Of a stretch of 64,000 bases of DNA, positions 1-64,000 are shown piece by piece. Each line of letters begins with the position of its first letter. Within the stretch, counting starts at the first letter, position 1. The DNA is taken from contig OY969559.1 of NCBI GenBank assembly GCA_963701075.1, positions 480,001 through 544,000 of the forward strand. Reading direction: 5' to 3'. Position numbers and translations under genes: made by a program. The notes beneath the pieces are model-generated. The model was not told the DNA's origin and ran no database searches. It saw nothing but the letters and a program-made list of their open reading frames with translations. Source of the stretch: an uncultured Nitrososphaerota archaeon. Lineage in GTDB: Archaea > Thermoproteota > Nitrososphaeria > Nitrososphaerales > Nitrosopumilaceae.

Positions 1-1
1 T

Positions 2-475
2 GGCGATTTTGCTACCATGTCAATATCTACAGACAATGTCAGATATTCAAAGAGACCAGATTCACTTGATATCTCATGGTTATTCAAAGTTGGAATGCCG
101 CTAGCAATGCTTGCAGTGATCGAGGGCGTGGTTTTGACTATGGCAGGCTTGTCCTACTTTGGGCTGGGCAGTGACATCAACAGACTCTACACCTTCACTT
201 TTTCCTATCTTGCCATGGAATCAGTCTTTAGCCTAATGATAATGCGTGAGCGCGGCCGTTTTTGGAAGTCAAGGCCGAGCAATATTCTCCTCATCGCAAC
301 TGTTACGGAGATGGCAATCGTAGCTGCAATATCGATACTGGGCTTTTGGCAGCTTCCCCCACTAGGTTACATTCCGGTGCTAGTCATACTGATCTATTCG
401 CTTGTTGCATCATTTCTTGTCAATGATCTGCTCAAGGTTTATCTGATAGGCAAATTCTACAAAATCTCACAGTGA
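2..475 (+). CDS. P-type H+-transporting ATPase (Pma1-like), C-terminal fragment cut by window edge
   Basis: Frame open from base 2: GDFATMSISTDNV (M6 motif of type IIIA pumps), then RERGRFWKSRPS and hydrophobic helices. Confidence 0.8.
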   Translation, partial: GDFATMSISTDNVRYSKRPDSLDISWLFKVGMPLAMLAVIEGVVLTMAGLSYFGLGSDINRLYTFTFSYLAMESVFSLMIMRERGRFWKSRPSNILLIATVTEMAIVAAISILGFWQLPPLGYIPVLVILIYSLVASFLVNDLLKVYLIGKFYKISQ

Positions 476-636
476 TATGTAGTCACTGGCGCGTCATTTT
501 TCCTTCTCGTTGTATGAAAAAATCATTTACTTTTTCTTTTTTATTTTTGAGTTTTAGTGTGGAACTAAACTAGACAAAGCCCCTAATGGACCTAAAATTG
601 TACCAAAACAGTAACTGGGTCATACAGGGCCTGTAT

Positions 637-1662
637 CTAGTAATCTTTTATCAGTCTGAGCAAAGTTACGCTATGTGGCAAAAAATATTCAGGATAGCAG
701 TTTAACATGATGCCATTTCCTACATCATGGAAGGTCCAGTTTTTGCAGACCGTATCGTATTCTTCCCTTGAATGGTCATACTTCCAGCCAAAACCATTGG
801 AAATGTTTGACTGTGGATAATTGTGTCCACGAATAAGTGTGATTGTACCGTTTTGATAATTCACATTTACCTTGGCATAAAGAGAGTTTGGATAAAGATA
901 GATAACATGTGGATGGCTTGTGATTGCGTCAAACTCGCTTTGCGTGACATATTCATTGTGCAATACTATTACCTTGTCATATTGTTGTAATATGGCAGGG
1001 TTTTTGTCAACATCAATATCAGTTATGGTAGAATATCCAAGTCTTTCCAATATTGCATCACCCTCATAACTAGATGTATAGTAAAGTGATCTTGTTGGCT
1101 TCACATCTACTGTAAGGCAGCTTGTATCACACTGCTCGCGGTAGTAGGTATAGAACCCCGGCTCCCAATATGCGGCTTCTGTAAAGACTGGAATTATTAC
1201 AACAGGTTTTTTTGTCTCTGACCAAACAGATACCTGCTCTTCATTGGCTAGATTCAAGTCATCAGATGAAGGGCCAAGTAACTTTCCCCTTGTTTTTTCC
1301 AGAAATTCAAGTGCATAGAGAAACTGAGAATCTGAGGTTTTGTTTTCACTCCATTCCAGCGCAATCGTTTTTGCCTCAGCCATGTCTAACTGGTTTTTTG
1401 GTTCACCAAGGGTATCACTTTCTGGCATTGTACCTTGTTCGACAAGCCACAATGTTCCGTTCATAAAGTCGTTATCAGGAATCTTGTCCTCTGCCCACCA
1501 TTTTGCAAAGCCTTTGATCCAGTGAGGAATTGTAGTGGTTGCATCATCGTCTGCTTTTGCTTGCATGACAGTAAACGATGATAGGATTAGCAACAATCCC
1601 AAGAGCAATGATTTTAGAGCAAGCGTGTCAAATTTGCCTATTTTAGTATCCATTTCCACCAT
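637..1662 (-). CDS. Secreted protein with thaumarchaeal IPxW-WW domain and a dimethylformamidase-beta-like (GATase-fold) domain
   Basis: Signal peptide; IPHWIKGFAKWW; TDIDVDKNPAILQQYDKVIVLHNEYVT. Confidence 0.55.
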   Translation of the reverse strand: MVEMDTKIGKFDTLALKSLLLGLLLILSSFTVMQAKADDDATTTIPHWIKGFAKWWAEDKIPDNDFMNGTLWLVEQGTMPESDTLGEPKNQLDMAEAKTIALEWSENKTSDSQFLYALEFLEKTRGKLLGPSSDDLNLANEEQVSVWSETKKPVVIIPVFTEAAYWEPGFYTYYREQCDTSCLTVDVKPTRSLYYTSSYEGDAILERLGYSTITDIDVDKNPAILQQYDKVIVLHNEYVTQSEFDAITSHPHVIYLYPNSLYAKVNVNYQNGTITLIRGHNYPQSNISNGFGWKYDHSREEYDTVCKNWTFHDVGNGIMLNCYPEYFLPHSVTLLRLIKDY

Positions 1663-2003
1663 CGAATAAAAAGTGGCTTGTCTTTATACAGCCGAATCTT
1701 TGCACCACTGCCGCCTTGTGTAAGATCCGACTGTAACATTTCCAAAATGTCTCTCTCATTTTTTATTTTTTTACCCATTGCATTCTTTGATTGAATTATT
1801 TTTTCCATAAATTCCGGCTTTAAGAAAACCTCATAGAAACACCAGCCTGCTGCTAATGTTCCCTTGTCTGAGATCGTGTAGCCTTGTTGATAATTTGTCT
1901 CCTTTTGAAGCTCTTCAAGTGTCTTTCTTAAGAATGGAGCATCTTTGTCGACATCTTGCGAAGCAACAACAAAGGTAGGATTCATAATTTCTTCTAATGC
2001 CAT
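1638..2003 (-). CDS. Hypothetical protein
   Basis: 121-aa ATG ORF, overlaps next gene. Confidence 0.55.
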   Translation of the reverse strand: MALEEIMNPTFVVASQDVDKDAPFLRKTLEELQKETNYQQGYTISDKGTLAAGWCFYEVFLKPEFMEKIIQSKNAMGKKIKNERDILEMLQSDLTQGGSGAKIRLYKDKPLFIRWWKWILK

Positions 2004-2078
2004 CAGGTGATTTAAGACAAAAGATCAAAAACCAATCTTGATAATCAGATGCCAAAAAAAGAGACGTATAGTTTAGCT

Positions 2079-2519
2079 TTACTTTAACACAAGACCAAGT
2101 TCTATGACAACTCTGGACCAAGAAACTGAGGAAACTTTGGCCACTTCAGGTAGATTTTCTGCATAGTATGCTGCATTGTACTTGTCATACCAACTACTCG
2201 ATTTTGCTTCAACTACAAGTATTTTTGCACCAGGATCTGCCTGATGTGCTTGCTCCACGTAAAGCGAAACATCTGAAGTTGAGGAGGGATTTGAGTTTGA
2301 GATGCCAAATGGTGTAGCAATCTCAAGACAGCCGTTTGTAACGGTACAGGGAGGAAGACCATGCTGTGTATCGTATGCTGCAAGATCATTTCCCAAAGTA
2401 GGATCATCTGTTGTAACAATAATTGCAATCATAGAGCCTCCACTTGCAAATGCAGATGGAATAATCAAAGATGAAACCAATAGAACTATCACACTAATGA
2501 AAATGTTCTTGTTCATCAT
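2079..2519 (-). CDS. Secreted, truncated S53 (sedolisin)-like protein, catalytically degenerate
   Basis: DLAAYDTQHGLPPCTVTNGC and SDVSLYVEQAHQADPGAKILVVEAKS resemble the S53 N-half (ExxLDVEwAHAxAPGAxILLVEA); no Ser-nucleophile half. Confidence 0.6.
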   Translation of the reverse strand: MMNKNIFISVIVLLVSSLIIPSAFASGGSMIAIIVTTDDPTLGNDLAAYDTQHGLPPCTVTNGCLEIATPFGISNSNPSSTSDVSLYVEQAHQADPGAKILVVEAKSSSWYDKYNAAYYAENLPEVAKVSSVSWSRVVIELGLVLK

Positions 2520-2595
2520 GCTTAATCTTACCCGCTCTTTCCTATTATGTTCTCCTTACCTGTGATTTGTATGAAATGTCTTTGTTCCCCGCATC

Positions 2596-3672
2596 TTACT
2601 TGAGTTTATATCGCAATATGGCAAGCACTCTATCGTCCAGATCAAGCTTTGCAAGTAATGCAGGATTTGAAATAAACTCTATCTTGGTTGATGTATTTTC
2701 TGCAATCTCTATCATCTTCATAATTTCTTCATGCTCTGATACAGACGTAGAATAATAATTGGCAGAAACTATCAAAGTATCCACAGCCCCCAAAGACAGG
2801 GCTTGGTGTATTGCAGAAATTTCTGTTTCTGTGAGACCCTCCTTTACCAGCCTGTCAAACTTGTCTGTCAAGGAAACGGCATAATCTCTCCTGTATTGAT
2901 ACAGGCGGCTAATGATTTTTTCGGCAAGATCAGACGGTGATGTTGAAAACGTTATATTTTCAACAAGGCTTGTCTTCTTTGCAAGTTCGGGATCCAATGA
3001 TGACAAAAATTCTTTTTTTGCCAGGCCAGGACCGCCAAGGAGTATGATATCTGTTCTCCTCAAATCAAAGTCCTTTATTTTGACATTTATTTTTTTTAAA
3101 AACTGGTCTATCTGAATTTCCCTGTTTCGTGCAAATCTTGCTTGACTTGAACCGCCCTTGCTATGTTTATTCTTCAAGTATGTGCCCAACTTAGATTCCT
3201 GAACAAGCCTGCTTCCCCGAAACTGCTTGAGTATTGCAGATTTGTGATCCATAATAATGAGTAAAACTTCGTAATCTATCTTTAACAGGTCGTGTAATGG
3301 CTTTAGGTAGGGTCTCTTGTCTACTGCATATACTGGCGGCATTTCCTTGGATACCGTAATCTCTTTTATCTTGATTCCCTGATCCCCATTCCACCCAAAT
3401 ATGCAATATGTACTTGCAGTCGCATCACTAGCTGCAAAGACTTCTTTTCCAATAAGAGATCTAATTTTATCTTCAATTACACTTTCAATTTTTTCTATAT
3501 TTTCGCTTCTTCTAGTATGATGAATAATGTCAACTATCTCTGAAACTTTGTTACTGGGTATGTATGCTGATACACAAGGAGATGATGCTTCCTTTATCTC
3601 AAGAACATACCTATTGACTGAGTACCATTCACGTGGAGAAATTTCATTTATACTCAAGATATTTTGAATCAC
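2596..3672 (-). CDS. aeRF1-superfamily paralog (baeRF/VLRF1-type, GGxSQ)
   Basis: KHSKGGSSQARFARNRE, IILLGGPGLAKKEF, ALSLGAVDTLIV, AILRY C-terminus. Confidence 0.8.
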   Translation of the reverse strand: MIQNILSINEISPREWYSVNRYVLEIKEASSPCVSAYIPSNKVSEIVDIIHHTRRSENIEKIESVIEDKIRSLIGKEVFAASDATASTYCIFGWNGDQGIKIKEITVSKEMPPVYAVDKRPYLKPLHDLLKIDYEVLLIIMDHKSAILKQFRGSRLVQESKLGTYLKNKHSKGGSSQARFARNREIQIDQFLKKINVKIKDFDLRRTDIILLGGPGLAKKEFLSSLDPELAKKTSLVENITFSTSPSDLAEKIISRLYQYRRDYAVSLTDKFDRLVKEGLTETEISAIHQALSLGAVDTLIVSANYYSTSVSEHEEIMKMIEIAENTSTKIEFISNPALLAKLDLDDRVLAILRYKLK

Positions 3673-3715
3673 TCAAACTACATATAATTGTCATAACAAG
3701 ATGGCGTTTTTAGAA

Positions 3716-4463
3716 TTACACTTTGATTATTCCGCTAGAGACCAACCACTGCATCCCTTTTACAAATGAATCATCTGAAATCTGCCCGTCTGCCCACCAG
3801 CCAGCATTATTTTTAAACCATACAGGAATTTGATTCGAGGGTGCAGAAACTGACTGAGTTGGGGGGATTGCAATTATTTTTTGTTCAATTAGATATTGAA
3901 TGCCTTGAATGAAATCATTATTAGTTATGGCTCCCTCTGACCACCATTTCGCATTATTGTGAATCCACTGCGGAATCTGCATGGTCGTGGTCGCATTTGG
4001 AGCAGAGCATTGAATGCCTTGGCAGCTTCCAGTAACAGTGAACTGTGTTTGTACCGTAAGCGTTCCCTGCTCTGAATGATATTGTGCCAGGATCTCATAC
4101 TGACCATTTTCTGCCATGAGTGAGCTGGCCGTGTTTATTTTTGTGGTATAGTTCCCGTTATTATCAAGAGGTAATTGGGTTGCAAAGATATCATCAAGTG
4201 ACGGATCAATTCCCATTATGACAGCGTCCTCTCCTGCAATTGGATTTGTTACGTGACCTGATACTGTAATCATGTCTCCATGGATATAGACTGGCTTGTC
4301 TGTTGTAACCGAAATTGAAGATGCAATGTAACCTGAATTTGGCGCACATGCTGGCGGGCAGAATCCAAATGCCGGCGCACTAGTTCCAGCAGCAATCAGA
4401 ACTCCAAAAACTATTGATAAAACAAGGAAAATATAATATTGATTATTGAATGATTTTTCCCAT
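3716..4463 (-). CDS. Secreted Ig-like protein with two C-terminal IPxW-WW domains (apparent +1 frameshift in T5 run at 4454-4458)
   Basis: Frame continues upstream of track ORF (VTTDKPVYIHGD, signal peptide); ATG at 4463 is in frame if one A is removed. Confidence 0.7.
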
Positions 4464-4831
4464 GTTTTCGTAGGAATGAATTGCAGTTTGTATTAAATAA
4501 ACCTAGGTACCAGGATGGAAAGTTCATTGATTGCAATAAATCCGATTGTTGCCATGATCCCTCCAACAATCGCTGTCGTAAATAGTACCGCTGTTTTATC
4601 TGCAAATGAATTTCTCACAACTGTTATCTCTTCAACATTATATCGTATAATATGACAAAAATTTGTTAGTCAGTGGTGAAGGATAGTTTAGTATCATTTT
4701 GGATTGGTGTTAACCTAATTCAATAAATCTTGAAAATGATGACTCTTCTAAGCTTGTGATTATAGAAAAATACAAATTTTCATGGCAGAAAGCAAGATCT
4801 TGAAGACTGAATTCTTGAGAGATCTTTTGAC

Positions 4832-5221
4832 TTATCCTACCATCTGAGTTATTTTATTTAATATCTCTTTTTCCACGTGCACTGTCCATAACATCTCTGG
4901 GATGTCAACTGCCAGAAATAGCAACGACAAGAGCAATGCCTCTACTGCTGCAATGGCGATATTTTGTATGAATTTTCCAATTCCAACGTGTACGGCAAAG
5001 TCGTTTGGATCCCCGCTAATCATTATAGTAAATGCCCTGTCAGCAGTAATGAAATCCCTCAGAATGCCTGCCTTTGTTGCCTGGATGATTGTACCTACAG
5101 GAGAAGTAGCAGTCATCTGTGTCTTGTATCCGTCTTGATCTAGCATTGTGACTACTTGTTGCGCCAGCTGGTTCAGATCCTTGTTTTTGTTTTGAAATCT
5201 GACCACTTTTTCAGAGACCAT
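4832..5221 (-). CDS. Hypothetical protein with one hydrophobic helix
   Basis: 129-aa ATG ORF with TTTAA promoter-like site upstream. Confidence 0.65.
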   Translation of the reverse strand: MVSEKVVRFQNKNKDLNQLAQQVVTMLDQDGYKTQMTATSPVGTIIQATKAGILRDFITADRAFTIMISGDPNDFAVHVGIGKFIQNIAIAAVEALLLSLLFLAVDIPEMLWTVHVEKEILNKITQMVG

Positions 5222-5355
5222 GCAGAAAAGAGTCTTTTCTGGTAATTAAACCGTATCGCAATTCTCATCTAGAGTACAGATTACAAGTTGGATCTTTTGA
5301 ATATCCCAGATTATTGTAGCTTCAAGACTCATATTTTTTGAACTAGATCTTGGCT

Positions 5356-5787
5356 CTATTTTACTAAAAGTACAGGGATTTTGGATTTGTGTAAAACCCC
5401 GTATGCAACACTTCCAAGGAAGACTTCCTTTACTGGGCCAAATCCTCGGGATGCAATAACTATGAGATCAAATTTTTTATTCTTGGCAAAATTTGCTATA
5501 TCGGCTGCTATTACATCGCCTTCAATTATCTTTTCATCAAAAACAATGCCGTTTTTTGCCGAGCGGATTTTTGCTTCAGTCAAGGATTTTCTCACCTGTT
5601 CTAGCATTTTCTCTCTGTATGGTCCAAATATTCTGGGACCAGATTTTACCACGTAAAATGGAACCACGTATAAGCCGGTTATGGTGGCACTGCACTGCCT
5701 TGCAAGATATATTGCCTTGTCAAGACCCTTGATAGAATTTTCCGAACCGTCTAATGGAACCAATATTCTTTTTATCTTAGGTTTCAT
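5356..5787 (-). CDS. Universal stress protein (UspA family)
   Basis: ILVPLDGSENS ... DLIVIASRG ... FLGSVAYGVLH. Confidence 0.95.
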   Translation of the reverse strand: MKPKIKRILVPLDGSENSIKGLDKAIYLARQCSATITGLYVVPFYVVKSGPRIFGPYREKMLEQVRKSLTEAKIRSAKNGIVFDEKIIEGDVIAADIANFAKNKKFDLIVIASRGFGPVKEVFLGSVAYGVLHKSKIPVLLVK

Positions 5788-5981
5788 GTATTGTGTTGCT
5801 CAATTTACCTTATTATCTGAAAGATAATTATCATTTGTGGTATTCATGCAAGCAGGTTATAATCAAAAACACGCCAAAATTACACACCGTGGTCTAAATT
5901 GCGATAGCCATTGATTAGTATGGATAAGAGACCCGAAAATGTCACTCATCTCTTAAATAATATTCTGCGTATAATATAGTC

Positions 5982-6335
5982 ATGACACAAGATGTAGAAT
6001 CCATATACAACGAATATGTATCGAAACTGAAACAAGCCATGCCAAACGTCGATCCTAATCTGATCCACAGGATAATCTATCTTGAAAGAAAACTTGCAAG
6101 CGAAGATATGACTGAACCTGACGTCAGCGCAATAATAGAATACAAGACAGGTGTCGATGTAGATGTCAAAATAAATGGCCTGCGAGAAAAATATTCACTT
6201 GAAGTAGAACATGGGGATAAAGAAGGTATCCTTCATGTTGTGGGGCGTATGAAGATGGGAAAGGTCCAAAATATTGCAGCCGACAGGGATATTGCAAAGA
6301 TTACAGGAAAAGCCGATCCTGGATATGGAGAATAA
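5982..6335 (+). CDS. Hypothetical protein, possibly subtilase-propeptide (I9)-like fold
   Basis: 117-aa ORF with TATA-like TTAAATAA upstream; fold guess is weak. Confidence 0.55.
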   Translation: MTQDVESIYNEYVSKLKQAMPNVDPNLIHRIIYLERKLASEDMTEPDVSAIIEYKTGVDVDVKINGLREKYSLEVEHGDKEGILHVVGRMKMGKVQNIAADRDIAKITGKADPGYGE

Positions 6336-6407
6336 TCAAATCCACGCTGTTTCATGCCCTTGATAATTAGCACAAACCAGTAATATGGCCATAGTTTAGT
6401 CAATACC

Positions 6408-6827
6408 ATGATAGAAAGACCGAAAATCAAAAAAATTCTTGTGCCCCTTGACGGCTCCAAAAATTCCCTCAAAGCACTAGAGACTGGAGTCCACCTTGCA
6501 AAGGAACACGAAGCGTCACTTACCGTTATTCACGTTATACACATGTCACACAAAAAAGAACTCAAGCAAAAAGAACTAGAAGAGGAGGTCCCACCAGAAT
6601 TCATCCTTTCTGCAAAAAAACTTGCAGTAAAAAATGGCGTACCATTTTTTAGCCGAATACTTACGGGAGACCCGGGACATTCTATAGTGGAATATTCAGA
6701 TGACCATAACATAGATGTGATCGTAATAGGTGCCAGAGGCATAAGCACTTTTAAAAAGATCTTTCTTGGAAGCGTCTCAAACTATGTGATGCACGCCTCA
6801 AAGGTTGCAGTAATGCTCATAAAATAA
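6408..6827 (+). CDS. Universal stress protein (UspA family)
   Basis: ILVPLDGSKNS ... DVIVIGARG ... FLGSVSNYVMH. Confidence 0.95.
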   Translation: MIERPKIKKILVPLDGSKNSLKALETGVHLAKEHEASLTVIHVIHMSHKKELKQKELEEEVPPEFILSAKKLAVKNGVPFFSRILTGDPGHSIVEYSDDHNIDVIVIGARGISTFKKIFLGSVSNYVMHASKVAVMLIK

Positions 6828-6880
6828 AATCAAAAACTATCTCAAGGATTTTTTGGCATGGTATCATAAAACATGTTATA

Positions 6881-7144
6881 TCATACCGTATCATCAATCT
6901 CTCCTCCAAGATACGTCCCATTTTCGTCATAGACGTAAAATACCGTTGCAGTGCTTGGGTCTGCTGCGTCTTTTGAGGCATTTCTAGTCATTTCTCTAGC
7001 TTTTCTTATTGCCATGTCGCAGTTGTCGTGATCTTCCACTACCCAATGGCCCTTGCCTGGAATCTCAGACTTGTCTATTCCCATGATGCGAAACTTGCCT
7101 TTTGGCGGTTTAAGCTCAGGAAAGTCTCTAAACATAGAATCCAA
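6881..7144 (-). CDS. Hypothetical protein
   Basis: 87-aa ORF with protein-like composition. Confidence 0.55.
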   Translation of the reverse strand: MDSMFRDFPELKPPKGKFRIMGIDKSEIPGKGHWVVEDHDNCDMAIRKAREMTRNASKDAADPSTATVFYVYDENGTYLGGEIDDTV

Positions 7145-7192
7145 GATATGATTCTAAAATAAAAATCTGCATAGCTGAAAATCTCTGATGCG

Positions 7193-7426
7193 ATGTATAT
7201 AGAGCCCCCTTTGCCACAAAATCAAGCAATGTCGATCTATCGCACGTTGGGCAAGATGCTTTTGATATCAGGTATATCGCTTGCAATACTTACATTATTT
7301 GATTATGCCATATTTCTTGCAAACAATTCAGGAGACGTGTACGTTAATCCATACGAGTACATCCAGTATTTTGTAATTGCGATTTTAGTTCTAGTCGGGA
7401 TTGTGTTAATAATAAAAAACAAATGA
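7193..7426 (+). CDS. Small two-TM membrane protein
   Basis: Two hydrophobic helices; true start may be MSIYR. Confidence 0.55.
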   Translation: MYIEPPLPQNQAMSIYRTLGKMLLISGISLAILTLFDYAIFLANNSGDVYVNPYEYIQYFVIAILVLVGIVLIIKNK

Positions 7427-7569
7427 TGAAAACAAGATTTCCTGAGGCAAGTGCCAAGACCGAGGTGTTTGGGTCAATCATCCTTATCAATCCTGCAAAT
7501 TCATGAAAAGGAGCAGAAGGTCACTGTAGGAGATCCGTAATCTTGATTAGAAACCATCAAGAAAAAAGG

Positions 7570-7731
7570 ATGTTGTCAAAAACTAAGATGTATTCTCCGC
7601 CACTCTCTGAAGAAGAGGTCGCAGACGTCAAAAAAGCACTAAAAAGTAAAGGAAAGATCTACAAGACCCCTGAGGAATTAATACAGGATCTGCATACAAA
7701 TGTGGCAAATCGACCAAAGACCTCAGTTTAA
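7570..7731 (+). CDS. Putative type II antitoxin
   Basis: LSEEEVADVKKALKSKGKIYKTPEELIQDL typical of RelB-type C-terminus; overlaps toxin. Confidence 0.65.
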   Translation: MLSKTKMYSPPLSEEEVADVKKALKSKGKIYKTPEELIQDLHTNVANRPKTSV

Positions 7732-7963
7732 CAGACAATACAAACTTCTTGGAAGAGAGCGTCAGAAAAGGATTGACTCTGCAATTCTGGATCTGGCATA
7801 CTCCGAAAATCCATCGACAAAAGGTGATTTCAAAAAGAACATGCGCGTTTTTGCCTACGAGCTTGGAAGAGGAGACAGAATAATTTACACAATACAATAC
7901 GAGGATAACACGATAGTATTGTTGCGAGTCTGTGACCACAAGTCAGTCTACGGTAAAGACTGA
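7700..7963 (+). CDS. RelE/ParE family toxin
   Basis: FNRQYKLL ... GDRIIYTI ... IVLLRVCDHKSVY. Confidence 0.85.
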   Translation: MWQIDQRPQFNRQYKLLGRERQKRIDSAILDLAYSENPSTKGDFKKNMRVFAYELGRGDRIIYTIQYEDNTIVLLRVCDHKSVYGKD

Positions 7964-8038
7964 CTGAATCATTCCAATCCAGGCAAATTCTCCAAACCAG
8001 GAGCATAATTTTTTAGCCAGTCTTGACATCATAATACC

Positions 8039-8164
8039 ATGAATTTTGGCCTTTGTCCCTTTTGCAACTTGCACAGGGAACTTGGCTCATACTACTCGAA
8101 AAAATATGGCAAGACAGTTGAGATATGCAAAGACTGTTACAACAAGAAATCATTGACAAATTAA
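8039..8164 (+). CDS. Zinc-finger microprotein, 41 aa (not in ORF track)
   Basis: Hand translation MNFGLCPFCNLHRELGSYYSKKYGKTVEICKDCYNKKSLTN; two CxxC. Confidence 0.6.
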   Translation: MNFGLCPFCNLHRELGSYYSKKYGKTVEICKDCYNKKSLTN

Positions 8165-8229
8165 TCTTGTATATACGAAAGAATACAAAACCACTATGAC
8201 CCAAGATCTATAAATCATTATATGTGATA

Positions 8230-8245
8230 GTATACTATAGTATAC
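8230..8245. promoter_or_regulatory. 16-bp perfect palindrome GTATACTATAGTATAC, likely TA autoregulatory operator
   Basis: Sits between a TATA-like TTATAT and the antitoxin GTG at 8248. Confidence 0.6.
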
Positions 8246-8247
8246 CA

Positions 8248-8473
8248 GTGAATACTACAATAAAAATAAAAGACAAAACGAGAGCAAAGCTTGAAAACTT
8301 TAAGATACATACAAAGGAAACATATAATGACGTTATTGAGAGACTAATGAAAGTAGCACAAGACGATGAGCTGAGATCCTCAAACAATAAAAAACCTTAG
8401 AAAATCCCTTGATGACATAGTGAAGGGTAAAACCTATTCCCTTACACAAGTAGAAAAAGAACTTGGTCTATAA
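8248..8473 (+). CDS. RHH-type antitoxin (apparent frameshift at 8373; not in ORF track)
   Basis: MNTTIKIKDKTRAKLENFKIHTKETYNDVIERL ... KSLDDIVKGKTYSLTQVEKELGL after removing one G; overlaps toxin start. Confidence 0.8.
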
Positions 8474-8714
8474 CATACTCATAACCGAGACTGCAAAGAA
8501 GCAACTGGCAAAGGTTGACAGGCAAAACGCAATAAGAATAGACAAGAAACTACGTGAAATTTTGCATGATCCATTTCTTTACATAACAAGACTTGCTAAT
8601 CTAGAACTTTACAAGCTAAGAGTTGGAGATTACAGGGTATTGATGAGTATTCAAAAAAACAGATTGATTATAGTGGTAGTTGAAATAAGCCACAGGCGTA
8701 ACGCATACAAATAG
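8463..8714 (+). CDS. relE: RelE family toxin
   Basis: AKKQLAKVD ... YKLRVGDYRVL ... ISHRRNAYK. Confidence 0.9.
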   Translation: MVYNILITETAKKQLAKVDRQNAIRIDKKLREILHDPFLYITRLANLELYKLRVGDYRVLMSIQKNRLIIVVVEISHRRNAYK

Positions 8715-8767
8715 GCTATCAAACTTTTTACATCGTTCTCTTATCTGGGCGTTTTTTCTAACAAAAA

Positions 8768-9233
8768 TTATTCATAGAATACATTTTTTACGTATTTTGA
8801 CAAGTTGCCCCTGACAGACAAATAAGACAGGACAAATATCGCAATGCCTGTAGCATGTGTTGCAGTACAAAGCAGACAGACAGAACCCACCAAGAAGAAC
8901 TCGACGTAAACAAGACATGCTGCAGAGGCAACTCCAATCCCAGCCCAGATGAAAAGGTAAAACGGAGCATTAGCACTGGCATCCTTAGAAAATCTCAGTT
9001 TGTTATGGTATAGCAATCCAGACACAGAAAACCAGACAACGCCAAACGCACCAAGAGGTATCTTTTCTACCTCAGAGTATGAGCTGAAGAACTGTATTGG
9101 TGCAGTTTATCTTGTCGCTCAGGTTGCACCAGCTTGGCAGCCCGGCTCTAGCTTCATAATGAAAATAAATCAGATACAACGATAACGATATCCCAATTAT
9201 TACACATGCCAAGAAAATTTTGGGGAATCTCAT
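8768..9233 (-). CDS. Vitamin K epoxide reductase (VKOR) family protein (apparent frameshift at 9086)
   Basis: Loop cysteines SWCNLSDKINC, VLSSYSEVEKIPLGAFG after repair, active-site CLLC. Confidence 0.85.
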
Positions 9234-9237
9234 GATT

Positions 9238-10044
9238 TTATTTCAAGTTTGCAAAGCTTTGAGAGCAAACATTGCTTGGCATATCATTTGTAGCCTTGCA
9301 AATTTCGCTAATCAGTGTGTTTGCTGTCCCATCTATGCCCTGGGCTACATTGCTATTGGGATTGTCAAGCTGCGAGCTTATCTGCTCCCAGGTCATCCCG
9401 GAGAGAAGACTTGGTTGGTATTGAGAGCCTGATACCATGTACTGGTTGGCAATATCTACAAAAGGTATGCCGCCTTGAGGGTTGTACGTCTTTGCCAAAG
9501 CATCCTGATCAGGCGTTGGAGTTTGCAGTGGAGTACTAAACCTGTCTTGAATTTCCACGGGCTGGAAAGAGATGTAGGGACTTGTATAAGTTGCCCCATA
9601 GAAAGAAAATGTTGGAGTGTTGGCATATTGGTCTGTAGGAGACGACTCCATGTAACTTAGATTGGTAAAGTTGCCAAATTTTGAAAGTGCTACTATCATG
9701 CTCCATCTTTCTGCAGCACAATAGGGACAGTACTCTGCCCCAAGATAAACAATGAGTGGCTTGTTGTTAGATGTAAGTGCGGGGCCTGAAATCTGGATAG
9801 GAGAAGTAGCACTTCCCTGACCAATAGACGACAGCGTGGAATCGCTCACATTTGATAATGAATTGTAGATATCTGAAGAGATGGGTTGCCCTATCATGCT
9901 TGTCGTGTTACTGCCATTATTTTGAGACAAATAAACAACAAATCCGATTATGGACGCAGCTATAATTACAGAAACTATGAGTATGCCCTTGCGATTTATC
10001 TTTGCCTTTGGTTTTTCAGATTCATTGGGTTTTTGGGGAGGCAT
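9238..10044 (-). CDS. DUF929 family thioredoxin-fold membrane-anchored protein
   Basis: [34 protein letters not shown]; N-terminal TM. Confidence 0.85.
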
Positions 10045-10364
10045 GAAATATTTGCAAATCTACATGTAATAAGCCTAATTCCCCTTTCTATGTTTGTACC
10101 ACAACTGAGCCCTATTATTTTATTTGGCTTTTTTTCGGTTTAACCTTAATTGGCTCAAACTTCTTGGATTTTCCTATGCTCTTGAAAAGACACTTTTCAG
10201 AACAATGAGTAGCATGAGGATCTGATAATTCTTTTCCACAGACGTTGCATTTTCTTTTCAATTGCCTTTATGAAAACTAGAAGATTGTTAATAAAGACAC
10301 ATTCCTGTTACCAATTTTGATAATCAGATAAGAGGTCAAATTCTAACACTTTGGGATATAATAG

Positions 10365-10757
10365 ATGGCTCTTGTACCCATATTGAATGAAGAGCAACTC
10401 CTAGACAAACAACCAAATCAGATTACAAAAGAACTGCTTCTTGTAATCCTTGCAGACAAGCATTCCAGAAAAATCATTGAATCAACAATAGAATCTCCAA
10501 GATCGGCAATGGATCTTGCAAATAATTTTGGGGTACCGTTGAATACTGCATACCGGAGACTAAAAATGCTGGAAAAATGCAAGATATTGAAAATCTCTGG
10601 AATCATAACAGATGATGGAAGAAAGGCCTTCCTTTATCAAAGCAGAATAAGAGTGATAAAGGTAAACTGCATTGGCAACTCATGCGAGGTTGAGATTATT
10701 CCAAATGATCTCATAGACAACACACGTGATTTCAGCCTACAAAGATCTACGCTCTAA
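10365..10757 (+). CDS. Winged-helix (ArsR-like) transcriptional regulator
   Basis: LADKHSRKIIES ... SAMDLANNFGVPLNTAYRRLKML ... GRKAFLYQS. Confidence 0.85.
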   Translation: MALVPILNEEQLLDKQPNQITKELLLVILADKHSRKIIESTIESPRSAMDLANNFGVPLNTAYRRLKMLEKCKILKISGIITDDGRKAFLYQSRIRVIKVNCIGNSCEVEIIPNDLIDNTRDFSLQRSTL

Positions 10758-10966
10758 TCAGTGGAAATTTTTGTTGGTAAATGAGAAGTTAAAAACCCTC
10801 TAGTATCCACATTTGACAACTTTCCCTTGATAGCATATGCGACAATGAATTTGGTATTAGGTTCCTCCTCTTCATTGGGCATTCCCCATTCGTTATTGTT
10901 GTGCCCACAATTGTATTCAAAAGTCTTACCCCATGAAAATTTTGGCACTTTTTGGTTCTTTTTCAC
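10754..10966 (-). CDS. Hypothetical small protein
   Basis: 70-aa ORF only. Confidence 0.3.
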   Translation of the reverse strand: MKKNQKVPKFSWGKTFEYNCGHNNNEWGMPNEEEEPNTKFIVAYAIKGKLSNVDTRGFLTSHLPTKISTD

Positions 10967-11209
10967 TTTATGATATTGTGTAAAAATGGTAGTTAAGTTA
11001 GTAAGTCTGCAGTGCCATGCAAACGCAATCGAGATAAAATAAAATTATTGCATAATTATCTTTTATTCTAACTTGATTTAATTTTCATAAAGCAGGTAAC
11101 AAATTTTCAACAATGCAATTATTCAAAATTTGATCAATATTTCACGGTTCTACAAAAGCGAGCCAAAAATATGACCATGATGGTGCAGTCTTAGTAGATC
11201 ACGTATATA

Positions 11210-12083
11210 CAACTCATCCTAAAACCCTCCAATACATCATTATTCCAGTAATGTTAAGAAATGCCAGATAATTTTCTGCAATTCTCTCATATCTGATTCT
11301 AATTCTGTGGAATCCACATTTGAGCCATGCAAAGAATCTCTCCACCACGTATCTTGTCCTGTTGTAATTACTCTGACTTTTCTTATTGTTGTTATTTTTG
11401 AAATTTCTGGATGGAATGCAGTCCCTGATGTTTCTATTCTTTAGATACTCTCTAATCTTTTTTGCATCATAACCCTTGTCTGCATATACAGCTACGATCT
11501 GTTCTATGGAATCATCATCAAGATATTCAGAGATGTTTTCCATCACATCGATGAGCTTTGTTGAATCATGCTCATTTGCAGGACCAATAATTATTGATAC
11601 TGGAAGTGAATTGCAATCTACTGCAACATGTATTTTCGTGCCTGATATTCTTTTGAATCCGTCGTATCCTGTCACATCTCCCCTTTTTTGGCTGCAACAG
11701 TTGACGAATCAACCGATACCTTTTGCAGCTGTATCTTCCCTGAATGGTGTGCTGATTTTATTGCATCAGATAAGATATTTTGCCAGATTCCTTTTTGCTG
11801 CCATTTCTGCAATCTGAGATGAGCAGTTGATTTTGAGCCGTATCTTTTTGGCATCTCCTCCCACCTGCAGCCGGTAACCAGAATAAACATGATTCCATTT
11901 ATTGTGGTACGGTCATCACACCTTGGTCTGCCTGTTCTGGCAGGCGATGGAAGGTGTTTTTGTATTGTTTCCCATTGTTTGTCTGAGATTTCTTGGAATT
12001 TCATGGAATCAGTGTGATTATTCCATCTGATAGATCCAGTGATCGTCAAAAATTTACTAAATGATCAGTTTTAGGATGAGTTG
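11210..12083 (-). mobile_element. Complete IS5-family insertion sequence, 874 bp
   Basis: Perfect 16-bp terminal inverted repeats CAACTCATCCTAAAAC (11210-11225 / 12068-12083); 3-bp ATA duplication at 11207-11209 and 12084-12086. Confidence 0.93.
11214..12004 (-). CDS. IS5 transposase, two ORFs joined by a -1 frameshift
   Basis: ORF1 MKFQEISDKQW...TGCRWEEMP...VSVDSS; ORF2 GTKIHVAVD...YADKGYD...RYVVERFFAWLK; A6G4 slippery run at 11680-11689. Confidence 0.9.
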
Positions 12084-12114
12084 ATAGTACAATGTTCAAT
12101 GATAAGTGGTGCTG

Positions 12115-12328
12115 ATGGAAGTTATTCTCAAAGCCCAGTGATGCTCTTAGGATTGAGCAAATAGCAAGAAAGACATTTCAGTATAACTACAGTTCTTTTA
12201 GTATAGAAAACACCACTCTTCAAAATAACACTTGGTTTGTGAAAGGAACTGTAACCCTATTTACTAAACAATCAAGTAAAACACTTGTAATTGATGCTAA
12301 AACTGGCAGGATTATCAATTGTAAATAA
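12115..12328 (+). CDS. Small PepSY-like protein (apparent +1 A near 12130; not in ORF track)
   Basis: MEVILKPSDALRIEQIARK ... NTWFVKGTV ... LVIDAKTGRII after repair. Confidence 0.6.
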
Positions 12329-12357
12329 AACCCCGAATCTTAACAGTAGATAAAAAT

Positions 12358-13584
12358 TTAAGCAAATTTCTTCTCTATTTCACGGCAAACAAATCTTGCA
12401 ATCTTTTCCTTGTCCTTCCATCCTGATACTGATTCCCTATCAGAATCAACTACGATCACATTGTTGTGTTTCGGATTCTTTCTATACTTTTTTCCTATGT
12501 CGTTTGCAATGATTATGTCAGCATCTGATTCGTGCAGCTTTTTGCGAGATAAAGCAATCAACTTTTCTTGCGAGACATCAGTCTCTGCCTTGAAGCCGAC
12601 AAGAAAGACGTCTTTTTGAATTTTTTTTACCTCATTGATTATCTTTGGCACTTTTCTTAGTTTCACAATCATCTTGTCAGAGCTGCTCTTGATCTTTGTC
12701 TTGCTTGGGTTCTCTACGGTGTAGTCAGATACTGCAGCAGCCAGTATGACAATGTCAAATCTCTGCCTCATCTCATGCCTTACTGCGTCAAGCATCTCAC
12801 TGCTTGTCTTTACATTCACCACTTTTGCCCCCTTGGGAGCAGGCTCTGCACCGGGACCATAGACAAAGGTGACCTTTGCACCTGATGATACAAGCTCCCT
12901 TGCAAGCAAAACTCCAGTCCTTCCTGTACTCTGGTTGGTTATGACACGGACAGGGTCAATGTATTCTATGGTAGGTCCTGCAGTAATCAGCACTTTTTTT
13001 CCTTGCAGAATAGAAGACGCACCATATTTTTTCAATACAAAATCCAAAACTTGCTTGGGTTCTGCAGCCTTTGCCTTTCCTTCTACAAACTGCGGAGAAA
13101 TAAACCACACCTTATTTTTTAAAAATTCAATATTTTTTACAACCGCCGGATTCTCATACATGGATTGGTGCATGGCAAGTGAAATCACAATAGGAATCTT
13201 GGAACCAAAACCCACACTGAGTACTGTAGAAATGGGAGTATCGTCTATCCCGTTTGCAAGTTTTCCAAGCGTATTTGCAGTGCATGGATACACAACAATC
13301 AGGTCAGACTGTTTATAATCTGCAACCTTGATGTGCTCCAAGTCTCCTGTAAGTTTTGTAATCACCTCATTTCCAGTTGCCCACTTGAAGTAGCTCGGTT
13401 TTATCAGATCAGTTGCTGCCTTGCTTGCAACACAGGTGACGTCTGCGCCGTGGCGCATCAAGAGCCTTGCAAGCTCGATTGCCTTGTATGCAGCAACGCT
13501 TCCTGTAATACACAAGACAATTTTTTTTCCGGCAAGCTCTGTACCGTCAGAGCTTACGATATCCAGTGATGGATGTTCACGCAA
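12358..13584 (-). CDS. coaBC: Phosphopantothenoylcysteine decarboxylase/ligase
   Basis: TGSVAAYKA, PCTANTLGKLANGIDD, TAGPTIEYIDPVRVITNQSTG, LVGFKAET. Confidence 0.97.
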   Translation of the reverse strand: MREHPSLDIVSSDGTELAGKKIVLCITGSVAAYKAIELARLLMRHGADVTCVASKAATDLIKPSYFKWATGNEVITKLTGDLEHIKVADYKQSDLIVVYPCTANTLGKLANGIDDTPISTVLSVGFGSKIPIVISLAMHQSMYENPAVVKNIEFLKNKVWFISPQFVEGKAKAAEPKQVLDFVLKKYGASSILQGKKVLITAGPTIEYIDPVRVITNQSTGRTGVLLARELVSSGAKVTFVYGPGAEPAPKGAKVVNVKTSSEMLDAVRHEMRQRFDIVILAAAVSDYTVENPSKTKIKSSSDKMIVKLRKVPKIINEVKKIQKDVFLVGFKAETDVSQEKLIALSRKKLHESDADIIIANDIGKKYRKNPKHNNVIVVDSDRESVSGWKDKEKIARFVCREIEKKFA

Positions 13585-14410
13585 TCTCTTTTCTCAACCT
13601 TTCAAGTTCTGCTTTGTCAATTGAAAACGAATGCTCCTGTGATGGAAACTTGCCAGATATCACATCGTTCTTGTAAGACGTAACTGCCTTTACAATATCT
13701 CCTGCAAGCTCAAGATACCGCTTGGCAAATTTTGGCTTTAACTTTTCAAACAGGCCCAAGACATCGTGCACGACAAGCACCTGTCCGTCACAATCTGGTC
13801 CTGAGCCAATCCCTATTGTAGGAATGCTGATTGATTCTGTTATTATCTTTGATACTTCTCTTGTTACCATTTCAAGTGCAATGCTAAAGGCACCAGCTTC
13901 TTCTAGCGCCCTGGCATTTTGGATTAGAGCAAGAGCAGCATCCTTTGTCTTTGCCTGCACCTTGTAGCCCTCCTGCAGTGTGGTAGTCTGCGGCTGGAAC
14001 CCGATATGCCCCATTACAGGTATGCCTATATCCACAATTGACCTGACAGTATCTTTTATCTCGATTCCGCCCTCTAGTTTTACTGCATCAGCACCTGACT
14101 TGATCAATCTGCCGGCATTCTCAATTGCCTGCGACCTGCTTGCCTGGTATGACATGAACGGCATGTCTGCTACAACCATCGCGTCCTTTCTTCCCCTGTT
14201 TACTGCCTCTGTAAAAAAACACATCTGCTCCATGGTAACAGGTATGGTGTTTTCATAGCCCAGCATCACCATTCCACCGCTGTCACCTACAAGCAGGATA
14301 TCAACGCCGGCTCTATCACAAAGCTGTGCAGTGGTGTAATCGTATGCAGTGATAACCGTAATCTTTTTGGAATTTTTCATAGAGGTTATGTCTCTTACAG
14401 ATTTAGGCAT
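13577..14410 (-). CDS. panB: Ketopantoate hydroxymethyltransferase
   Basis: TAYDY, LLVGDSGGMV, AVKLEGG, TIGIGSG, DGQVLVVHD. Confidence 0.97.
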   Translation of the reverse strand: MPKSVRDITSMKNSKKITVITAYDYTTAQLCDRAGVDILLVGDSGGMVMLGYENTIPVTMEQMCFFTEAVNRGRKDAMVVADMPFMSYQASRSQAIENAGRLIKSGADAVKLEGGIEIKDTVRSIVDIGIPVMGHIGFQPQTTTLQEGYKVQAKTKDAALALIQNARALEEAGAFSIALEMVTREVSKIITESISIPTIGIGSGPDCDGQVLVVHDVLGLFEKLKPKFAKRYLELAGDIVKAVTSYKNDVISGKFPSQEHSFSIDKAELERLRKEIA

Positions 14411-15149
14411 GTGTCATTCTCCCAAGATTGTTTTTTATTATAATGATGGACTGGCTCAGGTTCTTTTTATTGTCAAACTTGAAATTTTTGTCTAGGCGAG
14501 ATTTTTTCATCTTTTTACAGGATTCAATTAAGAGCTGCATTCCCCTTGTTACATTGTCAACTATGGTGATGTCAGCAGTCTGTGCTGTGCGCGACATTGG
14601 GTTGAGATCAAATGTTATCACTTTTTTTCCAAGTTTTTTCAGTGCTATCGTCCTGTCTCCGTCCTCTAGCGGTACCAGTACAACGTCTGCAATGAATATG
14701 CCGCGCTCGTCAACAACCCTTCTTGCGCTGTCAAGGTTTGGAATCTTTTGTGAAAACTTGGCATCAAGTCCCAGTATTTCCTTTGCGCCGTTTTTTTTCA
14801 GTATACCAGCTATTGCCTTTTTTCTTTTTTCGCTTGCATAAAACAGGTTTACTTCAATCTCTGCACCGGTTGCCTTTGCAAGCAGAACTATCTCCTTTGG
14901 ACAAAGTGCAGCCAAGTTGCCGTTTACTGATATGACAGACCTCTTTGCCAAAAGCAGCATGCAAGAGGCAGCCTTTATGGCATCATGAGAGGTTTTCGAA
15001 GTCTTCTCGCCTATTAGATAATCAAACATCTCGCCTCTGCCGTGAGCCAAGAGCCCTTCTTCTGCAACCAAGCCCTCTTTGTATCCACGAACCAGCCTCT
15101 CTCTGATATGCAGGGATGCAGCTCTTGGGTGAGATCTTGGAATCAGCAC
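14403..15149 (-). CDS. pps: Archaeal 4-phosphopantoate--beta-alanine ligase (phosphopantothenate synthetase)
   Basis: IPRSHPRAASL, AHGRGEMFDYLIGE, VPLEDGDR, DLNPMSRT; GTG start at 15149. Confidence 0.93.
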   Translation of the reverse strand: MLIPRSHPRAASLHIRERLVRGYKEGLVAEEGLLAHGRGEMFDYLIGEKTSKTSHDAIKAASCMLLLAKRSVISVNGNLAALCPKEIVLLAKATGAEIEVNLFYASEKRKKAIAGILKKNGAKEILGLDAKFSQKIPNLDSARRVVDERGIFIADVVLVPLEDGDRTIALKKLGKKVITFDLNPMSRTAQTADITIVDNVTRGMQLLIESCKKMKKSRLDKNFKFDNKKNLSQSIIIIKNNLGRMTHA

Positions 15150-16037
15150 TAGGATGCTCTCAGCTCCGCTTTTATCAATCTCTGTCTTGATAATTATTCC
15201 ATCATGATATTTTTCTAAAACTTGAAGAACTTCAGATTCTCTTGTCTTTGGTATTAACGTAAACACAGTTTCTCCAAACATTGCAATGCCGCACTTGAAT
15301 CCATGCTGTTGCAGGTCGTCAATTACCTGCTGCATCTTTGGAGTGATAACTCCAACATACTTGGCAAATTCCAGTGACATGTCAAGAAATTCCATCTGGT
15401 CCCTTGACTTGAGCAATCTTGTAACCATCTTTCCGCCAAGGCCGTTTATCTTTGAAAGTTGTGTTGCGATGAATTTCTTTGTAGATATTGGAGAAAAACA
15501 AATTACAATTGCAGAATGATCCGTGTGAATTTTTTTGAGGCTGCCAATTCCTGGTGCACCATGCCTTGTCCTTATCTCAAAGCCTCCATGGTATGACGAT
15601 AATACCGTCCCAAGTCCTGTCTTGCAGTGGATCTCTGCGTTGTGAGCAATCTGCCCTACCTGAGTACGAGAAAGATTTATTCCAAGTGCTTTGTTTAGTG
15701 CAAATGCCAAGCTTAGTGCAACAGCACCGCTAGAGCCCAGCCCATAACCCACAGGAATCTCGCTGTGGTGTTCTATTTCAAAAAAATAATTTGCCTTGAC
15801 AAGCTTCAAAAATTCTCTTGCAACAAATTCTGATACCTGGGTATTGTCAGACTTGTAACCGGTAACACTAATTCTAAAACCACGCTTGCCAGATGTTGTA
15901 ATCTTTACCTTTGTTGTGACGCCTTCTTTTATGCAAAATCCCGCCCCGATGGACCCCTTGAGTTCCGGCTTTAACGGCTCTACTTCGGCCTTGAAAAAGC
16001 CAGTTATGTGCCCCGGTGCAAAGGCTGCTGCCTGCAT
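15149..16037 (-). CDS. pok: Pantoate kinase (GHMP family); extra base at 15161 gives apparent read-through into pps
   Basis: AFAPGHITGFF, PVGYGLGSSGA, TGLGTV, AMFGETVF; repaired end GARAS-stop overlaps pps GTG. Confidence 0.92.
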
Positions 16038-16099
16038 GACTAGTTTAAATTTTGATAAAAATATAAAAATGATCATTATATTGTTTATATTGATATAAA

Positions 16100-17074
16100 T
16101 TGACTAAATTCATTCGACGCCTGCAAAAGATAGGCAGCAGCATCCTGGTCTCGTTGCCAATTGAGTGGGTGCAATCAAACAAACTTGAAAAAAGCGACGA
16201 GGTAGAAATTGAGACAGGAGTCAACAGTATATCAATTACTCTGACTGGGAGCAGCAGAGTACCAAAAGAAGTCGTGATACAGTATCCGGTCTCAAAGGAG
16301 GAAAACATCAGTGCAGACATTACGGGTGCTTATCTTCTGGGGTACGATATAATCAAGATAAAAGGAAAGTCTGCAATCTCAGTTGGAGACCGAGAAAGAA
16401 TTCGTGGCCTTATGCGCAGACTTGTCGGTATGGAAATTGTTGATGAAGATGCAACAAATGTTAACGTACAATTTCTCTTGGATGCTACAACCCTAAGCCC
16501 TGACAAGATCCTAAAGAGAATGAGCTCAATCGCGCTTGGCCTGTTTCGTGATACAATAAATTCGCTCACATCAGATGATAAGACAGTATTGCAGACAATT
16601 CCAAGCAGGGATGATGAAATTGACAGGCAATACTTTTTGCTTGTCAGGCTTATTCGTAGCGCAATGGTAGACAAGAAGCTTGCAACTGCATTCAATCTAG
16701 GAAACATTGACATCTTGGATTATAGAATTGCAGCAAACCTGATGGAAAGTGCAGGTGATACAATTGTAGAGCTTGCAAATTCAATACCAGAACTAGGTGG
16801 ATCCAAAACAGATGCAAAGAAGCTTCATCTCTTGGCAGTAGAGATTGAAAACATCCACGAAAAATCCATTACCTCATTTATCGAAAACAATCGATTACTT
16901 GCAATCGAGGCAATAAAGTCATTTAGAAACTATCAAAAGAAAATTGCTGACATACGTTCATCGGAGCCAAAAAAACAAGTATCAATACAATTTTTAGACT
17001 TGGTATATACACTTGAAAAACTTGCAAGATGCTGGGCTGATATTGCGGATCTGGTAAAACCAGTCTATACGTAG
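16100..17074 (+). CDS. phoU: AbrB-PhoU phosphate uptake regulator
   Basis: RRLQKIGSSILVSLP AbrB domain; RDDEIDRQYFL PhoU repeats. Confidence 0.88.
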   Translation: MTKFIRRLQKIGSSILVSLPIEWVQSNKLEKSDEVEIETGVNSISITLTGSSRVPKEVVIQYPVSKEENISADITGAYLLGYDIIKIKGKSAISVGDRERIRGLMRRLVGMEIVDEDATNVNVQFLLDATTLSPDKILKRMSSIALGLFRDTINSLTSDDKTVLQTIPSRDDEIDRQYFLLVRLIRSAMVDKKLATAFNLGNIDILDYRIAANLMESAGDTIVELANSIPELGGSKTDAKKLHLLAVEIENIHEKSITSFIENNRLLAIEAIKSFRNYQKKIADIRSSEPKKQVSIQFLDLVYTLEKLARCWADIADLVKPVYT

Positions 17075-17578
17075 ATCTTCTTTTTCATTGCATATGTCAG
17101 CACTGCACAAATTGTTTTAGAGTCGGCAATCTTTCCTGACAAGACCATCTTTAGCGCTTTTCTAAAATCAATCTTTACTACCGATATTATCTCATCCTCG
17201 TCAAGTTCTAGTCCTGATACCTTTTTGATTCCAGATGCCACAAAGCAATGGATTACCTCAGTGTTGTACCCAATTGAAGGATAGTACTTGACAAGCGGGG
17301 CCATCTTCTTTGCCTCATAACCAGTCTCTTCTTTTCAGCTCACGGAACGCACATTTTCTTGGGCTTTCGCCCTTGTTTAGCGTTCCAGCAGGAATCTCAA
17401 GCACAAACCCATGAGGAAACCTATGTTGTTTCACAAGCAGCAACTTGCCTTTTTCTATTGCAAGCATGGCAGCAGCGCCTGGATGCTCGATTACTTCTCT
17501 TGTTACTTTGCGTCCTCCAAGTGATAATTTGTAAACGCTAAGAGAAAGAATTTTTCCCTTGAAAATTTTCTTTCGCAT
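17065..17578 (-). CDS. NUDIX hydrolase, ADP-ribose pyrophosphatase-like (apparent frameshift at 17336)
   Basis: EIPAGTLNKGESPRKCAFRELKEETGY after repair; LDEDEII. Confidence 0.9.
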
Positions 17579-17602
17579 CAAATGAAACAACAACTAGATA
17601 TT

Positions 17603-18508
17603 TTATGAACGTATCTGGGGAACTACGTGCAGTCTCTTTGATTTCTTTGTATGCGTTATGGCATTTTTGATCCATTTCTGTACAAAATTAATCTCTTTTG
17701 GAATGAAAAGATCAGTTGATTGTATCCCCTCAACTTCGTGAACTTTTTGGCTTAGCTCATCAATCTTGTATATGTCATCACTATAAAAAAAGAGCACTAT
17801 TTGGTTTTGGTGTACAAACGGCTTTTGCAAAAATGACTCTGCAAACTTTTTTTCTAATTTGGATAATGTAGTCTTAATGTCTCCGTCAACTGTGGCAAGA
17901 ACTGCAAACGGAATATATTTTCCCATTTTTCTTGGATTGTAAATCAAGGTAAATAGAATTGCCTCGTCGTTTTGCAGTTTGTCAAGTGATCTTGCTATTG
18001 TTTTTGTGGAAAAGCCCGAGAGCTTGGCAATCTCCTCTATCTTTAATCGCGGATCCGTTAACAAGATATCCATTATCTCAATGTCAGTCTTTGTCAAGTC
18101 AGATCTTATCTCTGGATTTTTTGCTTCAAATATACTAAGAACCCTGACATCTCTTAGAATATTTTTTGCAATCTCCATTGCATGTTCTGGATTTTCTTTT
18201 ACTACAATACTGCATACAGTAATTCCTCCCACACATGGAACAACAAAGAACGGCTCTCCGACAAGTCGTATCTTGTCTAAAATATAGTCAAGCTTTTTTC
18301 CTATTACAACAAAGTATAGTACACTGTAGCCAAAAACTGGCGGCTCAATTTTTAATGTGAACTGCTCAATGATTTTTTGCTTTATCATTTTCTGAATCCT
18401 GGATTTCACAGCTACTCCTGAGATTCTAATCTCCTTGCCTATCTGGCTGTCAGGTGTCCTGCAGTTATTCAATAAACGTGACAGGATCTCCATATCTAAT
18501 TTGTCCAT
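17603..18508 (-). CDS. Tandem Lrp/AsnC family regulator
   Basis: Two HTH units: MDKLDMEIL...RTPDSQIG and LTKTDIEIM...DPRLKIEEIA. Confidence 0.88.
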   Translation of the reverse strand: MDKLDMEILSRLLNNCRTPDSQIGKEIRISGVAVKSRIQKMIKQKIIEQFTLKIEPPVFGYSVLYFVVIGKKLDYILDKIRLVGEPFFVVPCVGGITVCSIVVKENPEHAMEIAKNILRDVRVLSIFEAKNPEIRSDLTKTDIEIMDILLTDPRLKIEEIAKLSGFSTKTIARSLDKLQNDEAILFTLIYNPRKMGKYIPFAVLATVDGDIKTTLSKLEKKFAESFLQKPFVHQNQIVLFFYSDDIYKIDELSQKVHEVEGIQSTDLFIPKEINFVQKWIKNAITHTKKSKRLHVVPQIRS

Positions 18509-18625
18509 TCTCTATATCCCCCTCTCACTATTCTTTCAATTTAGAACATCTTGTATATATAATTGTCTTGTTCTCAAATAAAAACATGACAAAATATTAA
18601 ATATGCGACTATTTCTTGATCCTTC

Positions 18626-19826
18626 GTGGATTATAGAGCCCAGATAGGCATCAGATTTATCACAAGAAAGAGAGGCAGTCTGATTGCTGCCTGCCTTGCT
18701 ATTGCTATTGCCATACTGGTAGTTTCGGTAAATTCGGTAATCTTCCAAGGTCTGTACGATGCCATTGTCAGAGACCTAGTCAACTATCATTACGGAAACG
18801 TCTACATTACAAAAAAAGGAGATTTTATCACAAGAAATGATTTTGAGTTGGTAAACTGGCTTGATAGAATTCCGTGGGTTCAAGCAGCAACGCCAAGATT
18901 GTTTACAAGCGTATATTCCATAAATGCAACCGTAAATGGCCAGCTAGTTCAGGATTATAATGTTCCATTTACTATGGTTGGGGTCAACCCGTTTTGGGAT
19001 GAACAAGCATCCACTTTGTACAAAGTCTGTAAAAGGCCAGTACGTTTCAACAAGGGACTCGATAGTTTTAGGGATACTTGTTGACCGGGACCTTGGATAT
19101 CCAAAGATTGGCGATACTGTAAAGTTAAAAGTTCACGATCAATTTGGTAACGATGTACTCAAAAGATTTGTGATTGTTGGAACATCTGAGACGGCTGGCA
19201 ATAACGGCTATGATAATGGTGCAATAATCAACATTGATACAATGCGGGAAATGATACAAAGGCCAGGCCAGACATCAGAAATTCTTGTCAAACTAAATGA
19301 TCCAACAAAGGCAAATGATACCAAGCAACTTTTCCTTGACGCATTTCCATCAACTGCCGATGATTTCAAAGCTCAGACAATACAACAAGCAGCAGAAGTG
19401 CAACTCAGCGGTTTCAAGTCAGGCATTGCATTAATTAATCTAGTTGGACTTTTCGGAATGGTTTCGTCTGCCTTTGGTGTTGTAACAATACAGATGATGC
19501 AAGTGGCAAACAAAACACGTGATATTGGTGTACTAAGGGCAATAGGTGCCAAGAGAAAAGACATCCTAATGATATTTATTTTTCAGGGAATAGTGATAGG
19601 CAGCTTAGGAGTCCTTGTAGGAACAGCTTTGGCAATAGGTTATACCACATATGCAAAAGATACCCACATGACATTCAATGGAAGTCTGGCTTTGGAGGTC
19701 TCATACAATTGGCCAGGCCTAATTCAAACTGACATCCTGGCATTTACACTTACTATTGTGGCATCGATATATCCTGCATTCAAGGCTACACAACTACAAC
19801 CAGTGGAGGCAATGCGAACTGCCTGA
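18626..19826 (+). CDS. ABC exporter permease, MacB/LolE/FtsX family (apparent +1 A near 19022)
   Basis: KTRDIGVLRAIGA, YPAFKATQLQPVEAMR; two track ORFs join at TLYKSVKG. Confidence 0.88.
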
Positions 19827-20511
19827 TAACGTACTCGAAGTTCGCAATCTGGAGAAGATATATGGTGAAGGCGAAACCTCAGTTAAGGCATTACAAAATA
19901 TCAATTTCACTGTTAAGCGAGGTGAGTTTCTCTTGATAGTAGGCAGCTCAGGTTCTGGCAAAACAACACTACTGAACATGATAGGTCTGCTTGATAGGCC
20001 AACAAGTGGTACTATATTGATTGATGGAGTAGACACTTCAACTCTCAATGATAACCAACTTGCATCGTTTAGAAATTCAAAGCTTGGATTCATATTCCAA
20101 TTCTCAAATCTATTGACTGACTTGACAGTTCTGGAGAACGTCGTTTTGCCAAGAAAGATTCATGGCTCCATGGACGGCTCAGAGGAAGATGCAAGGACAC
20201 TTCTCAAAACTGTCGGGCTTGAATCACAATTTAACAAATTTGGAAATAAAGTATCTGGAGGACAAGCTCAGCGTGTTGCCATCACGCGAGCTTTGATAAA
20301 CAAGCCAGCTATTGTTCTAGCTGATGAGCCAACTGGAGCCTTGGATTCTATATCGGCAGAGACTATAGTACAGCTTCTAAAGTCACTGAACAGAAAACTC
20401 AACCAGACTTTCATCATAATCACACATGAAAGGCCGCAATTTGGCGAGGTTGACAAAGTAATAACAATAAAGGACGGTAGAATTATTGAGGGAGAACTGG
20501 AGACAAGATGA
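19756..20511 (+). CDS. ABC transporter ATP-binding protein (LolD-like); true start probably near 19819
   Basis: GSSGSGKTT, VSGGQAQR, LADEPTG. Confidence 0.93.
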   Translation: MWHRYILHSRLHNYNQWRQCELPDNVLEVRNLEKIYGEGETSVKALQNINFTVKRGEFLLIVGSSGSGKTTLLNMIGLLDRPTSGTILIDGVDTSTLNDNQLASFRNSKLGFIFQFSNLLTDLTVLENVVLPRKIHGSMDGSEEDARTLLKTVGLESQFNKFGNKVSGGQAQRVAITRALINKPAIVLADEPTGALDSISAETIVQLLKSLNRKLNQTFIIITHERPQFGEVDKVITIKDGRIIEGELETR

Positions 20512-20512
20512 C

Positions 20513-22165
20513 ATGATTCACAAAACAATTCTATTGATTGTGATATTTCTTGCAGGACAATTGATACTACCAATCTATGCCCAAAGTGCACCAGAGCAAG
20601 GCCCTCCGGGAAATTCCGCATATACACACGGTTTTAGTGATGTCAAGCTTCTTGACGCATACTTTGGATACCAGAACCAAAAGATAGAGGTCCAACCAGG
20701 GGACAAAAATGTTCCATTTACAATGGAATTTGCAAACGTAGGTGACGAAGATATTACTGGAATTGATGGACTCCTAGACCTGCCTGCACAATTTTCGCCA
20801 GCCACCTCAGCGGGAGGATTGATCACTGCAGACAATACCCAGACTGCACCAGCTGGCAGCTCGTTTGCACTCACATTCTACCTAAACGTGGACAAGTCAC
20901 TTATTGTACACGACTATTCTGGAACAGTCGAATTGACCTATTCAGTAGTCAGAGAAGTTGGGCTACGCCAAGTCTACTTTGACTTTAGCTTCAAGCTAAC
21001 AGGAAAAGGGCTCCTTAACATGAAAGCAGATGACTCATTCTTACAGCCAGCATCAAATAACCCAGTTACAGTTCAAGTCTCTAATACAGGTACTGCCAGT
21101 CTCAACGACGTAGACATTACGCTAAATCCGCAATTAAATGCCTCTGGTACAATGTCAAACTTGCAGAATGTTGTAATAGATCAACACCACTGGAATATAG
21201 GTAATGTACCTGCAGGGTCATCAAGTTCATACTCGTTTAACATATTTGTGACACAAGATCTGGCAGAGCAGACATTGCACTTGCCATTTGTAGTTACCTA
21301 CTTTGACGGTCAAGGAAATGAAATATCAGACACAAGAATTGTCGATCTTATTGTAGGGCCGGCAACTACTTCTATAATCAAGCTATCAACACCATCTTAT
21401 ATCCTGATGGGAGTCATGCAAAATCTTACTTTGGGATTGCAAAATACGTCACCGTCAAAAATTTCTGACATGTCAATTACCCTGGCATCGAACTCTTCAG
21501 ACTTTAAGATTTTACAGGACAACAAGTGGTTTATTCCGGAAATAAATCCATTGGAGAGCAACACTATACAAATTCCAGTCTTTGCAGATCAAAGCCTCCA
21601 AAGCGATGCCGTTAACTTTGTTGTGGATATGCAGTATACTAAGGACGGTGCTACCGTTATAGAAACGCAAAACTTTGCCACATATATCAGGCCGGTGATC
21701 GATATCTCAATTTTTGGCGTGCAAGCACAAGAAATTGCTGGCCAGCAAAATGTAATAGGAAATGTTCTCAATCAAGGAAACATTCTGGGTCAGTTTGGAC
21801 AAGTGACAGTAGATCCGCTTGAAAATTCCACCATAAAAGAATCGTATGAGTATATGGGCGACCTTGATACTGATGCCCCAACACCATTCAACGTACCAAT
21901 GGTATCCGCAACAGGGGAGCCACTATCAGGAGACCAAAAGGTTCTGGTTACGTTAACATACAAAGATACGCTCCTACAAACTCACACAATTACACAGGTA
22001 GACACTGTATCGTTTGGAGCGCCAGCACCACAATCCAACGGGGCCTTGTCGCAATTGCAGCCGGTAATTCTTGTTGCCATTGCAGCAGGAATTGGCGGAA
22101 TCATCTTTAAGATAAAGAGAAAACCCAAAATCCCCCTAGAGGAAAAGAAACAAGAAATAACCTAA
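20513..22165 (+). CDS. COG1361-type S-layer/CARDB-like membrane-anchored protein
   Basis: Signal peptide, Ig-like repeats, C-terminal TM plus basic tail; usual partner of this ABC pair. Confidence 0.75.
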   Translation: MIHKTILLIVIFLAGQLILPIYAQSAPEQGPPGNSAYTHGFSDVKLLDAYFGYQNQKIEVQPGDKNVPFTMEFANVGDEDITGIDGLLDLPAQFSPATSAGGLITADNTQTAPAGSSFALTFYLNVDKSLIVHDYSGTVELTYSVVREVGLRQVYFDFSFKLTGKGLLNMKADDSFLQPASNNPVTVQVSNTGTASLNDVDITLNPQLNASGTMSNLQNVVIDQHHWNIGNVPAGSSSSYSFNIFVTQDLAEQTLHLPFVVTYFDGQGNEISDTRIVDLIVGPATTSIIKLSTPSYILMGVMQNLTLGLQNTSPSKISDMSITLASNSSDFKILQDNKWFIPEINPLESNTIQIPVFADQSLQSDAVNFVVDMQYTKDGATVIETQNFATYIRPVIDISIFGVQAQEIAGQQNVIGNVLNQGNILGQFGQVTVDPLENSTIKESYEYMGDLDTDAPTPFNVPMVSATGEPLSGDQKVLVTLTYKDTLLQTHTITQVDTVSFGAPAPQSNGALSQLQPVILVAIAAGIGGIIFKIKRKPKIPLEEKKQEIT

Positions 22166-22192
22166 AGTTATTATTTAGAGAATGTCCGTTTT

Positions 22193-22591
22193 TTGAGCAT
22201 GGCTTCGGATGAAATCGAAGTCCCAAAAGAAATTCGCCCTTTCATGCTGGAGGGTGCTGAGGAAACAAAGTTGGGCCAAAAAAATGGAGCCATAAGACAA
22301 TTTCGGTATGGCAATCTCCACATTAGAGAATATGAAGACAAGTATCTTGTCCATGTGGATAAGGTAGATCCTAGAGATGATCCGCTAGGCCATCTAATAC
22401 ATGATGCGCCAGAATTTTTAATCGGTATTGCGAGTGCTTATTGGGGCGGAAAAAAAGTAGCCTCCGAAGTCTATAAATTACAAAAGAACAAGCCTTTTGC
22501 AGAAATCACAGCTGGCATCACAGGACTGCTAACTTCTGTTGTAACAGGATACATGGGATATTCAATAGTAAAGAAACTAAAGGATTTCTAG
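22193..22591 (+). CDS. Conserved archaeal hypothetical protein
   Basis: NLHIREYEDKYLVHVDKVDPRDDPLGHLIHDAPE. Confidence 0.7.
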   Translation: MSMASDEIEVPKEIRPFMLEGAEETKLGQKNGAIRQFRYGNLHIREYEDKYLVHVDKVDPRDDPLGHLIHDAPEFLIGIASAYWGGKKVASEVYKLQKNKPFAEITAGITGLLTSVVTGYMGYSIVKKLKDF

Positions 22592-22604
22592 GAGGGAATC
22601 TGAC

Positions 22605-24155
22605 ATTTCAAAATCTCGAACACTTCGAACCTTCATCAAACTTTTTCCACTTGTCATATCTTTGCGAAAGGACAGAAGAGAATGGGTAAGAAGAGAGGGA
22701 AAAAATGTAGATCTGGAAAGATATCGAAAAAATGCCCGCAAAGCTCTCAAAACATTTGTCTCCCTCGGTCCTGTATATATCAAACTTGGACAATGGCTTT
22801 CATCAAGAGCTGACATACTTCCACAACCATACCTCGAAGAGCTTGCAAAGCTTCAGGATGAAGTGCCGGCAGCTCCATTTGAACAAGTAAAACCAATTAT
22901 AGAAAATGATCTAGGTCCAATTGAGAGAAACTTTGACTATATCGACAAAAATGCAATCTCTGGAGCATCGCTTGGCCAGGTATATCGTGCAAAAGTAAAA
23001 GGACAAGATGTTATTATCAAAGTAAAACGGCCTGGTATAGAAAAAGTAGTAGAAGAGGATATCAAGGTCCTCAAGAAAATCATTCCCTTTGCAATGAGAT
23101 TTGTCGACCCCAATCTACGCTATTCCGCAGAGGCAATGCTTTCACAATTCATAGAAACAATACATGAGGAGATGGATTATCAAATAGAATCACAAAATCT
23201 AAAGACAATTCGAAGAAATTTCAATAGTTATCCCAAAGTAATAATTCCTTCAGTCATGGAAGATTATTCAAGCAAAAATATACTCACCATGGACTATATT
23301 CCAGGAATAAAGATAACCAACGTAAAGGCACTAGACGAGGCTGGAATCGATAGGGAACAGCTAGTGGTACGTGCACATAAGGTCTTTTTTACCATGCTTT
23401 TACGCCATGAGATGTTTCATGCAGACCCACATCCTGGAAATATCTCGGTCACAAATGATGGCTCTCTGATATTGTATGATTTTGGAATGGTGGGAAGGCT
23501 TGACAGCAAAACCCGCCTAAAATTAATACGGCTGTATCTTGCACTTGTTGAAAAAGATCCCACAAGGACGGTGAGCGCCATGGATGATCTTGGAATGCTG
23601 ATGCCAGGATACGACAGGGGAATAATAGAGCAGGGAATTGGCATGTCCATCCAAGCAATGTATGGAACCAAAGTTGACAGGATGGAAGTCAAGGCACTAA
23701 TGGAGCTTGCAAATAAAACAATGAGCAGGTTTCCATTCAAACTTCCAAAGCACTTGGCACTTTACATGAGGATGGCGTCAATTCTTGAAGGGATATACCT
23801 TACACACAAGGTCAGTTTCAGATTCATCAATGTCTTGCAAAATATTTTGGAAGAAGAAAACATTGTAAAGGATGCTTATATCGAAGAGATCAAACTTGCG
23901 TTTAACAGATTTATAAAATCTATTGATTCTGCAATAGCAGTTGTTCCAGAGATCAGAAAGTTCTTGGAGGATACCAAAAGAATACGAGAAAATCCCCCAA
24001 AATCAAAAAATACATTGCTTGCAGGAAGCATCATGTCAGCAGCAATATTTATCGGCTCTACAATTCTCTATACGACAAACCATCTGGTAGGAGAAATAGG
24101 TATGATAGGTTCTGTGGTTATGATGGGAATCACTATTGCGATAAAGGAACGATAA
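22605..24155 (+). CDS. ABC1/UbiB/AarF family atypical kinase (start uncertain: ATT 22605 or TTG 22662)
   Basis: LGPVYIKLGQ, ASLGQVYRA, HADPHPGN, DFGMVG. Confidence 0.92.
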   Translation: MSKSRTLRTFIKLFPLVISLRKDRREWVRREGKNVDLERYRKNARKALKTFVSLGPVYIKLGQWLSSRADILPQPYLEELAKLQDEVPAAPFEQVKPIIENDLGPIERNFDYIDKNAISGASLGQVYRAKVKGQDVIIKVKRPGIEKVVEEDIKVLKKIIPFAMRFVDPNLRYSAEAMLSQFIETIHEEMDYQIESQNLKTIRRNFNSYPKVIIPSVMEDYSSKNILTMDYIPGIKITNVKALDEAGIDREQLVVRAHKVFFTMLLRHEMFHADPHPGNISVTNDGSLILYDFGMVGRLDSKTRLKLIRLYLALVEKDPTRTVSAMDDLGMLMPGYDRGIIEQGIGMSIQAMYGTKVDRMEVKALMELANKTMSRFPFKLPKHLALYMRMASILEGIYLTHKVSFRFINVLQNILEEENIVKDAYIEEIKLAFNRFIKSIDSAIAVVPEIRKFLEDTKRIRENPPKSKNTLLAGSIMSAAIFIGSTILYTTNHLVGEIGMIGSVVMMGITIAIKER

Positions 24156-24539
24156 TTATTCTATCGTGATATTTTTTCCAGTCTTTATTGGAATTGTTAG
24201 TGTAAGTACACCATCATGATATTTTGCAGACGCACCAAGGTCTTCCTCGTCTTTTACCCTCATAGGTAATCTAATTTTTTTATCTACTGTATTGGGTCTC
24301 TGGCGCCATACTACTGTGCCATCGCCAACTGTCTCTCTTTTTGCATTTATGGATAGTATATGTCCATGAATTCGGAGCTTGATCTCTTTTTTATCAAATC
24401 CAGGCATGTCCATTGTCACAACAAGGCTGTCGTTTTGTATGACTATATCCACTGGAGGAAGGACAAACTCGTAGAACTCTCTTGACTTGTTTCCTATCTC
24501 TCTCATTACTTCTTTTACCATGTAATAGCCCAAGCCCAT
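24156..24539 (-). CDS. Small heat shock protein (Hsp20)
   Basis: PPVDI, DMPGFDKKEI, AKYHDGVLTLTIP. Confidence 0.92.
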   Translation of the reverse strand: MGLGYYMVKEVMREIGNKSREFYEFVLPPVDIVIQNDSLVVTMDMPGFDKKEIKLRIHGHILSINAKRETVGDGTVVWRQRPNTVDKKIRLPMRVKDEEDLGASAKYHDGVLTLTIPIKTGKNITIE

Positions 24540-24620
24540 TTTGTTATTTTTAGCGCTTTTTGGTTATTAAATGTTAAGTCAAATTTACAATTTATCTACC
24601 GCCCCATTCAATAGGATTCC

Positions 24621-25199
24621 ATGATCATAGTTGTGGAAGGTTTTGACCAGGCAGGAAAGAAAACCCAATCAAAACTTTTGGCAAAGTTTCTGAAGACCAA
24701 AAATAGAAAATCAAAAATATTCAGCTTTCCAGATTATGCTACGCCTATTGGCAAAGAGATCAGGCGCTATCTTGGCGGAAAACGATCATTTCCTCCACAA
24801 GTGATTCATTGTCTTCTTGCTGCAAACAGGTGGGAGAAAGCAAAGGAAATCCAAGATGCGCTATCAGAAAATTATGTTGTAATCATGAATCGATATTACC
24901 AATCAAATCTGGTGTATGGAACAGTAAATGGTCTCGACATGAAATGGCTTGAAAATTTGGATAATGGACTACCAAAAGAAGATCTTGTAATTCTTCTTGA
25001 CGTAAATGTAACTGATTCGTTTTCTCGCAAAAAAGAAAGGCGGGACAAATTTGAAGAGAACATGGAGTTTGCCCAAAAGATTACCGAAACATACAGAAAG
25101 TTAGCAAAGCAATTTGGCTGGCATATTGTAAACGCATCTCGTCACAAGCAAGCAGTTCATCAGGAGATCAGGCAGATTGTTTTGAAACATGTCAAGTAA
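24621..25199 (+). CDS. tmk: Thymidylate kinase
   Basis: EGFDQAGKKTQ, FPDY, NRYYQSNLVYG. Confidence 0.93.
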   Translation: MIIVVEGFDQAGKKTQSKLLAKFLKTKNRKSKIFSFPDYATPIGKEIRRYLGGKRSFPPQVIHCLLAANRWEKAKEIQDALSENYVVIMNRYYQSNLVYGTVNGLDMKWLENLDNGLPKEDLVILLDVNVTDSFSRKKERRDKFEENMEFAQKITETYRKLAKQFGWHIVNASRHKQAVHQEIRQIVLKHVK

Positions 25200-26445
25200 T
25201 ATGAAAAAAAAATATCTCCAGATTGTAGATCCAATACATGGATTCATCAATGTTTACAGGCATGAGATTGATGTTATCGACAACCCCGTCTTTCAGAGAC
25301 TTCGCAGGATAAGGCAACTTGCAGGTGCACATCTAGTTTACCCGGGAGCGCAGCACTCTAGATTTGAGCACTCACTTGGCACCATGCATATCGCAAGCCA
25401 GGCAGCATCAATACTGGAAGAAAAAGGCTACCTTACCCCTGACAACATGAAAAATCTCCGGCTGGCAGCACTCTTGCATGACATAGGTCACGGGCCATTC
25501 TCGCACCTATTTGAGGAAGTACTTCAAAAAAAGAAAAAAATTTCTCATGAAAAAATAGGCAAGAACCTCATCCTAAAGTCCGAAATTGGCGATCTCATAT
25601 CAAAAAATGGTTTTGACAAGACATTTCTCAGCAAGTTGGCATTTGGAAATTCAAAATATCAATTCATGAACGAGATCATCTCTGGAGGCCTGAGCGCTGA
25701 TATGATGGATTATCTCCTCCGTGACAGCTATTTTACAGGGGCAGAACATGCAAGAATCGACTTTAAGAGAATCATAAATTCATTTGATGTTTATGAAAGA
25801 AAGCTTTCCCTTAACAAGTCTGCCCTTCATTCATTTGAGTCAATGATGATTTCTAGATACCAGATGTTCAGGGCTGTCTATTTTCACAAGACTGTGAGAG
25901 CAGCAGAGGTAATGTTGCTTGAATCAATGCTGCTTGCAGACAGTGAGCTTGGACTTGCTACCGATGACTTGGAAAAATATGTACAATTCACTGATGAATT
26001 TATCATTTCAAAGCTAATTTCACTGCCAAAGACAAATTCCGAGCTTAAAAGAGCAAGCCAGCTGGCGCTAGACTATCAAGAGCGAAGGCTGCTAAAGTGT
26101 GTCTATGAAAAAATTTTCATGAAACCAAGAATGGGTAACGTCAACCCATCAGAACTTCAGCATGATATCGCAAGAAGAGCCAAGGTCAACGAGGCTGAAG
26201 TTTTTGTCGACATATCAAAGACACCGTCAATTCCGCTTACGCCTTCGAAAAAAGAGTCCCAGTCAATAATTCTTACATCAACTAGGGGAACAGGCCCAAA
26301 GGAAGCATACGAGCTCCCAATCTCCGAGATTCCATTGGTGTCAGCCATCTCAGGATTCATGGATATTTTACGAATCTATACAAGACAACAATTTAGAAAA
26401 AAGGTTGAAATGGCAGCACAAGTCATCCTTGGTGAAAACAGGTAA
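25189..26445 (+). CDS. HD-domain phosphohydrolase (dNTP triphosphohydrolase-like)
   Basis: [40 protein letters not shown]. Confidence 0.92.
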
Positions 26446-27146
26446 TGAAAACTAATCAACCAATAGAACGTCGGAAAAGAATTGTCATAAAACTATCAGG
26501 TAGCCTATTTGGCCTCGAAGACACAAAGACATTGAAGCAGTTTGCCGAGTTTTTTGTCAAGTCAAGCAAGATCTGCCAGCCAATCATAATTGCAGGCGGG
26601 GGCAAAATAGCACGACATTACATCTCACATGCAAGGTCATCAGGCGCAGACGAATCAACGCTTGACGAGCTAGGCATTGAGGTATCACGACTCAACGCAA
26701 GATTGCTAATTTTTGCACTACAAGAAAAGGCATATCCTCATCCTCCCACTAATTTGAAGGAAGTAGCCAATGCAGCAGACAGCGGCCTGATAGTAGTTAC
26801 GGGAGGACTGCATCCAGGACAGAGCACAAATGCCACTGCAGCACTAATTGCAGAAAAGGTAAGGGCAAGCACATTTCTTAATGCAACCGATGTGGATGGT
26901 GTCTATGATTCAGATCCACGCAAAAATCCGCATGCAAAAAAATTCAAAAAAATTCCACTAAAAAATCTCCGAAGCATGCTTGTGCACCAAGATTCTGTTG
27001 CAGGTGGATATGACTTGATGGATATAGTGGCCCTGAAGGTAATTGAGCGCTCCAAAATAAAAACAAGAATTCTCAAAGCTGATATCAAAACACTGGAAAA
27101 AGCCATCAAGGGAAGTCCAGAAGGTACCGAGATTACACTAGTTTAA
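26445..27146 (+). CDS. pyrH: UMP kinase
   Basis: [35 protein letters not shown]. Confidence 0.95.
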
Positions 27147-27486
27147 CAGCACCAGCATATTCCGGAATTCCGGCAGTAACTGCTTTTTGCAAAATTTCTC
27201 TTGCCTGTTCTTCAGACAAGGCCTTTGACTGTGCCTTGGCATACCCTTCTTCGTCTACAATGATTGCAACCCAGCCCTCTGGTTTTTGGGCAATGCAAAC
27301 AAATTCTTTTTCTCCAACTGGGACAAATGTTCCCTGGGATTTTTTCACTGTAAGAGTAAGCATTGCAAAACCAGCATGTTCAAACAGAGTCATCTGAGAT
27401 TTTCTTGCTCTGTCCTGACCAATTCTTACTGCTTGGTGATATTGCACAAATTTAGATCCTGAAACTTTTACTATAAGGGTTTTCAA
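27133..27486 (-). CDS. Conserved hypothetical protein
   Basis: 117-aa ORF filling the gap. Confidence 0.6.
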
Positions 27487-27528
27487 CTCAAAGGTTTATT
27501 TGAAGACTGGATCGATTGGATATCATAT

Positions 27529-28090
27529 TTGGATGCAAAAATCTTACTTTATGTAGCAGTTGCAGCAGTCATTGTGGTTATTGCCGTATTTGCTGTTCTG
27601 CCGGGTTCAGGCATGATGAAAAATCTTGTACCGCAGGGCTCAAATGTTCCTCAGCTCACTTACAGCAGTCTCAGCTCAAATCAAACCTCTTTCTATAAGC
27701 TATAACGGAACATCGATTGTCTCAACTAGTGATAGAACCGCAACATTGCAAACCAACTTTTACGTTACAAATCCAAACACTACTACGGTAATTCTTGAAT
27801 ACATAACTTACACTATCTATGATGGTAGAACAGTGATTGGATATGGTCAGATAGGACAATCATATGACCAAAACTGGGAAGGTTCCAATTACTATCCTCT
27901 TGTAGCAGGAACCTCGTCAAATATGGGCAATAGCGCAGTCATTGAAAACACTGGAAACTATCCAAATATCTGGTCTGATCTAGAAAAAGGAACAGCAAAG
28001 ATTACTGTTTCAGGAACAGCCTATTATGCAATAAAAACCGCTTTCAGTGGCAGCGACTATACACAAGATTTCAACTTTACAAACTCCTAG
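27529..28090 (+). CDS. LEA_2/WHy-domain membrane-anchored protein (apparent frameshift at 27652)
   Basis: TTG start, N-terminal TM; FYVTNPNTTTVILEYITYTIY. Confidence 0.75.
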
Positions 28091-28091
28091 C

Positions 28092-28670
28092 TTATTGTAA
28101 TGCAGGGTTGTATCTTGATCGCATGAATTTTACCAAGTAGACAAAGCCAAGAATTATCCATGTCAGTATCATTAGTCCCCAAACAAACACAACAAGCTGC
28201 TCTACGCTGAGGTCATACTGCCCCATGATTGTGGTAACCTGCGATGGTAGTATCGTCTTTAGCTGGTATAGCGGAAAGAGATACATGTTGATATTTTGAT
28301 TACTGCCAAGTGTGCTATACCCAAGTAGTCGTGCTACTGCATGCCAGCCAAAGAAGAATGTAACAAAAAAGAAAACAGCCTTTCTGCCAATTGCCTTTTT
28401 GTATCCTCGCTTTTCATATCTTTCAAGTCTTTGTTTTACTCGTGTAAGTTCTGTTTTTAGTTCTTCAACAGACTGTTGGCGTACAACTTTTCTTTTAGAT
28501 GGTTCTATGTACATAGAGATCAATGATTCAAGGTATTTTCTGTCAGAGATGTACAACGGCCTGTCTTCTTGAAGCATATTGAGAATGTAGGTCAATCTAC
28601 CATTGTCTCCTTTCTTTGCATCAATCAAGTGCAATACATGTTCAATTAACTCATCGTCCATCGTAATCAC
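28092..28670 (-). CDS. Hypothetical membrane protein
   Basis: Coiled coil then two TM helices. Confidence 0.65.
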   Translation of the reverse strand: MITMDDELIEHVLHLIDAKKGDNGRLTYILNMLQEDRPLYISDRKYLESLISMYIEPSKRKVVRQQSVEELKTELTRVKQRLERYEKRGYKKAIGRKAVFFFVTFFFGWHAVARLLGYSTLGSNQNINMYLFPLYQLKTILPSQVTTIMGQYDLSVEQLVVFVWGLMILTWIILGFVYLVKFMRSRYNPALQ

Positions 28671-28768
28671 CTATGCCTCAATACAAATTAAATCGCCATG
28701 TTCAGTTTTAGATAACCTTATCAACATTATCAAGCTCCTTTGGAAAAGGATTTTGATTATTCGTGAGA

Positions 28769-29449
28769 CTAGCCTACTTTCTTTAGGAAGTTCATGATGG
28801 GTTCCTTGTCCGTGTCTGACAATGATGAGAATCCCTCCAATAGCTCGCGTTGAACACTCAATGTTTCATCCAGCGCCTTCTTTACACTATCGCTATCAAA
28901 CGGAATCAGTCGATCTATCTTCCCCTCGCTGTATGACTCGATGTATCTTCTTAGCAGCAAGGAAACAAAATTTGGAGCAATATCAAGCAATGTAAGAACT
29001 GACTTTTTTAGATCCTTGTCTTTTGAATTGGAATTTTTTTCAAAAAATTCATTGATAATTCCCAGTCGTTCTGCTCCTGTCTCTGACAAAGATGCAGCAA
29101 CCAACAAACCTCCTTCCGTTAATTTGTAATATGGTACTCCTTGTTCTTGAAGCGCCTTGGGTCCTCGTTTTATCGGAAGCCTGCCGGACTCTTCAACAAT
29201 GCCTAATGGTAAAAGGATCTCATCCAGATCCCTGAAGATCCCAGAATAAATATTCTGCCAGGTGGTTCCATTTCTTTCTGCAAGTTTATGTGCTATGGCA
29301 GTTCTGGTTTTTTTTGTTGGCAGAGTCTCCGCTGCAAGATGCATGATTATTCCACGTTGACGCATGGCTTCACCTGTAAACTCTTTATTTTTTGTCTTGA
29401 ATGTCTGATAAACAGATAACCTTGGAGCGGCCGTCCCTGACTTTGTCAT
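28769..29449 (-). CDS. Conserved thaumarchaeal protein, possible winged-helix regulator
   Basis: TRTAIAHKLA helix and PYYKLTEGG wing motif. Confidence 0.65.
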   Translation of the reverse strand: MTKSGTAAPRLSVYQTFKTKNKEFTGEAMRQRGIIMHLAAETLPTKKTRTAIAHKLAERNGTTWQNIYSGIFRDLDEILLPLGIVEESGRLPIKRGPKALQEQGVPYYKLTEGGLLVAASLSETGAERLGIINEFFEKNSNSKDKDLKKSVLTLLDIAPNFVSLLLRRYIESYSEGKIDRLIPFDSDSVKKALDETLSVQRELLEGFSSLSDTDKEPIMNFLKKVG

Positions 29450-29741
29450 TTGCTAATCAATTTCCATTAATTTTGTATGACGTATTAAATTTGGAATTAA
29501 TATATTTGTGATTTAAGATTCTCATTTTGTGATAATATCATACTTTACATAGATATAAGAATTTACGATTTTGAAAGAATTGTAACAAATTATGACTTTT
29601 CCAGTTATAATACATAATTTGACAGCATAGAAATTTCAAGAAATATGATAAATTTTCCAGATGGTTTCACTGTTCTGCCAGTATCAGCTGATACAAGATG
29701 GCAATGAAATGAATTTACATTGGATAGTGTAGAGAATTTAC

Positions 29742-30518
29742 ATGTTAAAGTCTCCAGAAGAACTTGTAAAAATGATACAAAAACCCAACTTGATTATAGT
29801 TGACTGTAGATCTTACAAGGAATATTCCGAAGGGCATATTCCTGGTGCAGTTAATGTTGATCTATTCTACTATCACTGGCTTGACACAACACAGGACGGC
29901 GTAAAGTCATTTGAGAAACAGATGAAAAATCTATTTTCATTCATGGGTGTAACAAAGCAAAAGACTGTAGTGTTTTATGATGATGTTGCAGGCATGAGTG
30001 CAGCCCGGGGTGTCTGGCTCTTGATGTATTTTTCACATCCCCATGTATTCATGCTAAATGGCGGATTTAAGAAATGGCAGAGTCTTAGTTTGCCTATTGA
30101 AACCAAGACCAATGGCTTTAGACCAGCCAAGTTCTCTGGCAAAACTAACAAGAAAATTCTAGCGGGTTTTGAATACATCAAGAAGAATCTTGGCAAGGCA
30201 AAACTAATTGATGCAAGAACAAAAGAAGAATACGAAGGCAAAGTCATACGTGCAGCAAGAAAGGGCCACATACCAAATTCCGTTAGCACTGATTGGACAT
30301 TGAACATCAACAAAGATGGTACCATGAAATCGCTAGAAGAACTTGCAAAGTTATACCAATTCTCAAAAAATGACGAGATCATAACTTATTGTCAAGGAGG
30401 CTATAGGGCAGCAAACTCATTTGTGGCACTAAAAATGCTCGGCTTCAAAAATGTAAAGGTGTATCTTGGCTCTTGGGGAGAATGGGGAAACAGGTTAGAT
30501 CTTCCTGTTGAAGATTAG
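29742..30518 (+). CDS. Tandem rhodanese / sulfurtransferase
   Basis: GHIPGAV, YCQGGYRAA, YLGSWGEWG. Confidence 0.93.
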   Translation: MLKSPEELVKMIQKPNLIIVDCRSYKEYSEGHIPGAVNVDLFYYHWLDTTQDGVKSFEKQMKNLFSFMGVTKQKTVVFYDDVAGMSAARGVWLLMYFSHPHVFMLNGGFKKWQSLSLPIETKTNGFRPAKFSGKTNKKILAGFEYIKKNLGKAKLIDARTKEEYEGKVIRAARKGHIPNSVSTDWTLNINKDGTMKSLEELAKLYQFSKNDEIITYCQGGYRAANSFVALKMLGFKNVKVYLGSWGEWGNRLDLPVED

Positions 30519-30651
30519 CTGATTCTAGATATTACAATATAGCAAATACAATGTACGATGATCGCACTAGAGATTTCCTATTTTTTGAAAAAATAAAGTG
30601 TGGCTTTATAAGAATTAGATTAATATATACACAGCAAATGAGCCATAACTG

Positions 30652-30996
30652 ATGGTGCTGAACAAGCGTTCCAAATTATCGCTTATTATCATAATAGCTG
30701 GGCTGACAATCGGATTGTCGACCTTCTTTACAACTCATTCTGCATTTGCTCAGACTGCAACTACAACAAGCAGTGGTTTGACTAAACCATTACTTGCTAT
30801 TGCTGCAGCTATTGCAATTGCAGGTGGTTTGATAGGTACAGGTAATGCACAACAAGGTATCGGTGCTGCCGGCATGGGTATCATTGCAGAAAAACCAGAG
30901 AAGTTTGGTCAGGTACTATTCTTCTTCGTCATTCCAGAAACGTTATGGATCATCGGATTCGTATTGGGAATAATATTACTGCTAGGTATCCTTTAG
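30652..30996 (+). CDS. atpK: V/A-type ATPase proteolipid subunit K (c)
   Basis: GNAQQGIGAAGMG ... IPETLWI; N-terminal leader. Confidence 0.93.
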   Translation: MVLNKRSKLSLIIIIAGLTIGLSTFFTTHSAFAQTATTTSSGLTKPLLAIAAAIAIAGGLIGTGNAQQGIGAAGMGIIAEKPEKFGQVLFFFVIPETLWIIGFVLGIILLLGIL

Positions 30997-31009
30997 TGGT
31001 TTCAGTAAA

Positions 31010-31564
31010 ATGAGCATAGAGACTTTCCTCCTTGAGATAGAGAATAGAAAGAAAAAGGAGATTGGTAGTCTCGATAAGGATCTAGTAGAAAAAAAATCTA
31101 AACTTCAAACAGAATTGAATATCACTGTTAAAGAGATTCAAGAAAAGTTTGCAAATGAAGCCAAGGTCAAATCAGAAAGAGAATATGCTAGGATAATTGA
31201 GGCAGGAAAACTCCACGCAAAAAAGATCATGTTTGATGCCATCAATGCTAACATGCAATCAGCATTTGATGTGATCAGAAAAGAAATTGAAAATTATGCC
31301 AAGAGCCCTCAATACAAAAAAGCTCTTGAAACTATGGTGAACAGCTCAAAGAAAAAACTTGGACAAAATATTGTTGTTCACTGCCGCGATGAGGACAAAC
31401 CCATGTTGAAGGACATGGCTGTGACAGTAGGCAAGTCCATTAAGACTCTAGGTGGCATAGTTGCAGAAAACAAGGAAGGAACAAAAGAGCTTGACCTTAC
31501 TTTTGAAGAATTGCTGCGAACCAATGAAGACCAGATCAAAAGTTTCCTTTCGGAGAGAATGTAA
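31010..31564 (+). CDS. atpE: V/A-type ATPase subunit E
   Basis: Coiled coil, LGGIV...LDLTFEELL; operon position. Confidence 0.88.
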   Translation: MSIETFLLEIENRKKKEIGSLDKDLVEKKSKLQTELNITVKEIQEKFANEAKVKSEREYARIIEAGKLHAKKIMFDAINANMQSAFDVIRKEIENYAKSPQYKKALETMVNSSKKKLGQNIVVHCRDEDKPMLKDMAVTVGKSIKTLGGIVAENKEGTKELDLTFEELLRTNEDQIKSFLSERM

Positions 31565-32632
31565 TTGCCAACGTCGCAATATGCATCATCCTTTGGTAGA
31601 CTACAAGCATTTTCCCTGAACTTTCTCTCAAAAGATGCAATACAAAATCTGATGAAAGCAAAAGACGAAGGTGATATGGTGAAGATTCTCGAATCAACTT
31701 GGTATGGCCCAGAAATTGAAAAAGCGGCAACTTTATTCAAAGACACAGATCTTTTACAGGTTGCACTGAACAGACATCTGGTCCTTGTAAACAAGATTGC
31801 GCTAGAGGCAACACCGTTTAATGGCAAGTCTGCAGTACGCGCATATCTTTCAAAGTGGGATATTTACAATATAGAACTAATTTTGTCTTCAAAAAGCATG
31901 GGAAGACCAGTCACTGAGGTAGAATCATTTCTTGTATCAAACAGAAATGTTCCAGCCGGAATCTCGGCTGGAAACATTCCTCATGATGACATGAAAGTCA
32001 TACTTTCACAGAATAACGTCGATGGAGTTGTAAATCAACTAGTCAAGTACAACTATGGAACCATCCTGATGCAGCATCTTGAGACCTATCAAAAGACAGG
32101 AAACCAAGGGCCAATGATGTCTGCACTGCAGGCTCATTACTATCAGAATTTGTTGGAATCACTCAAGTTCTTCCAAGGTGACGAGGGTATCATTCGTGAT
32201 CTCTTTAGAACAGAGATAGACAAAAAGAATGTCTTGATCCTTCTAAAGGCAAAAGAATCTAACCTTGACAAAGACATACTGAATAGGCACATTATAGAGG
32301 GAGGAAAGATCTCAAAAAGCGAACTCTTGGAGATCTATAACGCAAAGGATGTACCAGAAATAGTGGGCAGAATCGAGAATCGCTTTATGTTAGTTAATGC
32401 ATTGGCTTTATACAAGAAATCAAAAAGTCTAATTGATTTTGAAGTTGCTTTGGATAAATTCATAAATTCCGAATATGTGAACAAATTGAAAAATATTGCA
32501 TTATCAATTGGAACTATATTCTACTTTATTCTTAAAATGGAACAAGAGCTTGAAAACATTAAAAGAATTGCATATGGCAAGCGCTATAACCTTTCAACCG
32601 AGCACATCAACTCGTTATTGCTAATAGAGTGA
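31565..32632 (+). CDS. atpC: V/A-type ATPase subunit C (d)
   Basis: KWDIYNI, EIDKKNV, ELENIKRIAYGK. Confidence 0.9.
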   Translation: MPTSQYASSFGRLQAFSLNFLSKDAIQNLMKAKDEGDMVKILESTWYGPEIEKAATLFKDTDLLQVALNRHLVLVNKIALEATPFNGKSAVRAYLSKWDIYNIELILSSKSMGRPVTEVESFLVSNRNVPAGISAGNIPHDDMKVILSQNNVDGVVNQLVKYNYGTILMQHLETYQKTGNQGPMMSALQAHYYQNLLESLKFFQGDEGIIRDLFRTEIDKKNVLILLKAKESNLDKDILNRHIIEGGKISKSELLEIYNAKDVPEIVGRIENRFMLVNALALYKKSKSLIDFEVALDKFINSEYVNKLKNIALSIGTIFYFILKMEQELENIKRIAYGKRYNLSTEHINSLLLIE

Positions 32633-32636
32633 GATA

Positions 32637-32975
32637 ATGTCTACACAAAAAACCCAATCAAGTGGCAAGATCGCGGTGGTAGGAGAGCGTGAACTTGTGA
32701 TAGGATACAGGCTTCTTGGAATGGAAGATACCTTTGTTGTAAGTGGTGAAGAAGCTAGCAAAACTATCCAAGACTTGTATCATTCAGGAAAGTTTAGTCT
32801 TATTATTGCAAGCGATTCTGTAAGAACTACCATCCCAGCAATCTTTAGGAAAAAGATCGAGGCGTCAATAGAGCCGCTAGTTCTATTTATGCCCGCACTG
32901 GAAGGAAACATTCAAGAAGAGTCAATTGCGGCACTGGCAAAGAGAGTGTTAGGAATAAGTATACCCACAAGTTGA
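32637..32975 (+). CDS. atpF: V/A-type ATPase subunit F
   Basis: KIAVVGERELVIGYRLLG ... KRVLGI. Confidence 0.92.
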   Translation: MSTQKTQSSGKIAVVGERELVIGYRLLGMEDTFVVSGEEASKTIQDLYHSGKFSLIIASDSVRTTIPAIFRKKIEASIEPLVLFMPALEGNIQEESIAALAKRVLGISIPTS

Positions 32976-32984
32976 TGATAATAA

Positions 32985-34748
32985 ATGGCTGATGGAATAA
33001 TTTCAAGAATTTCGGGTCCGGTAGTCATCGCTAGTGGACTTGAGGGAGCCCAGATGTTCGACGTCGTCCGTATAGGTGAGATGGGGCTAGTCGGTGAAAT
33101 AATCAGATTAGAAGGAAACAAGGCAACAGTACAGGTTTATGAAGACACTACAGGTCTGCGTCCAGGCGAGAAGGTAACCAACACAAAAAGACCGCTTTCA
33201 ATGCAGCTTGGTCCGGGTCTGCTTACTTCAATTTATGATGGAATTCAAAGACCGCTTGATGTTCTAAGAGAACAAAGTGGAGACTTTATCAGCAGAGGAA
33301 AAGTGATCCCTGCTCTTGATCAAACCAAAAAGTGGGACTTTGTTCCACTGAAGAAAAAAGGAGATAATGTATCTCCTGGTGAAATAATTGGTCAAGTTCA
33401 AGAAACTCCGCTTATCATGCACAAAATTATGGTGCCATACAATGTTGAAGGTCAATTGTCAGAAATTTCAGAAGGCAAGTTTACAGTTAACGATATTGTT
33501 GCAACTGTACAAAACAGTGCCAAAACAGATATCGGTCTTTCAAGCTGGTGGACCGTAAGAACTCCAAGACCAGTTCTTCGAAAACTGGCACCAGAAGAAC
33601 CGTTACTTACTGGTCAAAGAGTACTTGATACGTTCTTCCCCGTTGCAAAGGGTGGAACAGCTGCAATTCCGGGTCCATTTGGAAGTGGAAAGACAGTAAC
33701 TCAACAGCAGCTTGCAAAGTGGGCAGACAGCAATGTTATCGTGTATGTAGGTTGTGGTGAGAGAGGGAACGAAATGACTGAAGTTCTTTCAACTTTTCCA
33801 AAACTCGAAGATCCAAAATCAAAAAGACCATTAATGGAACGTACCATTCTTGTAGCTAACACTTCTAACATGCCAGTTGCAGCAAGAGAAGCAAGCATCT
33901 ACACCGGAATCACAATGGGCGAATACTATCGTGACATGGGTTATGGTGTTGCCTTGATGGCAGACAGTACTTCCAGATGGGCAGAAGCATTAAGAGAGAT
34001 CTCAGGTAGATTGGAAGAGATGCCAGGTGAAGAAGGATATCCAGCTTATCTTGGTAGAAGACTAGCAGAATTTTATGAAAGAGGAGGAAAGGCAATTGTC
34101 ATCTCTCCAGAAGAGCGTGTTGGCTCTCTTACCCTTGTCGGCGCAGTATCACCTCCTGGTGGAGACTTTTCGGAGCCGGTCTCTCAGAACACGCTTAGAG
34201 TGACTCGAGTTTTCTGGGCACTTGATGCAAGCTTGGCATCAAGAAGACACTTCCCATCAATTAACTGGCTTACAAGTTATTCATTATATGCAGATGACAT
34301 GGGAGATTGGTACAAGAAGAATGTTGCACCTGAATGGACAGCACTAAGAAAGGAAGCGCTTGAAATCTTGCAGAAAGAATCAGAGTTACAAGAAATCGTT
34401 CAACTTGTCGGTTATGATGCATTACCAGAACCAGAAAAGGGAGTTCTTGATACAGCACGAACAATCAGAGAAGACTATCTACAACAAAGTGCATATGACG
34501 ATGTGGATACATACACATCAATTAGGAAACAATTCCTGATGCTTGCTGCAATCATAGAATTTGGCAAAATGGAAGCAGATGCAATCAAGAAAGGAATTCC
34601 ATCTACAAAGATAGGAACATTAGAATCAAGAAAGATGATATCAAAAATAAAATGGACAAAAGAAGATCAGGTTGAACAACTAATTAAAGACTTTAAGAAC
34701 AAAATGCAGCAAGAGTTTGAAAGTCTCTTAGTGGAGGTTACACGCTAG
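32985..34748 (+). CDS. atpA: V/A-type ATPase catalytic subunit A (no intein)
   Basis: GPFGSGKT, GCGERGNE, DSTSRWAEALREISGRLEEMPGEEGYP. Confidence 0.98.
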   Translation: MADGIISRISGPVVIASGLEGAQMFDVVRIGEMGLVGEIIRLEGNKATVQVYEDTTGLRPGEKVTNTKRPLSMQLGPGLLTSIYDGIQRPLDVLREQSGDFISRGKVIPALDQTKKWDFVPLKKKGDNVSPGEIIGQVQETPLIMHKIMVPYNVEGQLSEISEGKFTVNDIVATVQNSAKTDIGLSSWWTVRTPRPVLRKLAPEEPLLTGQRVLDTFFPVAKGGTAAIPGPFGSGKTVTQQQLAKWADSNVIVYVGCGERGNEMTEVLSTFPKLEDPKSKRPLMERTILVANTSNMPVAAREASIYTGITMGEYYRDMGYGVALMADSTSRWAEALREISGRLEEMPGEEGYPAYLGRRLAEFYERGGKAIVISPEERVGSLTLVGAVSPPGGDFSEPVSQNTLRVTRVFWALDASLASRRHFPSINWLTSYSLYADDMGDWYKKNVAPEWTALRKEALEILQKESELQEIVQLVGYDALPEPEKGVLDTARTIREDYLQQSAYDDVDTYTSIRKQFLMLAAIIEFGKMEADAIKKGIPSTKIGTLESRKMISKIKWTKEDQVEQLIKDFKNKMQQEFESLLVEVTR

Positions 34749-36140
34749 ATGTCTACCATATCATACAAGACTATTGACAAGATTGCAGGTCCGCTGATGT
34801 TTGTACAAGGAGTAGATAATGCCGCTTATGGTGAAATGGTAGAAATAAAACTTGCAAATGGAGAAAGAAGACAAGGACAGGTTCTTGATACAAGTCAAGG
34901 ACTTGCGGTAGTTCAGGTATTTGGCTCAACTATGGGATTGAACACAACTGGAACTTCAGTCAAGTTCCTTGGAGAGACCGCACAGATTTCAGTATCTGAC
35001 GATATGCTTGGCAGAGTCTTTGATGGACTAGGAAATCCAAAAGACAATGGCCCAAAGATCGTCTCAAAACACAAAGTCGACTTGGTCGGCTCTGGTATTA
35101 ACCCGTATTCAAGGGAAGAACCATCAGAGTTCATTCAAACCGGCATGTCTAACATAGATGCAATGAATACTCTTGTAAGAGGCCAGAAGCTTCCAGTTTT
35201 CTCTGGTGCTGGTCTTCCTCACAACCTACTTGCATCACAAATTGCAAGACAGGCCAAAGTTCTTAGTGCCTCTGAGAATTTTTCAGTGGTCTTTGCAGCA
35301 ATGGGAATTACAAGTGAAGAAGCAAACTTTTTCGTAAAACAATTTGAAGAAAGCGGCGCACTTGGCAGAACTTCGCTTTTCCTGAACTTGTCATCAGATC
35401 CATCAATGGAGCGTTTGCTTACTCCAAGACTTGCATTAACTACAGCGGAATATCTGGCATATGAAAGAGACATGCATGTGCTGGTTATCATGACTGATAT
35501 GACAAACTATTGTGAAGCATTAAGAGAAATTTCAGCTGCAAGAGAAGAAGTTCCTGGCAGAAGAGGATATCCAGGTTACATGTACACTGACTTGGCTTCT
35601 CTCTATGAAAGAGCAGGCAAGATCAAGGGCAGAAACGGTTCTGTTACACAGATTCCAATTCTAACCATGCCAGCTGATGATATTACTCATCCGATTCCAG
35701 ACCTTACTGGTTACATTACTGAGGGACAGATCGTCATGAGCAGAGACCTTCATAGAGCAGATATCCATCCTCCAGTAGATGTTTTGACCAGCCTTTCGCG
35801 TTTGATGAATCAGGGTATTGGAAAGGGAAGAACAAGAGAAGATCATCGAAGTCTTGCAGACCAACTCTATTCTACATATGCACAAGGTAAGGATGCAAGA
35901 TCGCTTGCAGCTATTGTGGGTGAAGAAGCATTAAGTGATCTTGACAGAAAATTCCTAAAGGTGGCTAACAGCTTTGAAAGGAAGTTTGTCAACCAAGGAA
36001 TGGATGAAAACCGTTCCATTGAGCAGACTTTGGATATTGGCTGGGAATTACTTGACGAACTTTCAGACTCTGAATTGAACCGTATCAAGCCTGAGTTTAT
36101 CGAGAAATACAGAAAGAGGACTAGTCCAGGTGGAAAGTAG
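34749..36140 (+). CDS. atpB: V/A-type ATPase subunit B
   Basis: [47 protein letters not shown]. Confidence 0.98.
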
Positions 36141-36142
36141 GG

Positions 36143-36811
36143 TTGCCATCAGTAACTAACATTCGACCTACTCGTCTTGAATACATCCGCACAAAAAGAA
36201 GAATAAAGATAGCACAAAAGGGCCTAAAGTTACTAAAACTAAAAAGGCAGGCTCTGATTTTAGAATTTTTCAATACCAGCAAAACTGCAGCCTCTCTGAG
36301 AAGTGCCTTGCAAGCAGAGATCATCAAGGGCTACCAGAGCATAATGATGGCAGAGATGTTGGCCGGTTCCATGAGGTTGGAAAACGAGGCAATGAAGATT
36401 CCCCAGCTTAGTAAATTACAAATCACTTCAAAAAATGTAATGGGTGTTAAAATTCCAAAGATTGGCGGGGGGCAGAGTGACCAGTCTCTTACAGAACATT
36501 TGCTAGAGTTACCGCCATCGATTAACGAAGCAATAAAGGCTTTCCAAAATGTCCACAAGATGGTACTTGAGGTGGCAGAAAAGGAAACAGCACTGCGCAA
36601 ACTTTTGCTGGAAATAGAAAAAACAAAGCGTAAATCAAATGCAATCGAGAATTTATTTATACCTAGATTGCAAGCTGCTGTCAAGTTCATCATTTTTAGA
36701 TTAGATGAGATGGAACGTGATACTTTCATAATGCTAAAGACAGTCAAGCGAAAGATGGGAGAAAGAGAAGAGAAAGCTCGACTCAAAAAGGAGAAGGAGA
36801 TAATTGCCTAG
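36143..36811 (+). CDS. atpD: V/A-type ATPase subunit D
   Basis: PTRLEY, GLKLLKLKR, KNVMGV, TKRKSNAIE. Confidence 0.95.
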   Translation: MPSVTNIRPTRLEYIRTKRRIKIAQKGLKLLKLKRQALILEFFNTSKTAASLRSALQAEIIKGYQSIMMAEMLAGSMRLENEAMKIPQLSKLQITSKNVMGVKIPKIGGGQSDQSLTEHLLELPPSINEAIKAFQNVHKMVLEVAEKETALRKLLLEIEKTKRKSNAIENLFIPRLQAAVKFIIFRLDEMERDTFIMLKTVKRKMGEREEKARLKKEKEIIA

Positions 36812-36930
36812 CTTTAAGAACGCACAACAGAGAAAGTTATACTTGATAATGAGAGCTTTCAAGTTTGGAAATATCTTTGGAACAGTTGCTCTGGTATTAT
36901 ATGCAGGAAGGCATTTTCTAGGAGTTTAAA

Positions 36931-37254
36931 ATGTCAACTGCAGAAAAATACGTCCATTCACTCAAGCAGATAAAAGAAGCAGAAGATAGGACACAAACAC
37001 AAATAGACGAGCACAAGAAAAAAGTTTCAGAAGAATTTAGAAATTTTGAAAGTTATGTATCTCAAACAATCACCACTGTAAAGATTGATGGCGAAAAATT
37101 AGTGGAATCAAATGTGGAACAATCAAGAAAAAAGGCCACAACCGAAACAGAAAAGATAATCGACGATGCAACTAACAAATCAAAAACAGTCTCCGCTAAA
37201 ATTGACGCACAAACTGTACAAGAAATAATCAATACTTTGTTAAAAGAGGTATAG
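36931..37254 (+). CDS. atpH: V/A-type ATPase subunit H (G)
   Basis: 107-aa coiled coil LKQIKEAE before subunit I. Confidence 0.8.
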   Translation: MSTAEKYVHSLKQIKEAEDRTQTQIDEHKKKVSEEFRNFESYVSQTITTVKIDGEKLVESNVEQSRKKATTETEKIIDDATNKSKTVSAKIDAQTVQEIINTLLKEV

Positions 37255-37256
37255 AT

Positions 37257-39270
37257 TTGGTTCTAAAACCTATACCAATGGCACGTATTGCCGTGCTTGG
37301 ATTGAGAAAAGATAGGCAGACTGTAGTCTCAGTTCTTCATGATCTAAATGCAGTTCAACTTGAACCCCTTTCAAAAGACGTTGCGGCACTGTTGAGAAAT
37401 GAACGCGATGATGATACGTACAGGCAAGTCTCAGACCAGCTTTTAAGAATGAAGGCTTTGAAAACTGTCCTGCCTCCAATGTCGGTCACACAATGCCAGA
37501 GATTTGGTTCCATAGGACAACTCTTGGAGGGCGCAAAATCTATTGATATAGACGACAAGGTTGCGTCCTTGGAGCGAGAAAAGGAAACCCTCCTGACCCA
37601 ACTCAAAGAAAATGGAAACAACATAAAGCTGGTTGAAGAGTTCTCATTTTTCCCTGAAGATTTTAATGTGTTGCAACTTTCATCTGCTCATTCTTATTTT
37701 GGTAGAGTGGATCAAAAGAACGCTGCTGGTTTTAAGCAAGCATTACAAATACATGGCCAAGATGTCTTCCTGTATTCAAAGGAAGAAAAAGACGCAACAC
37801 GAATTATTCTAGTCACTTTTCCAAACTTTCCTGCACACGCATTAGCTACTGTAGTCCAAGGGTATAATGTCAAACTTGAGGCCGTGCCCAAACTAAAAGG
37901 AAAGGCGGCAGAACTGAGCCAAAGTCTAAAGAACAAACAAAATGAAATTACTCAAAAAATAAATGAAATTGATAAACAATTAGCAGAAATTTCAAAGGAT
38001 CATTATGTAAATATCATATGCCTCGAAGAACAACTAGAAATTGAGAACAAGAAACTCGAGGTAGTCGATAACCTTGGCGTTACTTCAGATTCCTTTGCAC
38101 TCGAGGGATGGATACCAAAGTCAAAGGTAAGCCAACTAAAGAATAGCTTTGACCAGCATTCCAAGGGAACACTACTTTTTGAGCTGAGAAACCGACGAGA
38201 ACCCTCCAACCTTATTTGGCAATCCAAAGAGATTCAAACTGTTTGAGGCCTTTATCCGATTCTACTCCTTGCCGTCAGGAAAAGAATTCGATCCTACTCT
38301 GATCTTCGGTCTAATCTTTCCTGTCTTCTATGGTATGATGGTAGGAGACTTTGGTTATGGCCTTGTCATCTTACTTGTCTGTAGGTGGGTAATTCGAAGA
38401 GTAGAGGGAGGAAAGAAGAACTTTAACATCATGCCCACACCACTGCGTAAGTTTGCCTTGACTATATTGAAACCACGACAAATGGTAAAGCTAGCAAAGG
38501 CCATGACACCTGGAGCAATTATTGCAATGATTTTGGGATTCACATTTAACCTGTATTTTGGATTCCACCTTAACAATTACCTGTTCAACTATCTTAGCAG
38601 CACATTTGGAATGCACTTTCCGGCAGACGGGGCAATATTCAATCCAATTACTGGCCTAAGACATCTACTGTTGCTTGCTGGATATATTGGACTGGGCATG
38701 GTTACATTTGGGTTAATCCTTGGCATACTTAACACCTTAAGAGAAGGAGAGAAAAAACATGCAATAGGCAAGGTAGGCTGGATACTCTTTGGATGGGGGG
38801 TAGTCCTTACTGGATTGGCGCTATTGCACCACCAGCATGTCAACCCACTTCATCACATAGAGGGAGTTGGCTATGTTGGCCTGATGCTTGCTGGAATTGG
38901 TCTCATGTTCTATGGCGAGGGTGTAAGGGCAGTAATGGAATTGCCCTCAATAGTGAGTCACATTCTTTCATACACAAGAATTATTGGAATTTTGCTTGCA
39001 TCAGTTATTTTAGCTGACGTAATTGACTTTATTTTCACAAAGACACTGCATCACACAATACCTTTCATAGTGCTTGGCACCGTCATACTCTTCATAGGAC
39101 ACATATTCAATATCATCATAGGTGTCTTTGAGCCTGGCATACAGGGGGCAAGATTAGTCTATGTGGAATTTTTCTCCAAATTTTATCACGGTAACGGAAG
39201 ACCATTTAGACCATTTGGATCAACAAGAAAGTATACCTCTGATCAGTACGAGATAAAGGCCAAAGAATAA
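37257..39270 (+). CDS. atpI: V/A-type ATPase subunit I (a) (apparent frameshift at 38186)
   Basis: EGWIPK; repaired ETDENPPTLFGNP; DPT...GDFGYG; LSYTRI; ARLVYVEFFSKFY. Confidence 0.95.
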
Positions 39271-39278
39271 TTCTGAAA

Positions 39279-39740
39279 TTAATAGTACTTTAGTTCGTTA
39301 ACATCCAATATTCTAGTACAGAATCTGCATCTTAGAACAAGCCCTGTCTTGTCCACTACATCCATCACAGGCTCAATATCTTCATCACTATTTGAGATGC
39401 AATCAGGATTCGAACACTTGAAAATTCGCTCTATCTCATTTGGCAACGTTACGCGCCTCTTCTCAACCAATTTGTATTCCTTGATTATGTTTACCGTTGC
39501 CTTTGGTGCAATGAGTGCAAGCTTGTTAGTATCAGAATCTTGTAGGAATCTATTCTCCACCTTTATGATATCCTTTTTTGCTACCTTTGAGCTGGGAACG
39601 TTGAGTGCTATTGTAATTACATTGCCATCCTTTCCATCTATCCCAAGTGCATTGAGTACCTTGAGACCCTTTCCAGCTTCAACATGATCAATCACGGTGC
39701 CATTTTTGATTTTTCGAACGATTAGGTCTGATTCTGACAT
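39279..39740 (-). CDS. pyrI: Aspartate carbamoyltransferase regulatory subunit
   Basis: IKNGTVIDH, KKDIIKVE, CSNPDCISN, CRFC; start MSESDL. Confidence 0.95.
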   Translation of the reverse strand: MSESDLIVRKIKNGTVIDHVEAGKGLKVLNALGIDGKDGNVITIALNVPSSKVAKKDIIKVENRFLQDSDTNKLALIAPKATVNIIKEYKLVEKRRVTLPNEIERIFKCSNPDCISNSDEDIEPVMDVVDKTGLVLRCRFCTRILDVNELKYY

Positions 39741-39782
39741 TGGAATAGTTTTTGTACTACTCATATATAACAGTGAACTACG

Positions 39783-40716
39783 ATGAGCAATACTTTTTTC
39801 CAAAAAGATATTGTCTCGGTACGTGATTTTGATAAACAAAAATTTGAGGAAGTTTTCCAAGCTACCGATAAAATAATTGAGATGAATCCAAACGAGAGAA
39901 GAGAACTTGCGCGAGGAAAAACTCTTGGCTATCTTTTCTTTGAGCCAAGTACCAGAACTCGATTGAGCTTCGAGTCTGCAATGGCTTCCTTGGGGGGCAC
40001 CTCTCTTGGCATAACTGATGCTTCATCATCTTCTGCAAAAAAGGGTGAAAGCCTCTCTGATACAGTCAGAATAATGTCGCTATATTCAGATGTAGTTATT
40101 TTACGGCACCAACTTGACGGGTCCAGTAGATTTGCTGCCGAAGTATCAGAAAAACCACTTATCAATGCTGGCAGTGGAACAGAAGAGCATCCAACACAGG
40201 CAATACTTGACCTCTATACAATTAGAAAGGAAAAGAAACGAATTGACGGTCTTAAGATTGGAATAGTTGGAGACCTAAAATATGGAAGAACTGTATACTC
40301 ACTTTTGTATGCTCTGAGCAACTACAAGGTAGATGTTCGGTTGATATCTCCACCAGCCTTGAAGATACGTTCAGACTCTACATATGAGATAAGAAAAAGA
40401 CTTTCGTATACGGAAACAACAGACCTGGAAGAAAGTCTCGATGATCTAGACGTTGTATACGTAACAAGAATCCAGAAGGAAAGGTTTGCTGATATGGAAG
40501 AGTATGTCAAAGTAAAGGGCAGCTACAAGATTGGACTGGAGCTGACTAAAGAAAATGAAACAAGATGCCATAATAATGCACCCATTGCCACGCCTCGACG
40601 AGATCTCACACAAGCTTGATTCCACAAGTAATGCAAAATATTTCAAACAGGCTCAATATGGAAAGGACACGCGTGCTGCTCTGCTTGCACTAATTCTCAA
40701 CGAGAAAGGAATTTAG
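39783..40716 (+). CDS. pyrB: Aspartate carbamoyltransferase catalytic subunit (apparent frameshift at 40544)
   Basis: [24 protein letters not shown]; HPLPR recovered after repair. Confidence 0.96.
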
Positions 40717-41892
40717 CTATTTCACTATACCTGATTGCTTTAGATATTTTATCTCGTTGACAACGTCATCTACTGGAACATTATTGTATATCATGTAATT
40801 GACAGTATTTTTCACCCATGGTGGAACATAGCTACCATGGATTCCAAGTACGTCTAGCAGTTTGGAATCAGATATCGTAAACGTTGAAAAGCCAGCCCAG
40901 GCTATCAGCGCAGATTTTGCGTCAAGATAAAAGTATTCATCAGTGTTTGGAATGTAATTTGGATCAAAGCCTGAAATCACCACTTTGTGCTGGCCATAGT
41001 TTACGTTGAATGCAACGTGCCAATTTTGTGTATCATTATCTTTACTAGTCAAGGAATTGACTTCCTTGCCGTCTATAGATACCGTAAAGTCTCCGGTGCT
41101 TGACCCGTTAGGAAACATGAAATTAGCAAAATATGGTATCTGCCAAGGATTGGCAGCATCAAAAGATATTGAATCACCATTTTCATCAAAGTTTTGATTA
41201 GTAAAATAGACAATTGAGAGTACGCTAAAATAGAATGTCTTGCCTTTTAACGGAGCTGATATTTCTATGGAACTATCAGTTCCTGGAATGAAACAACTGT
41301 AATAATATACCTGTTTTACAACGGCTGGATCAGGATACATTACAAATTCTGCCTTGGCTCCGGGGTCAATCTTTGGTATGGTCCAAGTGCTTTGTACCTC
41401 GTCGAGGTATTGATTATTTTTGTTATGTACCAATGCATAGACATCAATGTTGGTTACCGTATTATTTCCAGTATTTGTGATAAAGCCTGTCAGGTGACCA
41501 TCAGGATATTTTACAAGGGTTCTGTCATAGTTTACCTCTATGTTTAGGGGGTTACTATTGGTAAGAATAAATGAAACTTGGGGTTTTTGCAAAAGAGGCT
41601 CTCCACTAGTTATCTGTGGAAACTTGAATTTGAAAGGCATGTCCTTTAACGAATAGATTGCAGGAAGGATGCGAGATTCTGAAAATGTAGCATCTCCATT
41701 ATTTACTGTAATCTGGACCTTTGCAAGAACAGTCTGGTTATCGGTATTTTTCACTGAGCCATACACAACATAGATTCCATCGTGATCAAAATATCCCGCA
41801 TATTCATTATCAGGTATGTATACTTCTGCGCTTGCAACATGAAACAAGATGCCAAGCAACACAAAGACAGGTATTATGTAGAAGATTTTCAT
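40717..41892 (-). CDS. Secreted thaumarchaeal protein (FxLYD/Ig-like domains, C-terminal VPPWVK domain)
   Basis: Signal peptide; GSVKN / GFITNTG Ig-like motifs. Confidence 0.7.
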   Translation of the reverse strand: MKIFYIIPVFVLLGILFHVASAEVYIPDNEYAGYFDHDGIYVVYGSVKNTDNQTVLAKVQITVNNGDATFSESRILPAIYSLKDMPFKFKFPQITSGEPLLQKPQVSFILTNSNPLNIEVNYDRTLVKYPDGHLTGFITNTGNNTVTNIDVYALVHNKNNQYLDEVQSTWTIPKIDPGAKAEFVMYPDPAVVKQVYYYSCFIPGTDSSIEISAPLKGKTFYFSVLSIVYFTNQNFDENGDSISFDAANPWQIPYFANFMFPNGSSTGDFTVSIDGKEVNSLTSKDNDTQNWHVAFNVNYGQHKVVISGFDPNYIPNTDEYFYLDAKSALIAWAGFSTFTISDSKLLDVLGIHGSYVPPWVKNTVNYMIYNNVPVDDVVNEIKYLKQSGIVK

Positions 41893-41991
41893 CCTGATAT
41901 CGCATGAACTTCATTTAATTTGTATTTATCTTACATTATCACGCGCTTGTTCTACACGTATCAATAGTAGACGCTTCACAATCGTCTTTCG

Positions 41992-42558
41992 TTATTCCTT
42001 GATGATTGAAATGATCTCTGAATCTTCTTCAAATAACTCTGAATTGATCTCGTGTGCCAATCCCCAAGTCATGGCTTCATCTGGAGTAAACGTAGTTCTT
42101 TGGTGCATAATGCTTAGAACCTCAAGGACTGACTTTCCCGTGTTGGCTGCTATGACATTTGCAATGTTTTGTTTGTATACTGTCAAGCGTTTTAGTGTCT
42201 CATCAATCTCTCCTTCATCTAAATTTGATTGCTGAAATGACCAATAGGGCTCATGAATCAAAAAGTTTGCATGAGGTACTGAAATACGTCGGCTACCAGC
42301 ACAATACAACAGTACAGCAATGGAAGATACAGTTCCGATATTGAACGTGGTTATTTTTATGGGTACCCCCTTTAGATAGTTGTATCCTGTTAAACCAGCA
42401 GCCGTATCACCGCCATGAGAAGAAATGAGGATCATAAATTCTCTCATTCCTTCTTTCATCTTGTTGTCTACTGTATTCATTAACGAATTAATTGTAGAAT
42501 TGTTGATCTGACCATTGAGCTTAATCACAACAGATTTTGATTTTAGTGCTTGTGTCAT
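41992..42558 (-). CDS. ClpP-like protease proteolytic subunit
   Basis: ISSHGGD, VSSIAVLLY, FLIHEP, EAMTWGLAHEI. Confidence 0.82.
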   Translation of the reverse strand: MTQALKSKSVVIKLNGQINNSTINSLMNTVDNKMKEGMREFMILISSHGGDTAAGLTGYNYLKGVPIKITTFNIGTVSSIAVLLYCAGSRRISVPHANFLIHEPYWSFQQSNLDEGEIDETLKRLTVYKQNIANVIAANTGKSVLEVLSIMHQRTTFTPDEAMTWGLAHEINSELFEEDSEIISIIKE

Positions 42559-42561
42559 ATC

Positions 42562-42957
42562 TTATTTTAAATCTGCTTTTTCTTCAAGTTGTAGTATCTG
42601 CTGTATTTCTGTTGATGATGTGTCCAGTACTCTTGAAATGAATATCCATCCGTGTGTTTCTTCGATAATATCTTTTGCGGGATGCCACTCTGAAGTTCCA
42701 GGATTAAACTTGATAACCTTGCTTATTTCTGTTGCATTTTTTAGATTTTTGCTCTTTACATAGTAGATGTTGATATCAGTCAAATCTCCATCGGAGAAAT
42801 ACAATGGCTTGTAAAAAATATCAGTAGATTCAATTTGAAAAATCGTAGTAGAATTAGAACCACGATAATCTAGAATGCATGTAAAAAGATCTATCTCACT
42901 TTCAAGCTTGTATATGTGATACTTTGCCTTTGATTTTAACTTGTGAATTATGCTCAT
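42562..42957 (-). CDS. Hypothetical protein
   Basis: 131 aa from MSIIHK, 3 bp upstream of the ClpP-like gene. Confidence 0.5.
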   Translation of the reverse strand: MSIIHKLKSKAKYHIYKLESEIDLFTCILDYRGSNSTTIFQIESTDIFYKPLYFSDGDLTDINIYYVKSKNLKNATEISKVIKFNPGTSEWHPAKDIIEETHGWIFISRVLDTSSTEIQQILQLEEKADLK

Positions 42958-42982
42958 ATTTTTCCATAAAACAAAAAAAGGT

Positions 42983-43237
42983 TTAGTGGCAAGAAATATT
43001 CCTTGCCTCAAATGCCTCATTCATTGTGAGGTATTCTTCTATCTTCATCTTGACATCTTCTGGAGTCGTATCGTCCATGCCAGAAAATCCGATCTTAAAT
43101 GCGATCTTATTTCCTGATACGTGAAGATCAGAGAGTTCGATATCTGCATACACGTTAGATAACTCTCTTGTCCACTCCTCTGGATTTGATACACCAAATC
43201 CGTTTGTCTCGATGTTTACAGAAACCATTTTTGTCAT
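42983..43237 (-). CDS. Small acidic conserved hypothetical protein
   Basis: 84-aa ORF with TTATATA about 25 bp upstream. Confidence 0.65.
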   Translation of the reverse strand: MTKMVSVNIETNGFGVSNPEEWTRELSNVYADIELSDLHVSGNKIAFKIGFSGMDDTTPEDVKMKIEEYLTMNEAFEARNISCH

Positions 43238-43355
43238 CTTGTTATTATTAACTAATTGCTTAATATATAACCCTTCTTAATATTAAGGAAAGTATACTAT
43301 AATTACTATTAATAATATGTAAAAAGTTAATATAGTAATTTATGATACACCTGAC

Positions 43356-43530
43356 ATGAAGGAATGGGAGGCATATGATGTGAAAGCACGAAAGAAGGTG
43401 AAGATACTGGATCCAAAAATAGTTCAGCTGAAAAAATAAGAGATGGGCAGTAGTTGGCAAGAGTCCTGTTACTGGGATCAAAGTTGTCAGGATTCTGGGT
43501 AAAGAAGATGCATTAAAAGCAAAAAAATGA
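43356..43530 (+). CDS. Small basic CC1/DUF5679-like chromatin protein, 57 aa (apparent frameshift at 43430; not in ORF track)
   Basis: Repaired: MKEWEAYDVKARKKVKILDPKIVQLKNKRWAVVGKSPVTGIKVVRILGKEDALKAKK. Confidence 0.72.
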
Positions 43531-43775
43531 ACAAAGAAAAATATTTGTTTTCATAACTAAAAATACCATATAACCAAAAGATACTTGCTACTCTGGCAGA
43601 TGTCAAAACTACATAATTTTATTTCCTACTGTAGGCAAACACCACTAGCTCTCTTCTACGAATATTGATTTCCTATGAAATATTACTTGCAATAAACTTT
43701 CAAAGTTGGGGGAACTAGCGCTTGTCAAAAAATCCAAATCATTACAACATTGAGAATTATATTTCTAAATAGAGC

Positions 43776-44159
43776 TCAGGCAGTTATCAATTTTACATGT
43801 TCCATTTCATCACTTGCTTGGAATTCTTGTGTCATTTCACGAACCTTTGATGCCTTACCATTGAGCACAAACAGCTCCAAACATTTGTTGTTTCTTACCT
43901 TGCAATGTAGATGTGTCTGTATTATATCTTCAAATCTATGTTTTATTTCGGTGACAGATGTCTCGCCGTCTTCTTCATGTGTAACCGTGAGCACACATCC
44001 TATGTCTCCTGTCTGCTTTTCCTTTTCCATCTTGTCTGTCAAAAGCATCCTTATTCCGGCCCTGATTAATTCAGATCTGCCCGTAAAACCAAATTCTTTT
44101 TGCAACTGATCCATTTCTTTTAAGATGTTGTCATTTAATGAGATGCTAACAATTCCCAT
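43776..44159 (-). CDS. nikR: NikR-family metal-responsive RHH regulator
   Basis: IVSISL...GRSELIRAGIR; H...HLH...C ligands (KHRF, THLHC, NKCLE). Confidence 0.88.
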   Translation of the reverse strand: MGIVSISLNDNILKEMDQLQKEFGFTGRSELIRAGIRMLLTDKMEKEKQTGDIGCVLTVTHEEDGETSVTEIKHRFEDIIQTHLHCKVRNNKCLELFVLNGKASKVREMTQEFQASDEMEHVKLITA

Positions 44160-44280
44160 GCCATTTTTCGGTTATTAACCGTATATAAAGTTAATATGAG
44201 TAAATTATTAATTTTCAATATTTCATAGTAGTAATTTTAATAACAAAAGTATATATTATTATTAATTTAATCTGCATGAA

Positions 44281-45255
44281 GTGGCTAAGAAAAACCAAAT
44301 TATTATTGCGGTTATAATTGCAATAGCAATAGGCGCAGTTTCAGTAGGTCTAATTTACAATAATTCTGAAAAGAATCAAAACAGCAGTACCCCTGTCAGC
44401 TCTAGTTCAGTTTCCAGTCCGAGTTCAACATCAACAATACAAATAGTAGCAGCTGAAAACTTTTGGGGTAGTTTAGTATCTCAGCTTGGCGGAACGCACG
44501 TACAAGTGTTGAGCATTGTTTCAGATCCTAATGCAGATCCACATGAATACGAAAGCAATACTGCAGATGCCCAAGCAATCACTAATGCTAATTATGTAAT
44601 TGTCAATGGAGCCGGATATGACGATTGGGCACTAAAAATTATTGCAGCAAGCAATAATCCAAATCAAAAAGTTTTGAACGTGGCAGATCTTATCGGAAAA
44701 AAAGAGGGTGACAATCCCCATTTTTGGTATAGTCCTTATTATGTGAATGATACTGTGAACAAGATGTATCATGATCTTATTTCTATCGATCCATCTAATA
44801 CCGCATATTATACACAGCAATACGCTAGCTTGAATGCATCACTTGGCATATACAACACTCGAATCGACGAGATCAAGCAGCAATACCATGGCACACGCGT
44901 GGCAGCTACTGAGAGCATCTTTGTATATCTGGCAAACGCTACAGGTCTTGACCTTGTCTCTCCACCTGAATTTATGGAAGCTGTTGCAGAAGGAAACGAC
45001 CCGCCGGCACCGAGCGTCGTGCAATTTCAGCAGCAGCTTCAGGGTCAGGGAGGGAATGTGACCATGTTGGTCTATAATGAACAAACGGTAACGCCGCTCA
45101 CACAAAGTATCAAGGCATTGGCCGCTGCACAAGGCATTCCAATTGTTGGTGTAACAGAAACCATACAACCACCAGATGTCTCCTTCCAGGATTGGATGAA
45201 TGGAGAATTGCTTGCTCTTCAAAACGGTCTTAACTCCCAAGCTCTGGGACAATAA
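44281..45255 (+). CDS. Metal ABC transporter substrate-binding protein (ZnuA/MntA cluster)
   Basis: DPHEYE, VNGAGYD, NPHFWY. Confidence 0.92.
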   Translation: MAKKNQIIIAVIIAIAIGAVSVGLIYNNSEKNQNSSTPVSSSSVSSPSSTSTIQIVAAENFWGSLVSQLGGTHVQVLSIVSDPNADPHEYESNTADAQAITNANYVIVNGAGYDDWALKIIAASNNPNQKVLNVADLIGKKEGDNPHFWYSPYYVNDTVNKMYHDLISIDPSNTAYYTQQYASLNASLGIYNTRIDEIKQQYHGTRVAATESIFVYLANATGLDLVSPPEFMEAVAEGNDPPAPSVVQFQQQLQGQGGNVTMLVYNEQTVTPLTQSIKALAAAQGIPIVGVTETIQPPDVSFQDWMNGELLALQNGLNSQALGQ

Positions 45256-45258
45256 TGA

Positions 45259-46077
45259 ATGAGCACGGCAGATTCTAGGACTACGGATTCAACGCAGGAG
45301 GAGATTGTTACTGCTGAAAATCTAGCAGCTGGTTATCCAGGTAAAACCGTTTGGCAAGGTGCAAATTTTAGTTTTGCCCGCGGTGAGTTTGTGGCAATTA
45401 TAGGCCCTAACGGTGCAGGTAAGACAACTTTATTTCGTTTGCTCCTTGGATTGCAGCAACCTATTCGCGGTACAATCAAAATGTTCAATACTCCGCCAAA
45501 GCGTGGCAATTCACGGATTGGCTATGTACCACAACGCCATCTAATTGATAGCGATACCAATATCGAATGTCTCCAACTGGTGAAGTTGGCGCTTTCAGGC
45601 AACAGGTGGGGATTGAGTTTGTCTTCCCAGAATGAACAAAGATCTGCTTTTGATGCACTTGAAGCTGTTGGGGCAGCAGAGTTTGCGCATAATACACTCA
45701 ATAGTTTGTCAGGTGGAGAGTTGCAGCGCATATTTTTAGCAGAGGCATTGGTAAGTAACCCTGAAATGTTATTACTCGATGAACCATTGTCAAATCTTGA
45801 CATTAGACGCGCAAAAGAATTGGTTCAGCTCATCAACAAAGTGGTTCGCTCACGTAACGTGACAGCATTGCTTGTGGCTCATGACATCAATCCTCTTTTA
45901 CCCTTTCTTGACAAGGTAGTTTATGTCGCCAATGGCAAGGTAGCAACAGGAAAACCAGAAGAGGTCCTGACATCAGAGTCGCTTACTGCATTGTATGGTG
46001 TTCACATAGAAGTTATTCATGATTCTAGGGGCAACATAGCCATTATAGGAATCGAGGATCATCATGGTCACGAATAG
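45259..46077 (+). CDS. Metal ABC transporter ATP-binding protein
   Basis: GPNGAGKTT, GYVPQ, LSGGELQR, His-rich tail EDHHGHE. Confidence 0.93.
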   Translation: MSTADSRTTDSTQEEIVTAENLAAGYPGKTVWQGANFSFARGEFVAIIGPNGAGKTTLFRLLLGLQQPIRGTIKMFNTPPKRGNSRIGYVPQRHLIDSDTNIECLQLVKLALSGNRWGLSLSSQNEQRSAFDALEAVGAAEFAHNTLNSLSGGELQRIFLAEALVSNPEMLLLDEPLSNLDIRRAKELVQLINKVVRSRNVTALLVAHDINPLLPFLDKVVYVANGKVATGKPEEVLTSESLTALYGVHIEVIHDSRGNIAIIGIEDHHGHE

Positions 46078-47002
46078 TAATATCTTTAGTATCAATTTGT
46101 TGGCCGACTTGCAACAGATGTTCCAGTTCCAGTTTATGCAACATGCTTTCGAAGCAGGTACAGTAGTTGCAATCATCGCAGGAATTGTCGGCTATTTCGT
46201 GGTCTTGCGTCGCTCTTCCTTTGCAGCTCATGCACTTTCTCACATTGGCTTTGCTGGAGCGGCAGGAGCCGTATTGATTGGGGTCAATCCTGTTTTTGGC
46301 CTTCTTGCATTTACAAGCGGAGGCGGTGTTGGCATGGCCATGCTTGGACCACGTGCCGTTAATCGAGATGTGCAGATAGGTACAGTTCTTGCATTTTTGC
46401 TTGGCCTAGGAGTGTTATTCATTAGTCTCTATACAGGTTATGCGACCGAGGCATATTCTATCTTGTTTGGAGAGATACTTGGCATAAGCAGTAATGACGT
46501 TCTTGTAACAGTTGTTGCTTGTTTGATAATCTTGACTGCAGTAGGCATTGTGTATAGGCCACTTTTGTTTGCATCGCTTGATGAAGATGTGGCAGAAGCA
46601 AAAGGATTGTCCATGCCTTTGCTTGGTATAATCTTCATGCTCCTAGTCGCGGTTGCCACATCGATGGCCGTCCAAGTTGTTGGGGTACTTCTAATATTTT
46701 CATTGATGGTCACACCAGCTGCAATTGCGCAACGATTGGTAAAACGAACTAGGAGCGCCATGATAGTCTCTGTACTTGTTGCCCTAATAGCAACATGGTC
46801 AAGTCTCTTTATTGCTTTTTACGAACCATATCCTGTAAGCTTTTTCATAACAAGTATAGTGTTTGTTTCTTACTTGTTTGTCAGGTTTGTCTATCCAAGC
46901 AGAATATGCTTGGTGTGCCGTGAAAAGTTTAGCAGTCTGTCTCTCCCAAAACACCTGGAGAAAAAACATCCCAGTACCTTCATGTCAGAAGACAAATCAT
47001 AA
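46064..47002 (+). CDS. Metal ABC transporter permease with C-terminal C2H2 zinc finger
   Basis: HALSHIGFAG, LFGEILGI, DEDVAEAKG, VGVLLIFSL; tail CLVC-x11-H-x4-H. Confidence 0.92.
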   Translation: MVTNSNIFSINLLADLQQMFQFQFMQHAFEAGTVVAIIAGIVGYFVVLRRSSFAAHALSHIGFAGAAGAVLIGVNPVFGLLAFTSGGGVGMAMLGPRAVNRDVQIGTVLAFLLGLGVLFISLYTGYATEAYSILFGEILGISSNDVLVTVVACLIILTAVGIVYRPLLFASLDEDVAEAKGLSMPLLGIIFMLLVAVATSMAVQVVGVLLIFSLMVTPAAIAQRLVKRTRSAMIVSVLVALIATWSSLFIAFYEPYPVSFFITSIVFVSYLFVRFVYPSRICLVCREKFSSLSLPKHLEKKHPSTFMSEDKS

Positions 47003-47033
47003 ATTCAAAATTATTGATGACCACACTCGGTCT

Positions 47034-47187
47034 CATCTCTTTTAGAATATTGTTGTTCAATGAAATGCTGACAATTCCTATGCAACTTTGTGATTATTAA
47101 TCATATATAACGTCAATATGGGAAAATTATTAATTTTAAATAAATCGTAATATGGAAATTAATAAGAAAAGTATATATTGTTAATAA
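47034..47187. repeat. Diverged copy of 44112-44265 (nikR 5' end plus divergent promoter)
   Basis: Gapless hand alignment 120/154 identical; relic reads IGIVSISLNNNILKEM. Confidence 0.9.
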
Positions 47188-47201
47188 CCAATGTACTGGT
47201 G

Positions 47202-48083
47202 ATGAAGTACGAGACGCAAAGTATAATCGGAATTATAGTTTTAGGTATAATTTCAGCAGGTCATTATGCTAGTGCTGACACAAATCAGCAGCTGCCAGAG
47301 TGGTTCCATGACAAGGCAATACTTTATGCTAATGGACAAATCAGTGATCAGGAATTCATTCAAGCAATGAATGATCTTAATATGACAAACTCTACCATGT
47401 CCTCTTCAAACACAAATAGCACGAGTGGCATGTCAGGGATGTTTTCATCTGACAACAGTACGAATGCAACCGGTTTGAACATGAATGTCTCTATGTCATC
47501 TAATGTTATTCCTCACTCGAAAAATTGCAATGACCAAAACTTTCCACTAGTAGACTGGCATGGGTGTAATCACTCAAACGAATATCTTAGCCATGCCGAC
47601 CTCAACAATGCAAATCTTCGAGGCGCAAACCTTTCACATGCAAATCTTTTGAAGGCCTATCTGGTAGAGACGCATCTTAATAATGCCAACCTCAATTACG
47701 CTGAAATGACAAACGTTGACCTGCCAGAGTCAGATCTTTATGGTGCAAGCTTGATAGGTGTAGACGCCCCATTTGCTGATTTTCGCTATGCAAACATGAG
47801 TAACGCAAATTTCACAGACGGAAATTTCCATGATAGTACTTTTTGCTGGGCGCACCTTAGAGACGCAATCTTCCGAAATGCTAATCTTGTTAATGCCCAG
47901 CTGTACCAACTTGACCTTTCTGGTGCAGACTTGAGCAATGCCAACATTTCCGATGCACGATTTGACGGTTCAAACCTGACAAATGCCAATCTGGATGGTG
48001 CAAACCTGCACAGTGCAGATCTTTCAGGTGCAATTCTTACCGGTGCTCATCTTCATTGTCTGAATAATCCAGTTTGTAATTAG
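47202..48083 (+). CDS. Secreted pentapeptide-repeat protein with Met/Ser-rich linker
   Basis: Signal peptide, LPEWF domain, A(D/N)Lxx repeats flanked by Cys caps. Confidence 0.88.
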   Translation: MKYETQSIIGIIVLGIISAGHYASADTNQQLPEWFHDKAILYANGQISDQEFIQAMNDLNMTNSTMSSSNTNSTSGMSGMFSSDNSTNATGLNMNVSMSSNVIPHSKNCNDQNFPLVDWHGCNHSNEYLSHADLNNANLRGANLSHANLLKAYLVETHLNNANLNYAEMTNVDLPESDLYGASLIGVDAPFADFRYANMSNANFTDGNFHDSTFCWAHLRDAIFRNANLVNAQLYQLDLSGADLSNANISDARFDGSNLTNANLDGANLHSADLSGAILTGAHLHCLNNPVCN

Positions 48084-48316
48084 AATTGGAAGTAAAAACA
48101 TTTGATAAATAAAAGTCACAACCTAGGTCACATCAAAATACGAACAATATCTGGCATTATTCTATCCACCTACCTGGCATCTCATGATACATAGATATGA
48201 TTTGGTGTCAATGTATGTTGAAGCCTTGATGATAAGGCGTTCAGGTCTATTTTCAAAGAAAACAATATGGCAAGAAATTCCACGACTCTAAAAAATCTAT
48301 TTTGTTATTTCTTCAA

Positions 48317-49225
48317 TCAGGGGGCAAATTCTGGTCTTACTGTACTGAGCGATATTGCATGATCATCAATTAATACGCCTACGCCAACATTGACACTTGC
48401 TATTCTTACCACAACCTTTGGCAGATCATCACTGGTAAGATTGTATTGTTTGGCAAGAATTTCCTTCACCCTATCTTCCGTATTGGATAGTTGGTTGAGG
48501 GTTGAGGGAACAGAAATGTCAAGTGTCTGTCTCATCATATTTGTTGGAATTTTGCCTGTCCCATCTTGTATTATGTAAAACACGATCTTGTCTACAACTA
48601 CCTCGTGAGGTAGTGTGTCTAGATCATTTGCAGTATAGAAAACCTGTACCTCTAAAGGATCAGTGTTATAGTTTTCATTCGATATTACGGCACCTTTTGA
48701 AGGCTGTAAGACTGAATCAAATGGTACATTAATTATAATGAATCCTTCTAGAAAATTGTCATTATAGTTATCAAGAACTCTTCTTACGTCTTGGCATGTG
48801 ATGCCAGTAGCATTTTCTGAACCCAAATTTACTAGTACCGCATTAGAACTAGGCCCATCATTTACTACAACATTCCAAAACATGGTTGATTCAGATCCAC
48901 CTTTATTGAAAATGCTTACATCTGTATCATAATGGCCTGGTCTGAGAGGTCCCTCGCCAGCAAAGATGGAACCACACTCAAATTTTGCAGTATACATTAT
49001 TCCAGTTGGGTTTTCAGTTGAATTGGTTTCTCCAGCAACTGATGGAGACATGGATAAAGTAGAATTGGTTGTTGGAATAGTTCCTAATAATTTGTTTGTA
49101 TTTGATCCGGCAGGTTGACCCTGAGCCAAGACAGGATTGTGCTCTTGGGCTAGAAAACTAATGGCAATAACAGAAATGATTGCTGCAGCAACCAGAACTA
49201 TGGAAGATCTTTGCCACCTTTTCAC
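48317..49225 (-). CDS. Secreted hypothetical protein
   Basis: Signal peptide; YTAKFECG...LRPGHYDTDVSIFN. Confidence 0.7.
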   Translation of the reverse strand: MKRWQRSSIVLVAAAIISVIAISFLAQEHNPVLAQGQPAGSNTNKLLGTIPTTNSTLSMSPSVAGETNSTENPTGIMYTAKFECGSIFAGEGPLRPGHYDTDVSIFNKGGSESTMFWNVVVNDGPSSNAVLVNLGSENATGITCQDVRRVLDNYNDNFLEGFIIINVPFDSVLQPSKGAVISNENYNTDPLEVQVFYTANDLDTLPHEVVVDKIVFYIIQDGTGKIPTNMMRQTLDISVPSTLNQLSNTEDRVKEILAKQYNLTSDDLPKVVVRIASVNVGVGVLIDDHAISLSTVRPEFAP

Positions 49226-49319
49226 AAACTCAATTAAATTCTTCTAATAATATATGTTAGTGAGAATAGAGCTAACATTAAATATGAAGCTGGTCACATC
49301 GTCAATCGGGTACTGTTAA

Positions 49320-51095
49320 TTGCAAAAAACTTTCAAGTTTTTACTGTTTGCATTTTTGCTCGTCTCTGTGGTATTTTCCTCATTGCCACGTAACGCTTTT
49401 GGTGACGGCTTTGCCATGGAAAATCTCCCGCCTGCATCAGTTGGAAACAGGGAAGTACAGCTCTTCATCAAACTTAATCCTACAATACTCTATTCAGGAT
49501 CTGGCGTACAGCCAACGATATTTTTCAGGTGGTTTGACGCAAACACTAACGAGACACTGCAACACATATCATTTTTCCTCACCATTACAAAACATAATCA
49601 GCTTTTGTTTAGGGAACTTCTCCACACCCATACTGGAATACTCAACATGGATATCACTCCAACTAACGAAACTAATTGGACAGTTTATGCAGACAAGGAA
49701 CCGATTTTGGGTGGATGGGTGCCTGATAATGATGATGATCCAATTGATGTGATAGGTCCAATTTTTAATGAAGGTGGATTGTATCACTTTAACATGCAAA
49801 TGTTTTCAATAGATTACGACAATAACATATTTGATACAACCGACAACCCTGCAAGTGTACCAAACTTTGATGCTTATCTTAGTGTTGGAGATGTTTCCGG
49901 CCATGATATGGTATACAATGGAAACACCTACAATTCTACCGTAATTTCTTATTATGATAAAATCAATGACGACTTTAACTTTGACCCATCAAAATTACAG
50001 ATTTCATATTCTATGCCCTTTGACTGGAACATGACAAGAATAGCTAGCCAGCCAATCTTTGTGCACGAAGAAATCCATATTCCAAAAGCTTTCAAGGAAT
50101 TTACAAATACGCCAACATACTCTGCAACCATGAACGGCTATCAAATCACAGGCCGTAGACTTATTGTGGACCCGTATACATCAGGAAGCAGCGTTATTGC
50201 TCACATATTGCTAAACAAGATAGACATACAGGACATGTCAAAACAAATGCCACCTGGAACTGATACCATGAACTTTACTCTTGCGCCGGCCGCGCCCAAT
50301 GTACAAACATCAAACAGTGCCCTTACTGACTTTGGTGGTTGGGGAGTCAAGTTGGGATGGAATCCAACTCAGATCACACCAAACTCAGTAAATAATTTGC
50401 AACTTTCCTTCTTTGACGCATTTACTGAACAACCAGTTAATGGGGACGTAAATTACGATCTAAAACTATTGGACAGTGCTGGTGACACTATTCTTTCCAA
50501 GGTAGGTTTGACTGCAAAAAATTCCATAGATACACAATCTCTGAACCTACCAGGTAATGGAATATACCATCTCTTATTGAACATCACGTCTATAGTAGGT
50601 CCAACAGGACTGCCTGACACATCCAGACTTGGTGTGGCAAGAGCTGACTTGGTTATTCCATCAACAGTGGGTACGGATCAAGGGGTTGTAGCCATACAAG
50701 GAAACCAATCTGGAATTATGGGCGTACAATCAACTAGCAACCAACCCACTACAACTGGCAACCAAATCACTACAACTAGCAATCAAACAACTACAACTGG
50801 AAATCAAACAACTACGACTAGCCAAATTTCAATTCCAGCCTGGGTAAAGAACAATGCCAAGTGGTGGTCAGAAAACTCTATAGATGATTCCACTTTTGCT
50901 TCCGGAATTCAATATTTGATAAAACAAGGAATAATTCAGATACCTGCAACAACTCAGGGTCAAGCTTCTCCCGGTGTCCAGATACCTCAATGGGTAAAAA
51001 CAAATGCTGGTTGGTGGTCTAGTGGACAGATAGATGACCAAACATTTGTGGCTGGAATTCAGTATCTTATCAAAATTGGAATAATTACAGTCTAG
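49320..51095 (+). CDS. Secreted thaumarchaeal surface protein with Thr-rich linker and two IPxW-WW domains
   Basis: Signal peptide; IPAWVKNNAKWW and IPQWVKTNAGWW. Confidence 0.8.
   Translation: MQKTFKFLLFAFLLVSVVFSSLPRNAFGDGFAMENLPPASVGNREVQLFIKLNPTILYSGSGVQPTIFFRWFDANTNETLQHISFFLTITKHNQLLFRELLHTHTGILNMDITPTNETNWTVYADKEPILGGWVPDNDDDPIDVIGPIFNEGGLYHFNMQMFSIDYDNNIFDTTDNPASVPNFDAYLSVGDVSGHDMVYNGNTYNSTVISYYDKINDDFNFDPSKLQISYSMPFDWNMTRIASQPIFVHEEIHIPKAFKEFTNTPTYSATMNGYQITGRRLIVDPYTSGSSVIAHILLNKIDIQDMSKQMPPGTDTMNFTLAPAAPNVQTSNSALTDFGGWGVKLGWNPTQITPNSVNNLQLSFFDAFTEQPVNGDVNYDLKLLDSAGDTILSKVGLTAKNSIDTQSLNLPGNGIYHLLLNITSIVGPTGLPDTSRLGVARADLVIPSTVGTDQGVVAIQGNQSGIMGVQSTSNQPTTTGNQITTTSNQTTTTGNQTTTTSQISIPAWVKNNAKWWSENSIDDSTFASGIQYLIKQGIIQIPATTQGQASPGVQIPQWVKTNAGWWSSGQIDDQTFVAGIQYLIKIGIITV
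50733..50825 (+). repeat. In-frame 21-bp tandem repeat (T[SG]NQxTT, about 4.5 copies)
   Basis: TSNQPTT TGNQITT TSNQTTT TGNQTTT TSQ. Confidence 0.8.
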
Positions 51096-51198
51096 TCAGC
51101 AAATGCTCTAAAGGGAAAAAAGATACCTAGAGCTTCAAGTCTAAAACGGTACCTAACAATTCCCAAGAAATAAATCTCATAAATTTAACAAAAACAAC

Positions 51199-51375
51199 AT
51201 GCCACTGATAACCATCTCTATGTATCCTGGCAGAACTGAAAAACAAAAAGAGGAATTTGCAAAAGCAGTCACAAAATCTGCAGTAGAAATTCTCAAAACC
51301 AAGGAGAATCATGTAATTGTAGTTTTCGAAGAGAATCCAAAAGAAAACTGGTACATGGCTGGAAATCCTCTTTAA
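51199..51375 (+). CDS. 4-oxalocrotonate tautomerase family protein, 58 aa (not in ORF track)
   Basis: MPLITISMYPGRTEKQKEEFAKAVT...ENWYMAG; catalytic Pro1. Confidence 0.9.
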   Translation: MPLITISMYPGRTEKQKEEFAKAVTKSAVEILKTKENHVIVVFEENPKENWYMAGNPL

Positions 51376-51409
51376 ACACATTTTTATTTTATACAAAATT
51401 ACAAAGTCT

Positions 51410-52219
51410 GTGACAAAAATTGCGATAGTACAGATGAAGGCTGATACCGAGAAGGAAAAAAACCTTAAAAAAATTCTTGGCTACATTGCACAGGCAGCAA
51501 AAAGAAATTCAGCACTGTGTGCATTTCCGGAATTTATGATGTTTTACACTCCATCTCACCAATCTGCGTCCGAACTTGCAAGCTTGGCAGAAAAAATAAC
51601 TGGAGAGTTTGTCACTTCGATATCAGAAGTGGCAAGAAAACATTCAGTCCAAGTTGTAGGAACATTTTACGAAAAAAGCCCAAAGGCAAACAGAGTTTAT
51701 GACACTTCATTTCTAACTGACCAAAATGGAAGAATAGTATCAAAATATAGGAAAATTCATCTCTATGATGCACTTGGTTTCAAGGAATCTGCAAAACTTT
51801 ACCCAGGTTCTTCAGTTGCAAGGCCCATTAAAACAAGTGTTGGCAAGATTGGCATGATGATTTGTTATGATTTGAGATTTCCTGAGATGTCACGCATGCT
51901 TGCATCTTCTGGTTCTGAGATTCTCATTGCTCCTTCTGCATGGGTGCAAGGAAAAATGAAGGAGGAGCACTGGATAACCATTAACAAGACAAGAGCAATA
52001 GAGAACGGATGTTATGTTGTTGCACCAGACCAGGTGGGAAACATTTACTGTGGAAGAAGCTTGATAGTGGATCCGTTTGGGAAAGTTCTTCTAGACATGA
52101 AAAAAAGGGAGGGTATTGGCATAGCTGATATCTCGCTAGATCAAGTAAAACAAGTACGCAAAAAATTGCCCCTTTTGAAAAACCGACGAACTGACATATA
52201 CACTGACTTTAAGATTTGA
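51410..52219 (+). CDS. Carbon-nitrogen hydrolase (Nit1-like amidase)
   Basis: FPE, YRKIHLYD, ICYDLRFPE triad. Confidence 0.93.
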   Translation: MTKIAIVQMKADTEKEKNLKKILGYIAQAAKRNSALCAFPEFMMFYTPSHQSASELASLAEKITGEFVTSISEVARKHSVQVVGTFYEKSPKANRVYDTSFLTDQNGRIVSKYRKIHLYDALGFKESAKLYPGSSVARPIKTSVGKIGMMICYDLRFPEMSRMLASSGSEILIAPSAWVQGKMKEEHWITINKTRAIENGCYVVAPDQVGNIYCGRSLIVDPFGKVLLDMKKREGIGIADISLDQVKQVRKKLPLLKNRRTDIYTDFKI

Positions 52220-52676
52220 TGGTTCTGCTTGAGCATCGTATGTTACAGCATTGCCTTATCCATTTCTGTTTCACTGAATATCTAAACACAATCATGGGCC
52301 AAAAGCAAATCTTACATGGAATCTTTGTCGCACATATCATTCCTTTCTGGATTAGCGGAGAAGAGGCTCTACATCCATTGTAATAGTTAGAGCATCCCAT
52401 GAAGCGTTTTCTTGTCTGCCTAGAACGTATGACCAAAAGCTTCCCAATCTTACATTCTGGGCACTCAACCAGCCCATTTGCAGGAGTATTTGTGCCTAGA
52501 ATGACATATTTTCCCTTCTTCTCTGACCATGAAAGATAGCCATTCTTGTCATAGTATTGGCGTATCTCTTCTCTTATTCTTACAACTTTTTTATCAGTAA
52601 TTCGAACAGAATTTCTTGCGCCTGATCTTTTTTTGAGCACAATTATCTGGGAAATATTTTCTTTCATTGATATCAT
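52209..52676 (-). CDS. Topoisomerase C4 zinc-finger domain protein
   Basis: CPECKIGKL...FMGCSNY...C; second CxxC. Confidence 0.85.
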   Translation of the reverse strand: MISMKENISQIIVLKKRSGARNSVRITDKKVVRIREEIRQYYDKNGYLSWSEKKGKYVILGTNTPANGLVECPECKIGKLLVIRSRQTRKRFMGCSNYYNGCRASSPLIQKGMICATKIPCKICFWPMIVFRYSVKQKWIRQCCNIRCSSRTIKS

Positions 52677-52740
52677 CTGATCTGACTGATTAAAGAATAG
52701 TAGTGAAGAATTTTTATATGGAATCTAGTCAGCAAGATTT

Positions 52741-53895
52741 GTGGAAAAGGTCTGTGTTATTGGTGCTGGCAGCACAAAATATGGCAAGCTGCAAGACAGT
52801 ATTACCGATATTGCACTTCAAGCATCTGTAGAAGCAATAGAGAGTGCAGGAATAGGACCAAAGCAAATCCAAGCTGGATACATATCAAATGTATTTGGTA
52901 TTGCAGACAAGCAAGTTCATTTGGGTCCAGTAATAATGAGTAACCTTGGCATCCCAGAAGTTCCATCATTATCAATCGAGTCTGCATGTGGAAGCGGTTC
53001 GGTATCATTTCGAGAAGCATATGCAAATGTAGCTGCAGGATTTTATGATGTAGTTTTAGCAACTGGTGTTGAAAAAGTAACTCACACTGGTACTGAATGG
53101 ACTACTACATACTTTTCTTATTGTTCTGATTTCTTTTATGAAGGAGGTGACGGCGCATCATTTCCGGGATTGTTTGCATCTATGGCAAGAGCATATCTTG
53201 CAGAGTTCAAAGCAACTGAAGAAGATCTTGCAATGGTTGCAGTAAAAAATCACGATAATGGTTTACTTAATCCAAAAGCACATCTTCGCAAAAAAATTAC
53301 TATCGATGATGTATTAAAATCAGCAGTAGTTGCAAGCCCGCTGAAGCTATATGACTGCTGTCCATTTTCAGATGGAGCAAGTGCTGTAATTTTGTGTAGC
53401 GAAAAATTTGCAAAGGCTCATTCAAAAAATTACATTGAAGTAATTGGATCAGGAAGGGGTGGCTCACCTGCTGCACTGCAAGGAAGAGAGCATATTACTA
53501 CAATTCCAAGTACCCAGATTGCAGCTCAAGCCGCATACAAGATGGCTGGAATCACTCCAAAGGATGTAGATTTTGCTGAAGTCCACGATTGTTTCACAAT
53601 TGCCGAACTAGTTGACACTGAAGATCTCGGATTCTTCGAAAAGGGACAAGCTGCACAAGCAGTACGAGAAGGAAGAACAAAACTCAATGCAGATATTTCT
53701 ATAAATCCATCAGGAGGCCTAAAGTCAAAGGGACACCCAATAGGGGCAACCGGAATAGGACAGGTAGCTGAAGTCTTTGATCAATTGACAGGAAAGGCAG
53801 GAGAAAGAACTGTCAAAGATGCAAAAATCGGGCTAACTCACAACTTTGGTGCAACTGGCGCAAGCTGCGCAGTTCATATTTTCAAAAGTGTATAA
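52741..53895 (+). CDS. Archaeal acetoacetyl-CoA thiolase
   Basis: ESACGSG, EVHDCF, NPSGGLKSKGHPIGATG. Confidence 0.95.
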   Translation: MEKVCVIGAGSTKYGKLQDSITDIALQASVEAIESAGIGPKQIQAGYISNVFGIADKQVHLGPVIMSNLGIPEVPSLSIESACGSGSVSFREAYANVAAGFYDVVLATGVEKVTHTGTEWTTTYFSYCSDFFYEGGDGASFPGLFASMARAYLAEFKATEEDLAMVAVKNHDNGLLNPKAHLRKKITIDDVLKSAVVASPLKLYDCCPFSDGASAVILCSEKFAKAHSKNYIEVIGSGRGGSPAALQGREHITTIPSTQIAAQAAYKMAGITPKDVDFAEVHDCFTIAELVDTEDLGFFEKGQAAQAVREGRTKLNADISINPSGGLKSKGHPIGATGIGQVAEVFDQLTGKAGERTVKDAKIGLTHNFGATGASCAVHIFKSV

Positions 53896-53897
53896 TT

Positions 53898-54264
53898 TTG
53901 CTATCTAAAGAGGAATTTATCACTAATGCAAAGGTAGGAAAGATATTAGCAAGAAAATGCACTAAATGTGGACATCCTCATCTGGTAACTACATACTTTT
54001 GCCAAAATTGTGGAAACAAGGGATTTGAGAATGTAATAATTGATGGCAAGGGCACAGTCAGCTACCTATACCATAATAACCGTCCCGCCAGAAGGTTTTG
54101 AGAAAGCTGTTCCATATGCCTGGGTTGTTATGAATGTGGATAATTTCGAATTACGAATTTCCGGCTTTATGGCAAATATCAAATCGCCAGCAGATCTGCC
54201 TTTGGGTACAAAAGTAAAGATAACCGGATATGATGAACACGGAATGATCATCGAAAAGCAGTAA
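53898..54264 (+). CDS. DUF35 Zn-ribbon/OB-fold thiolase partner (apparent frameshift at 54059)
   Basis: CTKCG...CQNCG; repaired GKGTVATYTIITVPPEGF. Confidence 0.9.
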
Positions 54265-54335
54265 ATCAATTTTACCGAGTTAATTAAAAAAAACTAGGAC
54301 ATTTCTTTTATAACATTATCTGAGATCCCTTCTTA

Positions 54336-54497
54336 ATGTCAGTAGATGTTGTATGTGACAAATGTGGATCTAAAATAGCAAACATGCGGATGTTAAAATC
54401 GATCAAAGATGTAATGCGACCATACAACAGCAAATGCCCATCCTGCGGTCAAACGTTGTCATCATCGGAATTTACTGTAGACGTGCAAAAGAACTGA
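54336..54497 (+). CDS. Zinc-ribbon microprotein, 53 aa (not in ORF track)
   Basis: MSVDVVCDKCGSKI...NSKCPSCGQTL; TTTTATAA about 25 bp upstream. Confidence 0.8.
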   Translation: MSVDVVCDKCGSKIANMRMLKSIKDVMRPYNSKCPSCGQTLSSSEFTVDVQKN

Positions 54498-54565
54498 TCT
54501 AAAAAGTTTGCGTATCGATCAAACTAGTCACAAATCTTATTTACCGACATCAAGTAGACTTTGCT

Positions 54566-56662
54566 ATGGAACTGAGTGAAGACTTTGGTGATCAAAAGCG
54601 AGGAGGAATTTTACAGTCTGCATCCAAGCGAGTAAGAATGATCTTTTCTGTCATGGCAAGCCCTAACAGAATAGATATTTTAAGAATCTTAAACTCAAAA
54701 GGTCCACTCACATATTCAGAACTAAAGTCACTTGCTGGATTCAAATCAAAGAAAGAAAGCGGCAAGTTTGCATATCATCTTCGAAAATTATTACGCCAGT
54801 CTCTTGTGGCCTTGAACAAGTCTGAGAGAAGATACACCATTACAAATTTGGGCAAATTAGTACTAAGTCTTGCCAGGCAGATCGAGGAACGCTCAATTAT
54901 TGAGAGCGGCAAGATGTACGTACGTACATCACACGAATCTATAGAGGAATTTAACTCTCATAAAATAATCCAGTCTCTTGTTCGGGAAGGAAGTCTGCCT
55001 CTTGAACTTGCACAAAAGATAACAGAAGAGGTTGAAAACCGCATATACAAATTCCAGACATCATATCTTACCTCTTCATTAATACGTGAAATGGTCAATT
55101 CCGTGCTTTTGGAGCAAGGCCATGAGGACTATAGGCACAAACTAACACGATTTGGCCTTCCTGGATATGATATACATGAATTGCTGACTAATGTGGACGG
55201 TATCCATAACGGGGTGGAAGGTATGCTATTTAAAACAGGTCAAACCGTTTTCGGGGAGTATCTGGTATTGAACACACTGCCCAAGGATGTTGCTGATTCT
55301 CATCTTTCAGGCGATATTCATATTACAAACGCTGGTTTGTGGTCACTTCTTCCTGATACCATATTTGTAAACATCAAGGAGTTGATAGAAGACGGCATTG
55401 ATCTACGAGGCAAATTCTTGGGAGTAACAAGAACATCTGCTCCAAACTCTCTTGATGATCTGTCTACCTCTCTTTCAATTATAACATCACTTCTTATCAA
55501 AGAGGCCTCTCAGGAGGTTGTTATTGACGGACTGGTAGGATTATTACAAAAATATCCAAAAAATATGTCAGAAATTGAAGAAAAAATTGCAAATTCTTTT
55601 GCCAAAATATCTACTGCGCCTAAATATGGAAAAAATGAAGCGCTCGCATCGTTCAGAATTTCACTAGGCACAGAACCAAAACTTGTCGGCTCTATTCTTG
55701 CTGCCTATAAAAAATATGTAAAATCTACACCTTTGCCATCAATAGGCATCATAATAGATTATGAAAAAGGAAAGATTAACGAGTTTTCCGATATTCTGTC
55801 TGACATTATTGCATTAGGAGGGCGTGTAATGTTCTCAAAGGGATTGGCATCAAGCAAAGGTCTCTTTAAGGGAGATGCAAAGAGCACTTCGGTTACCTCA
55901 ATTAACTTGCAATCTTTGTCGATCAATATGCCACGACTTGCATTTGAATCAAACAAAGATGAAACTTACTTTAGGGCAAGGCTGGCATTGTTAATGAAAC
56001 CTGCTCTAGCAGCAATGTCTATACGAAAAAAGGAGATATCTGATCTTACGCGTAGAGGACTCAACCCGATCCTTGCAAATAATACGCAGTACATGCAAAA
56101 GGGTTCAGTTACATTAGTTGTTAATTTGTTAGGACTAAAGGAAGCAGTTTATGGAATACTCGGTTATGAGAATAACAAGGCTGGACAGGAAATTTTGGCA
56201 AAAGTTATAGCTACTGCTATTGAGGTGGCAGCCAAGAAAGGAAAAGAAATGGGTGACAATGTTACAATTTCTATAACTGAAAGTGATGCATCTGCTCGCT
56301 TTTCTTCATTGGATGGTGAAAAGTACGGTAAAATGTCAATTCATCCGCACGTAGAAGGTGAATCCTATTCGGAAGGAGTTACTATTGACGCCTCAGAAAT
56401 TGATGGAATGACTCCTAAGAGTGAAAAGATAGTCGAATCTAACCATCTTTCAAAGATGCTTAACGGCGGAGTACTAGTCCAACTCAAGATTCCAGACGCA
56501 ATGGATTCCTCAGGAATTAAGAAAGCAATAGAAAAAGCTGGAGAATTATTAGGTTCATTTAGGCCAATCAAAAAGGTGCCTATTTGTAGCAACTGCGGAC
56601 TTAAAGAAGAAACGATTGCAGAAAAATGCCCTGTCTGCAAATCGCCTTACATCCTAGCATAG
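54566..56662 (+). CDS. Winged-helix + ATP-cone + degenerate class III RNR (NrdD-like) fusion
   Basis: SPNRIDILRIL...AYHLRKL wHTH; VRTSHESIEEFNSHKI ATP cone; HLSGDIHI, SINMPRLA, GLKEA; terminal CxxC/CxxC; no RxxGY. Confidence 0.85.
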   Translation: MELSEDFGDQKRGGILQSASKRVRMIFSVMASPNRIDILRILNSKGPLTYSELKSLAGFKSKKESGKFAYHLRKLLRQSLVALNKSERRYTITNLGKLVLSLARQIEERSIIESGKMYVRTSHESIEEFNSHKIIQSLVREGSLPLELAQKITEEVENRIYKFQTSYLTSSLIREMVNSVLLEQGHEDYRHKLTRFGLPGYDIHELLTNVDGIHNGVEGMLFKTGQTVFGEYLVLNTLPKDVADSHLSGDIHITNAGLWSLLPDTIFVNIKELIEDGIDLRGKFLGVTRTSAPNSLDDLSTSLSIITSLLIKEASQEVVIDGLVGLLQKYPKNMSEIEEKIANSFAKISTAPKYGKNEALASFRISLGTEPKLVGSILAAYKKYVKSTPLPSIGIIIDYEKGKINEFSDILSDIIALGGRVMFSKGLASSKGLFKGDAKSTSVTSINLQSLSINMPRLAFESNKDETYFRARLALLMKPALAAMSIRKKEISDLTRRGLNPILANNTQYMQKGSVTLVVNLLGLKEAVYGILGYENNKAGQEILAKVIATAIEVAAKKGKEMGDNVTISITESDASARFSSLDGEKYGKMSIHPHVEGESYSEGVTIDASEIDGMTPKSEKIVESNHLSKMLNGGVLVQLKIPDAMDSSGIKKAIEKAGELLGSFRPIKKVPICSNCGLKEETIAEKCPVCKSPYILA

Positions 56663-56703
56663 CCGGCACATTTCCAGAATAAAAAAATTAGAAAATATTA
56701 TTG

Positions 56704-56719
56704 AATTTGTTCACAAATT
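56704..56719. promoter_or_regulatory. Inverted repeat AATTTGT-N2-ACAAATT upstream of nrdJ
   Basis: Perfect 7-bp arms in the intergenic region; function inferred only. Confidence 0.35.
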
Positions 56720-56879
56720 TTCACAGAATTCTTTTACGATTATATTGACGTATGGCGATCTATTACTATGAAAATCATAATGGTGTCAACAAAATTGATG
56801 CAAAGCTCAGCAATGCGAAAAAAAATTTTGCCGCAGACTTTATTTAACTCTCGTTTGATACTGGTACGGGGAGTGTAAA

Positions 56880-59537
56880 ATGACAGATTTTTCACAAATA
56901 GAGAATTCGATCATCGATGTAAAGAAGCGTGACGGCCGCGTATCTTCGTTCCAGAAGGATAAAATTTCAAACGCGATCTATAAAGCACTAGTAGCTTGTG
57001 GTAGGCCAGATCATGGATCAGCCGATAAACTAGCAAATCGTGTTATGGAAAAACTTGTGACTCATGGTTATTCGTCTTCAGCGTTACCAAGCGTAGAAGA
57101 TGTTCAAGATATGGTAGAATCAACCCTAATTGATGAAGGATTAGGGGAGATCGCTAAAGCATACATACTGTATAGACACGAACGCAGAAAGGTACGAGAA
57201 GAGAAATCAAAGGTACTTGAATCCACTACTCTTGATTCTGTTGCCAAGAAATTTGATCTTAATTGCCTTAGAGTCCTTGCCTCTAGATATCTACTCAGAA
57301 ACAACAAGGGCCAGATAACTGAAAGTCCTGGTGAGATGTTTGAAAGAGTTGCAACGCTTGTTGGAATCTCTGATGTTCTAAAAGATCCCTCTATCTTTAA
57401 TGTGGAGAGAGGTAACACACAAAATACAGAGGAAGCAGCAAAATATCTAGACAAGCTGGATGACTTTAACTGCAAATTCAAAATAGGAAAATATTATCTC
57501 AGCAAATATCACTTTAGATCACTAATACAGCACTACATTGACCTTGCCAAACGGGGCCAGATGAAGGTTAGCATCAAAGAATTTCTTACAATGCTGGCAG
57601 CAAACAAGTTCGAACAACATGCTGAAAGAATCAACGAATATTATGAAATGATGGCTTCTCAAGACTTTCTACCAAATTCTCCTACAATGATGAATGCAGG
57701 AGCACGACTTGGACAACTTTCTGCCTGTTTTGTGCTTGCAATGCCTGATGACATGGAAAAGATAATGAAGTCATCTTCTGACGCTGCTTTGATATTCAAA
57801 TCAGGCGGTGGTGTTGGTATCAATTATTCTGACTTGAGGCCAGAAGGAGATATGGTTGCATCAACATCGGGAGTTGCATCAGGCCCAGTCTCTTTCATGA
57901 ATATAATTAACACTGTTACAGAAGTGGTCAAGCAGGGAGGAAAACGAAGGGGTGCAAACATGGGAATCATAGAGTCATGGCATCCAGATATTGAGAAATT
58001 CATTACTGCTAAAACAAAGCCAGGTGTACTAGAGAACTTTAATGTAAGTGTAGGAGTCTGGGAAGACTTTTGGGAAGCATTGGTAAATTCACAAGATGGC
58101 AAATACACACTACGAAGTCCTCTGGACATGTCACCAGTCCGAGAAGTAAATGCGCATCATATTATTGATTTGATAGCACTATCTGCATGGAAGAGTGCAG
58201 AACCTGGATTGATCTTCTTTGATATAATCAACAAGTACAATGTATTTGCAAAGGCTCGCGGCGCACCACTTCGTGCAACAAATCCTTGTGGGGAACAAAG
58301 CTTGTATCCATACGAATCCTGCAATCTGGGATCAATCAATCTGGCTAACTTTGTAAAGAGAAAGGCAGATGGACAATACGAATTTGACTGGCAAAGATAT
58401 GAAGAAGCAATTAGAAAAACGACCAGATTCCTAGACAATATAATTGATGTCAACAACTATCCAATTCCAGAAATAGATCAGGCATCTAAGGACTCTAGAA
58501 GAATAGGGCTTGGAGTAATGGGAGTTGCCGACCTGTTATTCAAACTAAGGATCCCATACAATTCACAAGAAGGATATGAATTCCAAGAAAAATTAGCCGA
58601 GGCATTAACCTATTATTCTACAGAAGAAAGCATTGCACTTGCAAAAACACGAGGACCGTTTCCACTATGTTCAAAAACAGAATATCCCGAAGGGAAGATT
58701 CCAGTGGCAGGTTATTATGAAAAACCAAAGAATACTCGCACCTATGACTGGGATGCCTTGATAACAAAGATCCAAAAGCATGGAATCAGAAATGTTCTCA
58801 CCACTACAGTAGCACCCACTGGAACCTTGTCCATGATTGCAGATTGCTCCAACGGAATGGAACCAATGTTTGCACTAGTATTTGAAAAGCGAGTAACCGT
58901 AGGAAGATTCTTCTACACAAACAAGATATTTGAAGCAGTTCTCAAGGAACATGGCCTATACAGTGATCAGTTACTGGAAAAGATTGCAAATAACTATGGT
59001 TCAGTAAAAGGAATCCCAGAGATTCCAGAATGGATGCAGAAAATCTTTGTCACAGCAATGGACATTCACTGGACAGATCACCTGATGGCACAGGGTGTAT
59101 GGCAAAGATGGATAGGAAATGCCATAGCAAAGACAATCAATATGCCAAACGATGTATCATCTGACGATGTAAAGGCCGCATATCTGTTAGCACATGAACT
59201 CGGACTAAAGGGAATCACTGTATACAGAGACGGCTCAAGACATGAACAGGTACTTCACATGACAGGCGATGACGTACAAAAGACATTCCAAGTTACCCCT
59301 AGCGCGTATGTAACTGATTACATTTCAAAGAATATCACAAACGCTTATCTGAGAGTCCAAGTGGAGCGAGCACTTCAGATCAAGATTCCAGAAAGTGGAG
59401 TCATGCAATTGCCGCCAAAACTTACGGCTGAACAAATTGAAGAGATGCTATGTCCAACATGTAAAAATGCACTTGTGTTCGCAGAAGGCTGTAACATATG
59501 CATTGAATGTGGATACAGTGGATGCACATCTGGATAG
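56880..59537 (+). CDS. nrdJ: Class II (AdoCbl) ribonucleotide reductase with ATP cone
   Basis: VKKRDGR, PNSPTMMNAG, LSACFV, TNPCGEQ, VAPTGT, TVYRDGS. Confidence 0.96.
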   Translation: MTDFSQIENSIIDVKKRDGRVSSFQKDKISNAIYKALVACGRPDHGSADKLANRVMEKLVTHGYSSSALPSVEDVQDMVESTLIDEGLGEIAKAYILYRHERRKVREEKSKVLESTTLDSVAKKFDLNCLRVLASRYLLRNNKGQITESPGEMFERVATLVGISDVLKDPSIFNVERGNTQNTEEAAKYLDKLDDFNCKFKIGKYYLSKYHFRSLIQHYIDLAKRGQMKVSIKEFLTMLAANKFEQHAERINEYYEMMASQDFLPNSPTMMNAGARLGQLSACFVLAMPDDMEKIMKSSSDAALIFKSGGGVGINYSDLRPEGDMVASTSGVASGPVSFMNIINTVTEVVKQGGKRRGANMGIIESWHPDIEKFITAKTKPGVLENFNVSVGVWEDFWEALVNSQDGKYTLRSPLDMSPVREVNAHHIIDLIALSAWKSAEPGLIFFDIINKYNVFAKARGAPLRATNPCGEQSLYPYESCNLGSINLANFVKRKADGQYEFDWQRYEEAIRKTTRFLDNIIDVNNYPIPEIDQASKDSRRIGLGVMGVADLLFKLRIPYNSQEGYEFQEKLAEALTYYSTEESIALAKTRGPFPLCSKTEYPEGKIPVAGYYEKPKNTRTYDWDALITKIQKHGIRNVLTTTVAPTGTLSMIADCSNGMEPMFALVFEKRVTVGRFFYTNKIFEAVLKEHGLYSDQLLEKIANNYGSVKGIPEIPEWMQKIFVTAMDIHWTDHLMAQGVWQRWIGNAIAKTINMPNDVSSDDVKAAYLLAHELGLKGITVYRDGSRHEQVLHMTGDDVQKTFQVTPSAYVTDYISKNITNAYLRVQVERALQIKIPESGVMQLPPKLTAEQIEEMLCPTCKNALVFAEGCNICIECGYSGCTSG

Positions 59538-59580
59538 ATCCGCTGCTCTGAAATCAAAACTCTTTTAGTATCATCATTTA

Positions 59581-60705
59581 TTGAAAATAGCGTTGCAGAG
59601 AAAAACTATCGGGATTGTTATAGGTGGAGCAGCTGTTGCAGTTGCTGTTGCAGTATTCTTTCTTGTTATGCAGCCTCAAGTGCAACCACAACCTCAGACT
59701 CAAGTGACACCAAATCCAAAACTTGGCCTAGTCATCATGCCACCAACTGAGAGACCAACCTTTGATGAAGTGCATAATGCCTACATCCAGGCTGCATCAA
59801 CAGGTATAGGTCGAAGCAACGTCTACATGTTGTGGCCAATCATAGAACCACAACCGGGAACTTTCAATTGGCAAACCTATGATATTCTCATGGGCCTAAA
59901 CAGGGAACAACACCTCAACGTCACACTCTACTTTTCTATAATAAACAACGAAGAGCTTGGACCATTTCCAAATTGGTTGGGACATCCAAGTCTTGATGCA
60001 AATTTAGCAAACCAGACAGCAAGTGCGCTTGACGCAATTCTATCAAGATACTACATTGTGGATTATGTAATTATAGGTGGAGATGTTGATATTTACTTTA
60101 GAGATCATCCAAATGACATTCCAAAATATGTGGACTTTTTCAATTCCGTTTATGCTGATCTTAAGGCAAAACACCCCAATGTTAAGTTTGGAAACTGGTT
60201 TTCATTAAATGACCTGATAAATCACTCTGATTCTGATACGGTAAAAAAACTCAATCAGGGTGATTTTGTAGCGTATTCTTATGCTCCAGTTGATCTGGAA
60301 TTTTATCAAACCCAGAGTCCTGACGAAGAGGGACAAAATCTTCAGAAGATGATAGATTATGCAGGCGGGAAGAACATTGCATTAATGGAGATTGGGTGGA
60401 GCACGGATAAAGCAGTTAACGGAACAGAGGCAGATCAGGCACAATTTGTAAAGACTGCATTTGACTTTTACAGGAAAAATGAATCTCAATTTGAGTTTAT
60501 GACATGGTACAGGCAATATGACAGACCATTTGATACATGTTATAACGGCCTGAACGCAAACGTACAAACTTCATTTAGTAACAGTATTCTCTTGAATAAT
60601 ACAGCAGCATATCTTTGTAGTACGGGACTGATTGATGATAACAACAACACAAAGCCGGCATGGGATGAATTTAAGAATCAAATACAACAGAGTCCTAATT
60701 CTTAA
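59581..60705 (+). CDS. Membrane-anchored clan GH-A-like TIM-barrel protein
   Basis: WPIIEPQPGTFNW, ALMEIGWST, GLIDDNNNTKPAW. Confidence 0.7.
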   Translation: MKIALQRKTIGIVIGGAAVAVAVAVFFLVMQPQVQPQPQTQVTPNPKLGLVIMPPTERPTFDEVHNAYIQAASTGIGRSNVYMLWPIIEPQPGTFNWQTYDILMGLNREQHLNVTLYFSIINNEELGPFPNWLGHPSLDANLANQTASALDAILSRYYIVDYVIIGGDVDIYFRDHPNDIPKYVDFFNSVYADLKAKHPNVKFGNWFSLNDLINHSDSDTVKKLNQGDFVAYSYAPVDLEFYQTQSPDEEGQNLQKMIDYAGGKNIALMEIGWSTDKAVNGTEADQAQFVKTAFDFYRKNESQFEFMTWYRQYDRPFDTCYNGLNANVQTSFSNSILLNNTAAYLCSTGLIDDNNNTKPAWDEFKNQIQQSPNS

Positions 60706-61878
60706 TTGCAAAAAAGTGAATTTGCTAGTTTGAAAAATATATGTCTGGCAATTGTTGCTCTGCTCTCTACAAGTTTTGTCTCAGTATATGCAACTTATGA
60801 GCCTCCAACAACCCAAGAGCAAACTCTTTTCAATCAATTGCTTGCTCAACTTGAGAAGACCACTGTTCCTAAGACAGATGTAACAGACGTAATTCAGACA
60901 TTTGAAAGGCCACTTATCATAAGTTTTTCATGCAATGCTAATGACACAAATAATTTTGTAGTATCTGTAATCACTACTAAATTAGCTAAATTTGATGAAA
61001 ATAATTCTCATCAGGATGTGGTTACAGGAGGGACTTATACATGGAACTGTCTTGTTACAACAGAAGCAGGCAAGGTCACGCTTCAATGTAACAATGAGCT
61101 AAGACTTAATCCAGAAATTTTGTTAAATGGAACAGATGTAAACCCTACAGTTCATCAGGTGGAAAATCAAGTAGTCCTATATCATGAACTGCTTCATGGC
61201 CAATTAATGATTAATGCAATAAAATCCCTTGGTACTTGGAGGCATGAGATTTGCAACAAGACTCCCCAGCAACCAGTAGATTATTCGTATGCTGATCCTG
61301 ATCATAAAATAATCAATCCCCTACAAACCCAGTTTGCGTCTGAGCTGATGGAGGCGCAGGGAGGAGAAGTAATCACTAAAAATGTAATGCCAAATGATAC
61401 CGAAAATGGAAGATTTGCAATCAGAGTTTTCAATATACATGATTATCCCAAGCTCATAACTGGAGGTGAGGTAACTCTTAGGGCAGTTAACATGGATGAT
61501 ACTAAATTTGGCTCTTTCAACAATACAGTTCTTTTGGAAGGAACCCTTATCAATAAAACAGAATCGGGCATAGCGTGGTTTTATCTTTTTGATAATCAAA
61601 CTAGCAAAGAATCTACTCACAATTCCACCAGTGCTGTATGGGCAAAAAGAGTGGCAGGTCTATGGGCAAATGGAAAAGCAAGTGATTCTGATTTTTATAA
61701 TGTGATACAATATCTGACTCAACAAAACGCCACGGCATCAAATAATGAGGAATCCAGTGTAAATGTAATTCCTTATTGGTTAAAAAATACTGCTAATTGG
61801 TGGTTTGAGGGAAAGATAGATGATGCAACGTTTCTAAACTCAATTCAATATCTCATATCCAATAAAATAATTTCATAA
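60706..61878 (+). CDS. Secreted HEXXH metallopeptidase-like protein with two IPxW-WW-type domains
   Basis: LYHELLHGQ; IPYWLKNTANWW. Confidence 0.65.
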   Translation: MQKSEFASLKNICLAIVALLSTSFVSVYATYEPPTTQEQTLFNQLLAQLEKTTVPKTDVTDVIQTFERPLIISFSCNANDTNNFVVSVITTKLAKFDENNSHQDVVTGGTYTWNCLVTTEAGKVTLQCNNELRLNPEILLNGTDVNPTVHQVENQVVLYHELLHGQLMINAIKSLGTWRHEICNKTPQQPVDYSYADPDHKIINPLQTQFASELMEAQGGEVITKNVMPNDTENGRFAIRVFNIHDYPKLITGGEVTLRAVNMDDTKFGSFNNTVLLEGTLINKTESGIAWFYLFDNQTSKESTHNSTSAVWAKRVAGLWANGKASDSDFYNVIQYLTQQNATASNNEESSVNVIPYWLKNTANWWFEGKIDDATFLNSIQYLISNKIIS

Positions 61879-61889
61879 AAGTAGAACAA

Positions 61890-61963
61890 TGCGGTCGCCG
61901 GGATTTGAACCCGGGTAACGGGCTTGGAAGGCCAGTGTACTAACCAAACTATACTACGACCGC
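61890..61963 (-). tRNA. tRNA-Gly (TCC), intronless, CCA not encoded
   Basis: Acceptor GCGGTCG/CGACCGC, anticodon loop CTTCCAA, GGTTCAAATCC T-arm. Confidence 0.95.
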
Positions 61964-61983
61964 TCACACTGCCAATCTTATAC

Positions 61984-62652
61984 CTACATAATAATTCTTT
62001 TTTCGCACTCGTATAGTATGCGAGAAATAATTATGTGAGCTTCAAGAGGACTCTTGTCAACTGATATCATCTTGTCAAAGTGCTTCTTGATATCATCAGA
62101 AAACTGTCCTTTTGCAAAACCTCCAACCACAATGCATGTGTCTTTGTCTGTTTCTTCTGCAAGTTGCTGATAAGAAGATGATATTCCTTTGCTTGAGAGC
62201 CCAATCACCTGCTTGGGACTGATTTTTTTGATCAGGTCATCAAAATTCATTTTTTTTATTTCAAGCAGATTTTTACCGTCTTCTTCAATCTTGCCTTCCA
62301 AATATAATTTCTCGATGAGGCCTGCAAATCGGTGATAGGACTTTGGCAATCTTACTGACTTGTCAAAGAATATGACCCTGTCATCAATTGTGTGTACAAA
62401 GACTTGGAGCCTATTTTCAAAATAGATGGGTATACTGCAAGCCTCAAGAAGGCAAAAATGTACCAAATCTGGCCTACCTCTTTTTATCTCATTTTTTATC
62501 TTCTTCATAGCAGCAAAGTGCCATGATACATCAAGGAGAATTTCAGATGGTTTTTTGTTAAATTTCCTAGCTGACGCAAGAACGGAATTGTGATTTTGAA
62601 GCTCTTTAGGTACTAACTCCAATGCTGATTCTGCTATTACTAGTGCAAGCAA
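61984..62652 (-). CDS. nep1: 16S rRNA pseudouridine N1-methyltransferase Nep1/Emg1
   Basis: ESALELVP, RGRPDLVHFCLL, RLPKSYHRF, VGGFAKG. Confidence 0.93.
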   Translation of the reverse strand: MLALVIAESALELVPKELQNHNSVLASARKFNKKPSEILLDVSWHFAAMKKIKNEIKRGRPDLVHFCLLEACSIPIYFENRLQVFVHTIDDRVIFFDKSVRLPKSYHRFAGLIEKLYLEGKIEEDGKNLLEIKKMNFDDLIKKISPKQVIGLSSKGISSSYQQLAEETDKDTCIVVGGFAKGQFSDDIKKHFDKMISVDKSPLEAHIIISRILYECEKRIIM

Positions 62653-62687
62653 GATTGTATTTTAAGGGTAGGCATTATTTAATCAAC

Positions 62688-63008
62688 ATGAAGGATAGAT
62701 TGCGGGATCTCATCATAGAGAGAATGCAAATCTTGATTCAAAATGCAATATCAAACGCAAGGCGCGATCCAGAGATATCTCAAAGACAAGCAAGTCTGGC
62801 AAAGAGGCTTAGCACAAAATATCGTGTTAGAATGCCTTATGAGATGAGAATGAACTTTTGCAAAAAATGCAAAAAATTTATCGTTCCGGGGCTCACAGCA
62901 AGAATTCGACTGGGAAGATCCGACGTGAAATCAATACGCATAACCTGCAAATTTTGTAATCACACGTACAGAAAAATAATAAAAAAACAAGCTGCCAAAG
63001 GTCAATGA
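62688..63008 (+). CDS. rnp4: RNase P protein component 4 (Rpp21)
   Basis: ERMQIL, FCKKC...PG...RIR...TCKFC. Confidence 0.9.
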   Translation: MKDRLRDLIIERMQILIQNAISNARRDPEISQRQASLAKRLSTKYRVRMPYEMRMNFCKKCKKFIVPGLTARIRLGRSDVKSIRITCKFCNHTYRKIIKKQAAKGQ

Positions 63009-63039
63009 TTTATAAGACGAACTTTGAATTTTGGATTTT

Positions 63040-63492
63040 ATGGCAAAGGCATATGACGTACCGGCTGATTTACTGATTACTAGGTTATCGGAGATTCTAA
63101 AGACTGAAGACATAACTACACCTAGCTGGATTCCATTTGTCAAGACAGGTGCACACGCAGTTAAACCTCCTCAACAAAATGACTGGTATTATACAAGATG
63201 CGCTTCACTTTTGAGAAAGATTTACTTGCACGGCCCAATTGGCGTACAAGATCTAAGAACAATGTATGGTGGAACAAAACCAGTTGGATATGGTGGAGCA
63301 CATCACAGAGATGCTGGCGGTGCAATAATTAGAACTGCCATACATAACTTGGAAAAGCTAGGTTATCTTGATAAGGTTGAAGGAAAAGGAAGAACAATAT
63401 CTCACGAGGGAATGAAAAAAGTTGATCGAGTTTCAACTGAGTTACTAAATGAACTGATTGTAAAAAATCCAAATCTAAAAAAGTATTCCTAG
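63040..63492 (+). CDS. rps19e: 30S ribosomal protein S19e
   Basis: FVKTG, WYYTRCASLLRKIY, GAIIR. Confidence 0.96.
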   Translation: MAKAYDVPADLLITRLSEILKTEDITTPSWIPFVKTGAHAVKPPQQNDWYYTRCASLLRKIYLHGPIGVQDLRTMYGGTKPVGYGGAHHRDAGGAIIRTAIHNLEKLGYLDKVEGKGRTISHEGMKKVDRVSTELLNELIVKNPNLKKYS

Positions 63493-63499
63493 TGATCTT

Positions 63500-63778
63500 A
63501 TGAGTAACCAAGATCCAAATGATGAGAAAAATCCTACTGACGCAGAAGTTACAGCAATGAAAGAGCAAGCCATGAGAACTCTCCTTGCGCCAGAAGCAAG
63601 ATTGAGATTGAATAATGTACGGCTGGTTAAACCCGATCTTGCAGCTATGGTAGAGAACTATCTTCTAGGTATGGCATCTCAGGGAAAACTGCATAACCAG
63701 ATATCTGATGATCAACTAAAGCAGATCCTGCTTTCTATCCAGCAACCAAAGCGTGATTTTAAGATAAACAGAAGATAA
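63500..63778 (+). CDS. PDCD5-like DNA-binding protein
   Basis: LLAPEARLRLNNVRLVKP...ISDDQLKQIL. Confidence 0.92.
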   Translation: MSNQDPNDEKNPTDAEVTAMKEQAMRTLLAPEARLRLNNVRLVKPDLAAMVENYLLGMASQGKLHNQISDDQLKQILLSIQQPKRDFKINRR

Positions 63779-63822
63779 ACCTTAGCGAAAATATATTAGG
63801 GGTAAATTAGTCGAAACCATCT

Positions 63823-64000
63823 ATGAAAGCAGTTGTTTATGAAAAATATGCTCCAAACGATGATTACAAATCAATTTTGCAAGTAAAAGAAGTTCCAGAT
63901 CCAAAACCAAAACCAAATGAAGTTGTCTTTAGCGTAAAGGCCGCCGCATTAAATTATAATGATATTTGGGGAATGAGGGGCCAGCCAGTTCCCGTTCCAT
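63823..64000 (+). CDS. MDR-family zinc-binding dehydrogenase/quinone reductase, N-terminal fragment
   Basis: MKAVVY...PDPKPKPNEV...VKAAALNYND. Confidence 0.85.
   Translation, partial: MKAVVYEKYAPNDDYKSILQVKEVPDPKPKPNEVVFSVKAAALNYNDIWGMRGQPVPVP

Follow-up and report, generated by a model that had tools for sequence, protein, structure and literature searches.

On the forward strand of the window, the 64,000-nucleotide stretch of DNA analyzed here, a gene for a 698-aa protein with a dead NrdD-like barrel precedes nrdJ, a gene for a ribonucleotide reductase (RNR) of class II. We refer to the upstream gene as the candidate regulator. The genes and associated features of the locus are as follows.

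54526..54545, + strand: BRE/TATA promoter-like element, putatively serving the regulator gene, with the ATG about 20-25 nt downstream; conserved in most of 21 aligned upstream regions
54566..56662, + strand: candidate RNR regulator gene, ATG start; 698 aa with a helix-turn-helix (HTH), an ATP-cone and a dead NrdD-like barrel
54641..54865, + strand: ArsR-type winged HTH, aa 26-100 (Pfam DUF7347, HTH_20)
54914..55132, + strand: divergent ATP-cone, aa 117-189 (Pfam), with VRTS where canonical cones have V-x-K-R-D-G
55214..56545, + strand: NrdD-like alpha/beta barrel (hhalign and profile matches) without the radical Cys, second Cys, HxHD and NxN flap
56585..56638, + strand: C-terminal Zn ribbon, Cys 674, 677, 688 and 691; the protein ends 7 aa later, without a glycyl-radical domain
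56762..56804, + strand: candidate operator, a conserved non-coding block with two imperfect inverted repeats (intergenic alignment)
56767-56779, + strand: inverted repeat TATGA-N3-TCATA within the candidate operator
56785-56799, + strand: inverted repeat GTCAA-N5-TTGAT within the candidate operator
56839..56847, + strand: TATA-box-like TTTATTTAA, putatively of nrdJ; conserved columns, preceded by a conserved T-run and GCC
56868..56873, + strand: GGGGAG, a putative Shine-Dalgarno-like element 6 nt before the nrdJ ATG
56880..59537, + strand: nrdJ, adenosylcobalamin-dependent class II RNR with an N-terminal ATP-cone and a Cys-rich C-terminal tail; the sole RNR barrel in the genome

The first-pass annotation had described the 698-aa product as a winged helix, an ATP-cone and an NrdD-like barrel, and both Pfam and hhalign agree with this domain composition. 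The winged HTH (Pfam models PF12840 and PF24038) was matched by DUF7347 at aa 26-100 (41 bits, cut-off 27.6) and by HTH_20 at aa 30-82 (32.9 bits, cut-off 27), and the ATP-cone (PF03477) at aa 117-189 scored 37.7 bits against a cut-off of 25.8. The NRDD model (PF13597) matched aa 415-693 with 91 bits (cut-off 26.2; profile positions 260-529 of 562), and a second NRDD stretch, profile positions 9-95, lies at about aa 217-307. Homology with true NrdD extends over the full-length barrel and the Zn ribbon (hhalign probability 100, E-value 1.5e-59, 620 columns), and the regulator family profile matched solved NrdD structures with E-values from 7e-41 to 1e-32. The protein falls below the cut-offs of the NrdD equivalog TIGR02487 (79.2 vs. 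326.35 bits) and of the NCBIfam metalloregulator subfamily (23.9 vs. 55 bits). Within the family, across classes, the recognition-helix stretch GKFAYHLRKL hardly varies; in 83 aligned sequences H71 is invariant, and G66, F68, Y70, L72 and L75 are conserved in at least 90%.

Alignment of 83 family members with true NrdDs bears out the loss of the catalytic Cys and of the Gly-radical loop; the roles of the NrdD catalytic residues are assigned here according to the available part of PMC11226230. As noted earlier from the sequence, the only four Cys residues of the protein all belong to the Zn ribbon. Their positions are 674, 677, 688 and 691, the chain stops 7 residues past the last of them, and no RxxG[YF] motif was found in it. 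The tip of the finger loop reads SSKGL, as compared with SMCCRL in archaeal NrdD; at the two 'CC' columns Cys occurs in 3 of the 83 family members, the other 80 having Cys at neither. The column of the second catalytic Cys, in the first barrel strand, contains Cys in 0/83 family members vs. 6/6 true NrdDs. The Gly-radical column shows 36 gaps and 12 Gly among the 83 members, and the following Tyr is present in one of them; a degenerate radical tail is retained in long relatives and in bathyarchaeal ones. The HxHD motif, which binds the substrate triphosphate according to the same part of PMC11226230, is replaced by H-I-T-N: its first His is retained in 60/83 members, and the commonest residues at the second-His column are Ser (22), Pro (10) and Asn (9), followed by Thr, Ala and Cys (6 each). 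The NxN flap is missing from the regulator. The NLPR motif is retained in the family (Asn in 81, Pro in 79 and Arg in 75 of the 83 members).

The regulator therefore retains neither radical Cys, and its HxHD motif, NxN flap and glycyl-radical tail are missing as well, in line with the RNR pseudoenzyme that the first-pass annotation had proposed. That the protein is a pseudoenzyme is well supported: each catalytic element tested has been lost, and the gene is still under purifying selection. The best explanation would be a protein derived from a class III RNR and presumably incapable of radical chemistry.

The ATP-cone has diverged as well. Its hairpin carries Thr121-Ser122 in place of the canonical Lys-Arg, and this replacement is typical of the family (Thr in 68/83 members at the Lys column, Ser in 76/83 at the Arg column), with the preceding Arg retained in 82/83. 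Since the canonical pair, Lys7 and Arg8, contacts the triphosphates, as described in the available text of PMC11226230, ATP/dATP sensing of the NrdR kind is not to be assumed for a cone with Thr-Ser at the phosphate-binding positions.

The gene downstream had been read as a class II RNR, and the product of 56880-59537 is NrdJ (TIGR02504, 742 bits, cut-off 400), which a genome-wide search identified as the one real RNR of the genome. The nrdG activase had been reported absent from the window; no NrdG at the family cut-off is found in the whole 1.916-Mb genome either (best scores 39.1 vs. 126.1 and 47.6 vs. 131.15 bits), and the best ORF of this search scores highest as QueE-like. No NrdR (TIGR00244) was found at the cut-off genome-wide, the best score being 18.8 vs. 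124.65 bits, in an ORF other than the regulator.

The regulator was matched in 137 of 151 genomes sampled from its class, Nitrososphaeria, and in 110 of the 111 high-quality ones; broken copies are rare, with stop codons inside the match in G141 and G149. True NrdD above the cut-off is present in 8 of the 151 class genomes, and in G013, G017, G021 and G095 it occurs alongside the dead form. The family ranges over Nitrososphaeria (including Aigarchaeota-labelled members), Bathyarchaeia and Odinarchaeia, and some relatives are DPANN-labelled. Its homologues were suspected to be annotated as anaerobic RNRs, and the source names indeed include 'anaerobic ribonucleoside-triphosphate reductase', as well as 'ArsR family transcriptional regulator'. 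The regulator gene has a dN/dS of ~0.03-0.045, which corresponds to strong purifying selection (about 0.05-0.07 for the barrel). In comparison with G074, dN is lowest of all domains in the HTH (0.014) and highest, ~9-fold more, in the barrel (0.124). In the phylogenetic tree the 16 true NrdD rows and the 34 HTH forms fall without exception on opposite sides of a single branch (SH-aLRT 100); thus, the neighbouring NrdD genes are not recent duplicates, and the tree rules out an origin of the regulator as a recent tandem duplicate of a neighbouring NrdD.

Among the 126 genomes with a strong hit, the regulator gene is located in tandem upstream of nrdJ within 1 kb in 81 (80/125 without G132, an unpublished genome included in the presence, true-NrdD, synteny and pattern counts), with gaps of 116-862 bp (median 222). 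It is convergent with nrdJ within 1 kb in nine genomes and divergent in two, while in 21 the regulator gene and nrdJ are located on separate contigs and in G117 a distance of 2 Mb lies between them. No adjacency to nrdJ was seen in families f7 and f9 of this set. Proximity to nrdJ is common across Nitrososphaeria. In Bathyarchaeia the regulator gene has an RNR gene directly downstream on the same strand at 33 of 80 loci (30 nrdD, 3 nrdJ); when loci with 1.5 kb or more of sequence downstream are counted by hand, an RNR gene follows in 32/63, and about half of the bathyarchaeal loci with enough flank have no RNR neighbour. One bathyarchaeal genome shows the order regulator, glutaredoxin, nrdD. 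The linkage of the regulator to RNR genes is well supported, both across Nitrososphaeria (nrdJ) and in Bathyarchaeia (nrdD or nrdJ).

The candidate operator is a block conserved in Nitrosopumilaceae and situated upstream of the nrdJ TATA box in the 217-bp spacer (56663-56879). It is the sole nhmmer match in the genome at an E-value of 1e-5; with a model built without the closest genera, the nrdJ site ranks second in the genome (E-value 2.6). A search pattern for the block gave 53 matches in 48 genomes, 14 of them 91-114 bp past the regulator stop codon, and eight of the 14 come from the 36 genomes that were not used for pattern design (the search also took in the unpublished genome G203, outside the 48-genome subset). 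The evidence for this putative operator reflects conservation among relatives. Despite the near-invariant recognition helix, no motif was found to be shared by Nitrosopumilaceae, Nitrososphaeraceae and Bathyarchaeia, and short words chosen post hoc (GGTGT, TGTAT, GTATAC and similar) showed no convincing enrichment outside Nitrosopumilaceae (P 0.016-0.55 against mononucleotide shuffles, uncorrected for multiple tests). A similar block was not found upstream of the regulator's own gene. Rfam gave no match in 54000-57200 at E-values up to 1, hence a known riboswitch or leader is not indicated there. Two matching sequencing runs were found, with small shares. In a soil RNA library, contigs from relatives extend over parts of the regulator gene and of nrdJ with none across the spacer, and neither transcription nor operon structure follows from them; a probable DNA run does bridge the regulator-nrdJ spacer.

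Taken together, we consider it rather probable that the 698-aa protein is a transcription factor dedicated to RNR, functionally analogous to NrdR and derived from a class III RNR alpha subunit without radical chemistry. Its ArsR-type winged helix would most likely bind the candidate operator in the spacer, upstream of the nrdJ promoter, possibly as a dimer, as NrdD does. The ATP-cone, the linker and the dead barrel would probably form a signal-receiving, oligomerising body, which may adjust nrdJ transcription to the cell's nucleotide state. The protein may thereby serve as the archaeal functional counterpart of bacterial NrdR, which is absent from the genome. We infer DNA binding, target, ligand and sign of regulation alike; DNA binding is predicted from the domain matches and the conserved non-coding block upstream of nrdJ. 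The first-pass annotation had arrived at an NrdR analogue in control of nrdJ, and this proposal is partly supported: the pseudoenzyme and the RNR linkage are well supported, and NrdR is lacking from the genome. As to the NrdR-style details, ATP/dATP sensing is not assumable with a Thr-Ser cone, and a block located upstream of the TATA box is in itself no indication of NrdR-like repression.

Two other readings keep the protein as a functional non-enzyme. It could be a DNA-binding regulator whose regulon is broader or another one altogether (for example DNA replication, repair or cell cycle), with nrdJ as one target or a historical accident. The recognition helix, nearly invariant across classes with no operator shared near RNR genes across clades, is in favor of this scenario, as is the absence of adjacency in f7, in f9 and at about half of the bathyarchaeal loci. 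However, the block upstream of nrdJ has no second significant copy in the genome, and the linkage follows the RNR class of the organism, nrdJ or nrdD, and we regard a wider regulon as unlikely. Alternatively, the protein could be no transcription factor at all, but a non-catalytic partner of a real RNR (an allosteric or scaffolding subunit, or a nucleotide buffer) that uses its HTH for another contact. Pseudoenzymes often regulate active paralogues, the protein has kept the NLPR motif and Zn ribbon of NrdD, and in Bathyarchaeia the gene stands in tandem with a true NrdD gene, sometimes with a glutaredoxin gene between them. This proposal is at odds with the situation in Nitrososphaeria, where it would have to pair with a class II enzyme from a different family, with the HTH being the most constrained part of the protein and with the position of true NrdDs in a clade apart from all HTH forms; we find it quite improbable.

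Residual catalysis would require a chemistry without a thiyl or glycyl radical. One could argue for it from the constrained barrel (dN/dS about 0.05-0.07) and from the conservation of the NLPR residues (81, 79 and 75 of 83) and of the first His of HxHD (60/83), but the protein has no Cys beyond the Zn ribbon, its HxHD, NxN flap and radical domain are degenerate or absent, the activase is missing from the genome, and the barrel evolves ~9 times faster than the HTH (dN 0.124 vs. 0.014, versus G074). An enzyme of this kind is very hard to credit. The loss of catalytic residues and of the C-terminal domain could also mark a functionless, decaying remnant of an anaerobic RNR. This idea is contradicted by the conservation data, namely an intact frame, a dN/dS of ~0.03-0.045, presence in 110/111 high-quality class genomes and the rarity of broken copies, and its probability is negligible.

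Returning to the RNR-dedicated transcription factor, one can speculate about its signals. In the dead barrel, what was once the specificity site of the NrdD dimer could still accept effector dNTPs, and the altered cone could bind a further nucleotide, so that a balance of several (d)NTPs would set promoter occupancy and an allosteric RNR would be used purely as a sensor. Since the family spans Nitrososphaeria, Bathyarchaeia and Odinarchaeia, this could represent an ancient, archaea-wide control of RNR genes, of an origin independent of bacterial NrdR. We regard this extension as possible, though doubtful.

NrdR is rare in archaea according to the available parts of PMC9110341 and PMC12176259, and the control of RNR transcription in archaea is therefore an open question, for which the protein is a concrete, expressible candidate. 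It is encoded in nearly all sampled ammonia-oxidising archaea and in many Bathyarchaeia, both of which are very abundant, and, if the proposal is true, it would clearly exemplify the reuse of an allosterically regulated radical enzyme in gene regulation. The analysis also corrects a widespread annotation error, the 'anaerobic RNR' label in aerobes: this label is uninformative on anaerobic dNTP synthesis, and thus reconstructions that count the regulator as a class III RNR are wrong. We found no published description of the regulator in the literature searched, with supplements and subscription journals outside this search and an earlier mention possible; keywords did not retrieve it from the available parts of the RNR-family surveys PMC9669993 and PMC9531940, nor from those of PMC3019208 and PMC4390871.

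Among known systems, the regulator resembles NrdR, the RNR-specific repressor of bacteria, in the fusion of a DNA-binding domain to an ATP-cone, in the frequent location of its gene beside RNR genes and in the presumed task of matching RNR transcription to nucleotide pools. It differs in that the DNA-binding part is a Zn ribbon in NrdR and an ArsR-type winged helix in the regulator, which is ~4 times longer, includes a whole dead NrdD barrel, lacks the Lys-Arg pair of the cone and has its candidate site upstream of the TATA box, not over the start site. With NrdD (9d3x, 8p23, 4coi, 1h78) it shares the collinear order of ATP-cone, barrel and Zn ribbon, the NLPR motif and the four Zn-binding Cys, whereas the radical Cys, the second Cys, HxHD, the NxN flap, the Gly-Tyr radical loop and a genomic activase are absent, and an N-terminal HTH is added. 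As in ArsR-SmtB regulators, its N-terminal 75-80 residues score above the cut-offs of DUF7347 and HTH_20, while the C-terminal 600 residues have no relationship with ArsR proteins. Finally, RbkR, a riboflavin kinase with an HTH described in the available part of PMC5397151, likewise joins a winged helix to an enzyme fold of the pathway under control; according to the same text, RbkR is bifunctional with an active kinase, whereas the enzyme part of the regulator is dead.

The candidate regulator (called the regulator below) and the class II RNR gene nrdJ lie in tandem, separated by a spacer that carries a candidate operator. The features of this locus in the window are as follows.

54566-56662, + strand: regulator ORF, 698 aa
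aa 26-100 and aa 30-82 of the regulator: ArsR-type winged helix (Pfam DUF7347 and HTH_20, respectively)
aa 117-189 of the regulator: ATP-cone (Pfam)
~aa 217-307 of the regulator: further NrdD stretch
aa 415-693 of the regulator: NrdD family match (Pfam; profile positions 260-529 of 562)
56762-56804: conserved block common to Nitrosopumilaceae, with two imperfect inverted repeats (spacer alignment)
56839-56847: TATA-like TTTATTTAA, past the block, after a T-run and GCC
immediately ahead of the nrdJ ATG: GGGGAG
56880-59537, + strand: nrdJ (class II NrdJ), directly after the regulator

The Pfam and profile matches agree with the first-pass annotation, which had described a winged helix, an ATP cone and an NrdD-like barrel. 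A profile of 83 family members matches solved NrdD structures (E 7e-41 to 1e-32), and its alignment with a small profile of true NrdDs covers 620 columns, beginning in the ATP-cone and reaching the C-terminus (probability 100, E 1.5e-59). By this comparison the regulator contains the entire NrdD body, with an additional HTH ahead of it. Source annotations of the family are "anaerobic RNR", the name foreseen for homologs, "ArsR family regulator" and "HTH domain protein", and the Pfam entry for the N-terminus is a domain of unknown function. No published description of the family was found in the open-access article texts searched.

The sequence bears out the claim that the only four Cys of the regulator are in the terminal Zn ribbon and that the protein ends before the RxxGY loop: no RxxG[YF] motif was found in it, and the C-terminus lies 7 residues past the ribbon. 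Catalytic loss was also found by alignment with E. coli NrdD and true archaeal NrdDs from genomes of the same class, using column counts over 83 family members and 6 true NrdDs. For E. coli NrdD we took positions 175, 384 and 681 to be the relevant ones; their residue letters were confirmed in the alignment. The second catalytic Cys column holds Cys in 0/83 family members vs 6/6 true NrdDs, and the finger-loop "CC" is without Cys in 80/83, three scattered members carrying one. The Gly-radical column contains 36 gaps and 12 Gly, followed by Tyr in a single member. The first His of HxHD is retained in 60/83 members and the second is substituted, while the NxN-flap stretch is deleted in the regulator. 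Retained elements include the NLPR motif (Asn 81/83, Pro 79/83, Arg 75/83) and the four Zn-binding Cys. Given the roles of the Cys, Gly-radical, HxHD and NxN elements in NrdD, as described in PMC11226230, the predicted protein cannot function as a reductase.

The noted absence of nrdG from the window extends to the source genome, where no NrdG model reaches its cut-off and the strongest radical-SAM ORF has QueE-like as its top-scoring assignment. In the genome-wide NrdR search the top score, 18.8 bits, falls short of the 124.65-bit cut-off. The only PF02867 barrel is nrdJ, and the only PF13597 match is the regulator ORF.

The proposed synteny with nrdJ holds widely across Nitrososphaeria. Among 126 strong regulator matches for which regulator and nrdJ places were combined, 81 precede nrdJ on the same strand at a distance of no more than 1 kb (116-862 bp, median 222). 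Nine form a convergent pair with nrdJ, also within 1 kb, and two a divergent pair; one lies 2 Mb away, 21 are on another contig, and 12 have no nrdJ place listed. Longer relatives (~740-770 aa), bathyarchaeal as named in source records, bear a degenerate radical tail. In the loci of the best 80 of 583 confirmed stretches (600 scanned), a same-strand RNR gene lies downstream in 33 (30 nrdD, 3 nrdJ) and none upstream; every complete nrdD there has RxxG[YF]. Where the sequence downstream runs to 1.5 kb or more, a hand count gives a following RNR gene in 32/63 loci. The order in the record named Candidatus Bathyarchaeum tardum is regulator, glutaredoxin, nrdD. At L071:8789-10990 and like loci of Bathyarchaeia, the ATP-cone of the true NrdD after glutaredoxin is weak (23.1 bits, under the cut-off), and its hairpin reads G-T-D-G, not K-R-D-G, recalling the altered cone of the regulator.

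Several neighbouring features were also observed. A DUF35/ChsH2-type gene (53904-54261, +), after a thiolase (52741-53895), is spread over two frames, with the zf-ChsH2 Zn-ribbon part to 54101 in one and the OB_ChsH2_C OB-fold from 54040 in another; a frameshift, a sequencing error or recoding may account for this. A small ORF (54336-54497, +; ~53 aa, two CxxC pairs) stops 68 bp short of the regulator ATG, and most of 21 aligned related genomes conserve its C-terminal coding part at the corresponding position. The C-terminal tail of NrdJ (59400-59537, +) is rich in Cys, contains CxxC motifs and resembles a Zn ribbon or redox tail. Because NrdJ of several relatives matches in two pieces (query residues ~2-471 and 467-885) within a single open frame of ~1040-1280 aa (for example G053:C6:6549-10283, G084:C79, G129:C1:1106432-1110094, G027, G055, G033, G025), an intein-like insertion near residue 470 is suggested; the window's nrdJ has none.

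The block was delineated by comparing 21 regulator-nrdJ spacers. Its model has a single match in the source genome (E 1e-5), partly so by construction; without the four closest genomes, the nrdJ site ranks second (E 2.6). A block-derived pattern matches in 79/121 family genomes, about equal to the reversed control. The regulator's place is known for 48 genomes; among these, 14/53 pattern matches sit 91-114 bp past the regulator stop on the same strand, 8 of them in 36 genomes outside the pattern design (~0.01 expected by chance, our own estimate). These placed matches show conservation between relatives, not independent events. No motif common to the block and Nitrososphaeraceae or Bathyarchaeia stood out. 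The regulator gene has its own conserved promoter-like element ~20-25 nt ahead of the ATG. One genome (G082:C1:957094-957185, locus L122) holds a further copy of an nrdJ promoter stretch of ~90 bp, with block and TATA, 300 kb from nrdJ beside a gene for a 621-aa membrane protein, and no RNR gene follows it.

The cone hairpin reads V-R-T-S in the family vs the canonical V-x-K-R; Lys7 and Arg8 are among the triphosphate-coordinating residues of PcNrdD (PMC11226230). As K-R is replaced and conservation reaches 90% or more at Arg120, Arg190 and Arg195, the cone may bind nucleotide differently, or bind another ligand. Conservation in distant relatives is highest over the first 275 residues (~50% identity vs ~30% in the barrel), which fits a functional core of HTH and cone, the barrel serving as a dimerising, signal-modulating body. 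A third ATP-cone of the source genome lies outside the window (G000:C1:1119880-1120095, 288-aa open frame, 46.6 bits); this protein may be 2-phosphoglycerate-kinase-like, as suggested by weak matches of that NCBIfam family to the cones of the window's two proteins.

The view of the regulator as a relic was rejected and is given practically no weight: dN/dS is ~0.03-0.045 against four relatives (approximate, since dS is saturated), and the regulator is matched in 137/151 sampled class genomes, including 110/111 high-quality ones. Compared with the relative G074, dN is lowest in the HTH (0.014), followed by the ribbon (0.023), the cone plus linker (0.028) and the barrel (0.124). True NrdD exceeds its cut-off in 8/151 class genomes, all of basal families. 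G013, G017, G021 and G095 carry it alongside the dead form, so the latter is a paralogue having its own role. In an unrooted tree of 50 rows, one branch (SH-aLRT 100) parts all 16 true NrdDs from all 34 HTH forms, chosen from ~110 long family sequences. By the names in sources, Aigarchaeota/Caldarchaeum and Odinarchaeia also hold relatives, and ESM Atlas clusters of Promethearchaeota and Nanobdellota with the identical domain pairing serve as leads only.

We favour, with moderate confidence, a transcription factor dedicated to RNR. Control of a wider regulon is unlikely, a non-transcriptional role as an RNR partner somewhat more so, and a cryptic enzyme is very improbable. For the favoured RNR-dedicated factor, the block's place ahead of the nrdJ TATA box would, by position, point to activation or architectural control rather than to occlusion of the NrdR kind.
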